64,000 nt of DNA from Syntrophales bacterium (GTDB taxonomy: Bacteria > Desulfobacterota > Syntrophia > Syntrophales > PHBD01): positions 1,888,001 through 1,952,000 of the forward strand of contig OY764159.1 in the NCBI GenBank assembly GCA_963668175.1. Reading direction: 5' to 3'. The notes under the pieces are model-generated. The model did not search any database and was not told where the DNA came from. It saw only the letters and a list, made by a program, of their open reading frames with translations. The position numbers and the translations under genes are program-made. Of this stretch, positions 1 to 64,000 are shown piece by piece (within the stretch, counting starts at the first letter, position 1; the number at the start of each line of letters is the position of its first letter).

Positions 1-2
1 AG

Positions 3-62
3 CGGATCTTCGACCTGGCCGTGGCGGGGGCGAAGAATCACAAGAAAGGAAAGAAAAAATGA
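3..62 (+). CDS. 3' end of a gene entering from the left edge (partial)
   Basis: Open frame RIFDLAVAGAKNHKKGKKK*; its TGA overlaps the next ATG (ATGA 59-62). Confidence 0.5.
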   Translation, partial: RIFDLAVAGAKNHKKGKKK

Positions 63-547
63 ATCATCCCCTTCTGGGCAAGGTCGTGCAACTCGGATTC
101 GTCGTCCGCGACGCGGACGCCGCCGCCGCCCGCTACGAGACAACCGTTTCCCTCGGGCCCTGGACCGTTTACGTCCTTAAGCCGACGCTCCTCCGCGACC
201 GGCGCTACCTCGGGCAACCCGGCGAATACGCGATGAAGATCGCCCTGGCTTCCGACGCTTCCGGCCTCACGTACGAGCTGATCGAACCTTTGGCCGGTCC
301 CAGCGTCTACCACGACTTTCTCTCCGAACGCGGCGAGGGCCTTCATCATATCGGCTGCGAACGCACCCGGGGCCTCGAAGATACGATCGCGGCCTTCCGG
401 AGGGCCGGCGTCGATGTCTGCATGAGCGGCCGCTGGGGGGAGATCAACTTCGCCTACCTCGCGGCGGAAGAGAAGCTCGGCGTCTGCGTCGAGGTCTGGG
501 ACGCGCCTGCGGGCTACAGGCTGCCCGAGGAGGCCCGTATCAGGTAA
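59..547 (+). CDS. VOC/glyoxalase-family protein (methylmalonyl-CoA epimerase-like)
   Basis: QLGFVVRD, YELIEP, GEGLHHIG and a C-terminal VEV metal-ligand pattern. Confidence 0.8.
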   Translation: MNHPLLGKVVQLGFVVRDADAAAARYETTVSLGPWTVYVLKPTLLRDRRYLGQPGEYAMKIALASDASGLTYELIEPLAGPSVYHDFLSERGEGLHHIGCERTRGLEDTIAAFRRAGVDVCMSGRWGEINFAYLAAEEKLGVCVEVWDAPAGYRLPEEARIR

Positions 548-591
548 TTCCGGCTCTCACGCGTAAGCGTCTTCCTCCGTAATCGAAAAGA

Positions 592-1620
592 TCAGGATTT
601 CTCAGGATGCGGCGGGGAGGTTTCACGTCCGGTCTTGAGTGCTGTTTTTTCCGCAAGGATGCGCTGCGACAGGGGTTTGAGCAGATACGGCGCCAGGTAG
701 ATCGGGAACTGGGACAGGGCGAAGTAGAGCCACGTGAGGCCGGGCAGCGCCCCGCCGGTCGCCGCGAGCATCAGTCCCATGTTGCGCTGCGAGACCATGA
801 AGCCGATGGCCAGCGCGCGCTTGCGGCCTGCAAATCCGAAAACGACAACCGAAAGAAAGAGAACGGCGAAGAAGACAAGGAAGGCCAGCGCTGTAAGGCC
901 AAGAACCAGCATCGGCGCGGCCAGGAAGCGGGCGAAGACGTCCTCCATCATGGCCGCCACGAAAACGAAGAGGACGATGATGTTGAAGCCGTCTATTTTT
1001 TCTTTGTGCCGTTCTATGGCCGCCAGTCCGAATTTCCGGCGCAGGGCGAGGCCCGCAACGGCGGAGCCGGCGAGGATTGCGAAGAGCTTGGCGCCGAGCG
1101 CCGGGGGGGAGAGCGTCAGCGCCGGACCGACAAAGACATACACAAAAAACGGCGCGGTGACGGGAATCAGAGCCGTGCCCGCGATCATGGTGACGAGGAC
1201 GAGCGTCGCGTCCAGCCCCATCAGGGCCGCCAGGGCCGGCGAAGCCATCATCGGCGAGGCGATGCCCTGGAGCATCAGCGCGAGATAGAGATCGGGGACG
1301 GTGCGGTCGATACCGAAGGCATGGCAGCAGGGGACGAAAAGAAGGGGGACGGCAATGGACGTCCAGAGCGTTCCCGCGGCGACGATGGCGGGACGGCCCA
1401 TGTAGGCCTTGAACGCCGCCGTGTCGATGCGCAGGAAGGCGGTGCACAGGAGGACGAAGACCGCCTCCGTGACGTAGGGCTTCAATGCGGCGCCCACCGG
1501 CGGCAAGGCGATGCCGAAAACGACGATGGCGGCGACGGCGCGCGTCCCCTGCCTGCCGAGCCACGACAGCGCGGCCGCAGGCAGTCCGAGAAGAAGTCCT
1601 GCCGGGGAGTTCGTCGCCAT
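592..1620 (-). CDS. Bile acid:sodium symporter (BASS/SBF) family transporter
   Basis: About 9-10 hydrophobic helices; SPMMASP and SQRNMGL motifs. Confidence 0.75.
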   Translation of the reverse strand: MATNSPAGLLLGLPAAALSWLGRQGTRAVAAIVVFGIALPPVGAALKPYVTEAVFVLLCTAFLRIDTAAFKAYMGRPAIVAAGTLWTSIAVPLLFVPCCHAFGIDRTVPDLYLALMLQGIASPMMASPALAALMGLDATLVLVTMIAGTALIPVTAPFFVYVFVGPALTLSPPALGAKLFAILAGSAVAGLALRRKFGLAAIERHKEKIDGFNIIVLFVFVAAMMEDVFARFLAAPMLVLGLTALAFLVFFAVLFLSVVVFGFAGRKRALAIGFMVSQRNMGLMLAATGGALPGLTWLYFALSQFPIYLAPYLLKPLSQRILAEKTALKTGRETSPPHPEKS

Positions 1621-1919
1621 CTCACCTGCCGTTCGGAAAAGACGTCAAGATATCCATGCGCTTTCCTAGTCTTTTCCGGGAATTATGTCAATCGAATATC
1701 TCGGAAGACCGTTCCGGCGATCCCGTTGCGCTTTTTTGAGCCCGGGGCCGTCCGGCTTTCCGGAGGCCCCATTCCGGACGGACCGGACGAATTCACCGGA
1801 AAATCAGATGGCGGACGTGACGCCGGCCTCCGTCGCATGTATAATCGTTATTATTGTCAATGACTTGTTCGCATTGCCTATAGGGTCGTTTCCAATCCCG
1901 GCGATTCTGCCCGTAATTT

Positions 1920-1936
1920 CTGGCAAAATAATTGCT
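1920..1936 (+). promoter_or_regulatory. Sigma-54 (-24/-12) promoter
   Basis: CTGGCAAAATAATTGCT (GG-N10-GC), about 80 nt upstream of ATG 2016. Confidence 0.65.
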
Positions 1937-2015
1937 TCTCCATATTCTGCCGGCCGTTCTGCCGGATAAGCCTATTTTCAGGGCCGGCGACCGGCGACTG
2001 CGGAAAGACGAGACC

Positions 2016-4460
2016 ATGGCCAAGCGGATCGTGAAATACAACCCGGCGTTCCTCTCCGACGAGGAGCTTCGGGAGGGGTTTGTCGTGCGCCACGATGACC
2101 TCCGAAAGATCGCGGGGATGATAGGCGGCGAGGTTCCGGGAACCCGCCGTCATATCCTGGTGATCGGTCCGCGGGGGAGCGGCAAGACGACCCTTGTCCG
2201 CCGGGTCGCCCTCGAAATCGAAGGCGACGAGACGCTCTCGGGCCGCTGGTATCCTCTGATCCTTTCGGAGGCGTGCAGCGGGATCGCCAGCGTCGGCGAG
2301 TTCTGGCTGGAAATCCTGCTCCGCCTGGCCAGACGGACAGGCGACGACCGGCGGCGTTTCAGATACGAGAGCCTGAAAGACGAGGACGACGGGCGGCTGG
2401 CGGCGCGGGCGCTCACGGAGCTCTGCCATGTCGCCGACGCCATGGGCAAAAGGATCCTGCTGATTCTGGACGACATCAGCGCGATATTCGGCGAAGAGAT
2501 GGAGGCGGATGCGGTCCGTAAGGTGCTGCAAACCCTGGCGGACGAACCGCGGCTGACGCTCCTCGCCACGACTCCCGGTCTGTTCGCGGCATTCTCCGGG
2601 GGGTCTTCGGTCCTGCTGGGGATGTTTTCCATCCATAATCTCCTGCCCCTCGACGACGAAGCGTGCCGCGCCGTCTGGGAATCCGTTTCAGGCAGGAGGC
2701 CGCCGGGCGACGAGATCCTCCCTGTCCGGATTCTCACGGGCGGCAACATCCGCCTGGTCGTTGCCGGCGCCCGTATCGGCGCGGGACGGCCGTTCGGCGA
2801 TCTCCTCGACAGCCTCGTGGGACTGATCGACGACCACGCGGAATACTTCAGAGGCCGGTTGGATCGTCTGCTGCCGATCGAACGGAGGGTCTTCCTGGCC
2901 CTGGCCGAATTGTGGGACTCCGCCGAGGCGTATGAAATTGCCAGGATGGCCCGGCTCGACGTCGACAGGACAGGCACGCTCTTGAACAGGCTGGTCGGCC
3001 GGGGGGCGGTACTCGTGGAGATACAGAAGAATAAGACAAAGCGATATAGGGCTGCGGAACGCCTGTTCGGCATCTACAGCATGCTGCGGCGGAGAGGCGG
3101 ACCCACGGAACGCCTCAGGGCGTTTGTGACGTTCATGGTAGCCATGTACGGTGCGGGGCCGTCCGCCGAAGAGGCGGGCCAATCTTTGTCCGAGCCTTGC
3201 AACGATTACGGTCTGGCCTGTGCGGAGGTTATGGGGGCCATGGCGGACTGCCGGCTCCCGGAGGTCGTCGCGCCTTTCGCAGCAAGGCTTTCCGCGGAGG
3301 CTGCCTGCATCGGGGAATCGCCGGAAGACACCGGACCGCAAAGCGAGGAAAAGCCCCCGCCGGAGGTGCTCAGCGAAAAGGATAAAGCCGAGCGGGAGGC
3401 GGCGCTCGCCGCGTCGGGTCAGTGTGTGGGGCTCTTGCTGGACGGAAGATATGCCGAGGCCGGGGAACAGTGCAGCGAGCTTATGAATCGGCTGGCGTCC
3501 TCCTCGGGCGTGGGGGCGGTCAAGCTTGCGGCCCTCGCCATGCTCGGCGAGGGGATCGCCCTGAAGGGGATGAACCGCGCGAATGACGCGATACGGGTGT
3601 TCGATCAGATCATGGCCCTGTACGGGGATTATCCCGAACCGGAGATCGCCGCCCTGGTGGCGCGGGCCATGATCGACAAGGGCCGGACCTTCGCCGAGTC
3701 GGGCCGTCCGGGAGAGGCGATGGCGGTCTACGACCAGGTCATCGCGGAGTACCGGGACCGCCCCGAACCGTCGCTGGCCGCGCAGACGGCGAGGGCCATG
3801 GTCTGCGAAGGCAGGACCTTCGGTTGTCTGGAACGAGACGCCGACGCGGAAATGGCATTCCGCCAGGCCATTGAGCTGTATCCGGCCGGAGTGGACGGCG
3901 GCATCCTGCTGATCCGGTTGCTCCTGGAAAACGCCGGGCGCGTCGACGAGGTCCGCGGCATCGCGGAGACGATGGCCGGCCGGTATCCCGATCATTCCCG
4001 CCTCCTGGACGCCCTGGCGGTGGCCTTTTACGAAAGCGGAGAATCGTCCCTGCTGCCTCGTGGGGAAGACTGGGCGCGCCGCGCCGTTGCCCTGGACCCC
4101 GGCGACCGGGGCAAACAAATCACGCTGGCATGTGTTTTAGCTGCCCTCGGAAAGGGCGACGAGGCGCTGGCGCTCGCCGGGGCCTATCTTGAAGACGAGG
4201 CATTCGTAGCAGTGACGATCGGCCGTGCCGTTGAACTTTTCGTGGAACTGGCCGCCGCGGGGTATGCGAGGGAGGGCTCAGACCTCTTGAAGGATGCGGC
4301 GGCGGCGCGGCACCTGGAGCCCCTCGTCGCCGGGCTTCGGATGTTTGCGGGCGAAGACGTGAAGACGGCCGTGGAGATCGGGGAGGTGGCGGCGGACGTC
4401 GTCAAGCGGATCGAGGCGCGGCGGTCGATACGCAACATTACGCCCCATTCCGTCCCGTAG
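2016..4460 (+). CDS. STAND/AAA-like P-loop ATPase with winged helix and TPR repeats
   Basis: Start MAKRIVKYNPAFLSDEEL; Walker A GPRGSGKT; Walker B LILDD; MarR-like wHTH (EIARMARLD...LNRLVGRG); TPR-like C-terminal helices. Confidence 0.75.
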   Translation: MAKRIVKYNPAFLSDEELREGFVVRHDDLRKIAGMIGGEVPGTRRHILVIGPRGSGKTTLVRRVALEIEGDETLSGRWYPLILSEACSGIASVGEFWLEILLRLARRTGDDRRRFRYESLKDEDDGRLAARALTELCHVADAMGKRILLILDDISAIFGEEMEADAVRKVLQTLADEPRLTLLATTPGLFAAFSGGSSVLLGMFSIHNLLPLDDEACRAVWESVSGRRPPGDEILPVRILTGGNIRLVVAGARIGAGRPFGDLLDSLVGLIDDHAEYFRGRLDRLLPIERRVFLALAELWDSAEAYEIARMARLDVDRTGTLLNRLVGRGAVLVEIQKNKTKRYRAAERLFGIYSMLRRRGGPTERLRAFVTFMVAMYGAGPSAEEAGQSLSEPCNDYGLACAEVMGAMADCRLPEVVAPFAARLSAEAACIGESPEDTGPQSEEKPPPEVLSEKDKAEREAALAASGQCVGLLLDGRYAEAGEQCSELMNRLASSSGVGAVKLAALAMLGEGIALKGMNRANDAIRVFDQIMALYGDYPEPEIAALVARAMIDKGRTFAESGRPGEAMAVYDQVIAEYRDRPEPSLAAQTARAMVCEGRTFGCLERDADAEMAFRQAIELYPAGVDGGILLIRLLLENAGRVDEVRGIAETMAGRYPDHSRLLDALAVAFYESGESSLLPRGEDWARRAVALDPGDRGKQITLACVLAALGKGDEALALAGAYLEDEAFVAVTIGRAVELFVELAAAGYAREGSDLLKDAAAARHLEPLVAGLRMFAGEDVKTAVEIGEVAADVVKRIEARRSIRNITPHSVP

Positions 4461-4532
4461 ATGCCCCCGGAAGGTGATATCGCATTCTCGTCCTGCGATC
4501 TCCGTTCTTACGGAGCGGCGGTTATTCGCGCT

Positions 4533-5536
<1,004 letters not shown>

Positions 5537-5537
<1 letters not shown>

Positions 5538-5869
5538 CACATCTCCTTCTGTTTGACGATTTTTCTCATTTGCGTCGCGTGGGCCAGCGTGACCCCGGCC
5601 GCCATGGCGGCGCCCACGTGGACGGCCTCCATCATCTCGTCGTTGTCGATGCCGAGGGAGAGGCATTTGTTCGTATAGGCGTCGATGCAATAGGGGCATT
5701 TCTGCGTGGCGGCGACGGCGAGGGCGATCAGCGTCTTCTCTCTTTCCGTCAGTTTGCCCGCGCCGGTCGCGGAGGCGTAGTAATCGAAGAACTTCGTTCC
5801 CTGTTCCCCGGCCCATTCGGTGATATTCGGAAAGTCTTCAAGGTCCTTCGTGTCGTAGTAGTCGCTCAT
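5537..5869 (-). CDS. AhpD/CMD-family peroxidase-like protein that accompanies ArsS
   Basis: YYDxKDLxxF N-terminus; EKTLIALAVA...CPYCIDAY motif; coupled to arsS. Confidence 0.8.
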
Positions 5870-6113
5870 ATCCTTAATCCTCCTTCATCGGCGGTTCTTT
5901 TTGATTGTATTCCACGGGAAGGCGTTTTTCAATGCCCGGACGCATTCTTTCTTCAATTCCTGCGCGGCATGACTTTTATAACCTTTTTGCATGGGAAAAT
6001 CGATAAGAAATGATAGACCGCCCGAAGCGCGCATACGGGCCGGTCTTCCCCGCCCGCCCTGCATCGCTGTTTGAAGGGCTTTTAAAATTGCCGCTTCCGG
6101 TTCGGGAAAAAGA

Positions 6114-6145
6114 AAAGGGCAGCGTCCTTGCCGGAGCTGCCCTTT
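6114..6145 (-). terminator. Intrinsic terminator hairpin
   Basis: AAAGGGCAGC...GCTGCCCTTT inverted repeat with an adjacent A run, downstream of the flavoprotein gene. Confidence 0.65.
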
Positions 6146-6220
6146 ATTTGTCTGAACGCGCCTGATGGCACTGTGTGTGCATGAGCGCTATTGGTTCAAG
6201 TCCGTCGGAGACCTCCGCCT

Positions 6221-7726
6221 TTATGCCTTTTCCCTGGCGGCGTTGATGCCGGCGATGCGGCCGAAAATCACCGCCTTGCCGAAGGCCGATCCCGTCATGT
6301 AGGCCGCCCCGTGCATGCCGCCGGTGATCTCGCCCGCGGCGAAAAGGCCGGGGACGTTATCGCCGTAAATGTCGAGCACGCGGGCTTTGCCGTCGATGCG
6401 GATGCCGCCGTATGTGCCGAGGATGACGCCCGTCGACAAAAAGGCGGAATAGGGCGGGTTCTCGATCTTCGTCGGTTTGCCGAAGCCCGAGGTCAGTGTC
6501 TTCCGGCCGAAGGCGTCGGAGCCCCGGTCGATCCCGCTATTGTAGTCCTTGACCGTCTCTTCCAGGGCCTTGGGCGGAACGCCGATCTTGGCGGCCAGCT
6601 CGGCTAAGGTGGGGGCCTGGAAGACGAGGCCCTGCTTCTCCAGTTCCTCGACGGGGGAAAGGGCATCGCCCCTGGAGGCCTCACGGACCTTGGCATCCCA
6701 CAGGGAGTAGGCGACGGCGCCCGTCTGGACCAGCGCCGCGTCGCCCAGGAGCTTGTAGGAAATCGATTCGTTGACGAACCTCTTTCCCTCTTTGTTGACG
6801 ATGATCGCCCCCTTGTAATAGATGTGCGCCCGCTGCTTCGTGCTCGTGCACTCGGGGTGGTAGCCGAACGTGGACTTGATGTAGGGCATGTCGACGAGGT
6901 CCGCGCCGCATCCCCAGGCCATCTTCAGGCCGTCGCCGTGGCTGCCGAGGCCGACCATGGCCCGCGCTTTGGACATGGGGGGTACGAAGCGGGCGAGGAG
7001 CTCCCTGTTGAAGGAGAAGCCGCCGCTCGCCAGCACGACCGCTCGTTTCGCGCCCAGGTTGATCTTCTTGCCACGCTGTACTGCCTGGATGCCGCGGATG
7101 CGGCCCGTTTTCTCGTCCCGGATCAGCCGGGAAGCGGCGGTCTGCATGAGCAATACCGCGCCCTCGGCCTTGGCGGTATCGCCCAGGATTTTGATCACAT
7201 CGGGCGGAACGACCTGGTGGGCCCTGGGGGCGCTCATGCCGCTCGCAATGGTCAACTGGACGAATTTCACGCCGAGCTTTTTCAGCCATTCGTAAGTCGC
7301 AAGCTGGTTTTCCAGGTAGGCCTGAACCTGGACGGGATCGTTCATGTTTTCTCCCACGGTCAGCAGGTCCTTCTTGAGGAGATCGCTTGAGTCCTTGACA
7401 TTTTTCGAGGCCTGAAGGTCGGTTCCTGCGAAAGCGAGGGCGCCGCCGCAAAGGGTCGTACTGCCGCCCACGGTCACCGTCTTTTCCAGGATGATGACCT
7501 TGGCGCCTGCCCGCGCGGCCTCGATGGCCGCCGCAAAGCCGGCCCCGCCGGCCCCGACGATGACGATGTCCGCTTCCTGATCCCATTTCCTGGGTACCTT
7601 GGCGAAGGCATCACGGGCGCCCAGTCCCGCAATGGCGGCAAGTCCCAGTGCCGATACCTTGACGAAATTCCTCCTGCTCAGCCCTTTTTTCCGATCCTTT
7701 TCTTTCTCTTCCATGATGTTCTCCAT
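6221..7726 (-). CDS. Tat-exported flavocytochrome c flavin subunit (fumarate/urocanate reductase-like FAD_binding_2)
   Basis: SRRNFVK Tat motif; GAGGAG FAD loop; GKRFVNE; GLFAAGEITGGMHG. The start may be at 7714. Confidence 0.85.
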   Translation of the reverse strand: MENIMEEKEKDRKKGLSRRNFVKVSALGLAAIAGLGARDAFAKVPRKWDQEADIVIVGAGGAGFAAAIEAARAGAKVIILEKTVTVGGSTTLCGGALAFAGTDLQASKNVKDSSDLLKKDLLTVGENMNDPVQVQAYLENQLATYEWLKKLGVKFVQLTIASGMSAPRAHQVVPPDVIKILGDTAKAEGAVLLMQTAASRLIRDEKTGRIRGIQAVQRGKKINLGAKRAVVLASGGFSFNRELLARFVPPMSKARAMVGLGSHGDGLKMAWGCGADLVDMPYIKSTFGYHPECTSTKQRAHIYYKGAIIVNKEGKRFVNESISYKLLGDAALVQTGAVAYSLWDAKVREASRGDALSPVEELEKQGLVFQAPTLAELAAKIGVPPKALEETVKDYNSGIDRGSDAFGRKTLTSGFGKPTKIENPPYSAFLSTGVILGTYGGIRIDGKARVLDIYGDNVPGLFAAGEITGGMHGAAYMTGSAFGKAVIFGRIAGINAAREKA

Positions 7727-7816
7727 ATCCTTTTATACTTTGATGCGCCGGCGGCCACCCCGGCTTTCCTCTCGCGGCCGTGCGGATAACTCCTGATGTC
7801 GAATATCTGCCGCCCG

Positions 7817-7844
7817 AGTATAAAGCAAGGGCTTGTGATGTCAA
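7817..7844 (-). promoter_or_regulatory. Sigma-70-like promoter
   Basis: TTGACA-16-TATACT on the minus strand. Confidence 0.5.
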
Positions 7845-8064
7845 GGGATTTCGGTTGGGAACAGGTCCGTGGGTCGGCAAACGAGCGGGGATGGCGGGCA
7901 TAGAGGGCGTTCCGCGCGGATTCGGGGCGGCTATCCGGAAACGGGCCGGCCGAACCCGTCGCAGGGGTAATTGCGCAGCATCGCCAATGTATTACCGATG
8001 CTTCCGGTTGCGGGTCCGATAAAAAGCATTGACAAGCGCCGGGCGATGGATTTAGATGGAGTCG

Positions 8065-8190
8065 AAAAAAGCCGAATCCTTTTTCCAGGGAGCGGAGGAA
8101 CCAATTATTTGGGGCGAATCGCCGTTTGGCGTAGGGTAACCTCTTCGGCCCGATCCCTTCAGCTAACTTCGCAGGCTGCGATGAGGAGAA
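8065..8190 (+). promoter_or_regulatory. c-di-AMP riboswitch (ydaO/yuaA class)
   Basis: Ordered conserved blocks GCCGAATCC...GGAGGAACCA...TGGGGCGAATC...GTAGGGT...CCCGATCCCTTCAGCTAACTTCGCAGGC directly upstream of kup; TTGACA at 8029. Confidence 0.85.
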
Positions 8191-8199
8191 CCGACCGGG

Positions 8200-10176
8200 A
8201 TGTTCCGGGTGGATCGTTCTCCCCGTGATATATTTCGGAGGTTTTTCGTGTCGCCCCTATCTCGTGGTTTGCGCGGCAGCGCCGCCGTATCGCAAGCGGC
8301 ATCAGCCGGCTCCGGTAAAAAGCTTTTCCTGCTCGCCTTCGGGTCTCTCGGCGTCGTCTACGGCGACATCGGCACCAGTCCCCTGTATACCATCAGGGAA
8401 TGTTTTCACGGGCAGCATGCTATCCCGCCGACCGAGGCCAATGTCCTGGGCGTGCTGTCCCTTGTCTTCTGGTCGATGCTCTTCGTCGTCAGCATCAAGT
8501 ATGTCCTCTTCATCCTGCGGGCCGACAACCGGGGCGAAGGCGGCATCTTTGCGCTCCTCGGCCTCCTCGCCCCCGCCGACCGCAGCATCCCGCGGGGCCT
8601 GCAGGCCGCGCTTCTCTTTGCGGGCATCCTCGGGGCAGGCCTTCTTTACGGCGACGGCGTCATTACGCCGGCCATATCCGTCCTTTCCGCCATTGAAGGC
8701 CTGGAAGTCGCCACGACGGCGGCCAAACCCTTCGTTCTGCCCCTGACGTGCGCGGTGCTCGTCACCCTTTTCGTCATCCAGCGCCGGGGCACCGAGCACA
8801 TCGGCAGGCTGTTCGGCCCGATCATGACGATCTGGTTCCTGGCCATCGCCGCCTTCGGCATCGTTCAGATCGTGAAAGAGCCGGAAATCCTCCTCGCGAT
8901 CAATCCCGTTTACGCCTTCCGTTTCTTTGCTCACAACGGTGTCCACAGCGCCGTCGTCCTCGGATCGGTCGTGCTCTGCATCACGGGTTGCGAGGCCCTC
9001 TATGCCGATCTCGGCCATTTCGGAAGGAGCGCCATCCGCATCTCCTGGCTCGGGTTCGCCATGCCCACGCTGCTGTGCAACTATTTCGGCCAGGGGGCGC
9101 TGCTGCTCGCCCACCCGGAAACGGCGGTTAACCCTTTCTACGGAATCGTACCCGTCTTCCTGCTCTATCCCATGGTCATACTGGCCACAACCGCCACGGT
9201 GATCGCCTCGCAGGCGCTGATCTCCGGGGCGTTTTCCCTGACGCAGCAGGCCGTGCAACTAGGGCTTTGCCCGCGCATCCGGATCGTCCACACGTCGCGC
9301 GACGTTCAGGGGCAGATCTACATACCGTTCGTGAACTATACCCTGATGGTCGCCTGCATCGGCATCGTCATCGGCTTCAAGGAATCGAGCGGACTGGCCG
9401 GGGCGTACGGCATCGCCGTGACGGGAACGATGGCCATCACGTCTTTCCTCTATTTCCTGGTCCTGACCCGCGACTGGAAATGGCCGCTATGGAGGGCCCT
9501 GCCGCTTACGGTTTTATTCCTTGCGGTCGATCTCGCCTTCCTCGGCGGCAACCTCTTCAAGATCGCCGACGGCGGCTGGTTTCCCCTGTTCGTGGCCGCT
9601 TTGGTCGCCGTCGCCATGACCACCTGGCGGAGAGGACGGGCGGAGCTCGCCCGCCAGCTCCTGGCGGCGAGATTCCCTCTGGATATGTTCCTCGCGGAAG
9701 TGGCGAAAAACACCCTGCCCAGGGTGCCGGGAACGGCCGTCTTCATGACGCTGTCCCCCGTCGGGACGCCGCCCACGCTGCTGCACCACGTGAAGCACAA
9801 CCATGTCCTGCATAACCAGGTCGTGCTGCTCTCCGTGAGCTTCACCGACGCCCCCCTCATTCCCGAGGTGGAAAGGCTCAAGGTGGAGGCCCTGGGCCAT
9901 GGGTTTTTCCGTCTCGTCGCCTATTACGGGTTTATGCAGACGCCCGACGTGCCGCAGCTCCTGAAATCGGCGTCGCGACACGGCCTCGTCACGGAGCCCA
10001 TGACGACGACCTATTACATGGGCCGGGAAACGCTCCTTACGGGCGGCAGGGCGAAAATGATGAGATGGCGGAAGTCGCTCTTCGCCTTCATGTCCCGAAA
10101 CGCCGGGAACCCCACGCTCTATTTCGGTATCCCCGCCAACCGCGTCGTCGAGCTGGGGACCCAGATCGAGCTTTGA
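8200..10176 (+). CDS. kup: KUP/HAK/KT potassium transporter
   Basis: GVVYGDIGTSPLY, ADNRGEGG, GDGVITPAISVLSA, EALYADLGHF. Confidence 0.95.
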   Translation: MFRVDRSPRDIFRRFFVSPLSRGLRGSAAVSQAASAGSGKKLFLLAFGSLGVVYGDIGTSPLYTIRECFHGQHAIPPTEANVLGVLSLVFWSMLFVVSIKYVLFILRADNRGEGGIFALLGLLAPADRSIPRGLQAALLFAGILGAGLLYGDGVITPAISVLSAIEGLEVATTAAKPFVLPLTCAVLVTLFVIQRRGTEHIGRLFGPIMTIWFLAIAAFGIVQIVKEPEILLAINPVYAFRFFAHNGVHSAVVLGSVVLCITGCEALYADLGHFGRSAIRISWLGFAMPTLLCNYFGQGALLLAHPETAVNPFYGIVPVFLLYPMVILATTATVIASQALISGAFSLTQQAVQLGLCPRIRIVHTSRDVQGQIYIPFVNYTLMVACIGIVIGFKESSGLAGAYGIAVTGTMAITSFLYFLVLTRDWKWPLWRALPLTVLFLAVDLAFLGGNLFKIADGGWFPLFVAALVAVAMTTWRRGRAELARQLLAARFPLDMFLAEVAKNTLPRVPGTAVFMTLSPVGTPPTLLHHVKHNHVLHNQVVLLSVSFTDAPLIPEVERLKVEALGHGFFRLVAYYGFMQTPDVPQLLKSASRHGLVTEPMTTTYYMGRETLLTGGRAKMMRWRKSLFAFMSRNAGNPTLYFGIPANRVVELGTQIEL

Positions 10177-10431
10177 GCCATCGCGACGTCCGCGCGGCGC
10201 CAAAGGGGGCCATTCGCCATCCCTGCCCGCGCCCTGCCCGAGATTTGTCCTGCCATTCGACTCTCAAAATTATATCATATTAATTTCAGATACTTGAATG
10301 GGGCCTAGTGCCGAAGTCTGTAAAATTTCTTGCCATTTGACGGAATCGTTGACATCCCTCTATGCTATCCCATAATCGTCAATAATAAAAACATGTTGCA
10401 TATAATTAGGCTGTGTCCGCATCGCCGCCGC

Positions 10432-10529
10432 TGTTGAACTTCTTTACAAATCGGGAAGGGACGACAGGGGCCGTATACGTCACAACGGTCGTCTATTCAG
10501 ATAGTTATCGGATTGGCACGATTGGTGCT
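10432..10529 (+). promoter_or_regulatory. TGT-N11-ACA enhancer plus sigma-54 promoter of the PEP-CTERM gene
   Basis: TGTTGAACTTCTTTACA (10432-10448) and TTGGCACGATTGGTGCT (10513-10529). Confidence 0.65.
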
Positions 10530-10648
10530 GATTTCAATGATCGTCTTTTATCGTCCGCCGGGAAGCGGCGACGATTGTTTCAGGAGTCGGTCTTTAAGTG
10601 AAAAGGCCCGTTAATAATGGAGAAAATGACACCATAAGGAGAAAGACG

Positions 10649-11338
10649 ATGAAAAGAATGTTTATGGTCTGCCTGTTTGCCTTGATGGCCGTATTCGCGG
10701 CAGCACCCGTCTCGGCGGTCACCGTCGTCGATACGTTCACCGGTCATATCGTTGCTATGGATAGTTACGGCGGTTTGACGACAAACGACTTCAACGGCAA
10801 CTTCGGCGGCGGCAATCTCATCGGCCAGGCGTTCACCCTCGTGATGACGACGACCGTCGATCCCGGAACGACGTACGCCACCGGCAGCGTCTCTTACGGC
10901 TCCTACTATTATCCCCCCAATCCGATTACGGCGGCGCTGACGATCAACGGTTACACCTTCACCATCAACGAGTCCAGCGACGGCTTCACGTCCGATCTGG
11001 GCAGCGGGACCATTGACAAATATCTCCAGGCGTTCGTCTGGAACTCGGGGTTCCAGCTTCAGATGTACGGCATCGTCGTCGATCTCAGCACCCTCGTCGC
11101 CGCCACCAATTCCCTCGATACGGCGCTGCCGTCCATGCTTTTGAGCAACGGCGATTTCATCACCAACTATGCCGCCTTTTACGACCAGTCCATGTTACGC
11201 TATACCGGACAGGTCGAGACGCTCAACCTGGGCATCGAAGAGGTGAATGTCGCGGCTCAGGTGCCCGAACCGGCGACACTCTTCCTTCTGGGGGTCGGCC
11301 TTGTCGGTGCAGGCTTCATCCGACGCCGGAAGGGCTGA
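10649..11338 (+). CDS. PEP-CTERM sorting-domain surface protein
   Basis: Signal peptide; Thr/Ser/Asn-rich body; C-terminal VPEPATLFLLGVGLVGAGFIRRRKG; SD AAGGAG. Confidence 0.9.
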   Translation: MKRMFMVCLFALMAVFAAAPVSAVTVVDTFTGHIVAMDSYGGLTTNDFNGNFGGGNLIGQAFTLVMTTTVDPGTTYATGSVSYGSYYYPPNPITAALTINGYTFTINESSDGFTSDLGSGTIDKYLQAFVWNSGFQLQMYGIVVDLSTLVAATNSLDTALPSMLLSNGDFITNYAAFYDQSMLRYTGQVETLNLGIEEVNVAAQVPEPATLFLLGVGLVGAGFIRRRKG

Positions 11339-11728
11339 CGCCTCCGACGGCGATGGGCGGCGGGACATGCTCCCCGGGCTCGCCCGCCGGGGCATCGACG
11401 TGAATTCGTCGGCCCCGGTTTTCTAACCGCTTCGGTCATCAGAAGGAGATCTGCCCGACGCAACGCCTACGGCAGCGCATGCCATTGGCAAGGACGTCGC
11501 GGATCTCCTTTTGCTCGTTTATCGGGCGCCGTACTTATGGGAAATGTACGGGTTGAATAAATCCGAAAAATATGCCACGCTCGATTTCCGCTCTGCGTCC
11601 GAAGGACGAGGAGGCGGCAAGGGCGTGAGAGAAGAGCGCCCCCAAGAACCGGAACGGACCGGACACCGCCGTATCTTTCCCGGAGGGCATGCGCCGGGCC
11701 GTTTCACAGGAACCTATTCCCGTAGCCT

Positions 11729-12370
11729 ATGCCGACGAGCGTCTATTGCTGCATCGAAAGGATGATCTACTATCTGCGGTATCTGAAGCCGTCGTCCGTC
11801 CTCGACGTCGGCGTCGGCAACGGTAAGATGGGCTTTCTCGTGCGGGATTATCTCGAGATCATGACCGGCCAGACCTACCGGCGGGAAGCGTGGCGCGTCA
11901 GGCTGGACGGCATCGAGGCCTTTGAAAATTACATTCAGGACCATCAAAAGGCGCTGTACGACAGGATCGTCATCGGCGACGCCTTCGAACTGATCGACAC
12001 CCTGGAGGCTTACGACCTCGTCATCCTGGGCGATGTCCTCGAACACTTCGAAAAAGAGAAAGCCTGGACATTCCTGGACAAGTGCGCAGCCCGCGCGAAG
12101 CACATCGTTCTCAACATCCCCCTGGGCGAGGGATGGTCCCAGGACGACGCCTACGGCAACGTCTTCGAGACGCACCGGTCGTTATGGAGAAGCGAGGAAA
12201 TCGAACCTTTCGCCTGCGCCAGGGAGTCCTACGCCCTCGCCCCCGGCGAGTACGGCAGTTACCTTATCGATGCGAAAGACTACGCGGCCTACCGCCGCAC
12301 CGGCGAAACCGTGAAGATGCAGCTCGTCTTCGAAACGACGTCCTCCGTCAGGAGGGTCGTGCGTTCCTGA
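11729..12370 (+). CDS. Class I SAM-dependent methyltransferase
   Basis: VLDVGVGNG, LDGIE, IGDA, DVLEH. Confidence 0.8.
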   Translation: MPTSVYCCIERMIYYLRYLKPSSVLDVGVGNGKMGFLVRDYLEIMTGQTYRREAWRVRLDGIEAFENYIQDHQKALYDRIVIGDAFELIDTLEAYDLVILGDVLEHFEKEKAWTFLDKCAARAKHIVLNIPLGEGWSQDDAYGNVFETHRSLWRSEEIEPFACARESYALAPGEYGSYLIDAKDYAAYRRTGETVKMQLVFETTSSVRRVVRS

Positions 12371-12484
12371 CCGTCCCGGCTTAAGCGTTACGCTCCGGGG
12401 CGTCTGCGGACCGACGGTCCTTTCTTTCTGCTGAAAGCGTATGTGTGACTCTTCGCAGCCCCGATAGCGGCGCAAATCGCCGGC

Positions 12485-13276
12485 TCAGGAATGCCGGTCC
12501 GGCGGTATGTCCTGGTCGGCATGCAACTGATCCCGGATCTCCTTGAAAGCCTCTGCTATAAGAGAGGCGTTCTGCTGCCTTCTCGAAAAAAGGTTGACGA
12601 TCTTGATGGCGTAACAGTACGCAACGAGGATGCACCCGAAGAACAGGGAGAACATCAGAAGGAATAGATCGTAGCGGATACCGGCCGATATCCTTTCGAG
12701 ATTGTGCAGGGCGATCAGCGGGAAGTCGTAGGCGGCGTGCAGGGCGACCGGCAGGAGCAGGGCCGTCCAGAGAAATCCGGATTTTCGGGCCTCTTTCCAT
12801 TTTACCAGATAATAGCCCATGATGATTCCCAGCGACGCATGGACCGGAACGGCCGTGATGGCCCGGACGACGGCGGTGCCGAAGCCCGAGTGCGAGACGT
12901 AAAGGACATTCTCGATGGTCGCAAACCCGAGGGAAGCAACCGCCCCGTAGACGAGGCCGTCCATCTCCTCGTCGAACGCCGACCGGCGCATACAGAAGAA
13001 AACGAGCAGGAGGAGCTTGAAGAATTCCTCCGGTACCGCCGCCATAAACAATGCCGTGACAAAACCGTTCAGGTAGGGGCCTTGAACGGCGTGAACGGCG
13101 TCCCGCAGCTGATAGCCGTAGATCGACACGGGAACGGTCAGGAGCACGCCGAGGACGAATGTCCAGATGACCACGCCGATGGGCTCCCGATGCAGGTCCT
13201 TGCGGTAGATGTATACGAGCAGGATCGCCGACGGAATCAGCGCGGCGGGAATGGTGATATAAAGGGAATGTATCAT
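12485..13276 (-). CDS. prsW: PrsW-family glutamic intramembrane protease
   Basis: PEEFFK, FATIEN, VHA and LHAAYD motifs; start MIHSLY (alternative 13330). Confidence 0.85.
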   Translation of the reverse strand: MIHSLYITIPAALIPSAILLVYIYRKDLHREPIGVVIWTFVLGVLLTVPVSIYGYQLRDAVHAVQGPYLNGFVTALFMAAVPEEFFKLLLLVFFCMRRSAFDEEMDGLVYGAVASLGFATIENVLYVSHSGFGTAVVRAITAVPVHASLGIIMGYYLVKWKEARKSGFLWTALLLPVALHAAYDFPLIALHNLERISAGIRYDLFLLMFSLFFGCILVAYCYAIKIVNLFSRRQQNASLIAEAFKEIRDQLHADQDIPPDRHS

Positions 13277-13424
13277 CGGCAAGGCGCTCCGTTCTCTCCC
13301 CCATGTATCCTCATAGCCGACCTCCGGCATCCGGCACGGCCGGTCCGGGCTCCAGAGTATGTTCGCGGGAAAACGCCCGGCCGCCCCGACTGCGGCTTAT
13401 GCCCGTTTTTCCCGCCCGCCGCTT

Positions 13425-16400
13425 CTACTTCTTATGGACGACGAATTTGGCCGGCGCCGACCAGCCCTGGATCGTCGGCTCGTACATGCATTCCATCCTC
13501 GCCGGTTTCGCGAGGAACTGGCCGGGCAGTTCGGCGCGCATCGTGTAGCCGATTTCGTATACGTCGCCCTTCCGGATCTTGGTCAGGAAGAAGACCATCC
13601 GGTTGTCCCATCTTTCACTGTGGGCATACGGCTGATAGTCGTCGTAGACGTTTTTCTTCACGACCTCGAAACCGGCGGGCAGGTAATCTTCCAGCACCAG
13701 GTATTCCAGATCGTCCTGGGCCCGGAATTTGATCTTGACGAGGATTTCGTCGCCGATCGCAAGCCCCAGTTTGTCGTCGATGAACTGCGGCACCAGGTAT
13801 TCGTGGTTGTTGACGTCCCTGACCCGCGTCGCGTGGTAGTAGCTCCGGACGAGGGTCAGGCCGTTGTCGAGGGCTCGGAGGCTCTTGTGTTCCGATGAAA
13901 AGACGGACAGCACCGATTCCGCCATCTTGCCGATGGCCTTTCCGGCTCTGTCGAACATCGAGCCTTCTTCTCCCGATTTCAGGAACGACAGGAACCGGTT
14001 TTCCCTGTAATAGAGGTTGCCGTTGACGGTCAGGTTGAAGCTGACATCCGCGCCGGCCGTGCCCGAGGCTTCGATCCGGAAGTTCTTTTCAGGTGCGGCT
14101 TGGGCGAGCCTGATCTTTTTCGTCAGTCTGTCGGGATGGCCCAGGGACGCCTCGTCGTAATCGATGGCGGCGATTTTGATGCCGTCCATGGTAAAGACGG
14201 CCGTTCCTTTTTCCGCCGCCGTTTTACTCAGGCCGCGGTAATACCGGCATACGGAGAAAATGACCGCCGCCGTTTCCTTCGTCGATTTCCATGCCCCGCT
14301 CTTGCCCCGTTTCATGAGAGAAATGACGGCCTGTGAGGGCAGGGTCGTGTTGTCTCGCGCGGCGGCGAGGGCCGAGAGGACATGGGCGGTGATCTCCGTA
14401 TCGCCGCCCGGCCATCGCCACGGATGGTTGTCCGCCTGGGTCCAGTAAACCCCGAAGCGGTCCCTCTTTTGCATGGCTTTGAGGGCGGCCAGTTGGGGCT
14501 GCATCTGCGCCGCGACGGCGGCTTTCCTGTCTTTGCCCATTTCGATCTTTTCGGCGTTGGCCATCGCCATGATGAGATAGGCGCGGCAGTATGGGTTGAG
14601 ATTGGTTTTCCGGATGAATTCGTTGAAGGCCCCGTCGTTCCATCTTCCCCACAGGGTTTGTGCGTAAAAGAGAAACACCCTGCCGTCGTCGCCGCCGACG
14701 ACATGTCCCTGGAGCATGCGGTCGACGGCCGCAAGCGCCTTTTCGACACGCGCTTCGTCCACCGCGTATTTGAAGTCTTTTGCCATGCTCAGGGCGAAGA
14801 GGACGTAACCGGTGACGAATTCGCTGCCTTCGTCGCCGCTCCACCAGCCCCAGGAACCGTCTTCGTTCTGGAAATTCTGAATCCGCCGCACGCCGTCCTT
14901 GATCTTGGCGTCGAGCTTGGCATCCTGGGTCACCGCGAGGCCGCGCTGCCGGAGCAGGTCTTTGAGGGCCAGGGCGGGCAGGAAGCCGTTTAAGGTCTGC
15001 TCGATGCACCCGTAGGGGAAGTTGGCGAGGTATTCCGAGCCGCGGAGAAGCTGGGAGATGGGGCTCGGGTTCAGGGCGATGACCAGTTCGGAAGGCCGGT
15101 AGACGAAATCGTCCGTGTCTTTGAGCGGCGCCATCTCGACGACTTTGTTGGCGCCCATATCGCCTACGCCGTAGAGCTTGTACTCGACGCCGCGGCTGTA
15201 AACGGGCACGGCGATCCTGAGGGCGTCCTTGGCCTGTTTGTCGGCCACGGCCTGGAAGAAGAGGGCCATGTCCGCCTTGCCCTCGGGGACTTTGACGTTG
15301 TAGTAATTGCTGGCGACGCCGAAGGCGGGCAGGCTCATTTTCACGTTTTGTTCCGGCGCGACGAGCAGATTGTCCACCTTGAATTCCGTGGTCACGGAGG
15401 GCAGGCCCCGCCTGGTATTGCTGTTGACGATCCCGATGAGGCCGAGGGTGTCGCCCTCGATGAAAAAGCGAGGTTTGCCGATCCGGGCAATGAGATCCTG
15501 GGTCACGAGGATTTCGCTCTTCTTCTCGCCGACCTTGCCGCCGAGATCGTGCCCGCGGGCCGTCAGCCGCCAGGTCGTCAGGTTGTCGGGCAGGGTGAAT
15601 TCCACCGTTGCCGAACCGTTTGCGTCGGTCCTGATGCCGCCGTTCCAGTAGGCCGTATCGGCGAATTTTTCCCGGATCTTGACTTTCCCTTCCTTCCCGG
15701 CCCCGGCGAGGACGGTGAAGGGATAGGAGTAGCTCGTCAGCACCCAGTTCGAGTTCTTGGCGTAGAAGTAGTCTCTCATCCTGGGCGTATGGTCGCGGCG
15801 GATCAGGTAGATCGCCTCGTCGACGGCGCCGAGGGAGATGTCGGCCCTCACCGGCTTGCCCGCCTCGTCGGTCGCCTTGATCCTGATCTTTGCCTTGTCG
15901 CCGGGCAGGTATTTCTCCCTGTCGGCCTTGAGATCGATGTTCAGGTTGATCCCCGCGTTCGGCAGGGTCACTTCCGTACTGCTCGTGAACAGGGCGCGGC
16001 CCCTCTGCATCGTGGCCGTAATGAAGACGTTGGGGGCGTACTCCTTTTTGATATCGAGTTTTACCGCCGCCACGTGGCCCTTCAGTCTGACGAGCCGCTG
16101 CTCGTGGATGTCCTTGCCTTCGACGGTCAATAGAAGCGTCGAATCGGCGTATCGGCTTTTGACGAGGCAGGTGATCTCGCCCGGCTTCTCCAGGTCCGCT
16201 TCGCTCACCGAAAGTTCCAGGTTCTTGAGCCGCGACTCCACGCTTGCCGCGCCCAGGCCGTATATCCAGACGACCCGGGACGCCGCGATCAGGTTGTCCC
16301 TTTTGTCCCGGCCCTGGGCGACGATGTCGTATTCGCCGTAGTCAGCGAAGCGGTCGGGCAGTTCGACCTTCGCCAGGCCCGCCGCGTCGGTCTCGACCTT

Positions 16401-19094
16401 GACGGCGAAGACGGGCTTCTGGTCGTGGACGTAGACCCGCTGCCAGGGCCGCCAGAGGTAGCGGTAGACCATGATATCAACCGTCGCCCTGCGGGGTTTT
16501 CCATTGTGGGAGATGGTCCGGATCTCGACGGCCTTCTTGTCGTCGGCGGCAAAAAATCGCTGACTGGGCCGGATTTTGATGTAGTAGTCTCCCCGGCCTA
16601 TCTTGACCGTGGAGCTCTCGGATACGCTCACGTTCGAGTTGTCGACGATGGTGATCTCCAGCGTAAGCTCGCGGTCGTAGGGGAGGTCGCCGCAGGCTAT
16701 CTTCAGCTTGGCGATACCGTCGTTATCCAGGTACTTCTCGCCCTCCAGCTTGATCTTGTTGTAGGCGCGCGGCGCCTCCTTGTCTTCCTCCCACCAGTAC
16801 GTCGTCTCTTCGTCCTGGAGTTTGCGTTCGTAGAAACGATACCTGGCGAGGGCGCCTTTCAGGGGGGAACCGAAGAAGTACTTCGCCTCTACCTTAAATT
16901 CCACCGTTTCCCGATTGACGTAGAATTCCTTGGCGGCCGAAACGTCCACCTTGAATTCCGGCTTCCGGTACTGGTCCACGTAGAATTTTCCTTTGCTGTA
17001 CAACTGCGATTCTTTCCAGCCCGCCCTTATCTCGTAGGTGCCCAGGCGGGTGTCGGCGGCCAGTTGCAGGTTCTTCTTGAACGTGCCCCACCGGTCGAAC
17101 GAGAAGGTGCCGTGGTCGACCACGGCGTTGACGTCCGTGTTGACGATCTGGTAGAGGAGCTTCCTGCCCTTGAGGGGGGACGGGGCCTTCTCCATCGATT
17201 TGCCGACGAATTTATAGTGGACCTTGTCGCCGGCGCGATAGACGGGGCGGTCGGTGTAGATGAATATTTTATCCTTCTCCTGCTGAAATTCCTCCTGCGA
17301 TCCGGTCCTGCTGAAGGCGTAACTGCCGTCCGCGGCGACGGCCATGACGGCCAGCATCTTGCCCGGCGGCACCGGGAAGCGGATCGTCCCGTCGTCGCCC
17401 GTCTTCCCCTGGGCCAGAATGTCGACCGGCAGTTCCTCCAGCCGGGAAGGCGGAGAATACATGGCCTTTCTCTTGTCGCTCCGGGCGGAACGGGCCGGCC
17501 GCTCTTCGTCGCCCTGGTCGTCGTCGTCCGCCCGGGCCGGGGCGATTTCTTCGTCGCGGCTTTCCCCCTCCCGATCGTTCGCCTGTTCGTCTTCGTCCGG
17601 CTGTGCGGGAGCGACGCTCTCGTCCCTCGCCGGTGCTTTCTCGGCCTTCGTTTTCTCCTTGACCGTCACGTCGTAGAGGACGACCGGGGCCCCGGAGACC
17701 GGCCTGTTGCCGGCCAGGTCCGTGGCATAAACAAGGACGGAACTCAGCGAGCGCTTGACGACGATGCCGAGGGACGTGACGCTGAAAATCTTCCTGCTGA
17801 TCGTCCTGTCTTCCCCGCTCGCTTCGATGCAGTAGCTGCCTGTCGGCAGACTCTGGGCGATATCGATATGCTGTTCGCGCCAGTCGTACGGCGCAAAATC
17901 CCTGACCCCTTCCTCCCATTCCCGGACGAGTTGCAGGCCGTCCCTTGCGGGCTGCAGGTTCGCCGCGTCGATTCTGCCCTTGAGGACGATATCGATGGGC
18001 ATCCGGAAGATGCGGACCTTGAATTTCTCCAGCCGGAGCGTCCTCAGGTTAAAGGATATCTGCTGGCCGATGACGAAGGTGTAGCGGTCCGTATAGACCT
18101 CGACCTCCGGATTCCTGGCGGTCAGCGAATAATCGGCATTCTTCCGGACCTGCCCCTCCCTGATAGCGATCGGTTTGGTCTCGAAGCCCTCGAAGCCCCT
18201 GTGAAGGAAGGAGAGCTTGTAATTGCCCGGCTTGATGTCGTCGATTCTGTACGTGCCGTCCTGGTAGGAGGCGGTGGCCTGGGTTGAAGATCCTTCGAGG
18301 CGGACGTCGATATTCGCCGCCGGCGCATCGAGATCGCGGATCGTGAGCTTCCCCGAAACGGATGCGGGCCGGTACATCAGCATCGGCAGCGCCAGAGATT
18401 CCCCGGGTTTGATCTGGCGTATCTGGGCGGTTTCGGCGATGTAGCCCTGTTTTGTAAAGGTCGCGAGATAGCGTCCCCCCGCGGCGATTTTATTGAATCG
18501 GTAGCCGCCGTCTTTGCCGGTCGTGACGAACCGGGGCCTTTCCCCCGAGTAGCCGCCGTCGTCGTCGCTGCTTCCTTCGTCATCGTCGTTGCTCTGCCTT
18601 GCGGAGACGTCGGCGCTGTTCAGTTTCACTTCGACGCCCGGAAGGGGTTTGTGGGCGGAATCGGTGACCACGCCGGATAAGATGCCCTCGCGATCCAGGG
18701 CGAAGGTGTATTCGCCGGGCTGGATGTTTTCGGTCTGCAGGCGGGTGATGTAGCCGTCGGCGGAAACTTCGATCTTGTATGTGATGTGCCTGATGAAGTC
18801 GGCGATGCGGAAGCGGCCGGCCTTGTCGGTCTTCACGCGGTAGTAGCCGAGACCGAAACGGGCGTTCTTCATCTCGACCGTGGCGTTCGTCAGGGGTTCC
18901 TTCGTAGCGGCGTCGACAACGCGGCCGTAAATGACGTCATGACGGGAGAGGTCGCCGGCCTCGTCTTTCTGATAGACCTTTTCGTTTTTGGTCTGCTTCT
19001 TGTCCGCCGCGCTGCCGTGAGTCAAGAAGAAGCCGCACGACACCGCCGCAAGCATTGCGACGAGAACGATCCTGCCCCAAGCCCTTTTTTTCAT
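13425..19094 (-). CDS. Bacterial alpha-2-macroglobulin with N-terminal carboxypeptidase-regulatory-like beta domains
   Basis: Signal peptide; MG2 motif YTDRPVYRAGD; YRKPEF; FADTAYW; LPDNLTTWR; thioester PYGCIEQ (CIEQ 14997-15008); QNEDGSWGWW; EDYLPAGFE. Confidence 0.92.
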   Translation of the reverse strand: MKKRAWGRIVLVAMLAAVSCGFFLTHGSAADKKQTKNEKVYQKDEAGDLSRHDVIYGRVVDAATKEPLTNATVEMKNARFGLGYYRVKTDKAGRFRIADFIRHITYKIEVSADGYITRLQTENIQPGEYTFALDREGILSGVVTDSAHKPLPGVEVKLNSADVSARQSNDDDEGSSDDDGGYSGERPRFVTTGKDGGYRFNKIAAGGRYLATFTKQGYIAETAQIRQIKPGESLALPMLMYRPASVSGKLTIRDLDAPAANIDVRLEGSSTQATASYQDGTYRIDDIKPGNYKLSFLHRGFEGFETKPIAIREGQVRKNADYSLTARNPEVEVYTDRYTFVIGQQISFNLRTLRLEKFKVRIFRMPIDIVLKGRIDAANLQPARDGLQLVREWEEGVRDFAPYDWREQHIDIAQSLPTGSYCIEASGEDRTISRKIFSVTSLGIVVKRSLSSVLVYATDLAGNRPVSGAPVVLYDVTVKEKTKAEKAPARDESVAPAQPDEDEQANDREGESRDEEIAPARADDDDQGDEERPARSARSDKRKAMYSPPSRLEELPVDILAQGKTGDDGTIRFPVPPGKMLAVMAVAADGSYAFSRTGSQEEFQQEKDKIFIYTDRPVYRAGDKVHYKFVGKSMEKAPSPLKGRKLLYQIVNTDVNAVVDHGTFSFDRWGTFKKNLQLAADTRLGTYEIRAGWKESQLYSKGKFYVDQYRKPEFKVDVSAAKEFYVNRETVEFKVEAKYFFGSPLKGALARYRFYERKLQDEETTYWWEEDKEAPRAYNKIKLEGEKYLDNDGIAKLKIACGDLPYDRELTLEITIVDNSNVSVSESSTVKIGRGDYYIKIRPSQRFFAADDKKAVEIRTISHNGKPRRATVDIMVYRYLWRPWQRVYVHDQKPVFAVKVETDAAGLAKVELPDRFADYGEYDIVAQGRDKRDNLIAASRVVWIYGLGAASVESRLKNLELSVSEADLEKPGEITCLVKSRYADSTLLLTVEGKDIHEQRLVRLKGHVAAVKLDIKKEYAPNVFITATMQRGRALFTSSTEVTLPNAGINLNIDLKADREKYLPGDKAKIRIKATDEAGKPVRADISLGAVDEAIYLIRRDHTPRMRDYFYAKNSNWVLTSYSYPFTVLAGAGKEGKVKIREKFADTAYWNGGIRTDANGSATVEFTLPDNLTTWRLTARGHDLGGKVGEKKSEILVTQDLIARIGKPRFFIEGDTLGLIGIVNSNTRRGLPSVTTEFKVDNLLVAPEQNVKMSLPAFGVASNYYNVKVPEGKADMALFFQAVADKQAKDALRIAVPVYSRGVEYKLYGVGDMGANKVVEMAPLKDTDDFVYRPSELVIALNPSPISQLLRGSEYLANFPYGCIEQTLNGFLPALALKDLLRQRGLAVTQDAKLDAKIKDGVRRIQNFQNEDGSWGWWSGDEGSEFVTGYVLFALSMAKDFKYAVDEARVEKALAAVDRMLQGHVVGGDDGRVFLFYAQTLWGRWNDGAFNEFIRKTNLNPYCRAYLIMAMANAEKIEMGKDRKAAVAAQMQPQLAALKAMQKRDRFGVYWTQADNHPWRWPGGDTEITAHVLSALAAARDNTTLPSQAVISLMKRGKSGAWKSTKETAAVIFSVCRYYRGLSKTAAEKGTAVFTMDGIKIAAIDYDEASLGHPDRLTKKIRLAQAAPEKNFRIEASGTAGADVSFNLTVNGNLYYRENRFLSFLKSGEEGSMFDRAGKAIGKMAESVLSVFSSEHKSLRALDNGLTLVRSYYHATRVRDVNNHEYLVPQFIDDKLGLAIGDEILVKIKFRAQDDLEYLVLEDYLPAGFEVVKKNVYDDYQPYAHSERWDNRMVFFLTKIRKGDVYEIGYTMRAELPGQFLAKPARMECMYEPTIQGWSAPAKFVVHKK

Positions 19095-19726
19095 TTCCCC
19101 ACCTTTCCTGGCTGCGATTTGATGGTTACGGCCTTAAACACGTTCAACTGCAAAATTTCCCTGCCTGAGAGCCTCCGCTTCAAATGCTCCACGCTCCCTA
19201 TCTCCGCCGGGACAAAGACCCATTTCTCGCCCGATTCGAAGGTGACCGCGACGCCGTCGTTCGCGGGGTCGATCCGGTCGATGTCGTCTACAGGGACCTG
19301 CCTGCCGGCGACGGTTACGACGATGCCCGCATCGGCCGCCTCGAAGGCTTCCAGCGGCCGGTAGCGCCTGTCCCGCTTCAGGGCGCCGCGCAGGTAGTCC
19401 CGGAGAAGCTCTTCGATCCTGTCGGTGCGGTGATCGAAAGCGCCGTAGCACCCCCGTACCCGGCCGTTCTTCATGACGGTGACGAAGATGCCGAATTGAC
19501 CGTAAAAAGGCGGCGCCGCGAAACCGGGAGGCCTGGTGCAGCGCGTTCCTGCGAGGATTGCCCCGAGGGAACAGCGCATCCAGGCGATCATATTTTCCGC
19601 CCCTTGCTCCCGGGCAAAAAGCCCCCACCGGGCAAACGGCTCCGAGTCTTCGCCGGCCCGCGATGGTAACGCGAGCGCAAGCAGAAGAAGACAACCCAGA
19701 AAAACGACGGCCGCCGTGTGCTTCAT
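19091..19726 (-). CDS. AMMECR1-domain protein with a signal peptide
   Basis: GIFVT...VRGCYG and DRRYRPL motifs; N-terminal MKHTAAVVFLGCLLLLALALPSRA. Confidence 0.75.
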   Translation of the reverse strand: MKHTAAVVFLGCLLLLALALPSRAGEDSEPFARWGLFAREQGAENMIAWMRCSLGAILAGTRCTRPPGFAAPPFYGQFGIFVTVMKNGRVRGCYGAFDHRTDRIEELLRDYLRGALKRDRRYRPLEAFEAADAGIVVTVAGRQVPVDDIDRIDPANDGVAVTFESGEKWVFVPAEIGSVEHLKRRLSGREILQLNVFKAVTIKSQPGKVGK

Positions 19727-20586
19727 TTGATGTACACCGGCGGGAAGAAGTCCCTGTACAGCAACGCCGAATCGACCAGCTTTTCCCCCGAGTACCGCTT
19801 GCGGTTCACGTAGACGGAGATGCCTTGCCTTACGGGGCGCGATCTATCGAGAATGGGAACGTCGACATCCTCCTCTTCCGTTACGATTTCGTATCGGTAG
19901 GGCAGGGGAGGGTCGGATCTTAACGCGACGGTGAGCGTCTTGTCCGTCAGGGTCGCTTCCATATAAAACGTCCGGTCGAAGGGGTTCTTCATCCGGAGGT
20001 CTTTCTTCCCATACATGATCGTGGCATCCAGGCCCAGCGGCGCGTAGGTAATCGGCTGGGAGTGCCGGTGGCGCTCGACGATCTGAAATCCCGCCAATAG
20101 CAGAGCATTGTAAGCCGTCGTGGAAGCCTGGCAGAGGCCGCCGCCGGGCTCCAACCGGGTTTCCTCCCGGTAGAGGACGCGCCCGTAGACGAAGCCGTTG
20201 CGGGCCGAGCCTTCGCCGACTGCGGCATTGAAAGAAAAGACCGACTTGGGCGGGATGACGTGGCCGTTAAGACGCCGGCAGGCGAGCTGAAGGTTGGTCT
20301 TGACCCCCTGGTCCTGGTCTTCTACGGACGTGACGTAGGAGGCCACGGCCGCGATATCCCTGTCTCCGGCCGCGACGCCCCGGGGAAACAAGGCGGCCAG
20401 GACAAGCAGGCCGAGGATGATTGCGCTCAAGCTGCGCTTCCGGTTGCCGCCGGGAATGAGGGGATGACCGTCCGGACACGGTGGGAAAGTGGACTTACGC
20501 GCGGTTTGTCCTGTAGAGAAAGTACGACAGGTCGGCCTTACGCCTCCGGTTTGAAATGCCGTATCGGTTTGGACGGCTCCATGCAT
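19723..20586 (-). CDS. VanW-family protein, exported; true start probably nearer 20430-20470
   Basis: FSFNAAVG, GGGLCQASTTAYNA, ERHRHS, LGLDATI, DLRMKN; hydrophobic segment LSAIILGLLVLAALF. Confidence 0.85.
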   Translation of the reverse strand: MHGAVQTDTAFQTGGVRPTCRTFSTGQTARKSTFPPCPDGHPLIPGGNRKRSLSAIILGLLVLAALFPRGVAAGDRDIAAVASYVTSVEDQDQGVKTNLQLACRRLNGHVIPPKSVFSFNAAVGEGSARNGFVYGRVLYREETRLEPGGGLCQASTTAYNALLLAGFQIVERHRHSQPITYAPLGLDATIMYGKKDLRMKNPFDRTFYMEATLTDKTLTVALRSDPPLPYRYEIVTEEEDVDVPILDRSRPVRQGISVYVNRKRYSGEKLVDSALLYRDFFPPVYIK

Positions 20587-20630
20587 AAATTCAGCAAAGC
20601 CCGACGGGAATGGATTCTTGTATATCTGAA

Positions 20631-20715
20631 CTTGTAATACATATGACGTAAAAAGTCAATATTAAATTTATTTTGAACTTATATTAAACATATATTAAAT
20701 ATATTTATATAGATG
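20631..20715 (-). promoter_or_regulatory. Sigma-70-like promoter with an AT-rich upstream tract for the vanW operon
   Basis: Minus-strand TTGACT-17-TACAAG (20659-20631); upstream of it an almost pure A/T tract with three TATTAAA copies. Confidence 0.5.
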
Positions 20716-21257
20716 TTTCGAGGCATTGCCGGGAGGATGGGGGCGACTTCCGTTTGGCGGGTATTCATTCTCCCGGGCGATTCAAAATTGGGACAGCCAT
20801 AATTCTGCCGCGTCCGTGCCGGCGGCGGACGACGGGAAAGGGGTCATGGCTGCTTCGCTCCGTCCGAAAGAAACGCGAAAGGCCGCGCAGCGGGCGCCGC
20901 AACTCCTGCGCGGGTTGCGTGCAATCGCCTTGCCTTCTGTCCGGCGAGGCCCTCCATAGCATGTTTCCATGCTTATCGGCGCGTCTGCAAACGGCGAATG
21001 GAGGTTACGAGAGAAGCCCGTCGCGATTTACCGATGAAAGCCGCTACCACAGAAGGATCGGACGGAAAATCCATTCTACGAAGACGATACCGGTTGACTT
21101 GCGGCGGAACATCCTTTACATTTTTGACATCCCGTTCCCATTATTCCTGCGCTTGTTCCATCGGTCCTCAATCCCAAGGGGGCGCACCCCCGTTACGGAG
21201 GCGTACGGTGCCCCGTTATGAACGACGGGGCCGTATTCGGCAACGGACTGTATCGTC

Positions 21258-22556
21258 ATGGAAAAGCTGGACATCGACATCGCGAGGATCGCCCTGCCGG
21301 TCAGCCCGGTCATCCAGGCGGCCCTGCGCGCCATCTATGCCGGCGGCGGCAAGGGCGGCTGGTCGTCGGATATGTACGGCCGGCCCTTCTACCGGTACCG
21401 GACGCGCCTCGGGCACATCACTTTCTTCTGCTCGCCGCCTCCCGATTTCGAAAGGCGCTTCCATCCCTCCATCGCCATGTACTACGCGCCGCGCCTCGGG
21501 TTTGTCTATTCGGGCGGCCTGAGGGAGGCCGTCCATAACCTGTCCGTCGAAACGGCCGATATCTTCCTGATCCTGATGGCAAAGATCGCCCAGCTGAAGG
21601 ACCCGGGCAAGGATATCGCCTGGGTCAGCCTGGACGAAATATCCAGGATGCGGGGCGTCCGCGTCCGGCGCGGCAGCAGCCGGACTCTGCACGATGCGTT
21701 CAAGCAGGAGGTGCTGCGGCTGGCCGATCTTCGCCTTTCGATGCTCTGGAAGGACTACAGGGGCGGCGGCGAAATCGCCGTCGGCCGGGACCGCCCGGAC
21801 AGGCTGCTCGACATCCTCGACATCGAGTACCGGCGGGGCGGCGAGAAGTGGTCGTCTTTCCGGTTCCGCTGCGGGCAGGCCCTGGCCCACTTCCTCGATC
21901 CGGAGGGGCTGTACTGGCTGGGCTATTACAGCCGGTCGCTCCTCAGGCTCAGCCCCTACCACGAGGCCTTCACGAAGAAACTGGGGACCTACTGGATTCT
22001 CGTGGGGACGATCGCCGAAAAAAAGGGATCGCTGCCCCGGGCCACGCCCCGGACGATCCTCGATTTCTGCGGGGAAGCGGTGAACCGGAAACATCCCGGC
22101 CATACGGTCGACGCCTTCATCGAATCCCATCAGCGGCTCCTGGACCTGGGCGTCATCGAAGACATGCCCGTCCTCGAACCCCTGGCGCGCTACCGGGGCT
22201 ATTTCCGGGACTGGCTCGATGCGACGCTGACGGTGAAGCTCTCGGAAAAACTCTGGCGGATGTCGGAGGGGAGAAGGAAAACGCCTCCCGCCCTGCCTCA
22301 ACGGGCCGTTCTTTCCGGAAAGAGGCGCCGCCGCAAGGCGTCCGATTTTCCCGCGCCGAAGACGGGCCGTGAGCTGATGGCCGATCAGTCCGCCATCAGG
22401 CGCTTTCGCGCCGAATACTACTTCCGCCAGGACGAACTGGCCCGCGCCGTCGGCGTGACGAGACAGACCCTCTCCAAGTATGAAAGGGGATTAAGTCCCC
22501 TGCCGGAAAATGCGGCCGACAAGATCGCCGCCCTCTGGCGGAAAAAGGCCGGCTGA
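21258..22556 (+). CDS. Hypothetical DNA-binding protein: Rep-like winged-helix body plus C-terminal XRE HTH
   Basis: RQDELARAVGVTRQTLSKYERG is a clear XRE HTH; the Rep-like body is an inference from sequence pattern. Confidence 0.6.
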   Translation: MEKLDIDIARIALPVSPVIQAALRAIYAGGGKGGWSSDMYGRPFYRYRTRLGHITFFCSPPPDFERRFHPSIAMYYAPRLGFVYSGGLREAVHNLSVETADIFLILMAKIAQLKDPGKDIAWVSLDEISRMRGVRVRRGSSRTLHDAFKQEVLRLADLRLSMLWKDYRGGGEIAVGRDRPDRLLDILDIEYRRGGEKWSSFRFRCGQALAHFLDPEGLYWLGYYSRSLLRLSPYHEAFTKKLGTYWILVGTIAEKKGSLPRATPRTILDFCGEAVNRKHPGHTVDAFIESHQRLLDLGVIEDMPVLEPLARYRGYFRDWLDATLTVKLSEKLWRMSEGRRKTPPALPQRAVLSGKRRRRKASDFPAPKTGRELMADQSAIRRFRAEYYFRQDELARAVGVTRQTLSKYERGLSPLPENAADKIAALWRKKAG

Positions 22557-22880
22557 CGGTCCGTCTCCGGGCGCCGGCGGCTTCGTTTCGCGGAACCGGC
22601 GGCCCTCCCCGGGAGCCTTCGACATACCCATCGTGTCGTCAGAGTTCACCCATCGCGGCAGTTTGTTAACGGCCTTCCCCCGGCAAACCGGGACTGCGCC
22701 GCACGCCGGCCGGGAGCTTAACATGATTTATAAAACCGCCCTTTTCGTCCGCCGCGTCCCTGCTATCGTATGCCATCGTTACCCTCTTTCGTTTTGTGAA
22801 AACGGTATTCGTGTTTTCACGGCCCGGATGCCGCCGATAAACAACCGTGACGTTATCCGCGATGAAAAGGAGGTGGCGGC

Positions 22881-24056
22881 ATGGATCACGAAGCCCGCAT
22901 CCGCATTTTGCAGAACGCCCTCAGAAGCAGGCAGCTGGACGGGGCGCTCCTTCTTTATTCCCGCAATGTCCTCTACTACACGGGAACGGCCCAGCCGTCC
23001 TATCTGGCCGTCCTTCCCGACGATTACGCCCTCTTCGTGAGGAGCGGCATCGAATTCGCCCGCCGGGAAGCGGCGCTCGATCCCGGCAGGGTCAAGGAGG
23101 AGCGCAAACCGGCGAACGTCTTCCGGGAGATGTTTGCCGGGAAAAAAGAAGGCGGAATGAAGATCGCGACGGAGCTCGACATCGTTACGGCCGAACAGTT
23201 TGCCGACATGAAAAAGGACTTCGCCGGCGTCGGGTTCGCGAATGTCGCTCCCCTGACGCAGGAACAGCGGAAGGCCAAGGATGCCTCCGAAATCGAAAAG
23301 ACGCGAAAGGCCTGCGACGCGATCCACCGGGGGCACGAGGCCGTCCTCGCAACGCTCCGGGAAGGCGTGACGGAATTGGAACTGGCGGCCGCCGTGGAAA
23401 ACGCCCACCGCCTTGCGGGGCACGAAGGCATCTTTTTCATTCGTCTGCCCGATTTCTTCATGAGCCGCGGACCCATCTCGTCGGGGGAAAACCTCTTCAG
23501 GATCAGCGGCGTGGTTTATACAATCACGGGTGTGGGTCTGAGTCCCGCCGTCCCCGCCGGCCCTTCCCGGAAGAAGATCGCCCCGGGCGAGCCGGTGATC
23601 GTCGACATCCCGACCCTCGTCGACGGCTATCATGCCGACCAGACGAGGACGTACTGCCTGGGTAAGGCCCCGGCCGCCGTCCGCGCCCTCTACGGCGATC
23701 TCAGGGCCATAGCCGATTACCTGATCGACCGCATGAAGCCCGGCGTAAAGTGCAGCGAGCTTTACCGGATGGCCGTCGAAAAGGCGGAAAAGCTCGGCCG
23801 GGCCGGCCATTTTTTGAATTTCGGCGGGGGGAAGAGGTCGCGCCTCCTCGGCCACGGCATCGGCCTGGAGCTGAACGAACCGCCCGTTGTGGCCGAGTAC
23901 GAAGAGAGCGAACTGGGCGAAGGTTATGTAGTCGCCCTGGACATGCACATGATGGACGAGAGGGAAGGGGTTGTCAAACTTGAGGATATGATCCTGGTCA
24001 GGAACGGAGGCAACGAAATCCTGACGAAGAGTCCGAGGGAATTGATCGAAGTATGA
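22881..24056 (+). CDS. Xaa-Pro peptidase (M24) family
   Basis: GYHADQTRT, GHGIGLELNEPP, KLEDMILV; SD AGGAGG. Confidence 0.85.
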   Translation: MDHEARIRILQNALRSRQLDGALLLYSRNVLYYTGTAQPSYLAVLPDDYALFVRSGIEFARREAALDPGRVKEERKPANVFREMFAGKKEGGMKIATELDIVTAEQFADMKKDFAGVGFANVAPLTQEQRKAKDASEIEKTRKACDAIHRGHEAVLATLREGVTELELAAAVENAHRLAGHEGIFFIRLPDFFMSRGPISSGENLFRISGVVYTITGVGLSPAVPAGPSRKKIAPGEPVIVDIPTLVDGYHADQTRTYCLGKAPAAVRALYGDLRAIADYLIDRMKPGVKCSELYRMAVEKAEKLGRAGHFLNFGGGKRSRLLGHGIGLELNEPPVVAEYEESELGEGYVVALDMHMMDEREGVVKLEDMILVRNGGNEILTKSPRELIEV

Positions 24057-24083
24057 ACCTTAGCCGGTGTTAAGAAACCTGCG

Positions 24084-24120
24084 GGCAGGGGATGGGAGCC
24101 CGATGCCCCATCCCCCTGCC
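24084..24120. terminator. GC-rich hairpin between convergent genes
   Basis: GGCAGGGGATGGG...CCCATCCCCCTGCC. Confidence 0.5.
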
Positions 24121-24125
24121 GCGGA

Positions 24126-24635
24126 TCATTTTTTGCATTCCCCGACGGACCCTTCCTTGCAGACGGTCCCGTCGGTCCAGATCGCATCGTCCAGGCGGGC
24201 CCCCTGGAACCTCGCGCCGCCGATGCTTGCCCCTTTCAGGTTGCACCGCATCAGGTTGGAATTGGTGAAGTTCGCGCCGGTCAGGACCGCGTCGTTCAGC
24301 CAGGCGTCGATCAGCCTTGCGCCGGTGAAATCGGTGTTGACCAGGTTGGCCTCCCGCAGGCTGGCCCTCATAAGATTGGCGCCCTCGAAATTCGCCCCGT
24401 ACAGGTTGGCCCCCTGGAAAGACCCGTTGGTGAGGGTGGCCCGGCTGAAATTGGCTGTGGCGAGATCGGCGCCGGATGCCGACACATTGGGCATGGTGGC
24501 TCCGGAGAGATCGCAGCGGGCGCAATTCTTTATCTGTTTGACCTGTTGGACATGGGCGCTGTTGAAGGCAAACAAAGGCGATACAGAAAGAGTAAAACAA
24601 ACGCATAGTATCCAAACGGCTCTTTTGACGACCAT
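24126..24635 (-). CDS. Exported pentapeptide-repeat protein
   Basis: Signal peptide; CARCDLSGA; tandem A(N/D)(L/F)xx repeats; WTDGTVC. Confidence 0.9.
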   Translation of the reverse strand: MVVKRAVWILCVCFTLSVSPLFAFNSAHVQQVKQIKNCARCDLSGATMPNVSASGADLATANFSRATLTNGSFQGANLYGANFEGANLMRASLREANLVNTDFTGARLIDAWLNDAVLTGANFTNSNLMRCNLKGASIGGARFQGARLDDAIWTDGTVCKEGSVGECKK

Positions 24636-24837
24636 ACTTAAACCCTCCCTCTCTCAGGCGAATTTTCGATCAAAGGATTATCCGCTTTTGCTCCATGTGC
24701 GTTGCGCAAGGAGACATGGAAGGAACAAAGCGGATTACGACTGGATGCGGATCATATAACAAAGGCCGCTCTCAGGCAACCCAAAACGAAAGGGCGCTGA
24801 GAAATGGCGAGCGGTCTTCGGTTCGGCCGGTTCCCGG

Positions 24838-25443
24838 TCAGCAGGGCGCGGAAAATACTTGTTTCAGTTCGATAATCTCCCCTCGATGCGACGACGCATG
24901 GGCGATCAGTGCCTCCGTCTCCCGGCGTTCCCGCTCCGACATCGCGCCGCCGCCCAGCTTCTTTCCGTAATAGCCGTTGGCGACGACGGTTTCGGCCGTT
25001 TTCGTCATCTCCAGGAACTTTTCCGCCGTTCCGGCCTGGAGATAGAGGGTGAGGTCGTTGATGAAGAGGATGTCCCTGCCGGATGCGGAGAAGGCCGCAA
25101 AGAGGGCCTCGATCTTTCCTCTGTTCTCCCCGGCCTTGGCGACGGCCTCCTCTTCGCTTTTCGAACTCAACCGGGGCGGCGGGAGAATCGTTCCCAGGTA
25201 AGTCACGCCCCGGACGGGCGGAATCAGGTGGCCGCCCGCGCCCCGCAGCGCCTTTTTCAGGGCGAGGCCGGCGGGGATTTCCGGCGCCAGGTCGACGACG
25301 GCGATCCTCGGCGCCAGCCCCCCCGCGCACATGGCGGCGAGGAACCGGGCCGTGAGGGTCGTCTTGCCCGTGTTCACGTCGCCCACGATGAGCGTCCACT
25401 TCCCGAGGCATTCCTCCCAGTCGATGCGGTGATACGGCGTCAT
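24838..25443 (-). CDS. Uncharacterised small P-loop NTPase
   Basis: Start MTPYHRIDW; Walker A IVGDVNTGKTT; ATGA overlap with the MFS stop. Confidence 0.7.
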   Translation of the reverse strand: MTPYHRIDWEECLGKWTLIVGDVNTGKTTLTARFLAAMCAGGLAPRIAVVDLAPEIPAGLALKKALRGAGGHLIPPVRGVTYLGTILPPPRLSSKSEEEAVAKAGENRGKIEALFAAFSASGRDILFINDLTLYLQAGTAEKFLEMTKTAETVVANGYYGKKLGGGAMSERERRETEALIAHASSHRGEIIELKQVFSAPC

Positions 25444-26678
25444 GACTTTTCCGCCTTCAGCGTTTCCGGCATAAAGAGGAGCAGGACGGCGCCGAGGATG
25501 TAGACGACGCAGGTCACGGCCAGGCCGATCTGGAGCCCGTAGACTTTGCCCAGGTAGCCGATGGTGTACGGTGCGGCCACCGCGCCCAGCCGGCCCATGT
25601 TCCAGCAGAACCCCCCGGCGTAGGCCCGAAGCTCTTCCGGGAAAAGCTCCGCGAAATAGGCCCCGAGGACGCCGCCGACGCCGCAGAGTCCGAAACCGAC
25701 GACGATGCCCCACCAGAAGAGAAAGACGGGATTGCGGACGACGATGTAAAGGGCGACCGCCGCGGCCACGCCGATGAAGGCGGCGATCATGGAGCGCCTC
25801 CGGCCCGCCCGGTCGGCAACCGCCCCGAAGAACTGGAACCCCAGGAACATGCCGATGTACATGACAAGGGAAAAATTGGCCATTGTCGTGAGATCGAGTC
25901 CCCGCTCCCGCGTCAGGAAGGTCGGTATCCAGTAGGCCGCGCCCCAGTATCCCGCGAGATTGACGATGCTGACAAGAGACGCCAGGAGCGTTGTTCCGGC
26001 AAGGCCGTCCTTGAAAATAGCGCCAATGCCGATTCTCCTTCTGTCTCCTGCCTGTTCCGATGCATTGCTCTCTTTCGCCGCGGCGGTTTTTCGGGATTTG
26101 TCCGGGGGTATCAACCGGGCAACGGGGAAGGTGAAAACGATGGCGACAGCCCCCACCAGGAAGATGACCCGCCAGTCCATGTGGAGAACGAGCCTGCCGA
26201 CGAAGGCTGCGAGTACCGCGCCTACGGCGAAGCTGCTCAGCATGAAGGATGCCGCCCGTCCCCGGTAGCGGGGCGCCCAATGCTCCGCGATCAGGGCCGC
26301 GCAGGGGCCCCAGATGCCGCCGAGGGCGAGGCCGGTTACAAACCGGAGGACCATCCATTCGCCCCATGTGGAGACGACATAGACAAGGGCCATGCCGATG
26401 CTGATCCAGACGACGGCCACCAGCAGGGCGAGACGCCGCCCGTAATTTTCGGCGAGCAGTCCGAAGGCGATGCTGCCGAGTAACGCGCCGAACATCGTGG
26501 CGGAGCCCAGAAGCCCCCCTTCCGGCAGCGAGATGTTCAGGACCTTGAGCAATACCGGCATGGCGATCGCCAGGACGATGAGATCGTAGCTGTCGATCAT
26601 GTAGGTGATGAAAGTCGCCCAAAGGACCTTCCATCGGTGTGCGCTTCCTCCGGCCGCTTGTGTTCCCTGGTTGTTCAT
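25440..26678 (-). CDS. MFS transporter (aromatic/carboxylic acid:H+ symporter-like)
   Basis: DSYDL in TM1; GLLAENYGRR and GAVADRAGRR motif A; AELFPEELR. Confidence 0.85.
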   Translation of the reverse strand: MNNQGTQAAGGSAHRWKVLWATFITYMIDSYDLIVLAIAMPVLLKVLNISLPEGGLLGSATMFGALLGSIAFGLLAENYGRRLALLVAVVWISIGMALVYVVSTWGEWMVLRFVTGLALGGIWGPCAALIAEHWAPRYRGRAASFMLSSFAVGAVLAAFVGRLVLHMDWRVIFLVGAVAIVFTFPVARLIPPDKSRKTAAAKESNASEQAGDRRRIGIGAIFKDGLAGTTLLASLVSIVNLAGYWGAAYWIPTFLTRERGLDLTTMANFSLVMYIGMFLGFQFFGAVADRAGRRRSMIAAFIGVAAAVALYIVVRNPVFLFWWGIVVGFGLCGVGGVLGAYFAELFPEELRAYAGGFCWNMGRLGAVAAPYTIGYLGKVYGLQIGLAVTCVVYILGAVLLLFMPETLKAEKS

Positions 26679-26790
26679 TATTGAGTCCCTTTCATGCTGT
26701 CGTATCATTCCGTCCGCAGGCCCCTTGCGGGGGGCTGCAGCCTTCTCCACTAAATCCAGCACGGATTCGGCCGTCTTGTCAAGGCGAACG

Positions 26791-28044
26791 TTACCGGGGG
26801 AACGGGTCGATCCCCCGAAGGCCGCGGCCGACGCAACCCGCCAGACCCGCGAGGGTGCAGGCGGCCGAAACAAGCCACATGGCGCTGAAGTCCCAGTATT
26901 GGCAGATCAGTCCCAACAGAATGGAACCGACGGTGACTCCGGCGTCGAACCCCGTGAAGTATGTGCTCGTGGCGATGCCGCGCCGCTCCGGCCGCACCCG
27001 GTCGATGAGGAGCGCCATGGACGCCGGTTGCGCCGCGCCGAATCCGATGCCGAAGAGAAAGGCGGAAACGACGAAGAGCGGGACATCGTGCGCCCAGGGC
27101 AGAACGGCCAGGGCCGCGGCCATGACGGCGATGCCGGGAACGATGGCGACGCCTCGGCCGTACCGGTCCGCCAGTCGGCCGGTGAAGGCCCTGGAAACGA
27201 GCAACGCCCCGGCCTGAATCATGAAGAAGAATCCCGGGTTGGCGATGCCCTGTCCCTGGGCGAAGATGGAGATAAAGGCGTTTACCGTGCCGAAGCCGGT
27301 GCCCATGCAGAGGGCCATCCAGGCCGCGGGCAGGGCGTCGACGGCCACGATACCCGTCCGGAATGTCCAGGCGCGGCGTTCCGTCCCGCCCGGCCGCTGC
27401 TTCTCCCTGGCCGGAATGGAGACGGCGAAGGCGGCGAAGGCGAGCGCGGCCGAGAAATAGAACAGGTGTGCGAATCCGGTTTTGGCGATGAGAACGAAGC
27501 CGATGACGGGCCCGACGATGAGGCCGAGGGCCTGGGCGGCGGAGAAGATGCCCACGGCCTCGGCGCGGCGCTTGACCGGCGCGATGTCCGCCACGTAGGC
27601 GTTGGCTGCCGTCGTGTAGCAGCATAGGCCGAAGCCGTTCACGATGCGTCCCAAAAGCAGGACGGGGATGGAGGCGGCGAGCAGGTAGACGATAGCGGCG
27701 AACCCGTAGCAGGACGTACCGACGAGGACGAGGGGGCGGCGGCGCCAGGCGTCCGTAAGCCAGCCCACGAAGGGGCGGAAAAGGAGGGCGGTGAAGGCGA
27801 GGGCGCCGCTCACGAGGCCGGCCTCGATGCGGCTTCCCCCCATGGCGATGACGTACACGGGCAGTGTGGCCACCAGCATCTGCATGCCGAAGGCGTTGAA
27901 AAAATTGGCCGCCGTCGTACACGCGAAATCGGAGGTCAGGAGGCGTTCCTCCGTGCGAACCGCCGCTGTCTCTTTACAATCGTCCACCGGGACGGCCCTT
28001 TCGGCGCATCGCCCGAACGGCTCTGTCGAATCCTTGATCTCCAT
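26791..28044 (-). CDS. MFS transporter
   Basis: About 12 TM helices; GWLTDAWRRR and GRLADRYGR. Confidence 0.85.
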   Translation of the reverse strand: MEIKDSTEPFGRCAERAVPVDDCKETAAVRTEERLLTSDFACTTAANFFNAFGMQMLVATLPVYVIAMGGSRIEAGLVSGALAFTALLFRPFVGWLTDAWRRRPLVLVGTSCYGFAAIVYLLAASIPVLLLGRIVNGFGLCCYTTAANAYVADIAPVKRRAEAVGIFSAAQALGLIVGPVIGFVLIAKTGFAHLFYFSAALAFAAFAVSIPAREKQRPGGTERRAWTFRTGIVAVDALPAAWMALCMGTGFGTVNAFISIFAQGQGIANPGFFFMIQAGALLVSRAFTGRLADRYGRGVAIVPGIAVMAAALAVLPWAHDVPLFVVSAFLFGIGFGAAQPASMALLIDRVRPERRGIATSTYFTGFDAGVTVGSILLGLICQYWDFSAMWLVSAACTLAGLAGCVGRGLRGIDPFPR

Positions 28045-28270
28045 GACATTCCGGGCCGCCGGGCGGAAATCCGCGAGGGGCCGGCTGAAAAACGTCGCTT
28101 GCGCGCGGGCCGATGTATGGCAGGTCGGACGACGCTTGTCAACGTCAAATCCCGCTACAGGGAGGATATGACGCCATTTCAGGGGATTGGGCCTTGCGGC
28201 GCGAATGGAGACGCGTCTGTCGGCAGATTGCAGATAGGGCGTTGCGCCCGGGAAGCGGCGTCATCCGGCC

Positions 28271-28849
28271 TTACAGGGGTTTCCGGTAGAATCGTCTGGC
28301 CCGTTCGGTGACGCCCCTGATGAAATCGCTTTTGGCCTGGGTGTAGGCGATGCGGTCGCCCTGATGGGCTTCCGAGAGCGCCGTTTTGAGTCGGCCGTAT
28401 TCCTGTGCGGCGTCCGGATGGTCGATGAGATAGTCCCGGAACAGGAGCCTGTCCCAGTGTTCGAAATGGGCCTCGACCATGTGGATGTGGTGTGTCCTGT
28501 GCCCGTTGCCGTCCCGCTTGATGAACCAGGCGTGGAAGGGCGGCGTGTCGTCGCCCCATGTAGGCCGCCAGAAGTAATCGTACCCCTGGGCTTCGAGGAC
28601 CGGGACGATCTTCTCCCTGGTCTCGTCGAGGCTCGCGACCTCGACCAGCATGTCGACGATCGGCTTGGCCGCCAGGCCCGGGACGGCCGTGCTGCCGAAA
28701 TGCTCTATCCTCCTGACGAGGCCGGCGGGCAGGCAGGACTGCAGATGGAGCCGCTCCCGCTCGAATATGTCCGGCCAGCGGGGATCGTAAGGCACGACGA
28801 CGACGTCTTCTTTCAGGACGCGGGCGATTTTCTCTTCGAGGGTTTCCAT
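28271..28849 (-). CDS. GrpB/UPF0157-family nucleotidyltransferase-like protein
   Basis: PYDPRWP, EHFGSTAVPGLAAKPIVD, FRDYL, YTQAKS. Confidence 0.9.
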   Translation of the reverse strand: METLEEKIARVLKEDVVVVPYDPRWPDIFERERLHLQSCLPAGLVRRIEHFGSTAVPGLAAKPIVDMLVEVASLDETREKIVPVLEAQGYDYFWRPTWGDDTPPFHAWFIKRDGNGHRTHHIHMVEAHFEHWDRLLFRDYLIDHPDAAQEYGRLKTALSEAHQGDRIAYTQAKSDFIRGVTERARRFYRKPL

Positions 28850-28923
28850 ATCGGCCGTTTCTTCGGATATTGTCGGCATCCGCCGTGCACGCATTTACTG
28901 CGGCGGACGCGAAAAACTCAGGA

Positions 28924-30423
28924 CTACATCGCACCTCCGGAGAAGTAGACGTTCTTGAACGCTTCGAGTCCCTCGCGGGACCCCGGCTCGGATTGGCTTC
29001 CGAAAGCCGCCGTCAGCTCCGCTTTCAGGGCGGCAAGTCCGCCGTCGATGAAATGCTCCCTTGCGGACGGGTTGCCCGTAAGGCCCGGCGGCGCGCCGGC
29101 CAGGAGATAATCGACCGCCTTTCGCGGCCTGTCCAGGACGGCCGCCAGGGCGGCGAGCCAATAGAGATAGACATTCCGGACATTCTGCGGACGGTTCTTC
29201 GCATCGGCGATCATCCGGTCGTAGATCCTGTCGAGAGAAAGGAGAATATGACGGTAGTTGTGGTAGCGCTTGTAGGCGAACCCCAGAAACTCTCGCCAGT
29301 TCCGGAAGGCCTCCGCCAGGTCGCCGGCGTGGAATATCTCCGCGAAGGCCTCGATGAAGGCGTCGGACTGGAACTGGAGGAAGAAGGCCGTCGGGGCGAT
29401 CAGCGAAAACGGATAACCGCTGCTCCGGTTGGCGCGGGGAAGGACAGGCTCCCATTTTTGGAGGTGGGCGAGGAGGTCCGCCGTGTTCTTCCGGACGTCG
29501 AATCGCGCGGCGGCGCGGTCCATGCCGTTTTCCTGCAGGCGTTCGACGGTGTCCGGTTCGTCCGCCTTCCTTCTCACGAGGTCCCTGATGAGCTGCTTCA
29601 CGCCCTCCCGGTCGCCCGGGGCCATCACGAAGCCGGAAACGCCGTCCTCGACGGAATAGGGGAGGCCGCCGACGCGGGAGACGATCGGGATCGTCCCGAC
29701 GGACATGGCTTCGACGGGGGCCAGCCCGAACGTATCGGTTTCCGACATGTGGAGGAGCATGTCGCTTTCCGCAACCAGCGAGGGGATGCAGTGATGTTCC
29801 ACGACGCCGTGGTAGACGACGCGGTCGTCCCCGCTGCTTCCGTTTCTACCCGCCAGATGGACCTCGATGGGCAGGCCTTCCGCGATAAGCTCCGGGCCTA
29901 TCTCTTCCAGGTCCGGGTCCATCGTCTTGGCGGCGGCGGCGACCTGGATGATCCGGACCCTGTCTTTCGCAGGCCGCGGGAGCGGCCGGAAGGCCTCGAA
30001 ATCGATGCCGTTGGGAATCAGGATGTCGTGTTCGCGCGGCTGCATTTCCCGGTAGATGTATTCCGATACGGCGATTGTGATATCGACGGAAGGCGTGAGG
30101 CCCGCCGTGGCATTGAAATGGAGGATTTCGCAGACGAGGGCTTTTCGGGTGAACCGCGACGCCTCCAGGCTGAAGGGCATGAAGACGCCGTTGGAGATCA
30201 GGACCGCGTCGAACGTGTCCATCACGGCCGCCAGGTCCTTCAGCCTGAAGGAGCCCGTACGGACAAGTTTCCGGCCGGCTTCGTCGCGCGTCTCGCCCGC
30301 TGCGGCCTCGACCAGGATATAGGTGACATCCTGTCCGAGTTCCTCAAGGCACCGCGCCGTGCTCTGCACGGAAACCGACGTGCCGATGATGCCCAGCGTA
30401 TCAGGGACGATGCCGATCTTCAC
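28924..30423 (-). CDS. Glycosyltransferase family 4 with a helical C-terminal extension
   Basis: IPNGID; DTFGLAPVEAMSVG; SRVGGL. Confidence 0.8.
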   Translation of the reverse strand: MKIGIVPDTLGIIGTSVSVQSTARCLEELGQDVTYILVEAAAGETRDEAGRKLVRTGSFRLKDLAAVMDTFDAVLISNGVFMPFSLEASRFTRKALVCEILHFNATAGLTPSVDITIAVSEYIYREMQPREHDILIPNGIDFEAFRPLPRPAKDRVRIIQVAAAAKTMDPDLEEIGPELIAEGLPIEVHLAGRNGSSGDDRVVYHGVVEHHCIPSLVAESDMLLHMSETDTFGLAPVEAMSVGTIPIVSRVGGLPYSVEDGVSGFVMAPGDREGVKQLIRDLVRRKADEPDTVERLQENGMDRAAARFDVRKNTADLLAHLQKWEPVLPRANRSSGYPFSLIAPTAFFLQFQSDAFIEAFAEIFHAGDLAEAFRNWREFLGFAYKRYHNYRHILLSLDRIYDRMIADAKNRPQNVRNVYLYWLAALAAVLDRPRKAVDYLLAGAPPGLTGNPSAREHFIDGGLAALKAELTAAFGSQSEPGSREGLEAFKNVYFSGGAM

Positions 30424-30468
30424 ATGGACCTTCCTTTTGACGAATCAAGTTCGATATCTTCTATTGTA

Positions 30469-31617
30469 TCATCGTCGGCGCGTATCGGAAACCGTCAATC
30501 TTTCCCGTCCGCCGGGTAGAAATCCGAGCCAGGCGAGGTAGCCGAGCGTCAACGCCAGGGCGCATCCGGCGAGCGTCGCCACCAGCCGGTCCATGACGAC
30601 TGCGACTGACAGCGCCTGCCCGTAATCGAGCAGCAGGATGACGAGGGGCGTCATCACGGCGGCGTAGACGGTGTAATTCGCTTCCCGGAGCAGGGGCCGG
30701 AGCGCCGCGAGGACGGCGATCGTCGCGATCAGTCCCCATGCGGAGGGTGCGGCGAACATGAGCGCCCCGCACAGGAGAACGCCGCCGACGGTGCCGCCGG
30801 CGCGCTCCAGGGCGCGGGGCAGGGCTGCCGAAAGGTTGCGGTGCACGACGATGGCGACGGTAATCGCGATCCAGTAGCCGTGGCCGTAGGGCCACACGAG
30901 GACCAATGCCTCCGCGGCGGCCAGGCACAGGACGATGCGCAGTGTGTACTGCCAGCCGGAAAATTGGGCAAAGGAGCGGCGCCACCGCGCTATGAGCTGC
31001 TTCATGGTGTATCGCGGGGGTGCTGCTGCTGCCGGCGGATTCGCCGGGGAAGGCATGAACGCCTGGAAGATCGGCCGGAGGGAGAGGGAGAGAAACGCCG
31101 TCCAGGCGGCCCCGGCGAGAAAGACAAATGTCTTTGCCGCGGGATGGATCTCACCTGCTCCGAGATGGGCGGCGATGACGGTAAAGAGGATGAATTGCAC
31201 GGCGGCCCGTGCCAGGGGGCGGCTCAATCCGCCGAGAAGCCCGGCGGCCCCGGCGATCACCGGTACGGCCAGGGCGGCCGCAGGGCCCCGGCCCGCGAGC
31301 ATCGAGCCCGTCAGCATGGCCGTACTCGTCGCCGCCAGCGCATAGGCCAGGCCGGGAAACTGCGCGCGGAAGGTATCGCCTTCGCCGTCGCCGCTCAGGG
31401 CCAAGGCTCCGAGGGATGCAAGCACCCCGATCTGCCCGTGGCCCGTCGCCGCGCCCGCGGCCACCGGGACGGCCATACCGAGCATGGCCGCCGCCGCGTG
31501 GGACATGCGGGAAGCCTTGATCCCCGTAAAACCCTTCATGGACGATGCCCCGCCGAACATCGGCGGTGCCGGGGACGCTGTTTCCCCCGCTTTTTCGGTT
31601 TGCATGTCAGGTCCCAT
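30469..31617 (-). CDS. FUSC-family membrane protein
   Basis: HGYWIAIT, RALERAGGTVGG, DRLVATLAG. Confidence 0.8.
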   Translation of the reverse strand: MGPDMQTEKAGETASPAPPMFGGASSMKGFTGIKASRMSHAAAAMLGMAVPVAAGAATGHGQIGVLASLGALALSGDGEGDTFRAQFPGLAYALAATSTAMLTGSMLAGRGPAAALAVPVIAGAAGLLGGLSRPLARAAVQFILFTVIAAHLGAGEIHPAAKTFVFLAGAAWTAFLSLSLRPIFQAFMPSPANPPAAAAPPRYTMKQLIARWRRSFAQFSGWQYTLRIVLCLAAAEALVLVWPYGHGYWIAITVAIVVHRNLSAALPRALERAGGTVGGVLLCGALMFAAPSAWGLIATIAVLAALRPLLREANYTVYAAVMTPLVILLLDYGQALSVAVVMDRLVATLAGCALALTLGYLAWLGFLPGGRERLTVSDTRRR

Positions 31618-31682
31618 GGCTTGTCTTCAGAATGCCCTCGTCTTCCGCGAACCCCCTGCCGGCATGTCGAAATGATATGCGA

Positions 31683-33197
31683 TCAATGGAAGCCGTTTTC
31701 AAAGGCGACGAATGCCCGCTCCAGGGCTGCTTCCTCGCGGAGCTTCTCCGACTTGTCCATCAGGGCTTTCGCTGCGCCGCCGGGCTGCCACCCGGCCTCC
31801 CGGATGCGTGCAAACTCCGGCCGCAACGCCGCGTAATCGCCGCCGATATAGAGGCTTTCGCCGGGCAGGAAGGCGTATTCGATGCTGTTGCGGGCGATGT
31901 CCTTAAGCTGCGGATAGGGGATGTGGAAGGTCCGTACAGCCTTCACGAACTCCATGGTCAGGTTGCTGCGGTTGACCCCCTCGTCGTCGGTGTTGAGGGT
32001 GAAGGGCACTCGTGCGTTGAGATAGAGGGGCAGCGGATGCCTGTCGCCCGCGACCTTCAGGATGCCCTCGTTGCTCGTCAGGCATATCTCCACGGCGATG
32101 CCTTCCCGGCGCATTTTGGCGAGCAACTCCGCCGCGTTGTCCTCCCAGGCGACCGAGACGCCATGGCCGATGCGCCTGGCGTGGCCGGTCTCGATGCTCT
32201 TTCTGATGCGATAGTTCATCACCTCCACGGGCGAATATTCGAGCGTCAGCTCCCCGGCGTGGAGGGAGACGTTGGGTTTGCCCAGGCGCTGCCAGAGAAA
32301 GTCGATCATCTTCATCTGGGTGTCGAAGTTCCGCCGGGCGTAGTAGTCGTCTTCCGGCGCGACGATATTGATGCCCACGACGCGCCTGTCGTTCCTCATG
32401 ATCGCCATGCCGCAGGCGATTGCGGCGAAGAAGGCGTCCGTCGTTTTTCCCGTGCGCGACGTGCTGAAGATGTAACGGATCTTGATCGGTGTGCTGTTCG
32501 TGATCGGGCGGGGCACGCCGGCGAGATCGGCGACCTCCCTGTCCATCTTGTCGAGAAAGGCCCGGGAGGCGCTCAGGACCGCCGGGAAGCGCTTCTCCAT
32601 CTCTTTCAGGGCCAGGGTCCAGTCGCCGTCCTTGATCGTGAAACCCTTCTGGGCCTCTTTGATGACGGCGCTCGGTGCTACGGCGGCCATCAGTTCGAGG
32701 TACTGGACGTTCTGGCCCCGGGCGCGCGTTACGATCTCGGCAAGGATCCGGGCGTAGTCGATCTGGTTGAAGGCGGCGTCGAATTTGCCGAAGGAGTCGA
32801 AGAAGTGGTCGTGGCCGCTGACGCCGGGCTCGCCGCCCCGCATGCTGGCCGCGTCCAGGAATTTCCGCATCAGTTTCGTGTCTTCTTTGAGTCTGCTTGC
32901 CGGTACGGTTCCCTCGGTTTTCGTCGTGAAGGCGCCGGTCGTCAGGTCCGCGTTCAGGTTCGCCGCCACGGCGGCGTCGAGCATGGATTCGGCGAAGACC
33001 GCCCCCGTCGCGTGGCTGTGGAGGTCCGCCCCCTTGGGCATTCCCCGCAGGAAGGCGATGAGCATGGGCTCGTTGGCCTTCGCGCTCTCGAACGCCCTGA
33101 TCGCCGCCGCCTCGTCCGCCAGTGCCGCAAGCGGCAGCAGCATCAAGGCCAGTACCAACGCCGCCGCCAGGCCTTTGATCCTCAGCGCTGTCTTCAT
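31683..33197 (-). CDS. Exported adenosine deaminase-family protein
   Basis: Signal peptide; MPKGADLHSH, LHAGE, RIGHG, NTDDEG. Confidence 0.85.
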   Translation of the reverse strand: MKTALRIKGLAAALVLALMLLPLAALADEAAAIRAFESAKANEPMLIAFLRGMPKGADLHSHATGAVFAESMLDAAVAANLNADLTTGAFTTKTEGTVPASRLKEDTKLMRKFLDAASMRGGEPGVSGHDHFFDSFGKFDAAFNQIDYARILAEIVTRARGQNVQYLELMAAVAPSAVIKEAQKGFTIKDGDWTLALKEMEKRFPAVLSASRAFLDKMDREVADLAGVPRPITNSTPIKIRYIFSTSRTGKTTDAFFAAIACGMAIMRNDRRVVGINIVAPEDDYYARRNFDTQMKMIDFLWQRLGKPNVSLHAGELTLEYSPVEVMNYRIRKSIETGHARRIGHGVSVAWEDNAAELLAKMRREGIAVEICLTSNEGILKVAGDRHPLPLYLNARVPFTLNTDDEGVNRSNLTMEFVKAVRTFHIPYPQLKDIARNSIEYAFLPGESLYIGGDYAALRPEFARIREAGWQPGGAAKALMDKSEKLREEAALERAFVAFENGFH

Positions 33198-33655
33198 TCT
33201 GCGATTCCTCCTCGTGAATGTTTCCGTCCGGACGGCATCCGGCGATTCCCGTATATCATATCCATGTTAAATTCTACTTGGGCAAATTACATCAAAAGAA
33301 CGTCCGGGCATAGTAATATTTGCTTCGTATCCATTGAATTTTTAACCTTGTCTTCATTACGGGCAGATGAGGCGCTGCGGAGCGGCCTGTTCCGGCTTTT
33401 TTCTCCGTGAAGCGGTCGAGGCGCGCTGCCGGCCAATGGCCGCTAAATCGTTATTGAGATATGAATTCAAAAAGTTATCTTTCGATATGGTTATTGTTTT
33501 CTCCCCGGTTGTTCGAAAAAATGACCATTGACATTAGTCCTACAAAAAAGTATACAATATGGTAACCGTATTGAAGTAGACAATGCCTCGATGGGCGGCA
33601 CGCGGTTAGATGTCTGAGGCCCGGACAAGGGCCGGAAATGAGGACCATCATCGGA

Positions 33656-33820
33656 ATGAATACGAACCAGAGAACTTTGTCCCTGAAATTCACCGCCGCC
33701 CTGGCGGTTCTCCTCCTGGCCGCCTGCGCCTGCCAGGCGGATTCGCTCCGCGCGACGCCCGCCGATCCCGGCGGCAGGAGCCGCCGGCTGCGTGGTGACG
33801 GCCGTCTTCGAACCTGCTGA
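33656..33820 (+). other. Short ORF with a lipoprotein-like signal, possibly a gene remnant
   Basis: MNTNQRTLSLKFTAALAVLLLAAC; only 54 aa; AT-rich region upstream. Confidence 0.25.
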
Positions 33821-34185
33821 ACAGAAGAAACAAATCCCTGAAATGTGACCGATCATGCGGGAGCGTCCCCTCGCGCGTGCCGTTGCCGGAGTGATGCAAG
33901 GCTCGCCGGCACTGCTGCCGCGACGCTCCCCGCATCAGGTAAGGCCTGTCGGGGTGCGGAACGGCATCCCCGGAAGTGTCCATGGCGCGCAAACGCTGCT
34001 GCGGGACCGTTGAGGACGCCTAAAGGCCGTCGTCGACAAATGGAGGCCGACCTTCAAAGCGGCTATAGAGCGTGCTGAATAAGATAGGGCGGGAAAAGGG
34101 CGGGCCGGACTGCGCAGGCGGGCGCCTGCGGCCTGTAGGGTTTGCCTTGCGGCGCATTTGCCGGGGAAAAACGCCCGCGCCGCTG

Positions 34186-35553
34186 TCACCTGAGGCCGTA
34201 TTTCCTGAGACGGTAGAGGAGCATGGCCCTCGTGATGCCGAGGAGCCGGGCCGCCTTCGTCTTGTTGCCTCCCGATTCCTGCATGGCCTGCACGACGAAA
34301 TTCCGGTTGATGACCGAAAGATCGACGCCTTCCCCGATGGGCTGGACCCTCTCGGAGCCGGGCCGGAGTTCCGGCGGCGCGCTCTGGAGGAACCAGAGAT
34401 GGCCGGGCAGGATCAGGTTCTCGTTTTCCATGAGGACGATGCGCTCGACGGCATTCTGCAGTTCCCGGACGTTCCCGCCCCAGTGGTAGTTCAGGAATAT
34501 CTCCTCCGCCTCCGGGGCGACGCCCTGGAATTTCTTGCCGAACTTGGCATTGAATTTTTCGAGGAACAGGCCGATCAGGGGCATGATGTCGTCTCTGCGC
34601 TGCCGCAGCGGCGGCAGCTTGATCTTCGCCACGTTGAGCCTGTAGAACAGGTCCTCCCGGAAGGTCTTCTCCTCGATGCATTCCGCCAGCGGCCGGTTCG
34701 TCGCGGCGATGATGCGGACGTCCACCTTGATCTTTTCCGTCCCGCCGACGCGGTAGAACTCCTTCTCTTCGAGGAACCTAAGCAGCTTGACCTGGGCCGG
34801 CGGGGCCAGTTCGCTGATCTCGTCGAGGAAAAGCGTGCCGCCGTCCGCCATTTCGCATTTCCCCTTCTTGCCTTCCCGGAGGCCGCCGGTGAACGTTCCC
34901 TGCTCGTAGCCGAAGAGTTCGCTTTCGACCAGGTCGCGGGCGATGGCGCCGCAGTTGATGCCGACGAAGGGCATGTTGCAGCGGTCGCTCCCGTAATGGA
35001 TGACCTTGGCGATCACTTCCTTGCCCGTCCCTGTTTCGCCTTCCAGAAGGACCGTCGTGTCGAAGCTGCCCGCCACGATGCCGGCCATCTTCAGGGCGGC
35101 CTTCATGCCGTCGCTCCGGCCGATGATGTTGTCGAGGTTGAATTCGCGGTATTTCTGCTCCCGGAGCTCTTCCAACTCCCGCTTGAGCTTCAGGTTCTCC
35201 AGGGCCTTGTCGATGATGACGTCCAACTCCTCGATGTCGAGCGGCTTGACGAGATAGTCGAAGGCGCCCATCTTCATGGCTGTCACCACCGATTTCACGT
35301 CTTCGTAGGCGGTCATCATGATGACCGCGACCTCGATGCCCGACGCGCGGATCTGCCGGAGCGTTTCGATGCCGTCGATGCCCGGGAGCTTGATGTCCAG
35401 GAGGACCAGGTCGGCGGGATGCTTTTTCAGGTACTGGACGGCCCGCTCTCCCGTGGGGGCGATGACCGTTTCGAACTTCTCCGACAGGATGTCCTCCAAA
35501 GATTCCTGAAGGAGCCTGTCGTCGTCGGTGATGAGGATCTTATACCGGTACAT
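34186..35553 (-). CDS. Sigma-54-dependent response regulator (NtrC/AtoC family)
   Basis: REC (DDD, LLDIKLP, KP); GETGTGKE; ESELFG; GTFTGG; FREDLFYRL; Fis-type HTH. Confidence 0.95.
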   Translation of the reverse strand: MYRYKILITDDDRLLQESLEDILSEKFETVIAPTGERAVQYLKKHPADLVLLDIKLPGIDGIETLRQIRASGIEVAVIMMTAYEDVKSVVTAMKMGAFDYLVKPLDIEELDVIIDKALENLKLKRELEELREQKYREFNLDNIIGRSDGMKAALKMAGIVAGSFDTTVLLEGETGTGKEVIAKVIHYGSDRCNMPFVGINCGAIARDLVESELFGYEQGTFTGGLREGKKGKCEMADGGTLFLDEISELAPPAQVKLLRFLEEKEFYRVGGTEKIKVDVRIIAATNRPLAECIEEKTFREDLFYRLNVAKIKLPPLRQRRDDIMPLIGLFLEKFNAKFGKKFQGVAPEAEEIFLNYHWGGNVRELQNAVERIVLMENENLILPGHLWFLQSAPPELRPGSERVQPIGEGVDLSVINRNFVVQAMQESGGNKTKAARLLGITRAMLLYRLRKYGLR

Positions 35554-37207
35554 GGGTGCCTGCCGTTTCTTCGATGGGAAATCTCAGGAAGAAACAGGTC
35601 CCCGTGCCTTCCCTGCTCTTGACGTCGATCAGCGCATTGTGCTGCTGGACGATCTTGTGAGCGATGGAAAGCCCCAGGCCCGTTCCTTCCGGTTTGGTCG
35701 TGAAGAAGGGGTCGAAAATGAGCTTCAGGTTTTCGTGGGGGATGCCGATGCCGTTGTCCTTGACGACAAGCAGGAGCCACCGGGAGCCTACCTCCGCATT
35801 ATTCTCCTCCACGCGGGTGATGATCGTGATCACTCCGCCCCTGGGCATGGCCTCCGCCGCGTTGAGGAGGAGATTGACGAGGACCGTCCGGATCTGGTGA
35901 GGATCGAAATAGATGTCCGGAATGCCGTCGCTGAACTTGTTCTTGACCGCGATCCGCCGCGCCTTCAGCTGCCGTTCGACCAGCTTGAGGGAATCGGCCA
36001 CGATATGGTGGATGTTCCCGTAAGACATCGCCGGGCTGATGTTCTTGGAAAAATCGAGGGTGTTCCGGATGACGGTCTTGATGCGGTCGATGCCTTCCTG
36101 GGTATTGGTCAGGACGCGTTTCCTGCCCGGATCGTCCGGCAGCGTCTTGGCAAGCCTCTGGATGTTGAAATTGATGCTGGCGAGGGGGTTCCTGATTTCG
36201 TGGGCGATGCTGGCCGACATCTGCCCCAGGGAGGAGAGCTTGTCCACCCGCTGGAGCATCATCTCGGTGCGTTTGATCTCCGTCAGGTCCTGGATCGTCA
36301 TGATCGCCCCCGTCATCGCGCCGTCGTGGCCCTTCGTAACGGAGAAGTTCACCCCGTAGATGTCCGCCGTCTTGTCTTTCCTGCTCGTGGCGATCTCGGC
36401 GTACTGGGTGGCCTTCTGGCTGACGATGAAGTCGTCCAGAAGCTCGACGACGTCCTTCCTGAAGACTTCGGAAACGGACCGGCCCAGGATCTTCTTTCTT
36501 TTGAGTTTCAGGATCTTTTCCGCCGGCCCGTTGACGGAACGGACCTTCCTGTGCCTGTCGACGGCGATGATCCCGTTGGGGACGCTTTCCAGAATGTTTT
36601 CGGCGATGTTTCTCTCCGCGAGGACCTGTTCGTAAAGCCGGGCGTTCTCCAGGATGATGCTCGCCTGGTTGGCGAAGGCCGTGAAGAGCTTGATGTCGCT
36701 CGCCGAGAGATTCATCTCCTGGTCGATCCTGTCCCCTTCGATGACGCCGATTACCTCCCGGTTGATCTTGAGGGGCACGGTGATCGTGGAGACCCTCTTC
36801 CATATCTTCTCCATCTTCCGGTCGTATTCCGTCAGGTTGGGGTCGTTCGGGACGTCCCGCGTATAGCGCGCTTTCCCCGAACGGGCCGTCATCGTCTCCC
36901 GGCATATCTGCGTCTTCATCCGGAGGGGGTGCGCCAGCGCGTGGGCCGATTCGGTCGGCGTGAAGCCGATGCAGTACCTGGCTTCCAGTTTCTCTTCCGC
37001 CTTATTGATCTGGAGGATGACGCCCCGGGAAAACCCGAATATTTTCTGGGATTCGTGAAGGATGGCCTGGAGGATCTTGTCGCGGTTGGCAGGACGGTTG
37101 AGCAGCCGGCTGATTTGATAAATGGAGGCCAGGATCCTCCCTTTCTTGTCCAGCTCGTCCCGGTCGCGCTCGATTTTCTTTAGAAGCTTGTCCGTGCTTG
37201 GTCTCAT
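35540..37207 (-). CDS. GAF-PAS sensor histidine kinase
   Basis: AHEIRNPL, NLLLNA, DNGIGI, FDPFFTTK, GTGLGL. Confidence 0.92.
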   Translation of the reverse strand: MRPSTDKLLKKIERDRDELDKKGRILASIYQISRLLNRPANRDKILQAILHESQKIFGFSRGVILQINKAEEKLEARYCIGFTPTESAHALAHPLRMKTQICRETMTARSGKARYTRDVPNDPNLTEYDRKMEKIWKRVSTITVPLKINREVIGVIEGDRIDQEMNLSASDIKLFTAFANQASIILENARLYEQVLAERNIAENILESVPNGIIAVDRHRKVRSVNGPAEKILKLKRKKILGRSVSEVFRKDVVELLDDFIVSQKATQYAEIATSRKDKTADIYGVNFSVTKGHDGAMTGAIMTIQDLTEIKRTEMMLQRVDKLSSLGQMSASIAHEIRNPLASINFNIQRLAKTLPDDPGRKRVLTNTQEGIDRIKTVIRNTLDFSKNISPAMSYGNIHHIVADSLKLVERQLKARRIAVKNKFSDGIPDIYFDPHQIRTVLVNLLLNAAEAMPRGGVITIITRVEENNAEVGSRWLLLVVKDNGIGIPHENLKLIFDPFFTTKPEGTGLGLSIAHKIVQQHNALIDVKSREGTGTCFFLRFPIEETAGTHVPV

Positions 37208-37396
37208 GGCTGCCTGCCTTTTCACCGCGGGTTGCGAAGGGTGAGTCCGGGCGGGCGGCGGCGAAAGCCCGCCGCCCGTCCAACCGATCCATACCAGACC
37301 CGCCGTCCAATAGCAAGATCGGGAAGCTAAGTTGCTGAAAAGCTGGAACGGGCTGCAGGCCTTCCTTGCCAATGCATAAATGCCGACGCCGTCCGG

Positions 37397-38611
37397 CTAG
37401 CGCTTCAGATTCTCGACAATGGTCGTGACGCCCTGGCCCCCGCCGCAACACGCCGTCATGACGCCGTAGCGGCCGCCGGTCCGGATAAGATGCTTCATGG
37501 CGAACATGGCGCAACGGGCCCCCGACGCCCCGTTGGCGTGGCCGAAGGCGATGGCCCCGCCCTGGGGGTTCCACTTGTCCATATCGACCTTTTCGCCGGT
37601 TTGTGTCTGGATTTCCTTGATGACGGCCAGGTTCTGGACCGCGAAGGCCTCGTTACACTCGACGACGTCCATGTCGGCAAGCTTCAGCCCCGCCCTCTTC
37701 AGGGCGACAGGCACGCCGTAGGCGGGGGCGATGCCCATGATGGAGGGATCGACGCCGATATCGGAGCCGGCGATCCACTTCGCCAGCGGCTCGTAGCCCC
37801 ATTCCTTCGCCTTGTCCGCGGACATCAGGAGGACGAAGGCGGCGCCGTCGTTGAGTCCGGAGGCGTTGCCCGCCGTCACGGTGCCGTCCTTCTTGAATAC
37901 CGGCGGCAGTTTGGCGAGACTCTCCAGCGGTTCCAGCCGGGGATGCTCGTCCGTCCGGTATTCCAGGGGAGGTTTCTTCTTGCCCTGGGGCACCGGGACC
38001 GTGATGATCTCCTCCTCGAAGTTGCCGGCGTCGATGGCCTTCTTTGCCAGGGTCTGGCTGCGGAAGGCGAACTCGTCCTGCTCCCGCCGTGAAATACCGT
38101 ACTTCTCAGCCAGGTTTTCGGCCGTCAGCCCCATTTCGAAGGGTGCATAGGCCCGGCCTTCCGCCGGTTTCGGCTGAAGCTGGTAGTCGAGAAGCTTGGG
38201 CGGCGAGATGCGGAACGGGGCCGTGCTCGACGAGTATTTGAAGGGGAGCTGGCTGAAGGACTCCATGCCCCCGGCGATGACGGCGTCCGCCGCGCCGCTC
38301 ATGATCTTCCAGGCCGCATGGTTGATCGAATCGATCGCCGAGCCGCACTGCATCTCCACGTAGGATGCCGACGTGCTCAGGGGAAGCCCGGCGTTGAGCA
38401 CGATCCAGCGCGCGGGATTGATGGCGTTGGCCACGTGGAACGCCGTGCCGCAGAAGACCGAGTCCAGATGTCCGCGCTCGCAGATCTTCGTCTTTTCCAC
38501 AATGGCTTTGAGGGCTATACTGCCCAGCTGTTCCGCCGTGAAATCCTTGAGCGATCCGCCCAGCCTGCCGAAGGCGGTCCGCACACCCTCTACCAATACC
38601 ACTTCTCTCAT
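37397..38611 (-). CDS. Thiolase (acetyl-CoA acyltransferase)
   Basis: QCGS, GGMES, TAGNASGLNDGA, NEAFA, GHANGASG, CCGGG. Confidence 0.95.
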   Translation of the reverse strand: MREVVLVEGVRTAFGRLGGSLKDFTAEQLGSIALKAIVEKTKICERGHLDSVFCGTAFHVANAINPARWIVLNAGLPLSTSASYVEMQCGSAIDSINHAAWKIMSGAADAVIAGGMESFSQLPFKYSSSTAPFRISPPKLLDYQLQPKPAEGRAYAPFEMGLTAENLAEKYGISRREQDEFAFRSQTLAKKAIDAGNFEEEIITVPVPQGKKKPPLEYRTDEHPRLEPLESLAKLPPVFKKDGTVTAGNASGLNDGAAFVLLMSADKAKEWGYEPLAKWIAGSDIGVDPSIMGIAPAYGVPVALKRAGLKLADMDVVECNEAFAVQNLAVIKEIQTQTGEKVDMDKWNPQGGAIAFGHANGASGARCAMFAMKHLIRTGGRYGVMTACCGGGQGVTTIVENLKR

Positions 38612-38724
38612 GGTGCTGCTCCTTTCATTCTCCTTGATTCCCAAGGTCTGTTTGTCGTCTCGCGTTCTGATGGACGCCCGGTCCGCGGCCGGGCTCCTCC
38701 CTCTCCATCCGGGGTTTCCCGGGT

Positions 38725-39582
38725 CTATTTCCCGTCGTACTTGTAGAACCCTTCACCCGTCTTGCGGCCGAGTTTCTTGTCGGCGAGCATCTTGTCGAAG
38801 AGGGGGGACGGTTTGTAGCGCTCCTCGCCGGTCATCTGGTACATGGCCTCGATGGCGAAGGCGCAGACGTCGACGCCCGCCAGGTCGATGATTTCCGTGA
38901 TGCCCATCGGCCAGTTGCAGCCCAGCTTCACGGCCTGATCGATCTCCTGCGCCCCGGCCGAGCCGTTGAGGATCATGTTGGCCGCCTCGTTGTAGAGGAG
39001 GCAGAGGAAGCGGTTGACGATGAAACCGGGGATGTCCTTGACGACGATGGGCGTCTTGCCGAAGGACTTGCAGATCTCCACGGTCTTGCTGACCGTCTCG
39101 TCGCTCGTGAACTCGCCCTGGATGACCTCCACGAGGCGCATCGCCGGAACGGGGCTGAAGTAGTGCGTGCCGATGACCCTGGCGGGATTCTTGGTGGCGG
39201 TGGCCAGCGTCGTGATGGGAAGGGTCGACGTGTTGCTCGCCAGGATGACGGTGGGCGGGCAGAGGGCGTCGATCTTCTGGAATATCTCTTTTTTGAGTTC
39301 GAGCTTTTCAAAGACGGCCTCCACGACCATCAAGGCGCCCTCGACGCCGTTCTTCATGTCCGTCGTGCCCGTGAGGCGCGAGAGGATGTCGTCGCACTGG
39401 TCCTGCTTGAGCTTTCCCTTTTCCACCTTTTTCGCGATAAATTTCCGGATATTGCCGATGCCGCGGTCTACAAAGCTCATTTCCGTGTCCATGAGGGCGA
39501 CCTGATAACCGCCTTCCACGGCGATCTGGGCTATGCCCGATCCCATGGTTCCTGCGCCGATGACTGCAATCTTGCCTTTCAT
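38725..39582 (-). CDS. hbd: 3-hydroxyacyl/3-hydroxybutyryl-CoA dehydrogenase
   Basis: GAGTMG, VEAVFE, ASNTST, HYFSP, GFIVNR, GRKTGEGFY. Confidence 0.9.
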   Translation of the reverse strand: MKGKIAVIGAGTMGSGIAQIAVEGGYQVALMDTEMSFVDRGIGNIRKFIAKKVEKGKLKQDQCDDILSRLTGTTDMKNGVEGALMVVEAVFEKLELKKEIFQKIDALCPPTVILASNTSTLPITTLATATKNPARVIGTHYFSPVPAMRLVEVIQGEFTSDETVSKTVEICKSFGKTPIVVKDIPGFIVNRFLCLLYNEAANMILNGSAGAQEIDQAVKLGCNWPMGITEIIDLAGVDVCAFAIEAMYQMTGEERYKPSPLFDKMLADKKLGRKTGEGFYKYDGK

Positions 39583-39711
39583 AATGCTCTCCTTCGTATC
39601 GAGTAATTGATATGTACGGCCTGGGACATTCCGCCCCTCTTGGCGACGGTCCGCCGGGCCTTCCACTCCATTTGGTTTGTATTTGCGATTGCGATGATTG
39701 ACCGATGCCAG

Positions 39712-39930
39712 TGCATGAAGGATGCCAATACGATGGCGGCTTCTAACATGTTAAAATAATGAAGATAAAATTTTGAGGTGCCGTGGCCGGCCGCAGAGAT
39801 GGAGAATTTTCTACAGTTCCTAGCAGAGGCAAATCATTCGACAATTTTGCCATGCCCCCATAAAGAGGTTATGAAATTAATACCTTATGATTTGTACATC
39901 CTTTCCTGTAGTACTGTATAAAATTCTACA
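39712..39930 (-). promoter_or_regulatory. Sigma-54 promoter plus two palindromic activator sites for the hbd-thiolase operon
   Basis: Minus-strand TTGGCATCCTTCATGCA (39728-39712); TGGAGAATTTTCTACA (39800-39815) and TGTATAAAATTCTACA (39915-39930). Confidence 0.6.
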
Positions 39931-40004
39931 ACTCCGGAGAACGCGGCTGCCGGCACGGTCCGGCCGCTGTATGCTGTATCCGGTGTGAACACCGCAGCCT
40001 GCCG

Positions 40005-40033
40005 TTGACACCGGGCAACGCCCTGCTTAAATT
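40005..40033 (+). promoter_or_regulatory. Sigma-70-like promoter
   Basis: TTGACA-17-TAAATT. Confidence 0.55.
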
Positions 40034-40077
40034 ATAGCGGACGGTGGGTAAATCGTTGTGCGAAAGGAGGAGGCAAT

Positions 40078-40635
40078 ATGACCAGGAGGATTGCTGTATT
40101 GGTAGGAAGTCTGCGCAAGGAATCCTTCAATAGGAAAATGGCGAATGCCTTGAAAGCGTTAGCGCCGGAGACGTTGCATCTGGATATCGTAGAAATCGGC
40201 GGCCTGCCCCTCTATAATCAGGATCATGACGACGAGGGAAAGCCTTTGGCGGCGTGGGTCGAATTCCGGAATAGGGTGAAGGGGTTCGACGGCGTCCTTT
40301 TCGTCACGCCCGAATACAACCGGTCGGTCCCCGCCGTACTGAAGAACGCCATCGACGTGGGTTCGAGGCCGTACGGTCAGAGCGTCTGGGCGGGCAAGCC
40401 CGGCGCGGTCGTCAGCGTATCGCCCGGCAACATCGGCGCTTTCGGCGCGAACCATCATCTCCGGCAGTCGCTCGTCTTTCTGGACGTTCCCGCCATGCAT
40501 CAGCCAGAGGCGTACATCGGCAATGCCGCCCGCCTGTTCGACGCCTCCGGCAACCTGACGGACGACGCCACCCGCGGCTTCCTCAAGGGATTCATGAAGG
40601 CCTTTGCGGTCTGGGTCGAGAAGAATGTATCCTAG
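40078..40635 (+). CDS. NADPH-dependent FMN/chromate/quinone reductase (ChrR-like)
   Basis: GSLRKESFN; TPEYNRSVPAVLKNAID. Confidence 0.9.
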   Translation: MTRRIAVLVGSLRKESFNRKMANALKALAPETLHLDIVEIGGLPLYNQDHDDEGKPLAAWVEFRNRVKGFDGVLFVTPEYNRSVPAVLKNAIDVGSRPYGQSVWAGKPGAVVSVSPGNIGAFGANHHLRQSLVFLDVPAMHQPEAYIGNAARLFDASGNLTDDATRGFLKGFMKAFAVWVEKNVS

Positions 40636-40710
40636 TGACGACGCCGCCCGCGGGCAACGTGCCGGCCGCTTGCAGCTTCGACCACAGCCGCCGGTCGGAC
40701 CGAAAGGGGG

Positions 40711-41496
40711 ATGACGATGACGAAACCCATGCCTGCCGTCTTCATCGGGCACGGCAACCCGATGAATGCCCTGCACATCAACGACTATACAAAGGGATGG
40801 GCCGCCGTCGGCGCGGCGATCCCAAGGCCCCGGGCCATTCTCTGCATTTCCGCCCACTGGTACCTGCCCGCCACGATGGTGACGGCGATGGACCGTCCCC
40901 GGACTATCCACGACTTCGGCGGGTTTCCCCGGGAACTTTACGCCGTCGAGTACCCGGCGCCGGGCGACCCGGACCTGGCCGAGCGCGTCCGGTCCCTGCT
41001 TGCGCCCGTTGCCGTCGAGCGGGACCGCACATGGGGCCTCGACCACGGAACCTGGTCGGTCCTCCGTCACGTCTTCCCGCAGGCCGATGTCCCGGTCGTG
41101 CAACTCAGCATCGACGAGATGCGGCCCGCGGCCTTCCACTACGAACTGGGCCGACGGCTTTCGCCCCTCCGGGACGAAGGGGTCTTCATCGTCGGGAGCG
41201 GCAATCTCGTCCACAATCTCCATACGTATGCCTGGGGACGGCCGGGCGTAGAGCCTTACGACTGGGCCGTCCGCTTCGAAAACGAGGTCAGGAAATTATT
41301 GATTGCCGGCGACGATCAGCCCCTTATCGCATACGAGACATTCGGCGGCGACGGGAGGCTTTCGGTCCCGACGCCGGACCATTATCTGCCGCTCCTCTAT
41401 ATCGCGGCGCTCCGGCGGCCTGGCGAGGAAGTGCGTTTCCCCGTCGAAGGGTTCGACGGCGGTTCCATCTCCATGCTTGCCGTGCAGATCGGTTGA
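40711..41496 (+). CDS. ygiD: 4,5-DOPA extradiol dioxygenase family
   Basis: GHGNPMN, SAHW, GLDHG, GSGNLVHNL, PTPDHYLP. Confidence 0.9.
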   Translation: MTMTKPMPAVFIGHGNPMNALHINDYTKGWAAVGAAIPRPRAILCISAHWYLPATMVTAMDRPRTIHDFGGFPRELYAVEYPAPGDPDLAERVRSLLAPVAVERDRTWGLDHGTWSVLRHVFPQADVPVVQLSIDEMRPAAFHYELGRRLSPLRDEGVFIVGSGNLVHNLHTYAWGRPGVEPYDWAVRFENEVRKLLIAGDDQPLIAYETFGGDGRLSVPTPDHYLPLLYIAALRRPGEEVRFPVEGFDGGSISMLAVQIG

Positions 41497-41574
41497 AGGG
41501 GGGCTTGCCGGCGGCAGTTAAGATCGTCGGTTAGCGGCGGCTGCGGCCGCTTCGGCGGGCAAAATGGACATGAA

Positions 41575-41601
41575 AAGGCGGAAAATCGTCATTCCCGCCT
41601 T
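41575..41601. terminator. Hairpin between convergent genes
   Basis: AAGGCGG...CCGCCTT flanked by A/T runs. Confidence 0.5.
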
Positions 41602-41604
41602 GTT

Positions 41605-43656
41605 TTATTTGGTCGGGTCACCGGATGGAGAGACTGCGGCGGTCGCCGCCGGATTCATCGCTATCATGTCGAGAAGGATATTGACGCCTTCCTCGTCGAA
41701 GGGAATTTCCCGTTCCTTGGACTTTTTCCGCAATTCCGACCAGTCCGTCTTGGCGAGGTTCTCCTTTTTGGTTTCGTCGCGCAGGTCTGCTATCCGGACG
41801 ATGCCTTTCTTCGCCGCGATCTCCTGGTTCGTCTTCACGATTTCTGCGAAGGCCTTGCTCTTTTCGACCCTGGCCTTGGATTTGGCGGCCAGGTAGGAAA
41901 CGAGGGCCGGATCGACGGGGCGCCAGGGAGGATATGGGACCGACGCGTTTGCCGGGGTATAGACGAAGGGAGGGATAGCCTGGGTGGGCAGGGCGTAATC
42001 GAGGGTCTGCTCGCCGATGTCCTCGTTGCTGAAGAGGCCGGGGAGGACGACGTCCGCGGCGACGCCCGCCTTCTGGGTGGACGTGCCGCCGGGGAGGAAA
42101 AACATATCGGTCGTGACCCTCATGCCGCCGAGCCCCCGGGGAAGCTGTTCGACGCGCTGGACGGAGCCCTTGCCGAAGGTGTGGTCGGCGCCGACGATGA
42201 CGGCCCGGCGGTAATCTTTCAGCGCCCCGGCGACGATTTCGCTCGCCGATGCGGAAAGGCGGCTAGTGAGTACAACAAGGGGTCCCGTGTAGACGGCCGC
42301 CCGGTTCTCCCTCGGGTAGCCCGTGATCTTCAGCATGCCGTTCCCGGTCTCCCGCGACGAGATGCCGTTGGCAAGGATGTTGATGCGGCCCTCCGCGTTT
42401 TTCGTCGCCACAACGCCGCCGCGATCGATGAAAAGTCCCGTAATACGGACGGCGTCGTTGAGAAGGCCGCCGCCGTTGCGGGAAAGATCGAGGACGATCC
42501 CGTCCACTTTCTTTGCCTTGGCTTCTTCGAGAAGGGCCTTGACGTCCCTGTAGGCCGACTTCCCCTCCTTCTGCTCGCCGTAGAACGAGGGCAGCCTGAT
42601 AATGCCGAATAGGTATTTCTGTTTCCCGACTTTCCTGTTCTCGTAAGTGATCTTCGCTTCCTGTTCCTTGAGGTTGATCTTGTCGCGTACGATGGTTACG
42701 GTGAAGCGGTCCGTTTTTGCGCCGCGCCGGAGGATCGTCAGGGTGACCCTGGTTCCTTTCTTGCCGCGGATCATCTTGATGACCTCTTTGAGGTCCATGT
42801 CGATCACGTTGACGGGTTTTTCCTTTTCCTGGGCCACGGCGATGATTCTGTCCTTCGGCTTGATAAGGCCGCTGCGTTCCGCCCCGCCGCCGGGAACCAG
42901 CTCTTCGATGATGGTGAAGCCGTTTTCGCTGCTCAGCATGGCCCCGATTCCTTCCAGGGAGAGCTGCATATGGATGCGGAATTCCTCCAGGCTGTCCGGG
43001 GACATGTAGGCGCTGTGGGGGTCCAGGGCCACGGCGAAGGCCTCGGCGAAGGACTCGATCAGCTTGTCCGGATTGCGTTCGGCGAGGCGCTTGGTCTGCA
43101 ACTCGTAGCGGTGGATGAGCTGTTTCTTGGCCTCCGCGAGGCTGTTGTCCGCCAGAAGGTCGTTGGCGATCTGGAAATGGACGAATTTCCGCAGGATGTC
43201 TTCTTTTTCGGCCTTCGTCTTCGGATAGGGCCGCTTGTCGATGTCGGTGTTGATCTCCACGGACTCGTCGAGCTTATAGCCGGCGCCCAGGAACTCTTTG
43301 ACGAACTGTTCGTTCTCTTTCGCCCGCTTGAGAAGCAGGCTGTAAACATCTGTGAGTGCGGTACATTTGCCCTCCTGTATCGTGCCGAACATTTCGATGA
43401 GGTCCCGGCGGAGCTTCACCACGTCCGCTTCGTAAAAAAGGGTCTTGGTCGTGTCGAGGCGCTTGATCATCTGGTCGACCGTATGGGCCGCGATCGTTTC
43501 GTCCAGGAACCTCATGGCGTAGTGATTGGCGAGAAAGTCGTTCATGATGCCCGGGAGGTAGTTGCACGTGAGATTGTCCGCCCGCGAACAGGCGGGGAGC
43601 AGTATGATCGTAAGTGCTATGAGGAGCAAGCGCAGAACGCGAAAATATCTTTTCAT
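41605..43656 (-). CDS. Carboxy-terminal processing protease (S41, Prc/Tsp-like), lipoprotein signal
   Basis: LDPHS, PDZ GIGA, DLSRNGGG, SASASEI, FGKGSVQ; ILLPAC lipobox-like. Confidence 0.9.
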   Translation of the reverse strand: MKRYFRVLRLLLIALTIILLPACSRADNLTCNYLPGIMNDFLANHYAMRFLDETIAAHTVDQMIKRLDTTKTLFYEADVVKLRRDLIEMFGTIQEGKCTALTDVYSLLLKRAKENEQFVKEFLGAGYKLDESVEINTDIDKRPYPKTKAEKEDILRKFVHFQIANDLLADNSLAEAKKQLIHRYELQTKRLAERNPDKLIESFAEAFAVALDPHSAYMSPDSLEEFRIHMQLSLEGIGAMLSSENGFTIIEELVPGGGAERSGLIKPKDRIIAVAQEKEKPVNVIDMDLKEVIKMIRGKKGTRVTLTILRRGAKTDRFTVTIVRDKINLKEQEAKITYENRKVGKQKYLFGIIRLPSFYGEQKEGKSAYRDVKALLEEAKAKKVDGIVLDLSRNGGGLLNDAVRITGLFIDRGGVVATKNAEGRINILANGISSRETGNGMLKITGYPRENRAAVYTGPLVVLTSRLSASASEIVAGALKDYRRAVIVGADHTFGKGSVQRVEQLPRGLGGMRVTTDMFFLPGGTSTQKAGVAADVVLPGLFSNEDIGEQTLDYALPTQAIPPFVYTPANASVPYPPWRPVDPALVSYLAAKSKARVEKSKAFAEIVKTNQEIAAKKGIVRIADLRDETKKENLAKTDWSELRKKSKEREIPFDEEGVNILLDMIAMNPAATAAVSPSGDPTK

Positions 43657-44089
43657 GTTATCGGTTTTTTCCTTCCCGGCGCCTGCGCCGTTGCGAAATG
43701 ACGCCGCCGGCCTGTTGCGCCGGCGGTTGCGGGTGTCGTGCTTTGATATTCCTTTGCCCGGGGGACCTCGCCTTTACCGGGGATCTTTTAATTATTTGAA
43801 GATAGAGGCGAAACCCTTTTTTTGTCAAGGAAAAAGGTTAAAAAAACCCGCCGAACGGGGGGGCGCCGCCGCATGGAAAAAAGAACAGTATACGGGCAGA
43901 GAAAGACTGTATTCATCCCAACTCCATTGACTTTGCCTCCGGTCCCGTATATGGTGAAAAATCGATGTTCGAAGGAAAGCAGCGGTTCCTGCCGGCGCAG
44001 ATGCCCCGGCTTCGCCTGGGTGCGGTGGAGGCGCTGAGGATTTTCATGTTTAAGGGCTTTTATAAAATTCAATGCAAGGGAGATGATTC

Positions 44090-44611
44090 ATGAAAAGAAA
44101 ATGTCTGTCCATGGCGGTCCTGTTGGTTCTCGTGATACTGTTCGGCTGCGCCACGTCCCGGGACATGGCCGACAAGAAGGCCAGCGGCGAGGCCACGAAT
44201 GTTTCCTACGACTACCCGTGGGAAAAGGTGTACGACGCTTACCATTACGTTCTGGAAAACACGGCCATGAGCCCCATCAACATCAGGACGAGTTCGCCCT
44301 TCAGCCACACCAAGTACCTGAAGATGGAGAAGATAATCATGGTCATGAATTACGCTGTGTCGACCAAGCATGTGGAACTCGCCATGTACTTCACGGCGGA
44401 GGGGGACGGCAAGACGAAGGTCACGATCGTCGGAGGGACGACCTTGTTCACCACATTCACCCAGCAGGCCGCCGTCAGGCAGATCGTCGACGAAGTCGCG
44501 TTCGTCCTGAAGAACGACGGCAAAGGCTATAACGACTATTCGACGGCGAATTCGGAGAAATGGGAAGACAGAGGCGAAAACAAAGGGAAAGCCGCTGATC
44601 CCGGTATATGA
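44090..44611 (+). CDS. Hypothetical lipoprotein, paralogue 1
   Basis: ILFG-C lipobox; YDYPWEKVY motif shared with 48424 and 48958. Confidence 0.8.
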   Translation: MKRKCLSMAVLLVLVILFGCATSRDMADKKASGEATNVSYDYPWEKVYDAYHYVLENTAMSPINIRTSSPFSHTKYLKMEKIIMVMNYAVSTKHVELAMYFTAEGDGKTKVTIVGGTTLFTTFTQQAAVRQIVDEVAFVLKNDGKGYNDYSTANSEKWEDRGENKGKAADPGI

Positions 44612-45002
44612 TAAATTCCCTGTCCCGTCCGGTGCGTGAACGCGCGGCGGACGGGACGATGCGTGCCGCACAGGGGCTTCGCCGGGACGGTTCGATCAAG
44701 AATGAAAAGGCTTGACCCCGTTCCGCAATGATGTATATTTCATCCGTATGTCATGCAGGCTGCAGGGAGAAGGCCGGATCGTTCAACATATGCGCCCGGA
44801 GGTTATGCCGAAATGTCGCGACGGTTTGCCGCTTAACGCCCCCGTTTCTTAAGAAGAAACCGGGGTTTTTTTGCGGTCGGCGCCCGCCTTGGTTATGCAC
44901 CCGGGGCAAATGCGGAGGCAGGGAGAAAAGATGCCGCCGCCGGCCTTTCTCGCGGACATCAGTGATCGCGCAGGCATACAGGGACGGCGCCGCAGCGAAG
45001 AC

Positions 45003-45593
45003 TTAACGCGGCAGCAGCAGTTCCCGTGCCCCTTTCAGGAATATCTCGACGGCGACGAGCGTGAGCAGCATGCCCATGAGGCGCTCGATGGCCGTCAGCA
45101 CGCGGTCTCCCAGAAGACGGCCGACATGTTCGGAAAAGAGCAGCACGGCACCCGACGCGAACCAGGCCATGATGAGGGCGGCGAACCATTCCGGCCAGCG
45201 CGACGGGTCCCTGGCCATGAGGAGCAGGACGGTAGCGACGGCGGAAGGGCCGGCGACGAGCGGTATGGCCAGGGGAACGATCAGCGGCTCCCCGGCGGGG
45301 ATATCGCCGAATATCTTTTCCGAACCGATGAAGATCATCTTCAGGGCGATCATGAAGAGGACGATCCCTCCGGCGATGCTCAGGGACGGTTCGGAAATGT
45401 CGAGGTAGCTGAGGATATAGCGGCCCGCAAAGAGGAAAAGGACAAGAACGATAAGGGCGATCAGCATCTCCCGTGCGATGATCCCTTTGCGCCGTTCCTC
45501 CGGGACGCTTTTCAGGATGGAGAGGAAAAGCGGGATGTTCCCGAAGGGGTCGATCACCAGGAACAGCAGTATGGCCGCCGAAAACATGGACAT
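45003..45593 (-). CDS. MarC-family membrane protein
   Basis: DPFGN, AGG, VPLAIPLVAGP, ERLMG. Confidence 0.9.
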   Translation of the reverse strand: MSMFSAAILLFLVIDPFGNIPLFLSILKSVPEERRKGIIAREMLIALIVLVLFLFAGRYILSYLDISEPSLSIAGGIVLFMIALKMIFIGSEKIFGDIPAGEPLIVPLAIPLVAGPSAVATVLLLMARDPSRWPEWFAALIMAWFASGAVLLFSEHVGRLLGDRVLTAIERLMGMLLTLVAVEIFLKGARELLLPR

Positions 45594-45949
45594 AACGACA
45601 TCGCTTTCGTGTGCGTCGGGTGCGGCACGGAGCCGTCCCGGACCGGTTGCGCGTTGAACCGCCGCCCGCCGGGCCGCGAAGACCCGGCAAGGGAAGCGTC
45701 CATACGGGACATGTAAATAATATAGCACAGCGGCAGCCATAGTTCAAAAGGAGACGGAGGCGGGACTGCCGGCGCGCATCGGGCGCCGGGGAAGGAGAGG
45801 AATTACAGGGCCAAGGCCGGCCGGCAGGGCGTTCCGGCCTGCGGAGGCGGATTGTGCATGTTTGGTATATCCGTGGGACATCCCGGCGATAAGAGGACGG
45901 TTTACGAAAAACCGCCATCCAATAAAGCGAGGGAAAAGGAGGGGAGCAC

Positions 45950-46744
45950 ATGGATTACGAAAGCATCATCTTCGAGAAATCGGACCGCATTGCGACCATC
46001 AGACTCAACCGTCCCAAGTATTTCAACGCCCTGGACTTCACGCTCGGCAACGAACTGGTGAACGCCCTGGAGATCTGCCAGGACGACGAAGACATCCGGG
46101 TCGTGGTCCTGACCGGGGAGGGCAAGGCCTTCTGTTCCGGCGGCGACCTCCGCCTCTTCCGGGAGCAGGTGGACAGCGCCAATCCTTCGGATGTGGTGCG
46201 GAAGCTCGTGCGGGTCTTCAACGCCACGATCCACGCCGTCCGGCACATGCCCAAGCCCGTGATCGCCTCCATCAACGGCGCCCTGGGCGGCGGCGGTTTC
46301 ACCCTGGCTGCGGCCTGCGACATCCGCATCGCGGCGTCTTCCGCCATCCTGCGGCAGGCCTACACCAGCGTCAGCCTCGTCCCCGACGGCGCGTGGACGC
46401 TCATGGTGCCCATGCTGATCGGCCTGGGGAAGGCCACGGAACTGCTCCTGCTCGATCCGATCCTCACGGCCCGGGAGGCCTTGGAGATGGGCCTGATCAA
46501 CCGGGTCGTGGACGACGCCGATCTGAGAAGGGTCACCATGGAAATGGCGGCAAAGCTGGCGGCCGGACCGACGCGCTCTTTCGCCATCGCGAAGGACAAC
46601 CTGAACCACGCGACACTCGACCTCCTGGAGAGGCAGCTCGAACTGGAGCGGTCGGGAATGATCCGGGCGGCAAGGACCGCCGACTACAGGGAAGGCCTGA
46701 AGGCGTTCTTCGAGAAAAGGGAGGCCCGTTTCACGGGGAAGTGA
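45950..46744 (+). CDS. Enoyl-CoA hydratase/isomerase (PaaG-like)
   Basis: LNRP...NAL, AFCSGGDL, KPVIA, LVPDG. Confidence 0.9.
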   Translation: MDYESIIFEKSDRIATIRLNRPKYFNALDFTLGNELVNALEICQDDEDIRVVVLTGEGKAFCSGGDLRLFREQVDSANPSDVVRKLVRVFNATIHAVRHMPKPVIASINGALGGGGFTLAAACDIRIAASSAILRQAYTSVSLVPDGAWTLMVPMLIGLGKATELLLLDPILTAREALEMGLINRVVDDADLRRVTMEMAAKLAAGPTRSFAIAKDNLNHATLDLLERQLELERSGMIRAARTADYREGLKAFFEKREARFTGK

Positions 46745-46780
46745 ACCGGCGGGGAATACATATGACAAGGAGCATGTTTC

Positions 46781-47119
46781 ATGAGTAAAGCAAATGCCGG
46801 CGTGACTGTCGAAGACGAACAGAAACTTGCGGAAATTTTGAAAGCGAACGACCGCATCGTCGCCCTGTTCTATGCATCCTGGTGCCCGTTTTGCGCCAGG
46901 TTCCTGCCGATTTTCGCAAAACAGGCCGGTGCCGGACGGAACTTTATCTTCGTCAAGGACGACGATGAAGAAATCGCGGGCCGTTACGCCGTAGATATTT
47001 ATCCCACGGTGATCTTTTTCAAGGGCGGAAAAGCCGTAAGGAGGCTGGACGGCAAGGCCGGTGTCGGCCTGAACGAAAAGCAGCTGACCGAATTCGTCGA
47101 GTTGTGCGGGCCTGCCTGA
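46781..47119 (+). CDS. Thioredoxin-family protein
   Basis: FYASWCPFC and YPTVIFF. Confidence 0.85.
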   Translation: MSKANAGVTVEDEQKLAEILKANDRIVALFYASWCPFCARFLPIFAKQAGAGRNFIFVKDDDEEIAGRYAVDIYPTVIFFKGGKAVRRLDGKAGVGLNEKQLTEFVELCGPA

Positions 47120-47218
47120 AAGCGGCGCCCGGCAGGATCGCGAAGGCGGAGAGAAGGGAATCGGAAAAAACAGACGGGCCGCTCTCTATGGCAGATCGGT
47201 CCGATAAGCGAGGATCGT

Positions 47219-47686
47219 ATGGTAAAAGTACGCACGGCGACGCCGGCCGACTATAACGACTGGCTTGCGCTGGCGAAAGAGGTGGAGCCGCTGTTCGGCC
47301 CCATGGTCGGCGATGCATCCTTCCGCGATGCGCTGAAAAGCGCCCTCCTCGAACGGAGCGCGTTATGCGTTTCCGGGCCGGCAGGGGACGGCGGGGAGAT
47401 GTTTCACGGCGGTGTCGTCGTTTCCAGGGAAGCCAACGAAATCCTCTGGCTTGCCGTCTGCCGGGACAGCCGCCGGCAGGGAGCGGGGAAAGCGCTGCTG
47501 GCGGAGGCCATCGCGGGGATGGACAGGGACAGGCCGGTGACGGTGACGACCTTCGACGGGACCGTCGAGGCGGGTCTCCCCGCCAGACGGCTCTACCTGT
47601 CGTTCGGCTTCGTTGACGGAGAACCGGCGGGAGCGAACCCTGCGGGTATTCCCACGGCTACAATGGTTCTTGCGGCGTCTTCGTGA
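47219..47686 (+). CDS. GNAT-family N-acetyltransferase
   Basis: RRQGAGKAL and ARRLYLSFGF. Confidence 0.85.
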   Translation: MVKVRTATPADYNDWLALAKEVEPLFGPMVGDASFRDALKSALLERSALCVSGPAGDGGEMFHGGVVVSREANEILWLAVCRDSRRQGAGKALLAEAIAGMDRDRPVTVTTFDGTVEAGLPARRLYLSFGFVDGEPAGANPAGIPTATMVLAASS

Positions 47687-47790
47687 CAGCCGTGCGGATG
47701 TCCCGGAAGCCCGAGGCGCTTCCCGTCCGTTGCCGTTGTCTCGCGGGATGCGGGGCCGGTTCGGGCGGTTGCCGGACCGGACAAGAAGCG

Positions 47791-47830
47791 GCTGACCGAA
47801 TTCGTCAAATTGTGCCGGACCGCCGGATAA
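47791..47830 (+). repeat. Diverged copy of the thioredoxin 3' end
   Basis: GCTGACCGAATTCGTC identical at 47083-47098 and 47791-47806; the similarity continues to an in-frame stop. Confidence 0.65.
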
Positions 47831-47895
47831 GGGTTGGAAAATCGCCGCGGCGGTTCGGTCGATGAAAGTCCGGGGCGTTGTTTGTAGAAGGATGT

Positions 47896-48228
47896 ATGAA
47901 GAGCAGTATGAACGAGCAGAGATCGGGGAGGCCGACGGGAAAAGCGAAAATCGCGCTCGCGTTTCTCATGGCGGGCCTCTTTTTCCTGGGGTCGGTCCTT
48001 GCCGATTTTGCCGATGCCCGGACGCGGCGGCACGACCGGCACGGCCGCCCGGCGCAGAAGACCGTCGCCAAGAAGCGCACGGGCAAGCCGCAAAAACAGA
48101 AAAAGCCCAGGGCCAGGAAAATCAAACGCGGCAAGAAAAGCCCCGTCAGGAAGAACGCCGACGACAAGGTCGTCTTCATGCGCGGCGATTCACGCCCGTT
48201 CGTGAAAAAGGCCGACGGGCCTTCCTGA
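47896..48228 (+). CDS. Small Lys/Arg-rich exported or membrane-anchored hypothetical protein
   Basis: Hydrophobic IALAFLMAGLFFLGSVLA followed by a highly basic tail; start uncertain. Confidence 0.55.
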   Translation: MKSSMNEQRSGRPTGKAKIALAFLMAGLFFLGSVLADFADARTRRHDRHGRPAQKTVAKKRTGKPQKQKKPRARKIKRGKKSPVRKNADDKVVFMRGDSRPFVKKADGPS

Positions 48229-48423
48229 TTGCGCCGGCGGGACATAAGCAGGACGAGGGCAAAGAACAGGCGGGAAAGCAGCGGCGGCAACGACGTGTCG
48301 CCGAACGAGGAGGCGGTTATGGCGGGAGTGAACGAAGGGGGCTGCGGCCGGTAGATATTGTCCGGAGCGGTTCCGTTCGTTCGTAATCTTTCAAACAAAT
48401 CCATTGAACCAGGGGGGGTACCA

Positions 48424-48921
48424 ATGAAAAAGAGCATTGCATTCGTTTTGATTCTGTCGGTCGTTGTCACGGTCTTCGGTTGCGCCACGCCTCAGGACAT
48501 GGCGCAGAAGAAAGCCGGCGGCGAAGCCATTCACGTCTATTACGATTATCCGTGGGAAAAGGTCTACGAGACGTATCGTTACGTCCTCGAGAATTCCGCC
48601 ATGGAACCCATCCTCGCAAGGACAAGCACGCCTTTCAGCCGTATCAAATATCTCACCTATCAGAAAGTGATCATGGTCATGTTCTACGGGGTGACGTTCA
48701 GGGATGTGGAACTGGCCATTTACTTCACGCCGGAGTCGGATAAAAGGACGAAAATCTCCCTCGTAAAAGGCCTGACCATGCTGGGAACGGTGAACCAGGA
48801 CGAGGCCGTCAGGGAGATCTTCGACGAGGTCGACTTTGTCCTGAAGAACAAGGGCCAGGGCTATATCGAATACACGACGGCCAATTCCGCGAAGTACGAT
48901 CTGGAGAAGCCGTTCAAGTAG
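48424..48921 (+). CDS. Hypothetical lipoprotein, paralogue 2
   Basis: TVFG-C lipobox; YDYPWEKVY; DEVDFVLKN. Confidence 0.8.
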   Translation: MKKSIAFVLILSVVVTVFGCATPQDMAQKKAGGEAIHVYYDYPWEKVYETYRYVLENSAMEPILARTSTPFSRIKYLTYQKVIMVMFYGVTFRDVELAIYFTPESDKRTKISLVKGLTMLGTVNQDEAVREIFDEVDFVLKNKGQGYIEYTTANSAKYDLEKPFK

Positions 48922-48957
48922 GATGCGTTCATAAAACGTCATGAACTTGGGGGGGCC

Positions 48958-49491
48958 ATGAAGCGAAGAGGTTTATTCATTCTGGTGGTGTCCTTTATTA
49001 TCGTCATCTTCGGGTGTATGCCCGCCTGGAAGGAAGAAAGGCAGGCTAAATACGGAAGCGAGCCCGTCGATGTCTCTTACGACTATTCATGGGAGAAAGT
49101 GTACGACGCCTATCACTATGTCTTCCGGAATTCTCTCATGCCGCCCATCGTTATGAGATCAAGGTGGGAGTACAGTCATCTGGCATTATTGACCAAGGAG
49201 AAAAGAATAGTCGTCATGGTCTATGTTCCGGCCATCTTTATATACCAAGACATTGAATTGGATATTTCCTTCACGCCTGAGGGAAACAATAGAACGAAGG
49301 TCCATATCGTAAAAGGCGTGACCAATCTTCAGAAGCATCAGGAGTACGCGGTCAAAATGCTCCTGGACGAAGTGAATTTTGTTCTTAAGAATGACGGCAA
49401 GGGTTTCTTTGATTATACGAAGACGAATTCCTTGAAATGGTATCGAGACACCATGGCCGAAAGGATGAATTGGAATTACAACTTGAAATGA
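48958..49491 (+). CDS. Hypothetical lipoprotein, paralogue 3
   Basis: VIFG-C lipobox; YDYSWEKVY; DEVNFVLKN. Confidence 0.8.
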   Translation: MKRRGLFILVVSFIIVIFGCMPAWKEERQAKYGSEPVDVSYDYSWEKVYDAYHYVFRNSLMPPIVMRSRWEYSHLALLTKEKRIVVMVYVPAIFIYQDIELDISFTPEGNNRTKVHIVKGVTNLQKHQEYAVKMLLDEVNFVLKNDGKGFFDYTKTNSLKWYRDTMAERMNWNYNLK

Positions 49492-49618
49492 TGCGGCCGT
49501 GTGTTGTGGATGTGGCAGGCTTAATCTCCCGTTCGTATAAGGGATGACGATGAGCCCCGTGCGCGCCTCATCGAAATGGGGTCGGACACAGCAACAGGGA
49601 AAGAAGGGGTATTCCTTT

Positions 49619-49801
49619 ATGAAGCCCGTCAAGGTTGTCACTATCTTGCTTTTGATTTTCATCGCCCTGGCCCAGCTTCTGCGCGTGTGTTTCGGCCTGG
49701 AGATAACGATCAACGGCTACCGCGAACCCGTGTGGCTCAGTGCGGTCGCCGCCACGATCTTCGGCGGGCTTGCCTTCCTGCTCTGGCGCGAGGAGCGCTG
49801 A
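49619..49801 (+). CDS. 60-aa two-TM membrane protein, copy A
   Basis: MKPVKVVTILLLIF...PVWLSAVA...FGGLAFLLWREER. Confidence 0.75.
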   Translation: MKPVKVVTILLLIFIALAQLLRVCFGLEITINGYREPVWLSAVAATIFGGLAFLLWREER

Positions 49802-49951
49802 ACCATCCGTTCAGGAAAGGACTGTTGCCGCGGAACGAATCGCCGCCGGCTGAAAAGTATGCCCCGGGGACGGCGGGCGTCCGGGACCGGGAAGCGGCGC
49901 CCGCGCCGCACATCCGAAAGAGCCGTTTCAATGTAAAGGAGGAGGTCGTTT

Positions 49952-50131
49952 ATGAAGCCTGTCAAAATTCTCACCGTGGCACTCCTGCTCTTTATCGCCG
50001 CGGCGCATCTGGTGCGCCTCGCAACCGGCATGGAGATCGTCATCGGCGGCCATGTCATTCCCGTGTGGATCAGCGCCGTCGCCGTCGTGATCTTCGGCGG
50101 CCTGGCCGCCTGCCTCTGGCGCTCGCGGTGA
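49952..50131 (+). CDS. 59-aa two-TM membrane protein, copy B (absent from the ORF track)
   Basis: SD AGGAGGAGG; MKPVKILTVALLLF...PVWISAVA...FGGLAACLWRSR. Confidence 0.8.
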   Translation: MKPVKILTVALLLFIAAAHLVRLATGMEIVIGGHVIPVWISAVAVVIFGGLAACLWRSR

Positions 50132-50357
50132 AGGCAACCGGCCGGACTGGTCCCTCAGAGCCGTCGCAGCTAGATCGTCTTTACAGGTGCGGGGGCAATC
50201 GTGGCAGCCGAACTTGTCGCCGCAAGTGGAAAGAGCGAACAATTTTGTGTAGAGATCATAGGCAAATCATGGTAGTGAAAATCTGAAGATTTATATTTGC
50301 CTAAGTTCCATTCCTCATCACCATGCCTGTTTATGGAGGAACAATGGACTGATTCGT

Positions 50358-50396
50358 AAGACCCCGTATCTTTTGAACAAGAGAACGGGGTTTTTT
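50358..50396 (+). terminator. Intrinsic terminator upstream of the ATPase gene
   Basis: ACCCCGT...ACGGGGT followed by a T run. Confidence 0.65.
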
Positions 50397-50465
50397 AATG
50401 GCTCATATCCAAGCAAATTGGTTCAATAAAGTTATTCAGCTATATTTAAAAGAAAAGAGGTAATA

Positions 50466-51902
50466 ATGCATCGCGAAATAAATCGAATTCGTGAGAAAAT
50501 GGGAACTGCTCCATGGCCCAAGTATCTAGCATCAGTACAGATAAGAAACCTACGAGGTTGGACAGGACAAACAACACGTTTCCCTTTCCCTGTGACAGTA
50601 GTTGTGGGCGAAAATGGTTCAGGGAAATCAACCATATTGAAAGCTGCAGCTTCCGCTTATACAAATAATATTCCAGGAAAATCATTTGCCGCAGGTACAT
50701 TCTTTCCAGATACGCCGTGGGAAACAATCACAGATGCTGTAATCACTTACGAAGTAAAGCAAGGAAACCAATCGCGCCAATTCAGTATCAGGAAACCTAC
50801 AACTCGTTGGCGTTTACCAAGTTCGGGTAGACCAAAGAGGGATGTAATCTGGCAAGATGTATCAAGAACTTTGCCATTAGATTCAACCGTAGGTTACTCG
50901 AAAATTGCCAAGAGAGCTGCTAGCGAAGTCTCATCAAATATTCTGATGCCGGATATTCATAAATATTTTTGTATGGTTTTAGGAAGACCATATGAAGAAT
51001 CCGGTTTCGCGGTAGCCAATGTAGATCAAAGTAAAAGCGTTGGGGTGGTGCGATATGGAGGTACAAGGTACTCCCAGTTCCATCAAGGGGCAGGAGAAGA
51101 CGCAACGCTTGACTTAATGTCAGTTCTTCAAAATATTCCGGAGACCGCTTTAGTAATCATTGATGAGATCGAAGCGTCTCTCCACCCCAGAGCCCAAAGA
51201 CGTTTGGTTCATTTCTTGCTGTGGCTTGCGCGCACAAAACAAATCCAAGTAATAATCTCGACCCATAGCAAATATATAATAGATGAACTTCCACCGGAAG
51301 CACGGGTCTTTCTTTCAAGGTCTGGTGAAGGCGTTGAGGTCATTTACGGCGTATCATCGAATTATGCACTTGATCGGATGGATGATATAGAGGCTCCCGA
51401 TTTATACGCTTTTTGTGAGGACAAAGAATCTTGTTGTTTGACGACGGAGTTGCTTCGCAAGGCTGGCATTGACCTGTCAAGAATACGGCCGATGGGCGTT
51501 GGACCCAATGATGTTGTCAAAGTGTTGGGCCGACTAGGCGCAGGGAACCGACTTCCAATTCCGTCAATTGGTGTTGTTGACCCGGATATGGAGGTTAGTA
51601 TCGGGTGCGTTAAAATACCGGGCATTAATGCACCTGAGCGTCAGGTTTTCCAAGATATACGCGATCATGCGATATCGATGCTGGCGAGTCGTATTGGTAT
51701 CGAAGAAGGTGTAGTAGCAGGTCATCTTGAGCAGACTATCGCAATTGAGGATCACCATGACTACCCCAAGGAATTTTCAAGATGGATCAATAGAACTCCG
51801 GAATATACGTGGGAGATTATGTGTCAAATTTGGGTTGAGAATTGTGTAAATCAAGATGCAATCGATGAATTCGCGCAGCCCTTTAATGAAAGTTTGTTCT
51901 AA
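50466..51902 (+). CDS. ABC-type (AAA_21/OLD-like) ATPase with a C-terminal TOPRIM-like domain; low GC
   Basis: GENGSGKST; IIDEIEASLHP; ISTHS; then FCED and VVDPD acidic motifs. Confidence 0.75.
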   Translation: MHREINRIREKMGTAPWPKYLASVQIRNLRGWTGQTTRFPFPVTVVVGENGSGKSTILKAAASAYTNNIPGKSFAAGTFFPDTPWETITDAVITYEVKQGNQSRQFSIRKPTTRWRLPSSGRPKRDVIWQDVSRTLPLDSTVGYSKIAKRAASEVSSNILMPDIHKYFCMVLGRPYEESGFAVANVDQSKSVGVVRYGGTRYSQFHQGAGEDATLDLMSVLQNIPETALVIIDEIEASLHPRAQRRLVHFLLWLARTKQIQVIISTHSKYIIDELPPEARVFLSRSGEGVEVIYGVSSNYALDRMDDIEAPDLYAFCEDKESCCLTTELLRKAGIDLSRIRPMGVGPNDVVKVLGRLGAGNRLPIPSIGVVDPDMEVSIGCVKIPGINAPERQVFQDIRDHAISMLASRIGIEEGVVAGHLEQTIAIEDHHDYPKEFSRWINRTPEYTWEIMCQIWVENCVNQDAIDEFAQPFNESLF

Positions 51903-52133
51903 ATAGTCTAGTTAAATAGATTTTGGTCAGATGTTTTTTATGAACTTTCTTTTCGATTCGGCCTATTCAACAGTCGTCGCGTCCTATGATCCTCGTACTA
52001 TTTCTCCCCTTGACCCTGCCGGTTTCTTTTTCTATACTCGTGATGTCGGACGAACGATTATCACGCTCGGGGGCCTCTCCGGGGCCTTTCCCCGTATCTT
52101 CAGCTTTCAAAAAGAATGTTTCAGGAGGAAGAT

Positions 52134-52550
52134 ATGCGCAGACTGAAAATGGGATATTTCCTTTTCGTGTTCCTGACGGCGGCCATGCTGACGGGCGGCG
52201 CCGCCTTTGCGGCCACGCTCGATTCCGTCACCATGTGCCAGGGCGTCGAAGGGGCCGAGGGAAATCCCGTCAAGCCTACGGACAAGTTCTGGACGTACAC
52301 CTCTGCGTTCCACGCCGTGGCAAAAATCGTCGATGCGAATACAAGCACGAAGATCGCCGCCAAGTGGATCTCCGAGGACGAGAATGGCAAGGTCATCAGC
52401 ACCGCCGAAATGAGTGTACAGCGGAAAGGCTTCATGAACGCCCATTTCGAGCTGAGCAAGCCCGACAAGGACTGGTCCGCCGGCAAATACAGGATCGATA
52501 TCTATATCGACGGCAAAAAAGCGGGCTCGGCGTCCTTCAACGTCCTGTAA
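52134..52550 (+). CDS. Exported hypothetical beta-sandwich protein
   Basis: SD AGGAGG; signal peptide ending AFA; WSAGKYRIDIYIDG. Confidence 0.7.
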   Translation: MRRLKMGYFLFVFLTAAMLTGGAAFAATLDSVTMCQGVEGAEGNPVKPTDKFWTYTSAFHAVAKIVDANTSTKIAAKWISEDENGKVISTAEMSVQRKGFMNAHFELSKPDKDWSAGKYRIDIYIDGKKAGSASFNVL

Positions 52551-52673
52551 AAGACATCCGCACTCCCGCCCGCGGTCTTCCGTCCGGCGGGATATTCGGA
52601 AGCGGCTTTGAGGCCGGAAGCCGGCAGGGCGGCGTCATCTATCCGTACGCACGATGCCGGCAGAGCCGGCGTC

Positions 52674-53234
52674 ATGGAGGCATGCGATTTGGGCGACGAT
52701 CCGAAGGTTGATACGGGCGAAAAGCCCCTGCACGTTCTTACGTACGATCCCTGGAGAATGGCCTGGCGGTTCCTGTGGCCGACGCTTCCGGGCCTTGTCA
52801 TCTTTTCCCTCGCGGTATTCTATAAATTCCAGGACGATCCGTCCGCGACGATCCTGTTCGTCCAGGGGGCCGGCATTATCCTCCTTGCCGGCACGCTCTA
52901 CATCACCTGCGACATGGCGATGACCGGCGGCTTCTACCTGTACGGCGACAGGATCGTCAAGAGGTACAGGACGGGGCAGGAAAGGAGCATACCCCTGGAC
53001 CGGGCGAAGATCAGCATCACCCAGGCGCAGATGATCGCGCAGATCCTTTTCACTTCCGCCGACAGGCCCAAACTCGTAAGCTACATCAAGGACGTCTACA
53101 TCGATGCGAAACTGGCGAAGCCCGGCGACGTCGCGGCCTTCAAGGACGCCGTGGCCGAGGTCTCCGGTCAGGACCGGCGCGATCTCGACAGGCGGTATTT
53201 CGCGGCGAAACTGATGAAGAAAAGACTCGGGTGA
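52674..53234 (+). CDS. Hypothetical two-TM membrane protein
   Basis: Two hydrophobic helices followed by a soluble domain; start uncertain. Confidence 0.6.
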   Translation: MEACDLGDDPKVDTGEKPLHVLTYDPWRMAWRFLWPTLPGLVIFSLAVFYKFQDDPSATILFVQGAGIILLAGTLYITCDMAMTGGFYLYGDRIVKRYRTGQERSIPLDRAKISITQAQMIAQILFTSADRPKLVSYIKDVYIDAKLAKPGDVAAFKDAVAEVSGQDRRDLDRRYFAAKLMKKRLG

Positions 53235-53544
53235 TCGGATCGGCCGCGAAAAGGCCGGCCTTTTCCCAAGCCTCCTCCGTAACGCGCCGGCGGGCGTCCC
53301 CGCGCACCCCTGCCGCCTTCCCGGCCCCATTCCCCGGCCTCTATAAGTTTTTCCTAACCCTTTTCTCAGTCTTTCCGAGGCGCAAAATCGGGATAATACC
53401 GATTGAGCGCCTGAGGGCCGTTCTGTCATGATAGGATACCGAACAGCCGGCAGGAGCCGTGCCTTCGCGAGCCCAAAGGCGTCCGTAACGGGACGTGTGA
53501 GGTCCGGAGGCGCGGTCCGCCGGACTTCTTTCAGGGAGGGAAAG

Positions 53545-54066
53545 ATGAAAAGAACGGCATTGGTCCTTTTCTTTATCATGACGGCCGCCGGCACCTGCGC
53601 GGCGGCAGAATTGTCCATCCCGGTGAACCTGGTGAACGAATATGGTATCGGCGAGAGCATCGGCACCGTGACAGCCTCCGATACGCCGTACGGTCTTCTG
53701 CTTACGCCGCAGCTCCGCGGTCTCGCCCCCGGCTTGCATGGGTTTCACGTCCACCAGAACGCCGATTGCGGCCTTGTCGTGAAGGACGGCAAGGCGGTCG
53801 CCGCGCTCGCCGCCGGTGGGCACTACGACCCGCTGCAGACGGGCAAACATGAAGGCCCATACGGGAAGGGGCATCTGGGCGATCTGCCCGCCCTGTATGT
53901 CGCAGCGGACGGTAAGGCGACGCTGCCGCTGTTGGCTCCGCGGTTGAAGGTTTCCGACCTCAGGGGGAAATCGCTGATGATCCATGCCGGCGGCGACAAC
54001 TATGCCGACGTCCCGGAAGCGCTGGGCGGCGGCGGCGCCCGCGTGGCCTGCGGCCCGATCCGCTGA
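53545..54066 (+). CDS. sodC: Periplasmic Cu/Zn superoxide dismutase
   Basis: [34 protein letters not shown]; signal peptide. Confidence 0.95.
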
Positions 54067-54287
54067 CGGAACCGGGGCCATATCCCTCCGTCTCCCGCCC
54101 GAAAGTCCTTCTTCGATCGAAATCGTAACATCGCCGGAGCCGTCCTTTATTCCGGACGGATTCCGGCGCGTAAGGACGCGACGGACCCTGCCGTTTCCGG
54201 GTGCCGTATCGGATATATGCTCGTCGCAACCTGGATAAGTATTTAAATGCAGTGCGTTTATCGCGTAATTTCCATCCCTGCCCGTGC

Positions 54288-54304
54288 CTGGCACAGTTAT
54301 TGAA
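54288..54304 (+). promoter_or_regulatory. Sigma-54-like promoter
   Basis: CTGGCACAGTTATTGAA (GA instead of GC at -12). Confidence 0.5.
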
Positions 54305-54357
54305 AATCAACTCTTTCAGATGTCGGGTATTATTCTGTGCATGAAAGAGGGTAAAAA

Positions 54358-57156
54358 GTGAGCGGTTACGGGTCCGGGGAACGGACTCTGGTCCGGCGGA
54401 TGTATCATCCCCGTGTAGTAGGTTTGGGGCTTGGATTCTTCTGTGTCGCCTCGGTCTTCTACGAGCAGCCGACGCCGGTCTTATTGTGGGCCGCCCTCTT
54501 CGCCAACGGGTTCGTCTGGCCGCACCTGGCCTTCTACCTGGGAAAAACGAGCGCCAATCCCTACCTTGCCGAGAGGAGGAACGTCATGATCGATTCCTTT
54601 CTCGGCGCACTTTGGCTCCCCCTGATGTCTTTCAACATGCTCCCTTCGGCAACGCTCGTCTTTATGTTGAGTTTAGACAACATCGCCGTAGGCGGTTTCC
54701 GGCTGTTTATCAAGGGCATCCTGGCACAGGCGGCGGGGGCGCTGCTCGCGGTCCTTCTTTTCGGCTTCCATGTCCGCCCGGAATCGAATCTGCTGAACGT
54801 CCTGGCCTGCCTGCCGATGCTGGGCCTGTATCCCCTGCAGATCGGCTACGTCTCCCATCGCCTGGCGCAGAAGCTGAACCGGCAGAAGAAGGAACTGGAA
54901 GGTGTCAACGACGCGCTCCGGGAATCGAATACCAGGCTGACCGGGGCTTACGAAGATCTGCGGGAGGCCGATAGGCGCTACCGGCTCATATCGGAAAACG
55001 CGGGCGACGTCATCTGGCTCTGGGATCTGGCGAACAAGCGCTACGACTACGTGAGCCCTTCCGTTACGAAACTCAACGGTTTCACGGTGGAAGAAGTTAT
55101 GCGGCAGACCATGACCGATGCACTGCCGCCCGAGTCCCTCCGCCTTTTTATCGCGGAGATGGGCCGCCGCTTGCGGGCCCTCGAGGCGGGAGACGAGACC
55201 GCCCGCGCGCAGTCCTACGAGATGATGCATTATCGGAAAGACGGGACACTCGTGCCGACGGAAGTCATGACGACCGTCATCACCGATGCACAGGGCAAGC
55301 CGATACTCATTCAGGGCATGACCAGGGACATCAGCCGCCGCAAGCAGGTGGAGGCGCGGCTCCGGGAAAGCAATGCGCAGCTCGATCTGGCGCTGACGGC
55401 GGCGCGCATGGGGACCTGGTATTTCGATCTTGCGGAAGACAGGCGTTATCTCGACAGGAGGGCATGCGATCTCCTGGGCGTCGATCCGGAAATGTTCCAG
55501 GGGACGGTGGAGGAATTTCTGCAGGTACTGCACCCCGACGACCATAACAAGATCAGGGAGGCCATGGACCGGACCATCAAAGAAGACGTGCCTTACGAGC
55601 TTGAATACCGGATTGTCACGCCCGGCGGCATCCGCCACATCGCCGCCCGCGGCATGCCGGTCCGGGACGGTATGGGGCGGCCGGTACGGGTCAACGGCGT
55701 TCTCTGGGACGTCACGGAACGGAAGCAGACGGAAGACGCCCTCCTCGAGTCGGAAAGAAAGTTCCGGGACCTGTCCGAAAAGTCGAACGTCGGTATCTTC
55801 CTCATGCAGGACGGGTTCTTCAGATACGCAAATGCGGGATTCGCCCGGATCATCGGCTACGAAGTCGCGGATATATTAGACCACCTGACGCCGGCCGACG
55901 TGATGCACCCGGAGGACCTTCCCGTTCTGAACAAGCGCCTGAAAATGAGATTCGATGGGGAAACCATGTCGAACAGCTTTATATACAGAGCGCTCGCCAA
56001 GGGAGGCGAAGTCAGGTACGTCGAGACGTACGGATCGGTCACCTCTTTCCGGGGAAGGCCCGCCGTCATCGGCACCCTCCTCGACGTGACCGACCGCCGG
56101 CGGATGGAGGAGGCCCTCAGGGAAAGCGAAGAGAGATACCGCTCCATCTTCGAGCGTGCGACGGAAGGGATATACCAGAGTACGCCGTCAGGCCGCTTCA
56201 TCCAGGTCAATCCGGCCATGGCCAGGATCTGGGGGTACGGCTCGCCTGCCGAAATGGTCGCCGAAGCCACGGATATCGCGCAGCAGCACTATGTGGATCC
56301 CCGGGACCGGGAGCGGTTCAAAGCCGCGATCGCCGAGCACGGCAGCGTGGAAGGCTTCAAGGTCGAGATCCGCCGCCGGGACGGCGTAAGGATATGGGTA
56401 TCGCTCAACGCCAGGGCGGTTTACGACGATGCGGGCACTCTGGTCTTCTACGAGGGCACGAACGAGGACATCACCGAACAGAAGCTGATGGAGGATATGA
56501 TCAGGGAAAACGAGAGGCGCTACCGTCACCTGGTGGAGAACAGCAACGACATTATCTACACCACGGACCTCGCGGGACGGATTACCTACGTCAACCCCGC
56601 GACGGAACGGATAACGGGCTTCACCGTCTCCCAGTTGCTGGGCAAAAAGGGCCTGAGGATGATCCGGGAGGATTGCCGCGAAGAGGCGTATGTCTTTTAC
56701 AACCGGCAACTTGCGGAGGGTGTTCCCTTCACCTACAATGAATTGCCCGTCATTACCCGGGACGGGACGGAAAAATGGCTGGGACAGCAGGCCCAGATCA
56801 TTTTCGACGGGGAAAAGCCCGCCGGTTTTCAGATGACGGCGCGGGATATCACCGACCGCCTGAAAGCCGAGGACGAGCATCGCCAGCGGGAAAGACTGGG
56901 CGCGATTATCGAGATGGCCGGCGGGGTCTGCCACGAGATGAATCAGCCCCTCCAGATCATCTACGGGTTGTCGGACCTGATGAGGATGCGCACAGCCGAG
57001 GACCATCCTTTTCGCCGTCAGATCATGGCCATCAAAAAAGCCGCTGACAGGATGTCCTCTATTACGAAAAAGCTGACGGGGATTACGAAATACGAGACCA
57101 AGCCCTACGTCGGCAACGTCAGAATCGTCGACATCGACAGATCGTCGGTGAAATAA
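54358..57156 (+). CDS. MASE2 membrane sensor with five PAS/PAC modules and a terminal HisKA-like (DHp) domain, no HATPase
   Basis: AdrA-like MASE2 N-terminus; repeated PAC ends (RDIS, WDVT, LDVT, EDIT, RDIT); CHEMNQPLQ near the C-terminus. Confidence 0.85.
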   Translation: MSGYGSGERTLVRRMYHPRVVGLGLGFFCVASVFYEQPTPVLLWAALFANGFVWPHLAFYLGKTSANPYLAERRNVMIDSFLGALWLPLMSFNMLPSATLVFMLSLDNIAVGGFRLFIKGILAQAAGALLAVLLFGFHVRPESNLLNVLACLPMLGLYPLQIGYVSHRLAQKLNRQKKELEGVNDALRESNTRLTGAYEDLREADRRYRLISENAGDVIWLWDLANKRYDYVSPSVTKLNGFTVEEVMRQTMTDALPPESLRLFIAEMGRRLRALEAGDETARAQSYEMMHYRKDGTLVPTEVMTTVITDAQGKPILIQGMTRDISRRKQVEARLRESNAQLDLALTAARMGTWYFDLAEDRRYLDRRACDLLGVDPEMFQGTVEEFLQVLHPDDHNKIREAMDRTIKEDVPYELEYRIVTPGGIRHIAARGMPVRDGMGRPVRVNGVLWDVTERKQTEDALLESERKFRDLSEKSNVGIFLMQDGFFRYANAGFARIIGYEVADILDHLTPADVMHPEDLPVLNKRLKMRFDGETMSNSFIYRALAKGGEVRYVETYGSVTSFRGRPAVIGTLLDVTDRRRMEEALRESEERYRSIFERATEGIYQSTPSGRFIQVNPAMARIWGYGSPAEMVAEATDIAQQHYVDPRDRERFKAAIAEHGSVEGFKVEIRRRDGVRIWVSLNARAVYDDAGTLVFYEGTNEDITEQKLMEDMIRENERRYRHLVENSNDIIYTTDLAGRITYVNPATERITGFTVSQLLGKKGLRMIREDCREEAYVFYNRQLAEGVPFTYNELPVITRDGTEKWLGQQAQIIFDGEKPAGFQMTARDITDRLKAEDEHRQRERLGAIIEMAGGVCHEMNQPLQIIYGLSDLMRMRTAEDHPFRRQIMAIKKAADRMSSITKKLTGITKYETKPYVGNVRIVDIDRSSVK

Positions 57157-57401
57157 CCGGGAGAAAACGGATTTCTCTTCGCGAACACGGCCAATCGTTT
57201 ATCGTGTCGTCCTTCCCGCAAACATAACGGCTGCCCGTGTTTCCGGGCTGCGCCGCCGTGACCGGGATTTCTGTTGTGAATTTGCAGCCTTACTGCTTAT
57301 GCCGGCCTGTGTCGTGCGGGAAAAGGCGATTTCCGCAAGGTTTCTTACGGTCATAATGTGAACATTCCGCGAATGGGATTGCGTTTATCTGATCGCGTCG
57401 C

Positions 57402-57418
57402 CTGGCGCACAAATTGCA
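57402..57418 (+). promoter_or_regulatory. Sigma-54 promoter
   Basis: CTGGCGCACAAATTGCA (GG-N10-GC). Confidence 0.6.
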
Positions 57419-57471
57419 ATTCCGGCCGCCTCTTTTTTAGGCAATAAGCTAAAAAAACAGTCGTGGCGGCG

Positions 57472-57527
57472 TTTATCACAGTCATCAACAGCTTTATCAA
57501 CATAGATATCCACATCCCTGTGGATTG
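57472..57527. repeat. Phased DnaA-box-like repeat cluster
   Basis: TTTATCACA 57472, TCATCAACA 57482, TTATCAACA 57494, ATATCCACA 57506, inverted TGTGGATTG 57519. Confidence 0.55.
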
Positions 57528-57774
57528 AATAACCAAGTCCTTGAGCCGACGACAAAATCGTGGAAACAGAGGCGTGGCCTGCTTCTTTCCCGGCTTCCCG
57601 GAAGCGGCGTTTTGGGCCCGCCATCAGACAAATACCGATAGTCAACTGCCGTCCCCTCCTACGGAAGAAATATTTTTTTTCCCAGTTCAAATTCAGACGG
57701 AAGACGATTGTTAAAAAAAAGCCGGGAGATTAATCTATAATCGAAAGAAGAGGAAAGGAGGCAGCAGGAAGACG

Positions 57775-57927
57775 ATGACAGCAGAAATCATCGGCATCAG
57801 GACCGGCGGAAAAGTTGAGTTCAACCCTCAGGACCACATCCTGGGAAAACACACGGGCGGTCCCCGGCTGCTTCCCCGCGACAATGAAGGTAAACATCCG
57901 GACGGAACATTCATGAAGGCCTTTTAG
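57775..57927 (+). CDS. 50-aa small ORF
   Basis: Purine-rich SD region; MTAEIIGIRTGGKVEFNPQDHILGKHTGGPRLLPRDNEGKHPDGTFMKAF. Confidence 0.45.
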   Translation: MTAEIIGIRTGGKVEFNPQDHILGKHTGGPRLLPRDNEGKHPDGTFMKAF

Positions 57928-57942
57928 CGAGGAGCCGTTGTC

Positions 57943-58059
57943 ATGATAAAGGAACGTAAACCGGAAAGAAGAGAACGAGAAGGGAAATACCGGGCCTGCA
58001 AACGCGGCGGAATCTGGATAGACCCGATGAGCTTTCCCCACCTCGAAAAGATGAATTAA
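57943..58059 (+). CDS. 38-aa basic peptide with a WIDP motif
   Basis: SD GAGGAG; MIKERKPERREREGKYRACKRGGIWIDPMSFPHLEKMN. Confidence 0.55.
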   Translation: MIKERKPERREREGKYRACKRGGIWIDPMSFPHLEKMN

Positions 58060-58084
58060 CGAACGACAAGAAGGGAGAAGAGCG

Positions 58085-58183
58085 ATGAAAAAGAGAACCG
58101 TAAGGAAGATCGAAAAACCGATCGAAAAGAAAAGAATCAACAAGGGCTGGATCGATCCTACGTGCACGCCGATGGATCTGTAG
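58085..58183 (+). CDS. 32-aa basic peptide with a WIDP motif
   Basis: SD GGGAG; MKKRTVRKIEKPIEKKRINKGWIDPTCTPMDL. Confidence 0.55.
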   Translation: MKKRTVRKIEKPIEKKRINKGWIDPTCTPMDL

Positions 58184-58225
58184 GAGCCCAGAAGACTTAA
58201 CGGACACATCATTCAGCCAATGATG

Positions 58226-58268
58226 AAGGGGCGATCGGTAGCGATACTGAAAGCCCCTTTGTTATTTT
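58226..58268 (+). terminator. Intrinsic terminator with a GNRA loop
   Basis: AAGGGGC-GA-TCGGTA-GCGA-TACTGA-AA-GCCCCTT followed by TGTTATTTT. Confidence 0.7.
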
Positions 58269-58593
58269 AGATGGATTTGCCGGTTCGAACCGGCGCAGCA
58301 GAACATGTTACCCGAATATCCCCGGTGCCAGCAGCCGAAATTCCCGATACACGGGAATCGTTATTGATCGGCGGGGCGTCTTATTTATTCTCCATGATCA
58401 TCTCCGGAAGCGTCTGAGGCCGATTAGGGTTTTTCGCAGGTTTATTTCCGGAAACACCCCATAGAAAACGGCGATTCCCTATTTTACACTGTCTGCGGAA
58501 GGGCTGCCGCTTCCGTGTGCAGGCGTATCCTTGCGAAGAATCGGTTTTGACGGCAGCAGGTACGGCCATGGGCATCAATGGGAGGGGTAGACG

Positions 58594-59703
58594 ATGCATA
58601 GTCAAAAATACCTATTTGAGAGGATGCTGGCCCCTGCCGGCATCAGGATCAACGGCAACGGCCCGGCGGACATTCGGGTCAGGGACGAGAGGTTTTATGC
58701 GCGGTTGCTGCGCTACAAGAATCTGGGCCTCGGCGAATCTTACATGGAAGGGTGGTGGGACTGCCAGCGCCTGGACGAACTGATCTACAGAGTACTGACC
58801 GCAAGGATCGACAAAAAGATCGTAGGGGGCCTGAAGCTCCTTTTCCCGTCAATCGCCGCCGTCTTTCTCAACATGCAGTCGCGGATGCGGGCCTTCGATG
58901 TCGCCGAGCGGCACTACAATCTCGACAACGATCTTTTCATGTCCTTTCTCGATCCTTACAACCAATACAGTTGCGCCTACTTCGACGGCACCGGCGACCT
59001 GAACGAGGCCCAGGTAAAAAAGATGGACCTCATCTGCCGCAAACTCGACCTCAAGGCGAACGACCGCGTGCTCGACATCGGCTGCGGCTGGGGCGGACTG
59101 GCGAAATACATGGCCGAAAAGCGCGGATGCCGCGTGACGGCCGTCAATATATCGGACAGGCAGATCGAATACGCCCGCGAAACTTGCCGAGGGCTGCCCG
59201 TGGAGATCGTCAGGAAGGATTATCGCGATCTCGACGGCTGTTACGACAAGATCGTCTCCGTCGGCATGTTCGAGCACGTGGGGATGAAGAACTACAGGAC
59301 CTTCATGACGGCGGTGCACCGCTGCCTCAACGACGGCGGCATCTTCCTCCTTCACACGATCGGCAATAACGAATCGCGGATCAAGTGCGATCCCTGGATA
59401 CACAAGTATATCTTCCCGAACGGCATGCTGCCCAGTATCGCCCAGATCGGCAAGGCGGCCGAGGGGCTCTTCGTCACGGAAGACCTGCACAACCTGGGGC
59501 CGCACTATGCAAAGACGCTGATGGCCTGGCACGGGAATTTCCAGAAGGCGTGGCCGCAGCTGAAAAGCAAGCACAGCGAAACTTTCAAACGCATGTGGGA
59601 TTTCTACCTGCTGTCCTGCGCCGGGGCCTTCCGGGCGCGCGACATCCAGCTCTGGCAGTGGGTGCTGACCAGGTACGGCACGACCCAGCCCTGCTGCCGA
59701 TGA
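58594..59703 (+). CDS. cfa: Cyclopropane-fatty-acyl-phospholipid synthase
   Basis: GLGESYMEGWW, YSCAYF, VLDIGCGWG, SVGMFEHVG, YIFPNG. Confidence 0.95.
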   Translation: MHSQKYLFERMLAPAGIRINGNGPADIRVRDERFYARLLRYKNLGLGESYMEGWWDCQRLDELIYRVLTARIDKKIVGGLKLLFPSIAAVFLNMQSRMRAFDVAERHYNLDNDLFMSFLDPYNQYSCAYFDGTGDLNEAQVKKMDLICRKLDLKANDRVLDIGCGWGGLAKYMAEKRGCRVTAVNISDRQIEYARETCRGLPVEIVRKDYRDLDGCYDKIVSVGMFEHVGMKNYRTFMTAVHRCLNDGGIFLLHTIGNNESRIKCDPWIHKYIFPNGMLPSIAQIGKAAEGLFVTEDLHNLGPHYAKTLMAWHGNFQKAWPQLKSKHSETFKRMWDFYLLSCAGAFRARDIQLWQWVLTRYGTTQPCCR

Positions 59704-59722
59704 CGAATTTCCATGGAACATA

Positions 59723-59754
59723 GCGGGCCCTGCATAGGGGCCCGCTTCTTTTTT
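59723..59754 (+). terminator. cfa terminator built on the CCCTGCATAGGGG core
   Basis: GCGGGCCC-TGCATAG-GGGCCCGC followed by a T run. Confidence 0.7.
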
Positions 59755-59856
59755 CATCTCGCATCCCCCCGGGGCAAAGGCGACGCATCCCGATGCCTCC
59801 CCGTCGCGTTCCATTTTTTCCTGGGTATTTTCATAAAAATCGGGTAGTATCGCGCC

Positions 59857-59880
59857 TGCGTGCCCCCTGCATAGGGGGTT
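59857..59880. repeat. REP-like palindrome, copy 1
   Basis: TGCGTGCCCCCTGCATAGGGGGTT, identical to 63836-63859. Confidence 0.75.
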
Positions 59881-59974
59881 CAAAACCGAGTTTTTCACAA
59901 GCTGTTAGAAGGACCGTTCCGTTCGCGCGGGCGCGGGACCGGGAGACCAAAGACCCAGGGAGGAGCGGGAAGCC

Positions 59975-60346
59975 ATGCAGACGAAACTGCGCACCTGTAT
60001 CGCGTTCATTGCCGGGCGGCTGATCACCGGCCTCGAAGCGACATCCATTTACGACCACGGCCAGGCCAAGTCCGTCCGGTTCGAAGGGCCGGTGGGCGCG
60101 GCCTTCATCAAGGTCTACGACCACGACCGCGAGTGCTATACCAGCGGGGGCAGTGCGGAAGGCACCGTCGAACTGTTCGATTTCGGCTACCAGCACCATA
60201 TCGACCTGCGGACGGACGGCAACGCCTTCGAAGGCTACGAGGACTACACGCCGTCGCTCTTCCGCGGCGAGGTGAACGGCTCCGAGATCTCCTTCTACGA
60301 CGACAACGAATCCAAAACCTTCCTGTTCAGCCTGCGCAAATCCTGA
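59975..60346 (+). CDS. Hypothetical acidic beta-rich protein
   Basis: SD GGAGG; host-like codon usage; 123 aa. Confidence 0.7.
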   Translation: MQTKLRTCIAFIAGRLITGLEATSIYDHGQAKSVRFEGPVGAAFIKVYDHDRECYTSGGSAEGTVELFDFGYQHHIDLRTDGNAFEGYEDYTPSLFRGEVNGSEISFYDDNESKTFLFSLRKS

Positions 60347-60535
60347 AAACCCGGCCGGCTGCGCCGATTCGGGGAAATGGCGGGCAACGGAAAAGCCGGG
60401 GCCTGAAATTAAGGAAGGGCTGAGCAGATAATCTTGCCGTCCGTGGAATTAGGAGATGTCGTCGGAATTACGGGATAATCCAGGAACAGCAACTCACGCA
60501 GAATCCATTCACGTTCAATCGGGAGGCTCAAAAAA

Positions 60536-61480
60536 GTGACACGCAATATGTCCTCAGCAAAGTGCGGAATTTGCACCCGAAAAAGATGGATAATAATGTC
60601 TATCCTATTTCTGGAAATGGCAATGTTACTAAGCAATCCGTCGAACGTGCGCGCTGATGCGAACAGACCTGAAGAAAAAAAGCTCTACACATACAGCAAT
60701 CGGGAGTTGGCTGCTTTCTTCAAAAACATAGGTTATAAGGATTTTTGGTATAATGATATTAGTATCTCAAGAAATTCAGATGGTACAGTACTAAGATTTG
60801 TCAATAAGGAAAAGAAAAAGATCCTCGTCGCAAATTGCGACGGCTCGATAACTATTATAGACAGCCCGGGGGATCAGGTTTGGCTAGATGACTCAAATAA
60901 GCCTGTCATTTGGTTAACTTGGTCAAGCGATAAAATTTCAGCACATTATGCAAATGGTATGTCGGAAAAGATGCCATTCGCACCGGATTCCGGACATGAT
61001 CCGTCAGGAAGATATTTCATGAAGGATGCACCTGAAAAGCATTGCTATACAACCATTTATTCGACTGAAAGACCGGATATACCACTTATAAAGGTAAATT
61101 TATGTGGTGATACGAGGCTTTTTGTTAAGAATAAAAAAATCTATCTTCTAGGAGAACGCCGTACCGCTGATGACGTGTTCGTAACTGAAGTTCGTATCTT
61201 TCAGGAAAAAGAACGTTTATTAGAACAAGTCGACAGCATCTTTGTCCCTAAACCGGATACATTTTTACTTTACTTCCGCGCCGAAGATTTAAGCCCCTGG
61301 GATGACGAAATCTTGTATTTGGATGTCCATGACTTTCCTTACAGATCAATATGGTATTCCTTCAATTTGAAGACTCGCCAACTGAATAAGGTTAGCAAGG
61401 CTCCTTTTTTTGGTGGCCATGCTTTTTACCTGCAATGTGATATTATTGAACAAGCTCAGAAGAGAGCTGAGGGACATTGA
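60536..61480 (+). CDS. Low-GC hypothetical exported protein
   Basis: 314-aa ORF in an AT-rich patch; hydrophobic N-terminal segment; start uncertain. Confidence 0.65.
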   Translation: MTRNMSSAKCGICTRKRWIIMSILFLEMAMLLSNPSNVRADANRPEEKKLYTYSNRELAAFFKNIGYKDFWYNDISISRNSDGTVLRFVNKEKKKILVANCDGSITIIDSPGDQVWLDDSNKPVIWLTWSSDKISAHYANGMSEKMPFAPDSGHDPSGRYFMKDAPEKHCYTTIYSTERPDIPLIKVNLCGDTRLFVKNKKIYLLGERRTADDVFVTEVRIFQEKERLLEQVDSIFVPKPDTFLLYFRAEDLSPWDDEILYLDVHDFPYRSIWYSFNLKTRQLNKVSKAPFFGGHAFYLQCDIIEQAQKRAEGH

Positions 61481-61673
61481 TTAACAACGTTAACTTGCCT
61501 GACACCCTGTCCCATCTGACTTTCCCCGGATTCAGAGGTACTTAATTATCGACTTCCGAGATCGCGACCTGCAAGTTGTTTTCATGGCTCGTTTCGCGCA
61601 AATAATCGCCGCCCGATAGCCTAAACGATCTTTCGCTTTTTCTTATGCATTATCCTTTCCGCTGTCATTAGCG

Positions 61674-62453
61674 TCAACCGGGCGGCTTTCCCCAGTGTAT
61701 CGTTTTGTACTGGCGGTAAAGGACGAATGCGCCCCAGGCGAAGGCGGCGATCATGAGGACGATGCCTATCCTGTTTGCAAGCAAAGCCAGCGTGTGGTCG
61801 TATTTGAGCCAGCCCAGGTCCCGCAGCATGTGGTGCCAGTCGTGCATGTCGGGGTTGTCGCTCCCGATGTTGCCGCCCACAAGCGGGATTTGCAGCGCGC
61901 GGGCGTCGTTGACGTAAGGCGCGATATCCATGAAACTCTCCGCCGTCCACCACAGGGCGATCGAAGCGGCGAAGGGGTTCCGATAGAAGAGGAAGGCGCC
62001 CAGGCAGACGAGGGGCATCAGGATCTGGCCGAGCGTTCCGCCGAGGATGCCGATGAACTCGCCGAAGAGGCCGAAGACGACGTGGCCCGCTTCGTGAAAG
62101 GCCAGGTTCACGCCGTGGAGGAAGGTCTCGGCGAAGTAGGCGCTCGCCATCGGCGTGGCGATGAATTTCCAGCCCCAGATGAAGACGATGAGGTAGGCGA
62201 GCATCCGGCCCGCCCAGTAGAAGGGATTCTCCTCCCCGCCGGAGCCGAAGAGGAATTCCGTAAGGGCGCCCTGCCGCTCCGTCTCCGGTTTCTTAACCGC
62301 CGCTCCTGCCGCAGCCGGCTTTTCCGCTTCGATCCGGGTTGTCTCCCGGCCGTCGCCGCCATCGGGCTTTTCGAGCTTCGCGAAAATGACGCCGCAGCGC
62401 ACACACTCCTGCCTGCCTTCTTCCTGTGTGGCGTTGCATTTGGGGCAGATCAA
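61674..62453 (-). CDS. Zinc-ribbon plus membrane HExxH (M50B-like) protein
   Basis: TTG start after AAGGAG; CPKC...CVRC; FHEAGH in a TM segment; HDW motif. Confidence 0.75.
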   Translation of the reverse strand: MICPKCNATQEEGRQECVRCGVIFAKLEKPDGGDGRETTRIEAEKPAAAGAAVKKPETERQGALTEFLFGSGGEENPFYWAGRMLAYLIVFIWGWKFIATPMASAYFAETFLHGVNLAFHEAGHVVFGLFGEFIGILGGTLGQILMPLVCLGAFLFYRNPFAASIALWWTAESFMDIAPYVNDARALQIPLVGGNIGSDNPDMHDWHHMLRDLGWLKYDHTLALLANRIGIVLMIAAFAWGAFVLYRQYKTIHWGKPPG

Positions 62454-62761
62454 GATTCCCTCTCCTTTCCGGAAATATCTCCGTTCGTGCCGGCCAGTAT
62501 AGGGACGGCCGCCCGGTCTGTCAAGGGCCGCCCGGCCGTCTTGTTCTTCTTGATCCGTCCCGCATGCCTGTCCGTTTGCAGGAGGCATGAAGCCGGAGAC
62601 CGGAGCGGCGGGCATGTGCTTTCGGCAGCTTGGGAAAGGGGGTATTGCCATGGCCGCCCGCCCGGTATATACTTGAAACAGGCTCACCGTCGAATTTCGG
62701 GGAGCCGGCCGGCCGCCGGTCCGGTAACTCTCAGGTCAATGCAGGAAAGGAGAAACCCGCC

Positions 62762-63355
62762 ATGAAGCATCTTGTCGTCTATTCCCATCCTAATTTCGGA
62801 AGTTTCAGCCACGCCATCCTGGATGTCGTCAGGGAAACGCTCGACGCCCTGAAGCACGATGTCGTCGTGAGGGACCTTTACGCCCTCGACTTCAACCCCG
62901 TGCTTTCGAGCGCCGATTTCGCCGCCCTCCATGCCGGCGACGTGCCCTCGGACGTCAAGGCCGAGCAGGATTACATCGTTTGGTCGGACATGGTCACCGT
63001 CATCCATCCGATCTGGTGAACGGGTTTGCCCGCGATGATCAAGGGCTACATCGACCGGGTCTTCAGCCACGGGTTCGCATACCGTATCGGCGCGAACGGC
63101 GTTGAGAAACTCCTTACAGGCAAGAAGGTTGTCGTCTTCAATACCCAGGGGACACCGGCGGATATCTACGAACGGTCCGGCATGTTCGGCGCCATGAGGA
63201 TGACGTCCGATACGGGTATTTACGAATTCTGCGGCATGACCGTCCTGGCCCATCGATTTTTCGACGCCGTGCCCTATGTGGACGAAACGGCGAGAAAGGG
63301 CTTTCTGGACGCCGTCCGCAAAACCACGGCGGATGCGGCCGCTTCCATCGCATGA
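62762..63355 (+). pseudogene. Flavodoxin-like NAD(P)H:quinone oxidoreductase (KefF/NQO family) with an in-frame TGA at codon 86
   Basis: SD AAGGAG; YSHP...DLY...HPIW[TGA 63017-63019]TGLPAMIKGYIDRVF in one frame. Confidence 0.75.
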
Positions 63356-63480
63356 TGGCCCGGGTGCTCGTCCGTATGTATGCTCGCCCACTAATTCCGG
63401 GGACATCCATCCCCCGGTCAGGGGGCGCGGTGATAAGTTTTATCAGGGGGAAAACGGAGATTTCCCCTGACTTCCCGGAA

Positions 63481-63795
63481 TTAGAGCATGTGCGATCTCG
63501 CCGCTTCCATGGCGAGGTCCCTGTTCCGGGTGAAGAGGTGCCACATCAGGTCCGCACTGTGGATGCCGGCCTTCTTGTCCTGCCCCCGGGCCTGGTACCA
63601 GCGCCCGAAGCGCTCGACCGTGGCGAAGGGGTGGTTTTCGGGGCAGAGGATGCTGCAGGGGCGGAACTCTCTGAAGAATATGGTCTCGTCGGGGACGGCG
63701 TCGTACGCCAGGTCTTCCGGCAAGACGATAGCGGACACATCGACGCCTTGCGCTTCCTGCTGGTCGAGCCATTCTGACAGTGCAGAGATCGTCAT
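63481..63795 (-). CDS. Hypothetical protein
   Basis: SD GGAGG; MTISALSEWLD; 104 aa. Confidence 0.65.
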   Translation of the reverse strand: MTISALSEWLDQQEAQGVDVSAIVLPEDLAYDAVPDETIFFREFRPCSILCPENHPFATVERFGRWYQARGQDKKAGIHSADLMWHLFTRNRDLAMEAARSHML

Positions 63796-63835
63796 CCCGC
63801 CTCCCTGTGGGCTGTTGAAAAACACCCGTCTGCGG

Positions 63836-63859
63836 TGCGTGCCCCCTGCATAGGGGGTT
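63836..63859. repeat. REP-like palindrome, copy 2
   Basis: Identical 24-mer to 59857-59880. Confidence 0.75.
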
Positions 63860-63951
63860 GCGATTCCTTATTATACACCAACCCGTCTCGATTCCGCCAT
63901 TGCTATGAAACGATCAATCTGTTACAGCGGAAGAAAAAACAAAGGTGCGCT

Positions 63952-64000
63952 ATGGACTTTATGACGATAGACGAAGCGAAATGCAAAAGGGACGGCCTCT
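63952..64000 (+). CDS. 5' end of a 4Fe-4S ferredoxin-domain protein, possibly a nitroreductase fusion (partial)
   Basis: MDFMTIDEAKCKRDGL resembles the start of a CxxDxxC cluster motif. Confidence 0.5.
   Translation, partial: MDFMTIDEAKCKRDGL

What the first reader, a model, noticed from the sequence alone, without database searches (positions are those of the whole stretch)
57402..58268. Unannotated sigma-54 unit encoding three peptides, two sharing W-I-D-P-x3-P
Seen: in an apparent 1.4-kb intergenic gap there is a sigma-54 promoter, a leader of about 345 nt, three consecutive SD-led ORFs (50, 38 and 32 aa, separated by 15 and 25 nt) and a terminator. ORF2 and ORF3 both have a Lys/Arg/Glu-rich N-terminus, then GGIWIDPMSFP or KGWIDPTCTP and one Cys; the WIDP codons differ synonymously (TGG ATA GAC CCG vs TGG ATC GAT CCT), which suggests protein-level selection. 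Inference: a microprotein family with a docking motif, or RiPP-like precursors with a maturase elsewhere (none is adjacent). A GGA-rich Csr-type sRNA is an alternative reading.
Basis: partly seen in the sequence, partly recalled or inferred. Interest (0 to 1): 0.75.

Follow-up and report, generated by a model that had tools for sequence, protein, structure and literature searches.

The report
Syntrophales microprotein operon tied to kinase
The three tiny genes are real and belong to an undescribed family of very basic, disordered mini-proteins found only in Syntrophales bacteria, where they share a promoter of their own and often sit beside one conserved sensor kinase and regulator pair; the proposed sigma-54 promoter looks like a chance match.

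Summary
The three SD-led ORFs (57775-57927, 57943-58059, 58085-58183), their 15- and 25-nt spacers, the shared W-x-D-P-x3-P motif with synonymous codons, and the terminator (58219-58266) are all there. They are genes: the unit recurs at seven loci of this genome, and the motif peptides were found in 49 of 301 genomes sampled from the order (Syntrophales by record titles) and in 0 of 387 sampled elsewhere in the phylum. The gene order is fixed: E-F-N-P-Q peptide, then G-G-I-W peptide, then G-W peptide. The sense frame has the lowest pN/pS.

The sigma-54 box with its 345-nt leader is not supported. It is a 10-of-12 match, no more frequent in this genome than in shuffles, and it occurs at 1 of 35 family loci. 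What is conserved is an ~80-nt promoter-like region directly upstream of ORF1 (57678-57755).

No maturase is adjacent, the one nearby radical-SAM enzyme has its own precursor and does not co-occur with the family, and CsrA is absent from this genome. So neither the RiPP reading nor the Csr reading gains support.

New here: in four families, peptide operons lie next to an orthologous cytoplasmic 4xPAS HisKA_3 kinase and NarL-type regulator, and 48 of 49 peptide-bearing genomes carry that regulator. My best reading is a regulon of disordered docking-motif microproteins coupled to this two-component system. Their function is inferred, not shown.

The parts
57403..57418 (+). Sigma-54-like box (TGGCGC-N5-TTGCA). 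Probably not part of the unit.
   Evidence: Present in the sequence. It matches 10 of 12 consensus positions. Such sites are no more frequent in the genome (201) than in shuffled genomes (284-334). Found at 1 of 35 family loci.
57678..57755 (+). Family-specific promoter-like and 5' region shared by all peptide operons.
   Evidence: nhmmer with a model built from 26 loci hits G000 1945678-1945755 at E = 2.4e-11. All 7 hits with E < 0.01 in the genome lie upstream of small-peptide genes.
57708..57713 (+). -35-like hexamer TTGTTA inside the conserved CGATTGTT box.
   Evidence: Conserved column block in alignment A5. The spacing to the -10-like hexamer was read from the sequence. No transcript data exist.
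57731..57741 (+). -10-like region. TAATCT lies 17 nt after the -35-like hexamer and overlaps TATAAT.
   Evidence: Conserved TAnnnT block in A5. Inferred only: the sigma-70 scan did not call it under its stricter rule.
57742..57747 (+). Conserved CGAAAG. Presumed start of a short purine-rich 5' UTR that runs into the Shine-Dalgarno at 57757-57761.
   Evidence: Alignment A5. The transcription start is inferred, not measured.
57775..57927 (+). ORF1, 50 aa, E-F-N-P-Q class (the first gene of the operon type).
   Evidence: Its profile finds 186 protein clusters, all unnamed or 'hypothetical protein'. pN/pS is 0.58 in the sense frame.
57943..58059 (+). ORF2, 38 aa, G-G-I-W-x-D-P-x3-P class.
   Evidence: pN/pS is 0.50. 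AlphaFold2 mean pLDDT is 68.5, with a short helix and a small hairpin around G-G.
58085..58183 (+). ORF3, 32 aa, G-W-x-D-P-x-x-T-P class.
   Evidence: pN/pS is 0.43. AlphaFold2 mean pLDDT is 57.7 with no secondary structure.
58219..58266 (+). Intrinsic terminator hairpin with a U-rich tail.
   Evidence: -27.1 kcal/mol, z = -5.86. Hairpin-plus-T-tract sequences also follow the paralogous operons.

Best explanation
The stretch 57678-58266 is a self-contained operon with a short 5' UTR. It encodes three translated, strongly basic, largely disordered microproteins. It is one of seven such operons in this genome and a member of a family restricted, as far as sampled, to Syntrophales.

Transcription most likely starts at a family-specific promoter directly upstream of ORF1 (conserved TTCAGAC / CGATTGTT / TAnnnT / CGAAAG blocks), not at the sigma-54-like box 372 nt upstream.

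The family is functionally coupled to a conserved cytoplasmic two-component system: a 4xPAS-HisKA_3-HATPase kinase and a REC-GerE (NarL-type) regulator. I infer that this regulator drives the shared promoter, so that the dispersed copies, including the one in the window, form its regulon.

I also infer that the peptides act unmodified inside the cell. The invariant W-x-D-P-x3-P would be a short linear docking motif for a common partner, possibly the kinase's own PAS domains as feedback. The Lys-rich tail would contact a polyanion or an acidic surface.

Shown: coding, family, gene order, promoter conservation, gene linkage with the two-component system. Inferred: who regulates whom, and what the peptides bind.
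For: Coding and family
- Paralogous units occur in the same genome.
- A profile of 13 peptides hits 49 of 301 genomes of the order, 31 of 201 among high-quality genomes and 14 of 72 genera, with up to 11 copies per genome.
- In the phylum sample 3 of 401 genomes hit, all three in the same order. That is 0 of 387 outside it.
- 30 hits (29 of them true peptides) turn up among 1.84 billion representative proteins.
- W, D, P and P are invariant, while D is coded GAC 61 / GAT 35 and both Pro positions use all four codons.
- Sense-frame pN/pS is 0.58, 0.50 and 0.43. Other frames give 0.94-1.29, except the mirror frame at 0.58-0.66.
- Among 56 distinct clusters the class order E, then GGIW, then GW is kept throughout. 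The window's arrangement is the commonest, at 7 clusters.

Promoter
- 26 loci from several genera align over about 80 nt upstream of the first gene.
- The model built from them finds exactly the seven peptide loci in this genome at E < 0.01; the next hit is at E = 1.3.
- It also hits upstream of peptide genes in 8 of 8 loci that lie beside the two-component system.

Two-component link
- Locus G of this genome lies next to the regulator and kinase, and locus E lies divergent from a PAS-PAS-GerE regulator.
- The regulator is 82% identical to the one directly upstream of peptides in another genus. The kinase is 81% identical to the gene after the peptides in a third genus.
- The same kinase-regulator cassette flanks peptide genes, divergently or in tandem, in loci from families f1, f11 and f14 and f16.
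- From the coordinates listed, the regulator lies within about 3 kb of a peptide gene in 15 of 49 peptide-bearing genomes. This is a lower bound, because both lists were cut.
- 48 of 49 peptide-bearing genomes carry the regulator at E <= 1e-45, against 119 of 252 genomes without peptides.
- The genome has only 25 GerE-domain genes.

Disorder and charge
- AlphaFold2 mean pLDDT is 57.7 and 68.5.
- Median net charge is +4 to +5 and pI about 10.
- The kinase N-terminus has no hydrophobic segment.
Against: - No RNA or ribosome data exist for this organism in the runs offered, so neither the transcription start nor translation is measured.
- The promoter hexamers are weak matches, and the sigma-70 scan did not call them.
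- The window's own copy is not next to the two-component system. Its neighbours are a PAS/HisKA protein and cfa.
- The regulator is far more widespread (167 of 301 genomes) than the peptides (49 of 301), so it clearly has other roles.
- In family f19, 7 of 7 regulator loci fetched show no peptide within 1.5 kb.
- Related genomes are not independent, so the 48/49 versus 119/252 contrast overstates the evidence.
- No binding partner was tested, because the complex predictor never ran.
- A locus-specific second promoter at the sigma-54-like box cannot be excluded.
- The pN/pS alignments were built on sense-frame translations, which favours that frame somewhat.
- The codon table was collected with the motif itself, so the invariance in it is circular. 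Only the codon variety counts.
Confidence: 0.55

Rival explanations
1. RiPP precursors. The conserved W-x-D-P-x(C)-x-P would be a core that a maturase encoded elsewhere modifies (for example a Trp or Cys cross-link made by a radical-SAM enzyme). The Lys-rich N-terminus would be the leader.
For: - The peptides are short, multi-copy and disordered, with a conserved Trp and a frequent Cys (64 of 96 genes).
- The genome does carry peptide-modifying radical-SAM enzymes. One is CbpB, at 695.8 bits, 4 kb from paralogous locus C.
- Dispersed precursors with a remote maturase are known from prochlorosins (recalled, not tested).
Against: - No maturase-type gene recurs next to about 35 loci.
- CbpB has its own adjacent CbpA precursor (55.6 bits against a cut-off of 35). 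It occurs in 23 of 301 genomes, and only 3 of those also have the peptides.
- The peptides match no precursor model in NCBIfam or Pfam.
- Cys is replaced by Ser, Ala, Leu or Tyr in 32 of 96 genes.
- The N-terminal part is the variable one and the C-terminal part the conserved one, which is unlike leader/core families.
Confidence: 0.12
2. A sigma-54 promoter at 57403-57418 would drive a transcript with a 345-nt leader that carries the three ORFs, either as the sole promoter or as a second, locus-specific one.
For: - GG and GC have the correct spacing, and TTGCA matches the consensus.
- RpoN is present.
- The site follows two terminator-like hairpins of the upstream gene and points towards the operon.
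Against: - It matches 10 of 12 positions. The genome has 201 such sites, against 284-334 in shuffled genomes.
- It is absent within 700 nt upstream of the other 34 family loci.
- The region 57380-57700 finds nothing in 40 relatives except one 45-nt element that also occurs elsewhere on its own.
- All the other operons manage with the proximal conserved region alone.
Confidence: 0.12
3. Exported signal or antimicrobial peptides. These would be ComX-like pheromones sensed by the neighbouring HisKA_3 kinase and NarL regulator, or leaderless cationic multi-peptide bacteriocins.
For: - Small Trp-containing peptide genes lie next to a HisKA_3 kinase and a NarL-type regulator. This resembles comX-comP-comA (recalled).
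- The ORF2 class has a G-G just before the conserved part.
- The peptides are cationic and come several to an operon.
Against: - The kinase has no membrane segment at its N-terminus and consists of PAS domains, so it cannot sense an outside peptide directly.
- No transporter, immunity gene or isoprenyl transferase recurs nearby.
- The peptides have no signal sequence and are very hydrophilic (GRAVY -1.07 to -1.40 for ORF3 and ORF2).
- AlphaFold2 shows no amphipathic helical bundle.
Confidence: 0.08
4. General polyanion-binding or stress microproteins (ribosome-, RNA-, nucleoid- or polyphosphate-associated) with no specific link to the two-component system. The motif would be a small structural cap rather than a docking site.
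For: - High positive charge and disorder.
- Strong Shine-Dalgarno sequences and strong terminators suggest high expression.
- Under the same promoter, locus F encodes a Lys-rich peptide with a different C-terminus, and locus E carries a second Lys-rich peptide without the motif. The basic tail may therefore be the common working part.
Against: - Strict invariance of four motif residues over the whole order is more than a cap on a disordered tail would need.
- The repeated gene linkage with one kinase-regulator pair in four families goes unexplained.
Confidence: 0.18
5. Non-coding reading. The purine- and GGA-rich stretch would be a Csr-type protein-sponge RNA, and the ORFs would be incidental.
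For: Many GGA and AGGA motifs lie in 57745-58110.
Against: - No CsrA gene in a 100% complete genome, while the control genomes ring.
- No Rfam family even at E <= 10.
- No consensus structure in the conserved upstream part.
- Starts, stops and frames are conserved, and selection is frame-specific.
Confidence: 0.02

Closest known systems
ComQXPA quorum-sensing cassette of Bacillus (comX pre-peptide next to the HisKA_3 kinase ComP and the NarL-type regulator ComA). Recalled, not tested here.
   Same: Genes for small peptides with an essential Trp lie next to a HisKA_3-type kinase and a REC-GerE regulator. The peptide has no classical signal sequence.
   Different: - No ComQ-like isoprenyl transferase is nearby.
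- The kinase here is cytoplasmic, with four PAS domains and no membrane receptor part.
- The peptides are Lys-rich, come in three classes, and are multi-copy and dispersed.
- There is no sequence similarity.
DegQ and DegR, small proteins that modulate phosphotransfer in the cytoplasmic DegS (HisKA_3) / DegU (NarL-type) system of Bacillus subtilis. Recalled.
   Same: A cytoplasmic HisKA_3 kinase with a NarL-type regulator, together with proteins of 30-60 aa that would act inside the cell on or downstream of that system.
   Different: - No Pfam match to DegQ or any other family.
- The action on the kinase is only inferred here.
- The copy number is much higher, and a shared linear motif is present.
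Small connector or feedback proteins of two-component systems (MgrB-PhoQ, PmrD, SafA, Sda-KinA). Recalled.
   Same: Tiny proteins whose genes belong to the regulon of, or sit near, the system they modulate.
   Different: - MgrB and SafA are membrane proteins, and Sda is a folded helical hairpin. The peptides here are soluble, basic and predicted to be disordered.
- No homology to any of them.
CbpA/CbpB radical-SAM modified-peptide system (NCBIfam TIGR04164 / TIGR04163).
   Same: It is present in this genome 4 kb from paralogous locus C. The CbpA precursor also begins with a Lys-rich stretch.
   Different: - The W-x-D-P peptides do not match the CbpA model.
- CbpB occurs in 23 of 301 genomes, and only 3 of them overlap with the 49 peptide-bearing genomes.
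Dispersed multi-copy RiPP precursors (prochlorosin type). Recalled.
   Same: Many short paralogous precursor-like genes are scattered over the genome, away from any enzyme.
   Different: There the leader is conserved and the core hypervariable. Here the N-terminus varies and the C-terminal motif is invariant. No candidate enzyme was found.
CsrB/RsmZ-type GGA-rich sponge RNAs.
   Same: A GGA-rich sequence between a promoter and a terminator.
   Different: No CsrA in the genome, no Rfam match, and clear protein-level conservation.

Membership tests
Sigma-54-dependent promoter | GG at -24 and GC at -12 with exact spacing (TGGCAC-N5-TTGCW) | tested here: met
   TGGCGC-N5-TTGCA at 57403-57418.
Sigma-54-dependent promoter | Match better than chance in this genome | tested here: not met
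   The site scores 10 of 12. The genome has 201 such sites, against 284-334 in five shuffled genomes. In the window there are 2 matches against 0.87 expected, and 17 of 100 shuffles reach 2.
Sigma-54-dependent promoter | Conserved at homologous loci | tested here: not met
   Found at 1 of 35 family loci within 700 nt upstream. No DNA match to this part in 40 relatives.
Sigma-54-dependent promoter | RpoN encoded; enhancer-binding protein and upstream activator site | tested here: inconclusive
   RpoN DNA-binding domain found at 217.9 bits. Enhancer-binding protein and upstream site were not examined.
RiPP precursor peptide | Maturase or recognition protein encoded next to the precursor, or co-occurring with it | tested here: not met
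   No recurrent enzyme in the flanks of about 35 loci. CbpB overlaps in 3 of 49 genomes. A remote, unknown enzyme cannot be excluded.
RiPP precursor peptide | Match to a known precursor family | tested here: not met
   NCBIfam: 0 families for the three window peptides. The best hit for any of the six peptides scanned was 12.6 bits against a cut-off of 30. Pfam: nothing over cut-off.
RiPP precursor peptide | Post-translational modification of the product | not testable with these tools
   Needs mass spectrometry of the native peptides.
CsrB-type sponge RNA | CsrA/RsmA partner in the genome | tested here: not met
   PF02599 has 0 matches in G000 (100% complete). The control rings in 3 known genomes.
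CsrB-type sponge RNA | Covariance-model match or conserved hairpins | tested here: not met
   Rfam at E <= 10 gives only two chance-level hits elsewhere in the gap. RNAalifold predicts 0 pairs on the upstream alignment.
ComQXPA-like peptide signalling | Peptide gene adjacent to a HisKA_3 kinase and a NarL-type regulator | tested here: met
   Seen in four families, though not at the window's own copy.
ComQXPA-like peptide signalling | Membrane-bound receptor kinase and ComQ-type modifying enzyme | tested here: not met
   The kinase consists of four PAS domains plus HisKA_3 and HATPase, with a hydrophilic N-terminus. No prenyl transferase is in the cassettes. A genome-wide search for one was not run.
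Leaderless multi-peptide bacteriocins | Amphipathic or hydrophobic helical peptides with transporter and immunity genes alongside | tested here: not met
   GRAVY is -1.40 (ORF2) and -1.07 (ORF3). AlphaFold2 shows little or no helix. No ABC transporter recurs in the flanks.
Small modulators of two-component systems (DegQ/DegR, Sda, MgrB type) | Direct binding to the kinase or regulator, with an effect on phosphotransfer | not testable with these tools
   The complex predictor was never available. Needs biochemistry.
Small modulators of two-component systems (DegQ/DegR, Sda, MgrB type) | Sequence membership in a described family | tested here: not met
   No hit in Pfam, NCBIfam, PHROGs, PADLOC or PDB.

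The most novel reading that the evidence does not exclude
Syntrophales run an intracellular peptide circuit. A cytoplasmic four-PAS kinase and its NarL-type regulator would switch on a regulon made only of disordered Lys-rich microprotein operons (seven in this genome). The peptides would then dock through W-x-D-P-x3-P onto PAS-type sensors, including the kinase itself, to tune signalling across the organism's very large kinase set (82 HisKA genes here). A bolder variant is that the Lys-rich tails serve as sacrificial acceptors for the reactive acyl-CoA chemistry typical of these syntrophs.
Probability: 0.2. Interest if true: 0.85.

Novelty: new variant of a known kind. Interest (0 to 1): 0.66.

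Why it matters
Syntrophales are key partners in methanogenic breakdown of fatty acids and aromatic compounds, and they are hard to grow, so much of their regulation is unknown. This is an order-wide, multi-copy gene family that curated libraries do not cover and that public records name, where at all, only as 'hypothetical protein'. It has three peptide classes in a fixed order, a promoter found nowhere else in the genome, and a repeated physical link to one conserved two-component system.

If the peptides are outputs or feedback modulators of that system, they give a handle on a signalling pathway present in more than half of the sampled genomes of the order. They would also be a clean model for how short linear motifs work in bacterial microproteins.

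On the practical side, the work shows that a plausible-looking sigma-54 box can be a chance match, and that comparing paralogues finds the real control region.

Tried and rejected
- RNA evidence: no RNA holder listed. The look-up of sequencing runs returned 5 runs, none on record as RNA.
- Complex prediction of ORF1 + ORF2 + ORF3: never ran.
- ESM Atlas: no usable hit for ORF2, and only sub-0.8 leads for ORF1.
- PDB sequence search with the 59-peptide profile: 0 hits at E <= 10.
- PHROGs and PADLOC: nothing meaningful.
- Earlier findings of this scan: nothing near, nothing by sequence, and only unrelated Lys-rich microprotein notes by words.
- Literature: motif strings gave one irrelevant plant paper. 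Searches on Syntrophus/Syntrophales with small proteins, microproteins or sORFs, and on CbpB/TIGR04163, gave nothing relevant. Only search listings and abstract starts were seen.
- Antisense gene: the 160-aa ORF at 57730-58212 (-) and its 271-aa and 199-aa counterparts at the paralogues have no Pfam family. They are missing at other family loci, where no ORF of at least 90 aa overlaps the peptides in, for example, L021 and L022. They sit in frames with pN/pS of 0.58-1.24. I rejected them as a by-product of the purine-rich sense strand.
- RNA hairpin or operator from the inverted repeat CGATTGT / ACAATCG that brackets the promoter: 76.9% of cells paired against 70.8% in shuffles, with few compensatory changes. 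Too weak to claim.
- Histidine-kinase neighbourhood in general: 2 of 7 loci in this genome are directly flanked by a HisKA gene, out of 82 such genes. Suggestive only, and superseded by the specific link to one kinase-regulator pair.
- The search for related loci with the 59-peptide alignment failed for lack of a conserved stretch. The 13-peptide alignment worked.
- Viral contigs: 1 locus in the whole collection, so the family is not phage-borne.
Full report
**What is in the window.** Reading 56800-58900 and listing ORFs confirms three ATG-initiated ORFs on the + strand: 57775-57927 (50 aa), 57943-58059 (38 aa) and 58085-58183 (32 aa). Each follows a GGAG-type Shine-Dalgarno, and the spacers are 15 and 25 nt. 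Downstream, 58219-58266 folds into a strong hairpin followed by a U-rich tract (-27.1 kcal/mol, z = -5.86). The left neighbour (54358-57156) is a multi-PAS protein with a HisKA region. The right neighbour (58594-59703) is a cyclopropane-fatty-acid synthase at 560.6 bits.

**The ORFs are genes of a family.**
- A DNA search of the unit found a 69%-identical copy of all three ORFs elsewhere in the same genome, a copy of ORF2 + ORF3 at a third place, and partial matches in relatives.
- Translation shows the same peptides with the same starts, stops and order.
- A six-frame motif scan and later searches bring the number of such loci in this 4.57-Mb genome to seven.
- A profile of 13 peptides hits 49 of 301 genomes sampled from the order: 31 of 201 high-quality genomes and 14 of 72 genera, with up to 11 copies per genome. 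The spread by family is very uneven: 8/8, 15/18 and 13/22 in three families, against 0/38, 0/36 and 2/78 in three others.
- In a sample of the phylum, 3 of 401 genomes hit, all in the same order. That is 0 of 387 outside it.
- Record titles of 33 related loci name Syntrophaceae, Syntrophus, Syntrophales, Syntrophobacterales or 'Deltaproteobacteria' MAGs, with one weak hit in a MAG labelled Planctomycetia.
- Among 1.84 billion representative proteins only 30 reach E <= 0.001. One of these is a spurious repeat protein, and the longer ones are mis-called starts or a read-through of two peptides.
- The ORF1 class has 186 clusters. None has a Pfam domain, and the only names given are 'hypothetical protein'.
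- Pfam, NCBIfam, PHROGs, PADLOC, PDB and the ESM Atlas give nothing.

**Protein-level selection.**
- W, D, P and P are invariant in alignments of 13 and 59 peptides. E-F-N-P-Q is invariant in 24 ORF1-class peptides.
- In 96 distinct genes collected with the motif, Asp is GAC 61 / GAT 35 and both Pro positions use all four codons. The invariance in that set is circular; the codon spread is not.
- Pairwise pN/pS is lowest in the annotated frame for all three classes (0.58, 0.50, 0.43). The mirror frame gives 0.58-0.66 and the other four frames 0.94-1.29. One caveat: the alignments were made on sense translations.
- The long antisense ORF over the unit is a by-product of the purine-rich sense strand. 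It has no family, and other family loci have no such ORF.
- Among 56 distinct clusters the order E-F-N-P-Q class, then G-G-I-W class, then G-W class is kept. The window's three-gene arrangement is the commonest, at 7 clusters. Subsets of one or two genes are frequent, so the classes do not strictly need each other.

**The sigma-54 box and the leader.**
- The box is in the sequence, and RpoN exists.
- It matches 10 of 12 consensus positions. Such sites number 201 in the genome, against 284-334 in five block-shuffled genomes.
- None of the other 34 family loci has one within 700 nt upstream.
- The 57380-57700 stretch is not conserved in 40 relatives, apart from one short element discussed below.
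- Instead, about 80 nt directly upstream of the first gene align across 26 loci from several genera. The conserved blocks, in order, are TTCCCAT; ATTCAGAC; CCGATTGTT, which contains a -35-like TTGTTA; a TAnnnT 17 nt further on; and CGAAAGAAGG running into the Shine-Dalgarno.
- A model of this region finds, in the whole genome, exactly the seven peptide loci at E < 0.01 (window copy 57678-57755, E = 2.4e-11). The next hit is at E = 1.3.
- RNAalifold sees no structure there, and an inverted repeat bracketing the hexamers is only weakly supported.

I therefore place the start near 57742-57750, with a UTR of about 30 nt. This is inferred: no RNA run was on offer.

**RiPP and Csr readings.**
- Flanking genes of about 35 loci show no recurrent enzyme.
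- A radical-SAM/SPASM gene 4 kb from paralogous locus C is CbpB (695.8 bits), with its own CbpA precursor directly upstream (55.6 bits). CbpB occurs in 23 of 301 genomes, and only 3 of these are among the 49 with peptides.
- The conservation pattern (variable N-terminus, invariant C-terminal motif, Cys replaced in 32 of 96 genes) is unlike leader/core families.
- CsrA is absent from this complete genome, and Rfam finds nothing.

**A link to one two-component system.**
- Annotating the additional loci showed that locus G (an E-F-N-P-Q peptide alone) lies next to a REC-GerE regulator and a PAS-HisKA_3-HATPase kinase. Locus E lies divergent from a PAS-PAS-GerE regulator.
- The regulator is 82% identical to the one directly upstream of peptide genes in a second genus. 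The kinase is 81% identical to the gene after the peptides in a third genus.
- Fetching more regions showed the same cassette (a 744-755-aa kinase and a 212-214-aa regulator) beside peptide genes in families f1, f11 and f14. The arrangements are divergent, tandem and downstream. In two f16 genomes the arrangement is convergent.
- From the coordinates printed, regulator and peptide genes lie within about 3 kb in 15 of the 49 peptide-bearing genomes. This is a lower bound, since both lists were truncated.
- The family promoter model hits upstream of the peptide genes in 8 of 8 such loci.
- The regulator is found in 167 of 301 genomes: 48 of the 49 with peptides, against 119 of the 252 without. 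It therefore looks near-necessary but not sufficient. Related genomes inflate this contrast.
- In family f19, the 7 regulator loci fetched have no peptide within 1.5 kb.
- The kinase has no hydrophobic N-terminal segment, so it senses inside the cell.

**How it most likely works.** The peptides are small (medians 31-38 aa) and basic (median net charge +4 to +5, pI about 10). They are predicted to be mostly disordered. ORF3 has a mean pLDDT of 57.7 with no secondary structure. ORF2 has 68.5, with a short helix and a small hairpin around G-G next to the motif.

This fits peptides that work through a short linear motif plus an electrostatic tail. The shared, otherwise unique promoter and the gene linkage point to the NarL-type system as their regulator, or as their target, or both (feedback). 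The steps that remain inferred are which way the link runs, what the motif binds, and under what condition the regulon is on. The complex predictor that could have tested peptide-peptide contacts never became available.

**Comparison with known systems** (recalled unless a call is given). The gene arrangement resembles comX-comP-comA and the DegS-DegU system with DegQ and DegR. But there is no modifying enzyme, the kinase is soluble, and there is no sequence relationship. The family fails the tests for sigma-54 promoter, RiPP precursor, Csr RNA and leaderless bacteriocin listed in the membership table. Four literature searches found no description (listings only).

**Verdict.** The interpretation as a microprotein family with a shared motif stands. 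The novelty lies in an order-restricted, three-class, co-regulated microprotein regulon coupled to a conserved cytoplasmic two-component system.

Noticed in passing
window 57483-57541: A conserved ~45-60-nt element inside the supposed leader ends in a perfect 7-bp inverted repeat (ATCCACA ... TGTGGAT). It recurs at G000 about 948,011-948,053 (86% identity) and in a genome of another family (G027, 82%). At both of those places it lies in an intergenic region facing the end of a gene on the other strand. No Rfam family matches. It may be a small RNA, an operator or a terminator module of its own.
   Followed up: partly
window 54358-57156 (+): The upstream 932-aa protein has a membrane-like N-terminal part, five PAS S-box matches and a HisKA region (window about 56911-57078). 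It stops about 26 codons after the HisKA region, which leaves no room for an ATPase domain. It may be a kinase lacking its catalytic domain or a phosphotransfer or sensor protein.
   Followed up: partly
L014:854-2385 (G000:C1:3686853-3688385): A complete CbpA/CbpB cassette: a 37-aa precursor at 55.6 bits for TIGR04164, and a radical-SAM/SPASM enzyme at 695.8 bits for TIGR04163. CbpB is found in 23 of 301 genomes of the order. It is unrelated to the W-x-D-P family by distribution.
   Followed up: yes
G000:C1 about 2721000-2721860 (-) and 3822500-3823110 (-): Two further loci carry the family promoter. One encodes a 43-aa Lys-rich peptide with a different C-terminal motif, after what looks like a decayed E-F-N-P-Q gene. 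The other encodes a 30-aa W-x-D-P peptide, followed after a hairpin by a 36-aa Lys-rich peptide without the motif.
   Followed up: partly
L109:151-261 (-), L110:4083-4193 (+), L107:416-526 (-): In family f14, the peptide encoded right after the regulator carries both an E-F-N-P-K stretch and a W-x-D-P stretch in one 36-aa chain. In genus g7 the first peptide likewise has W-E-D-P-L-L-x-P. The ORF1 class and the W classes may therefore share an origin.
   Followed up: no
alignments A7 and A8; several loci: Many members of all three classes end in the same three residues, K-G-L (or K-G-F), at the very C-terminus. This may be a second shared motif. The window's own three peptides lack it.
   Followed up: no
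window 57730-58212 (-): A 160-aa ORF runs antisense across all three peptide genes, and similar ORFs of 271 and 199 aa occur at the paralogues. They translate to Phe/Leu-rich, membrane-like sequence. They are a mirror image of the Lys/Glu-rich sense codons, not a gene.
   Followed up: yes
window 57315-57337 and 57368-57383 (+): Two terminator-like hairpins with T-rich tails follow the upstream PAS/HisKA gene, just before the sigma-54-like box.
   Followed up: no
G000 whole genome: The genome encodes 82 HisKA-domain matches, many in proteins of 800-1500 aa with several PAS domains, and 25 GerE-domain genes. That is an unusually large cytoplasmic sensing repertoire.
   Followed up: no
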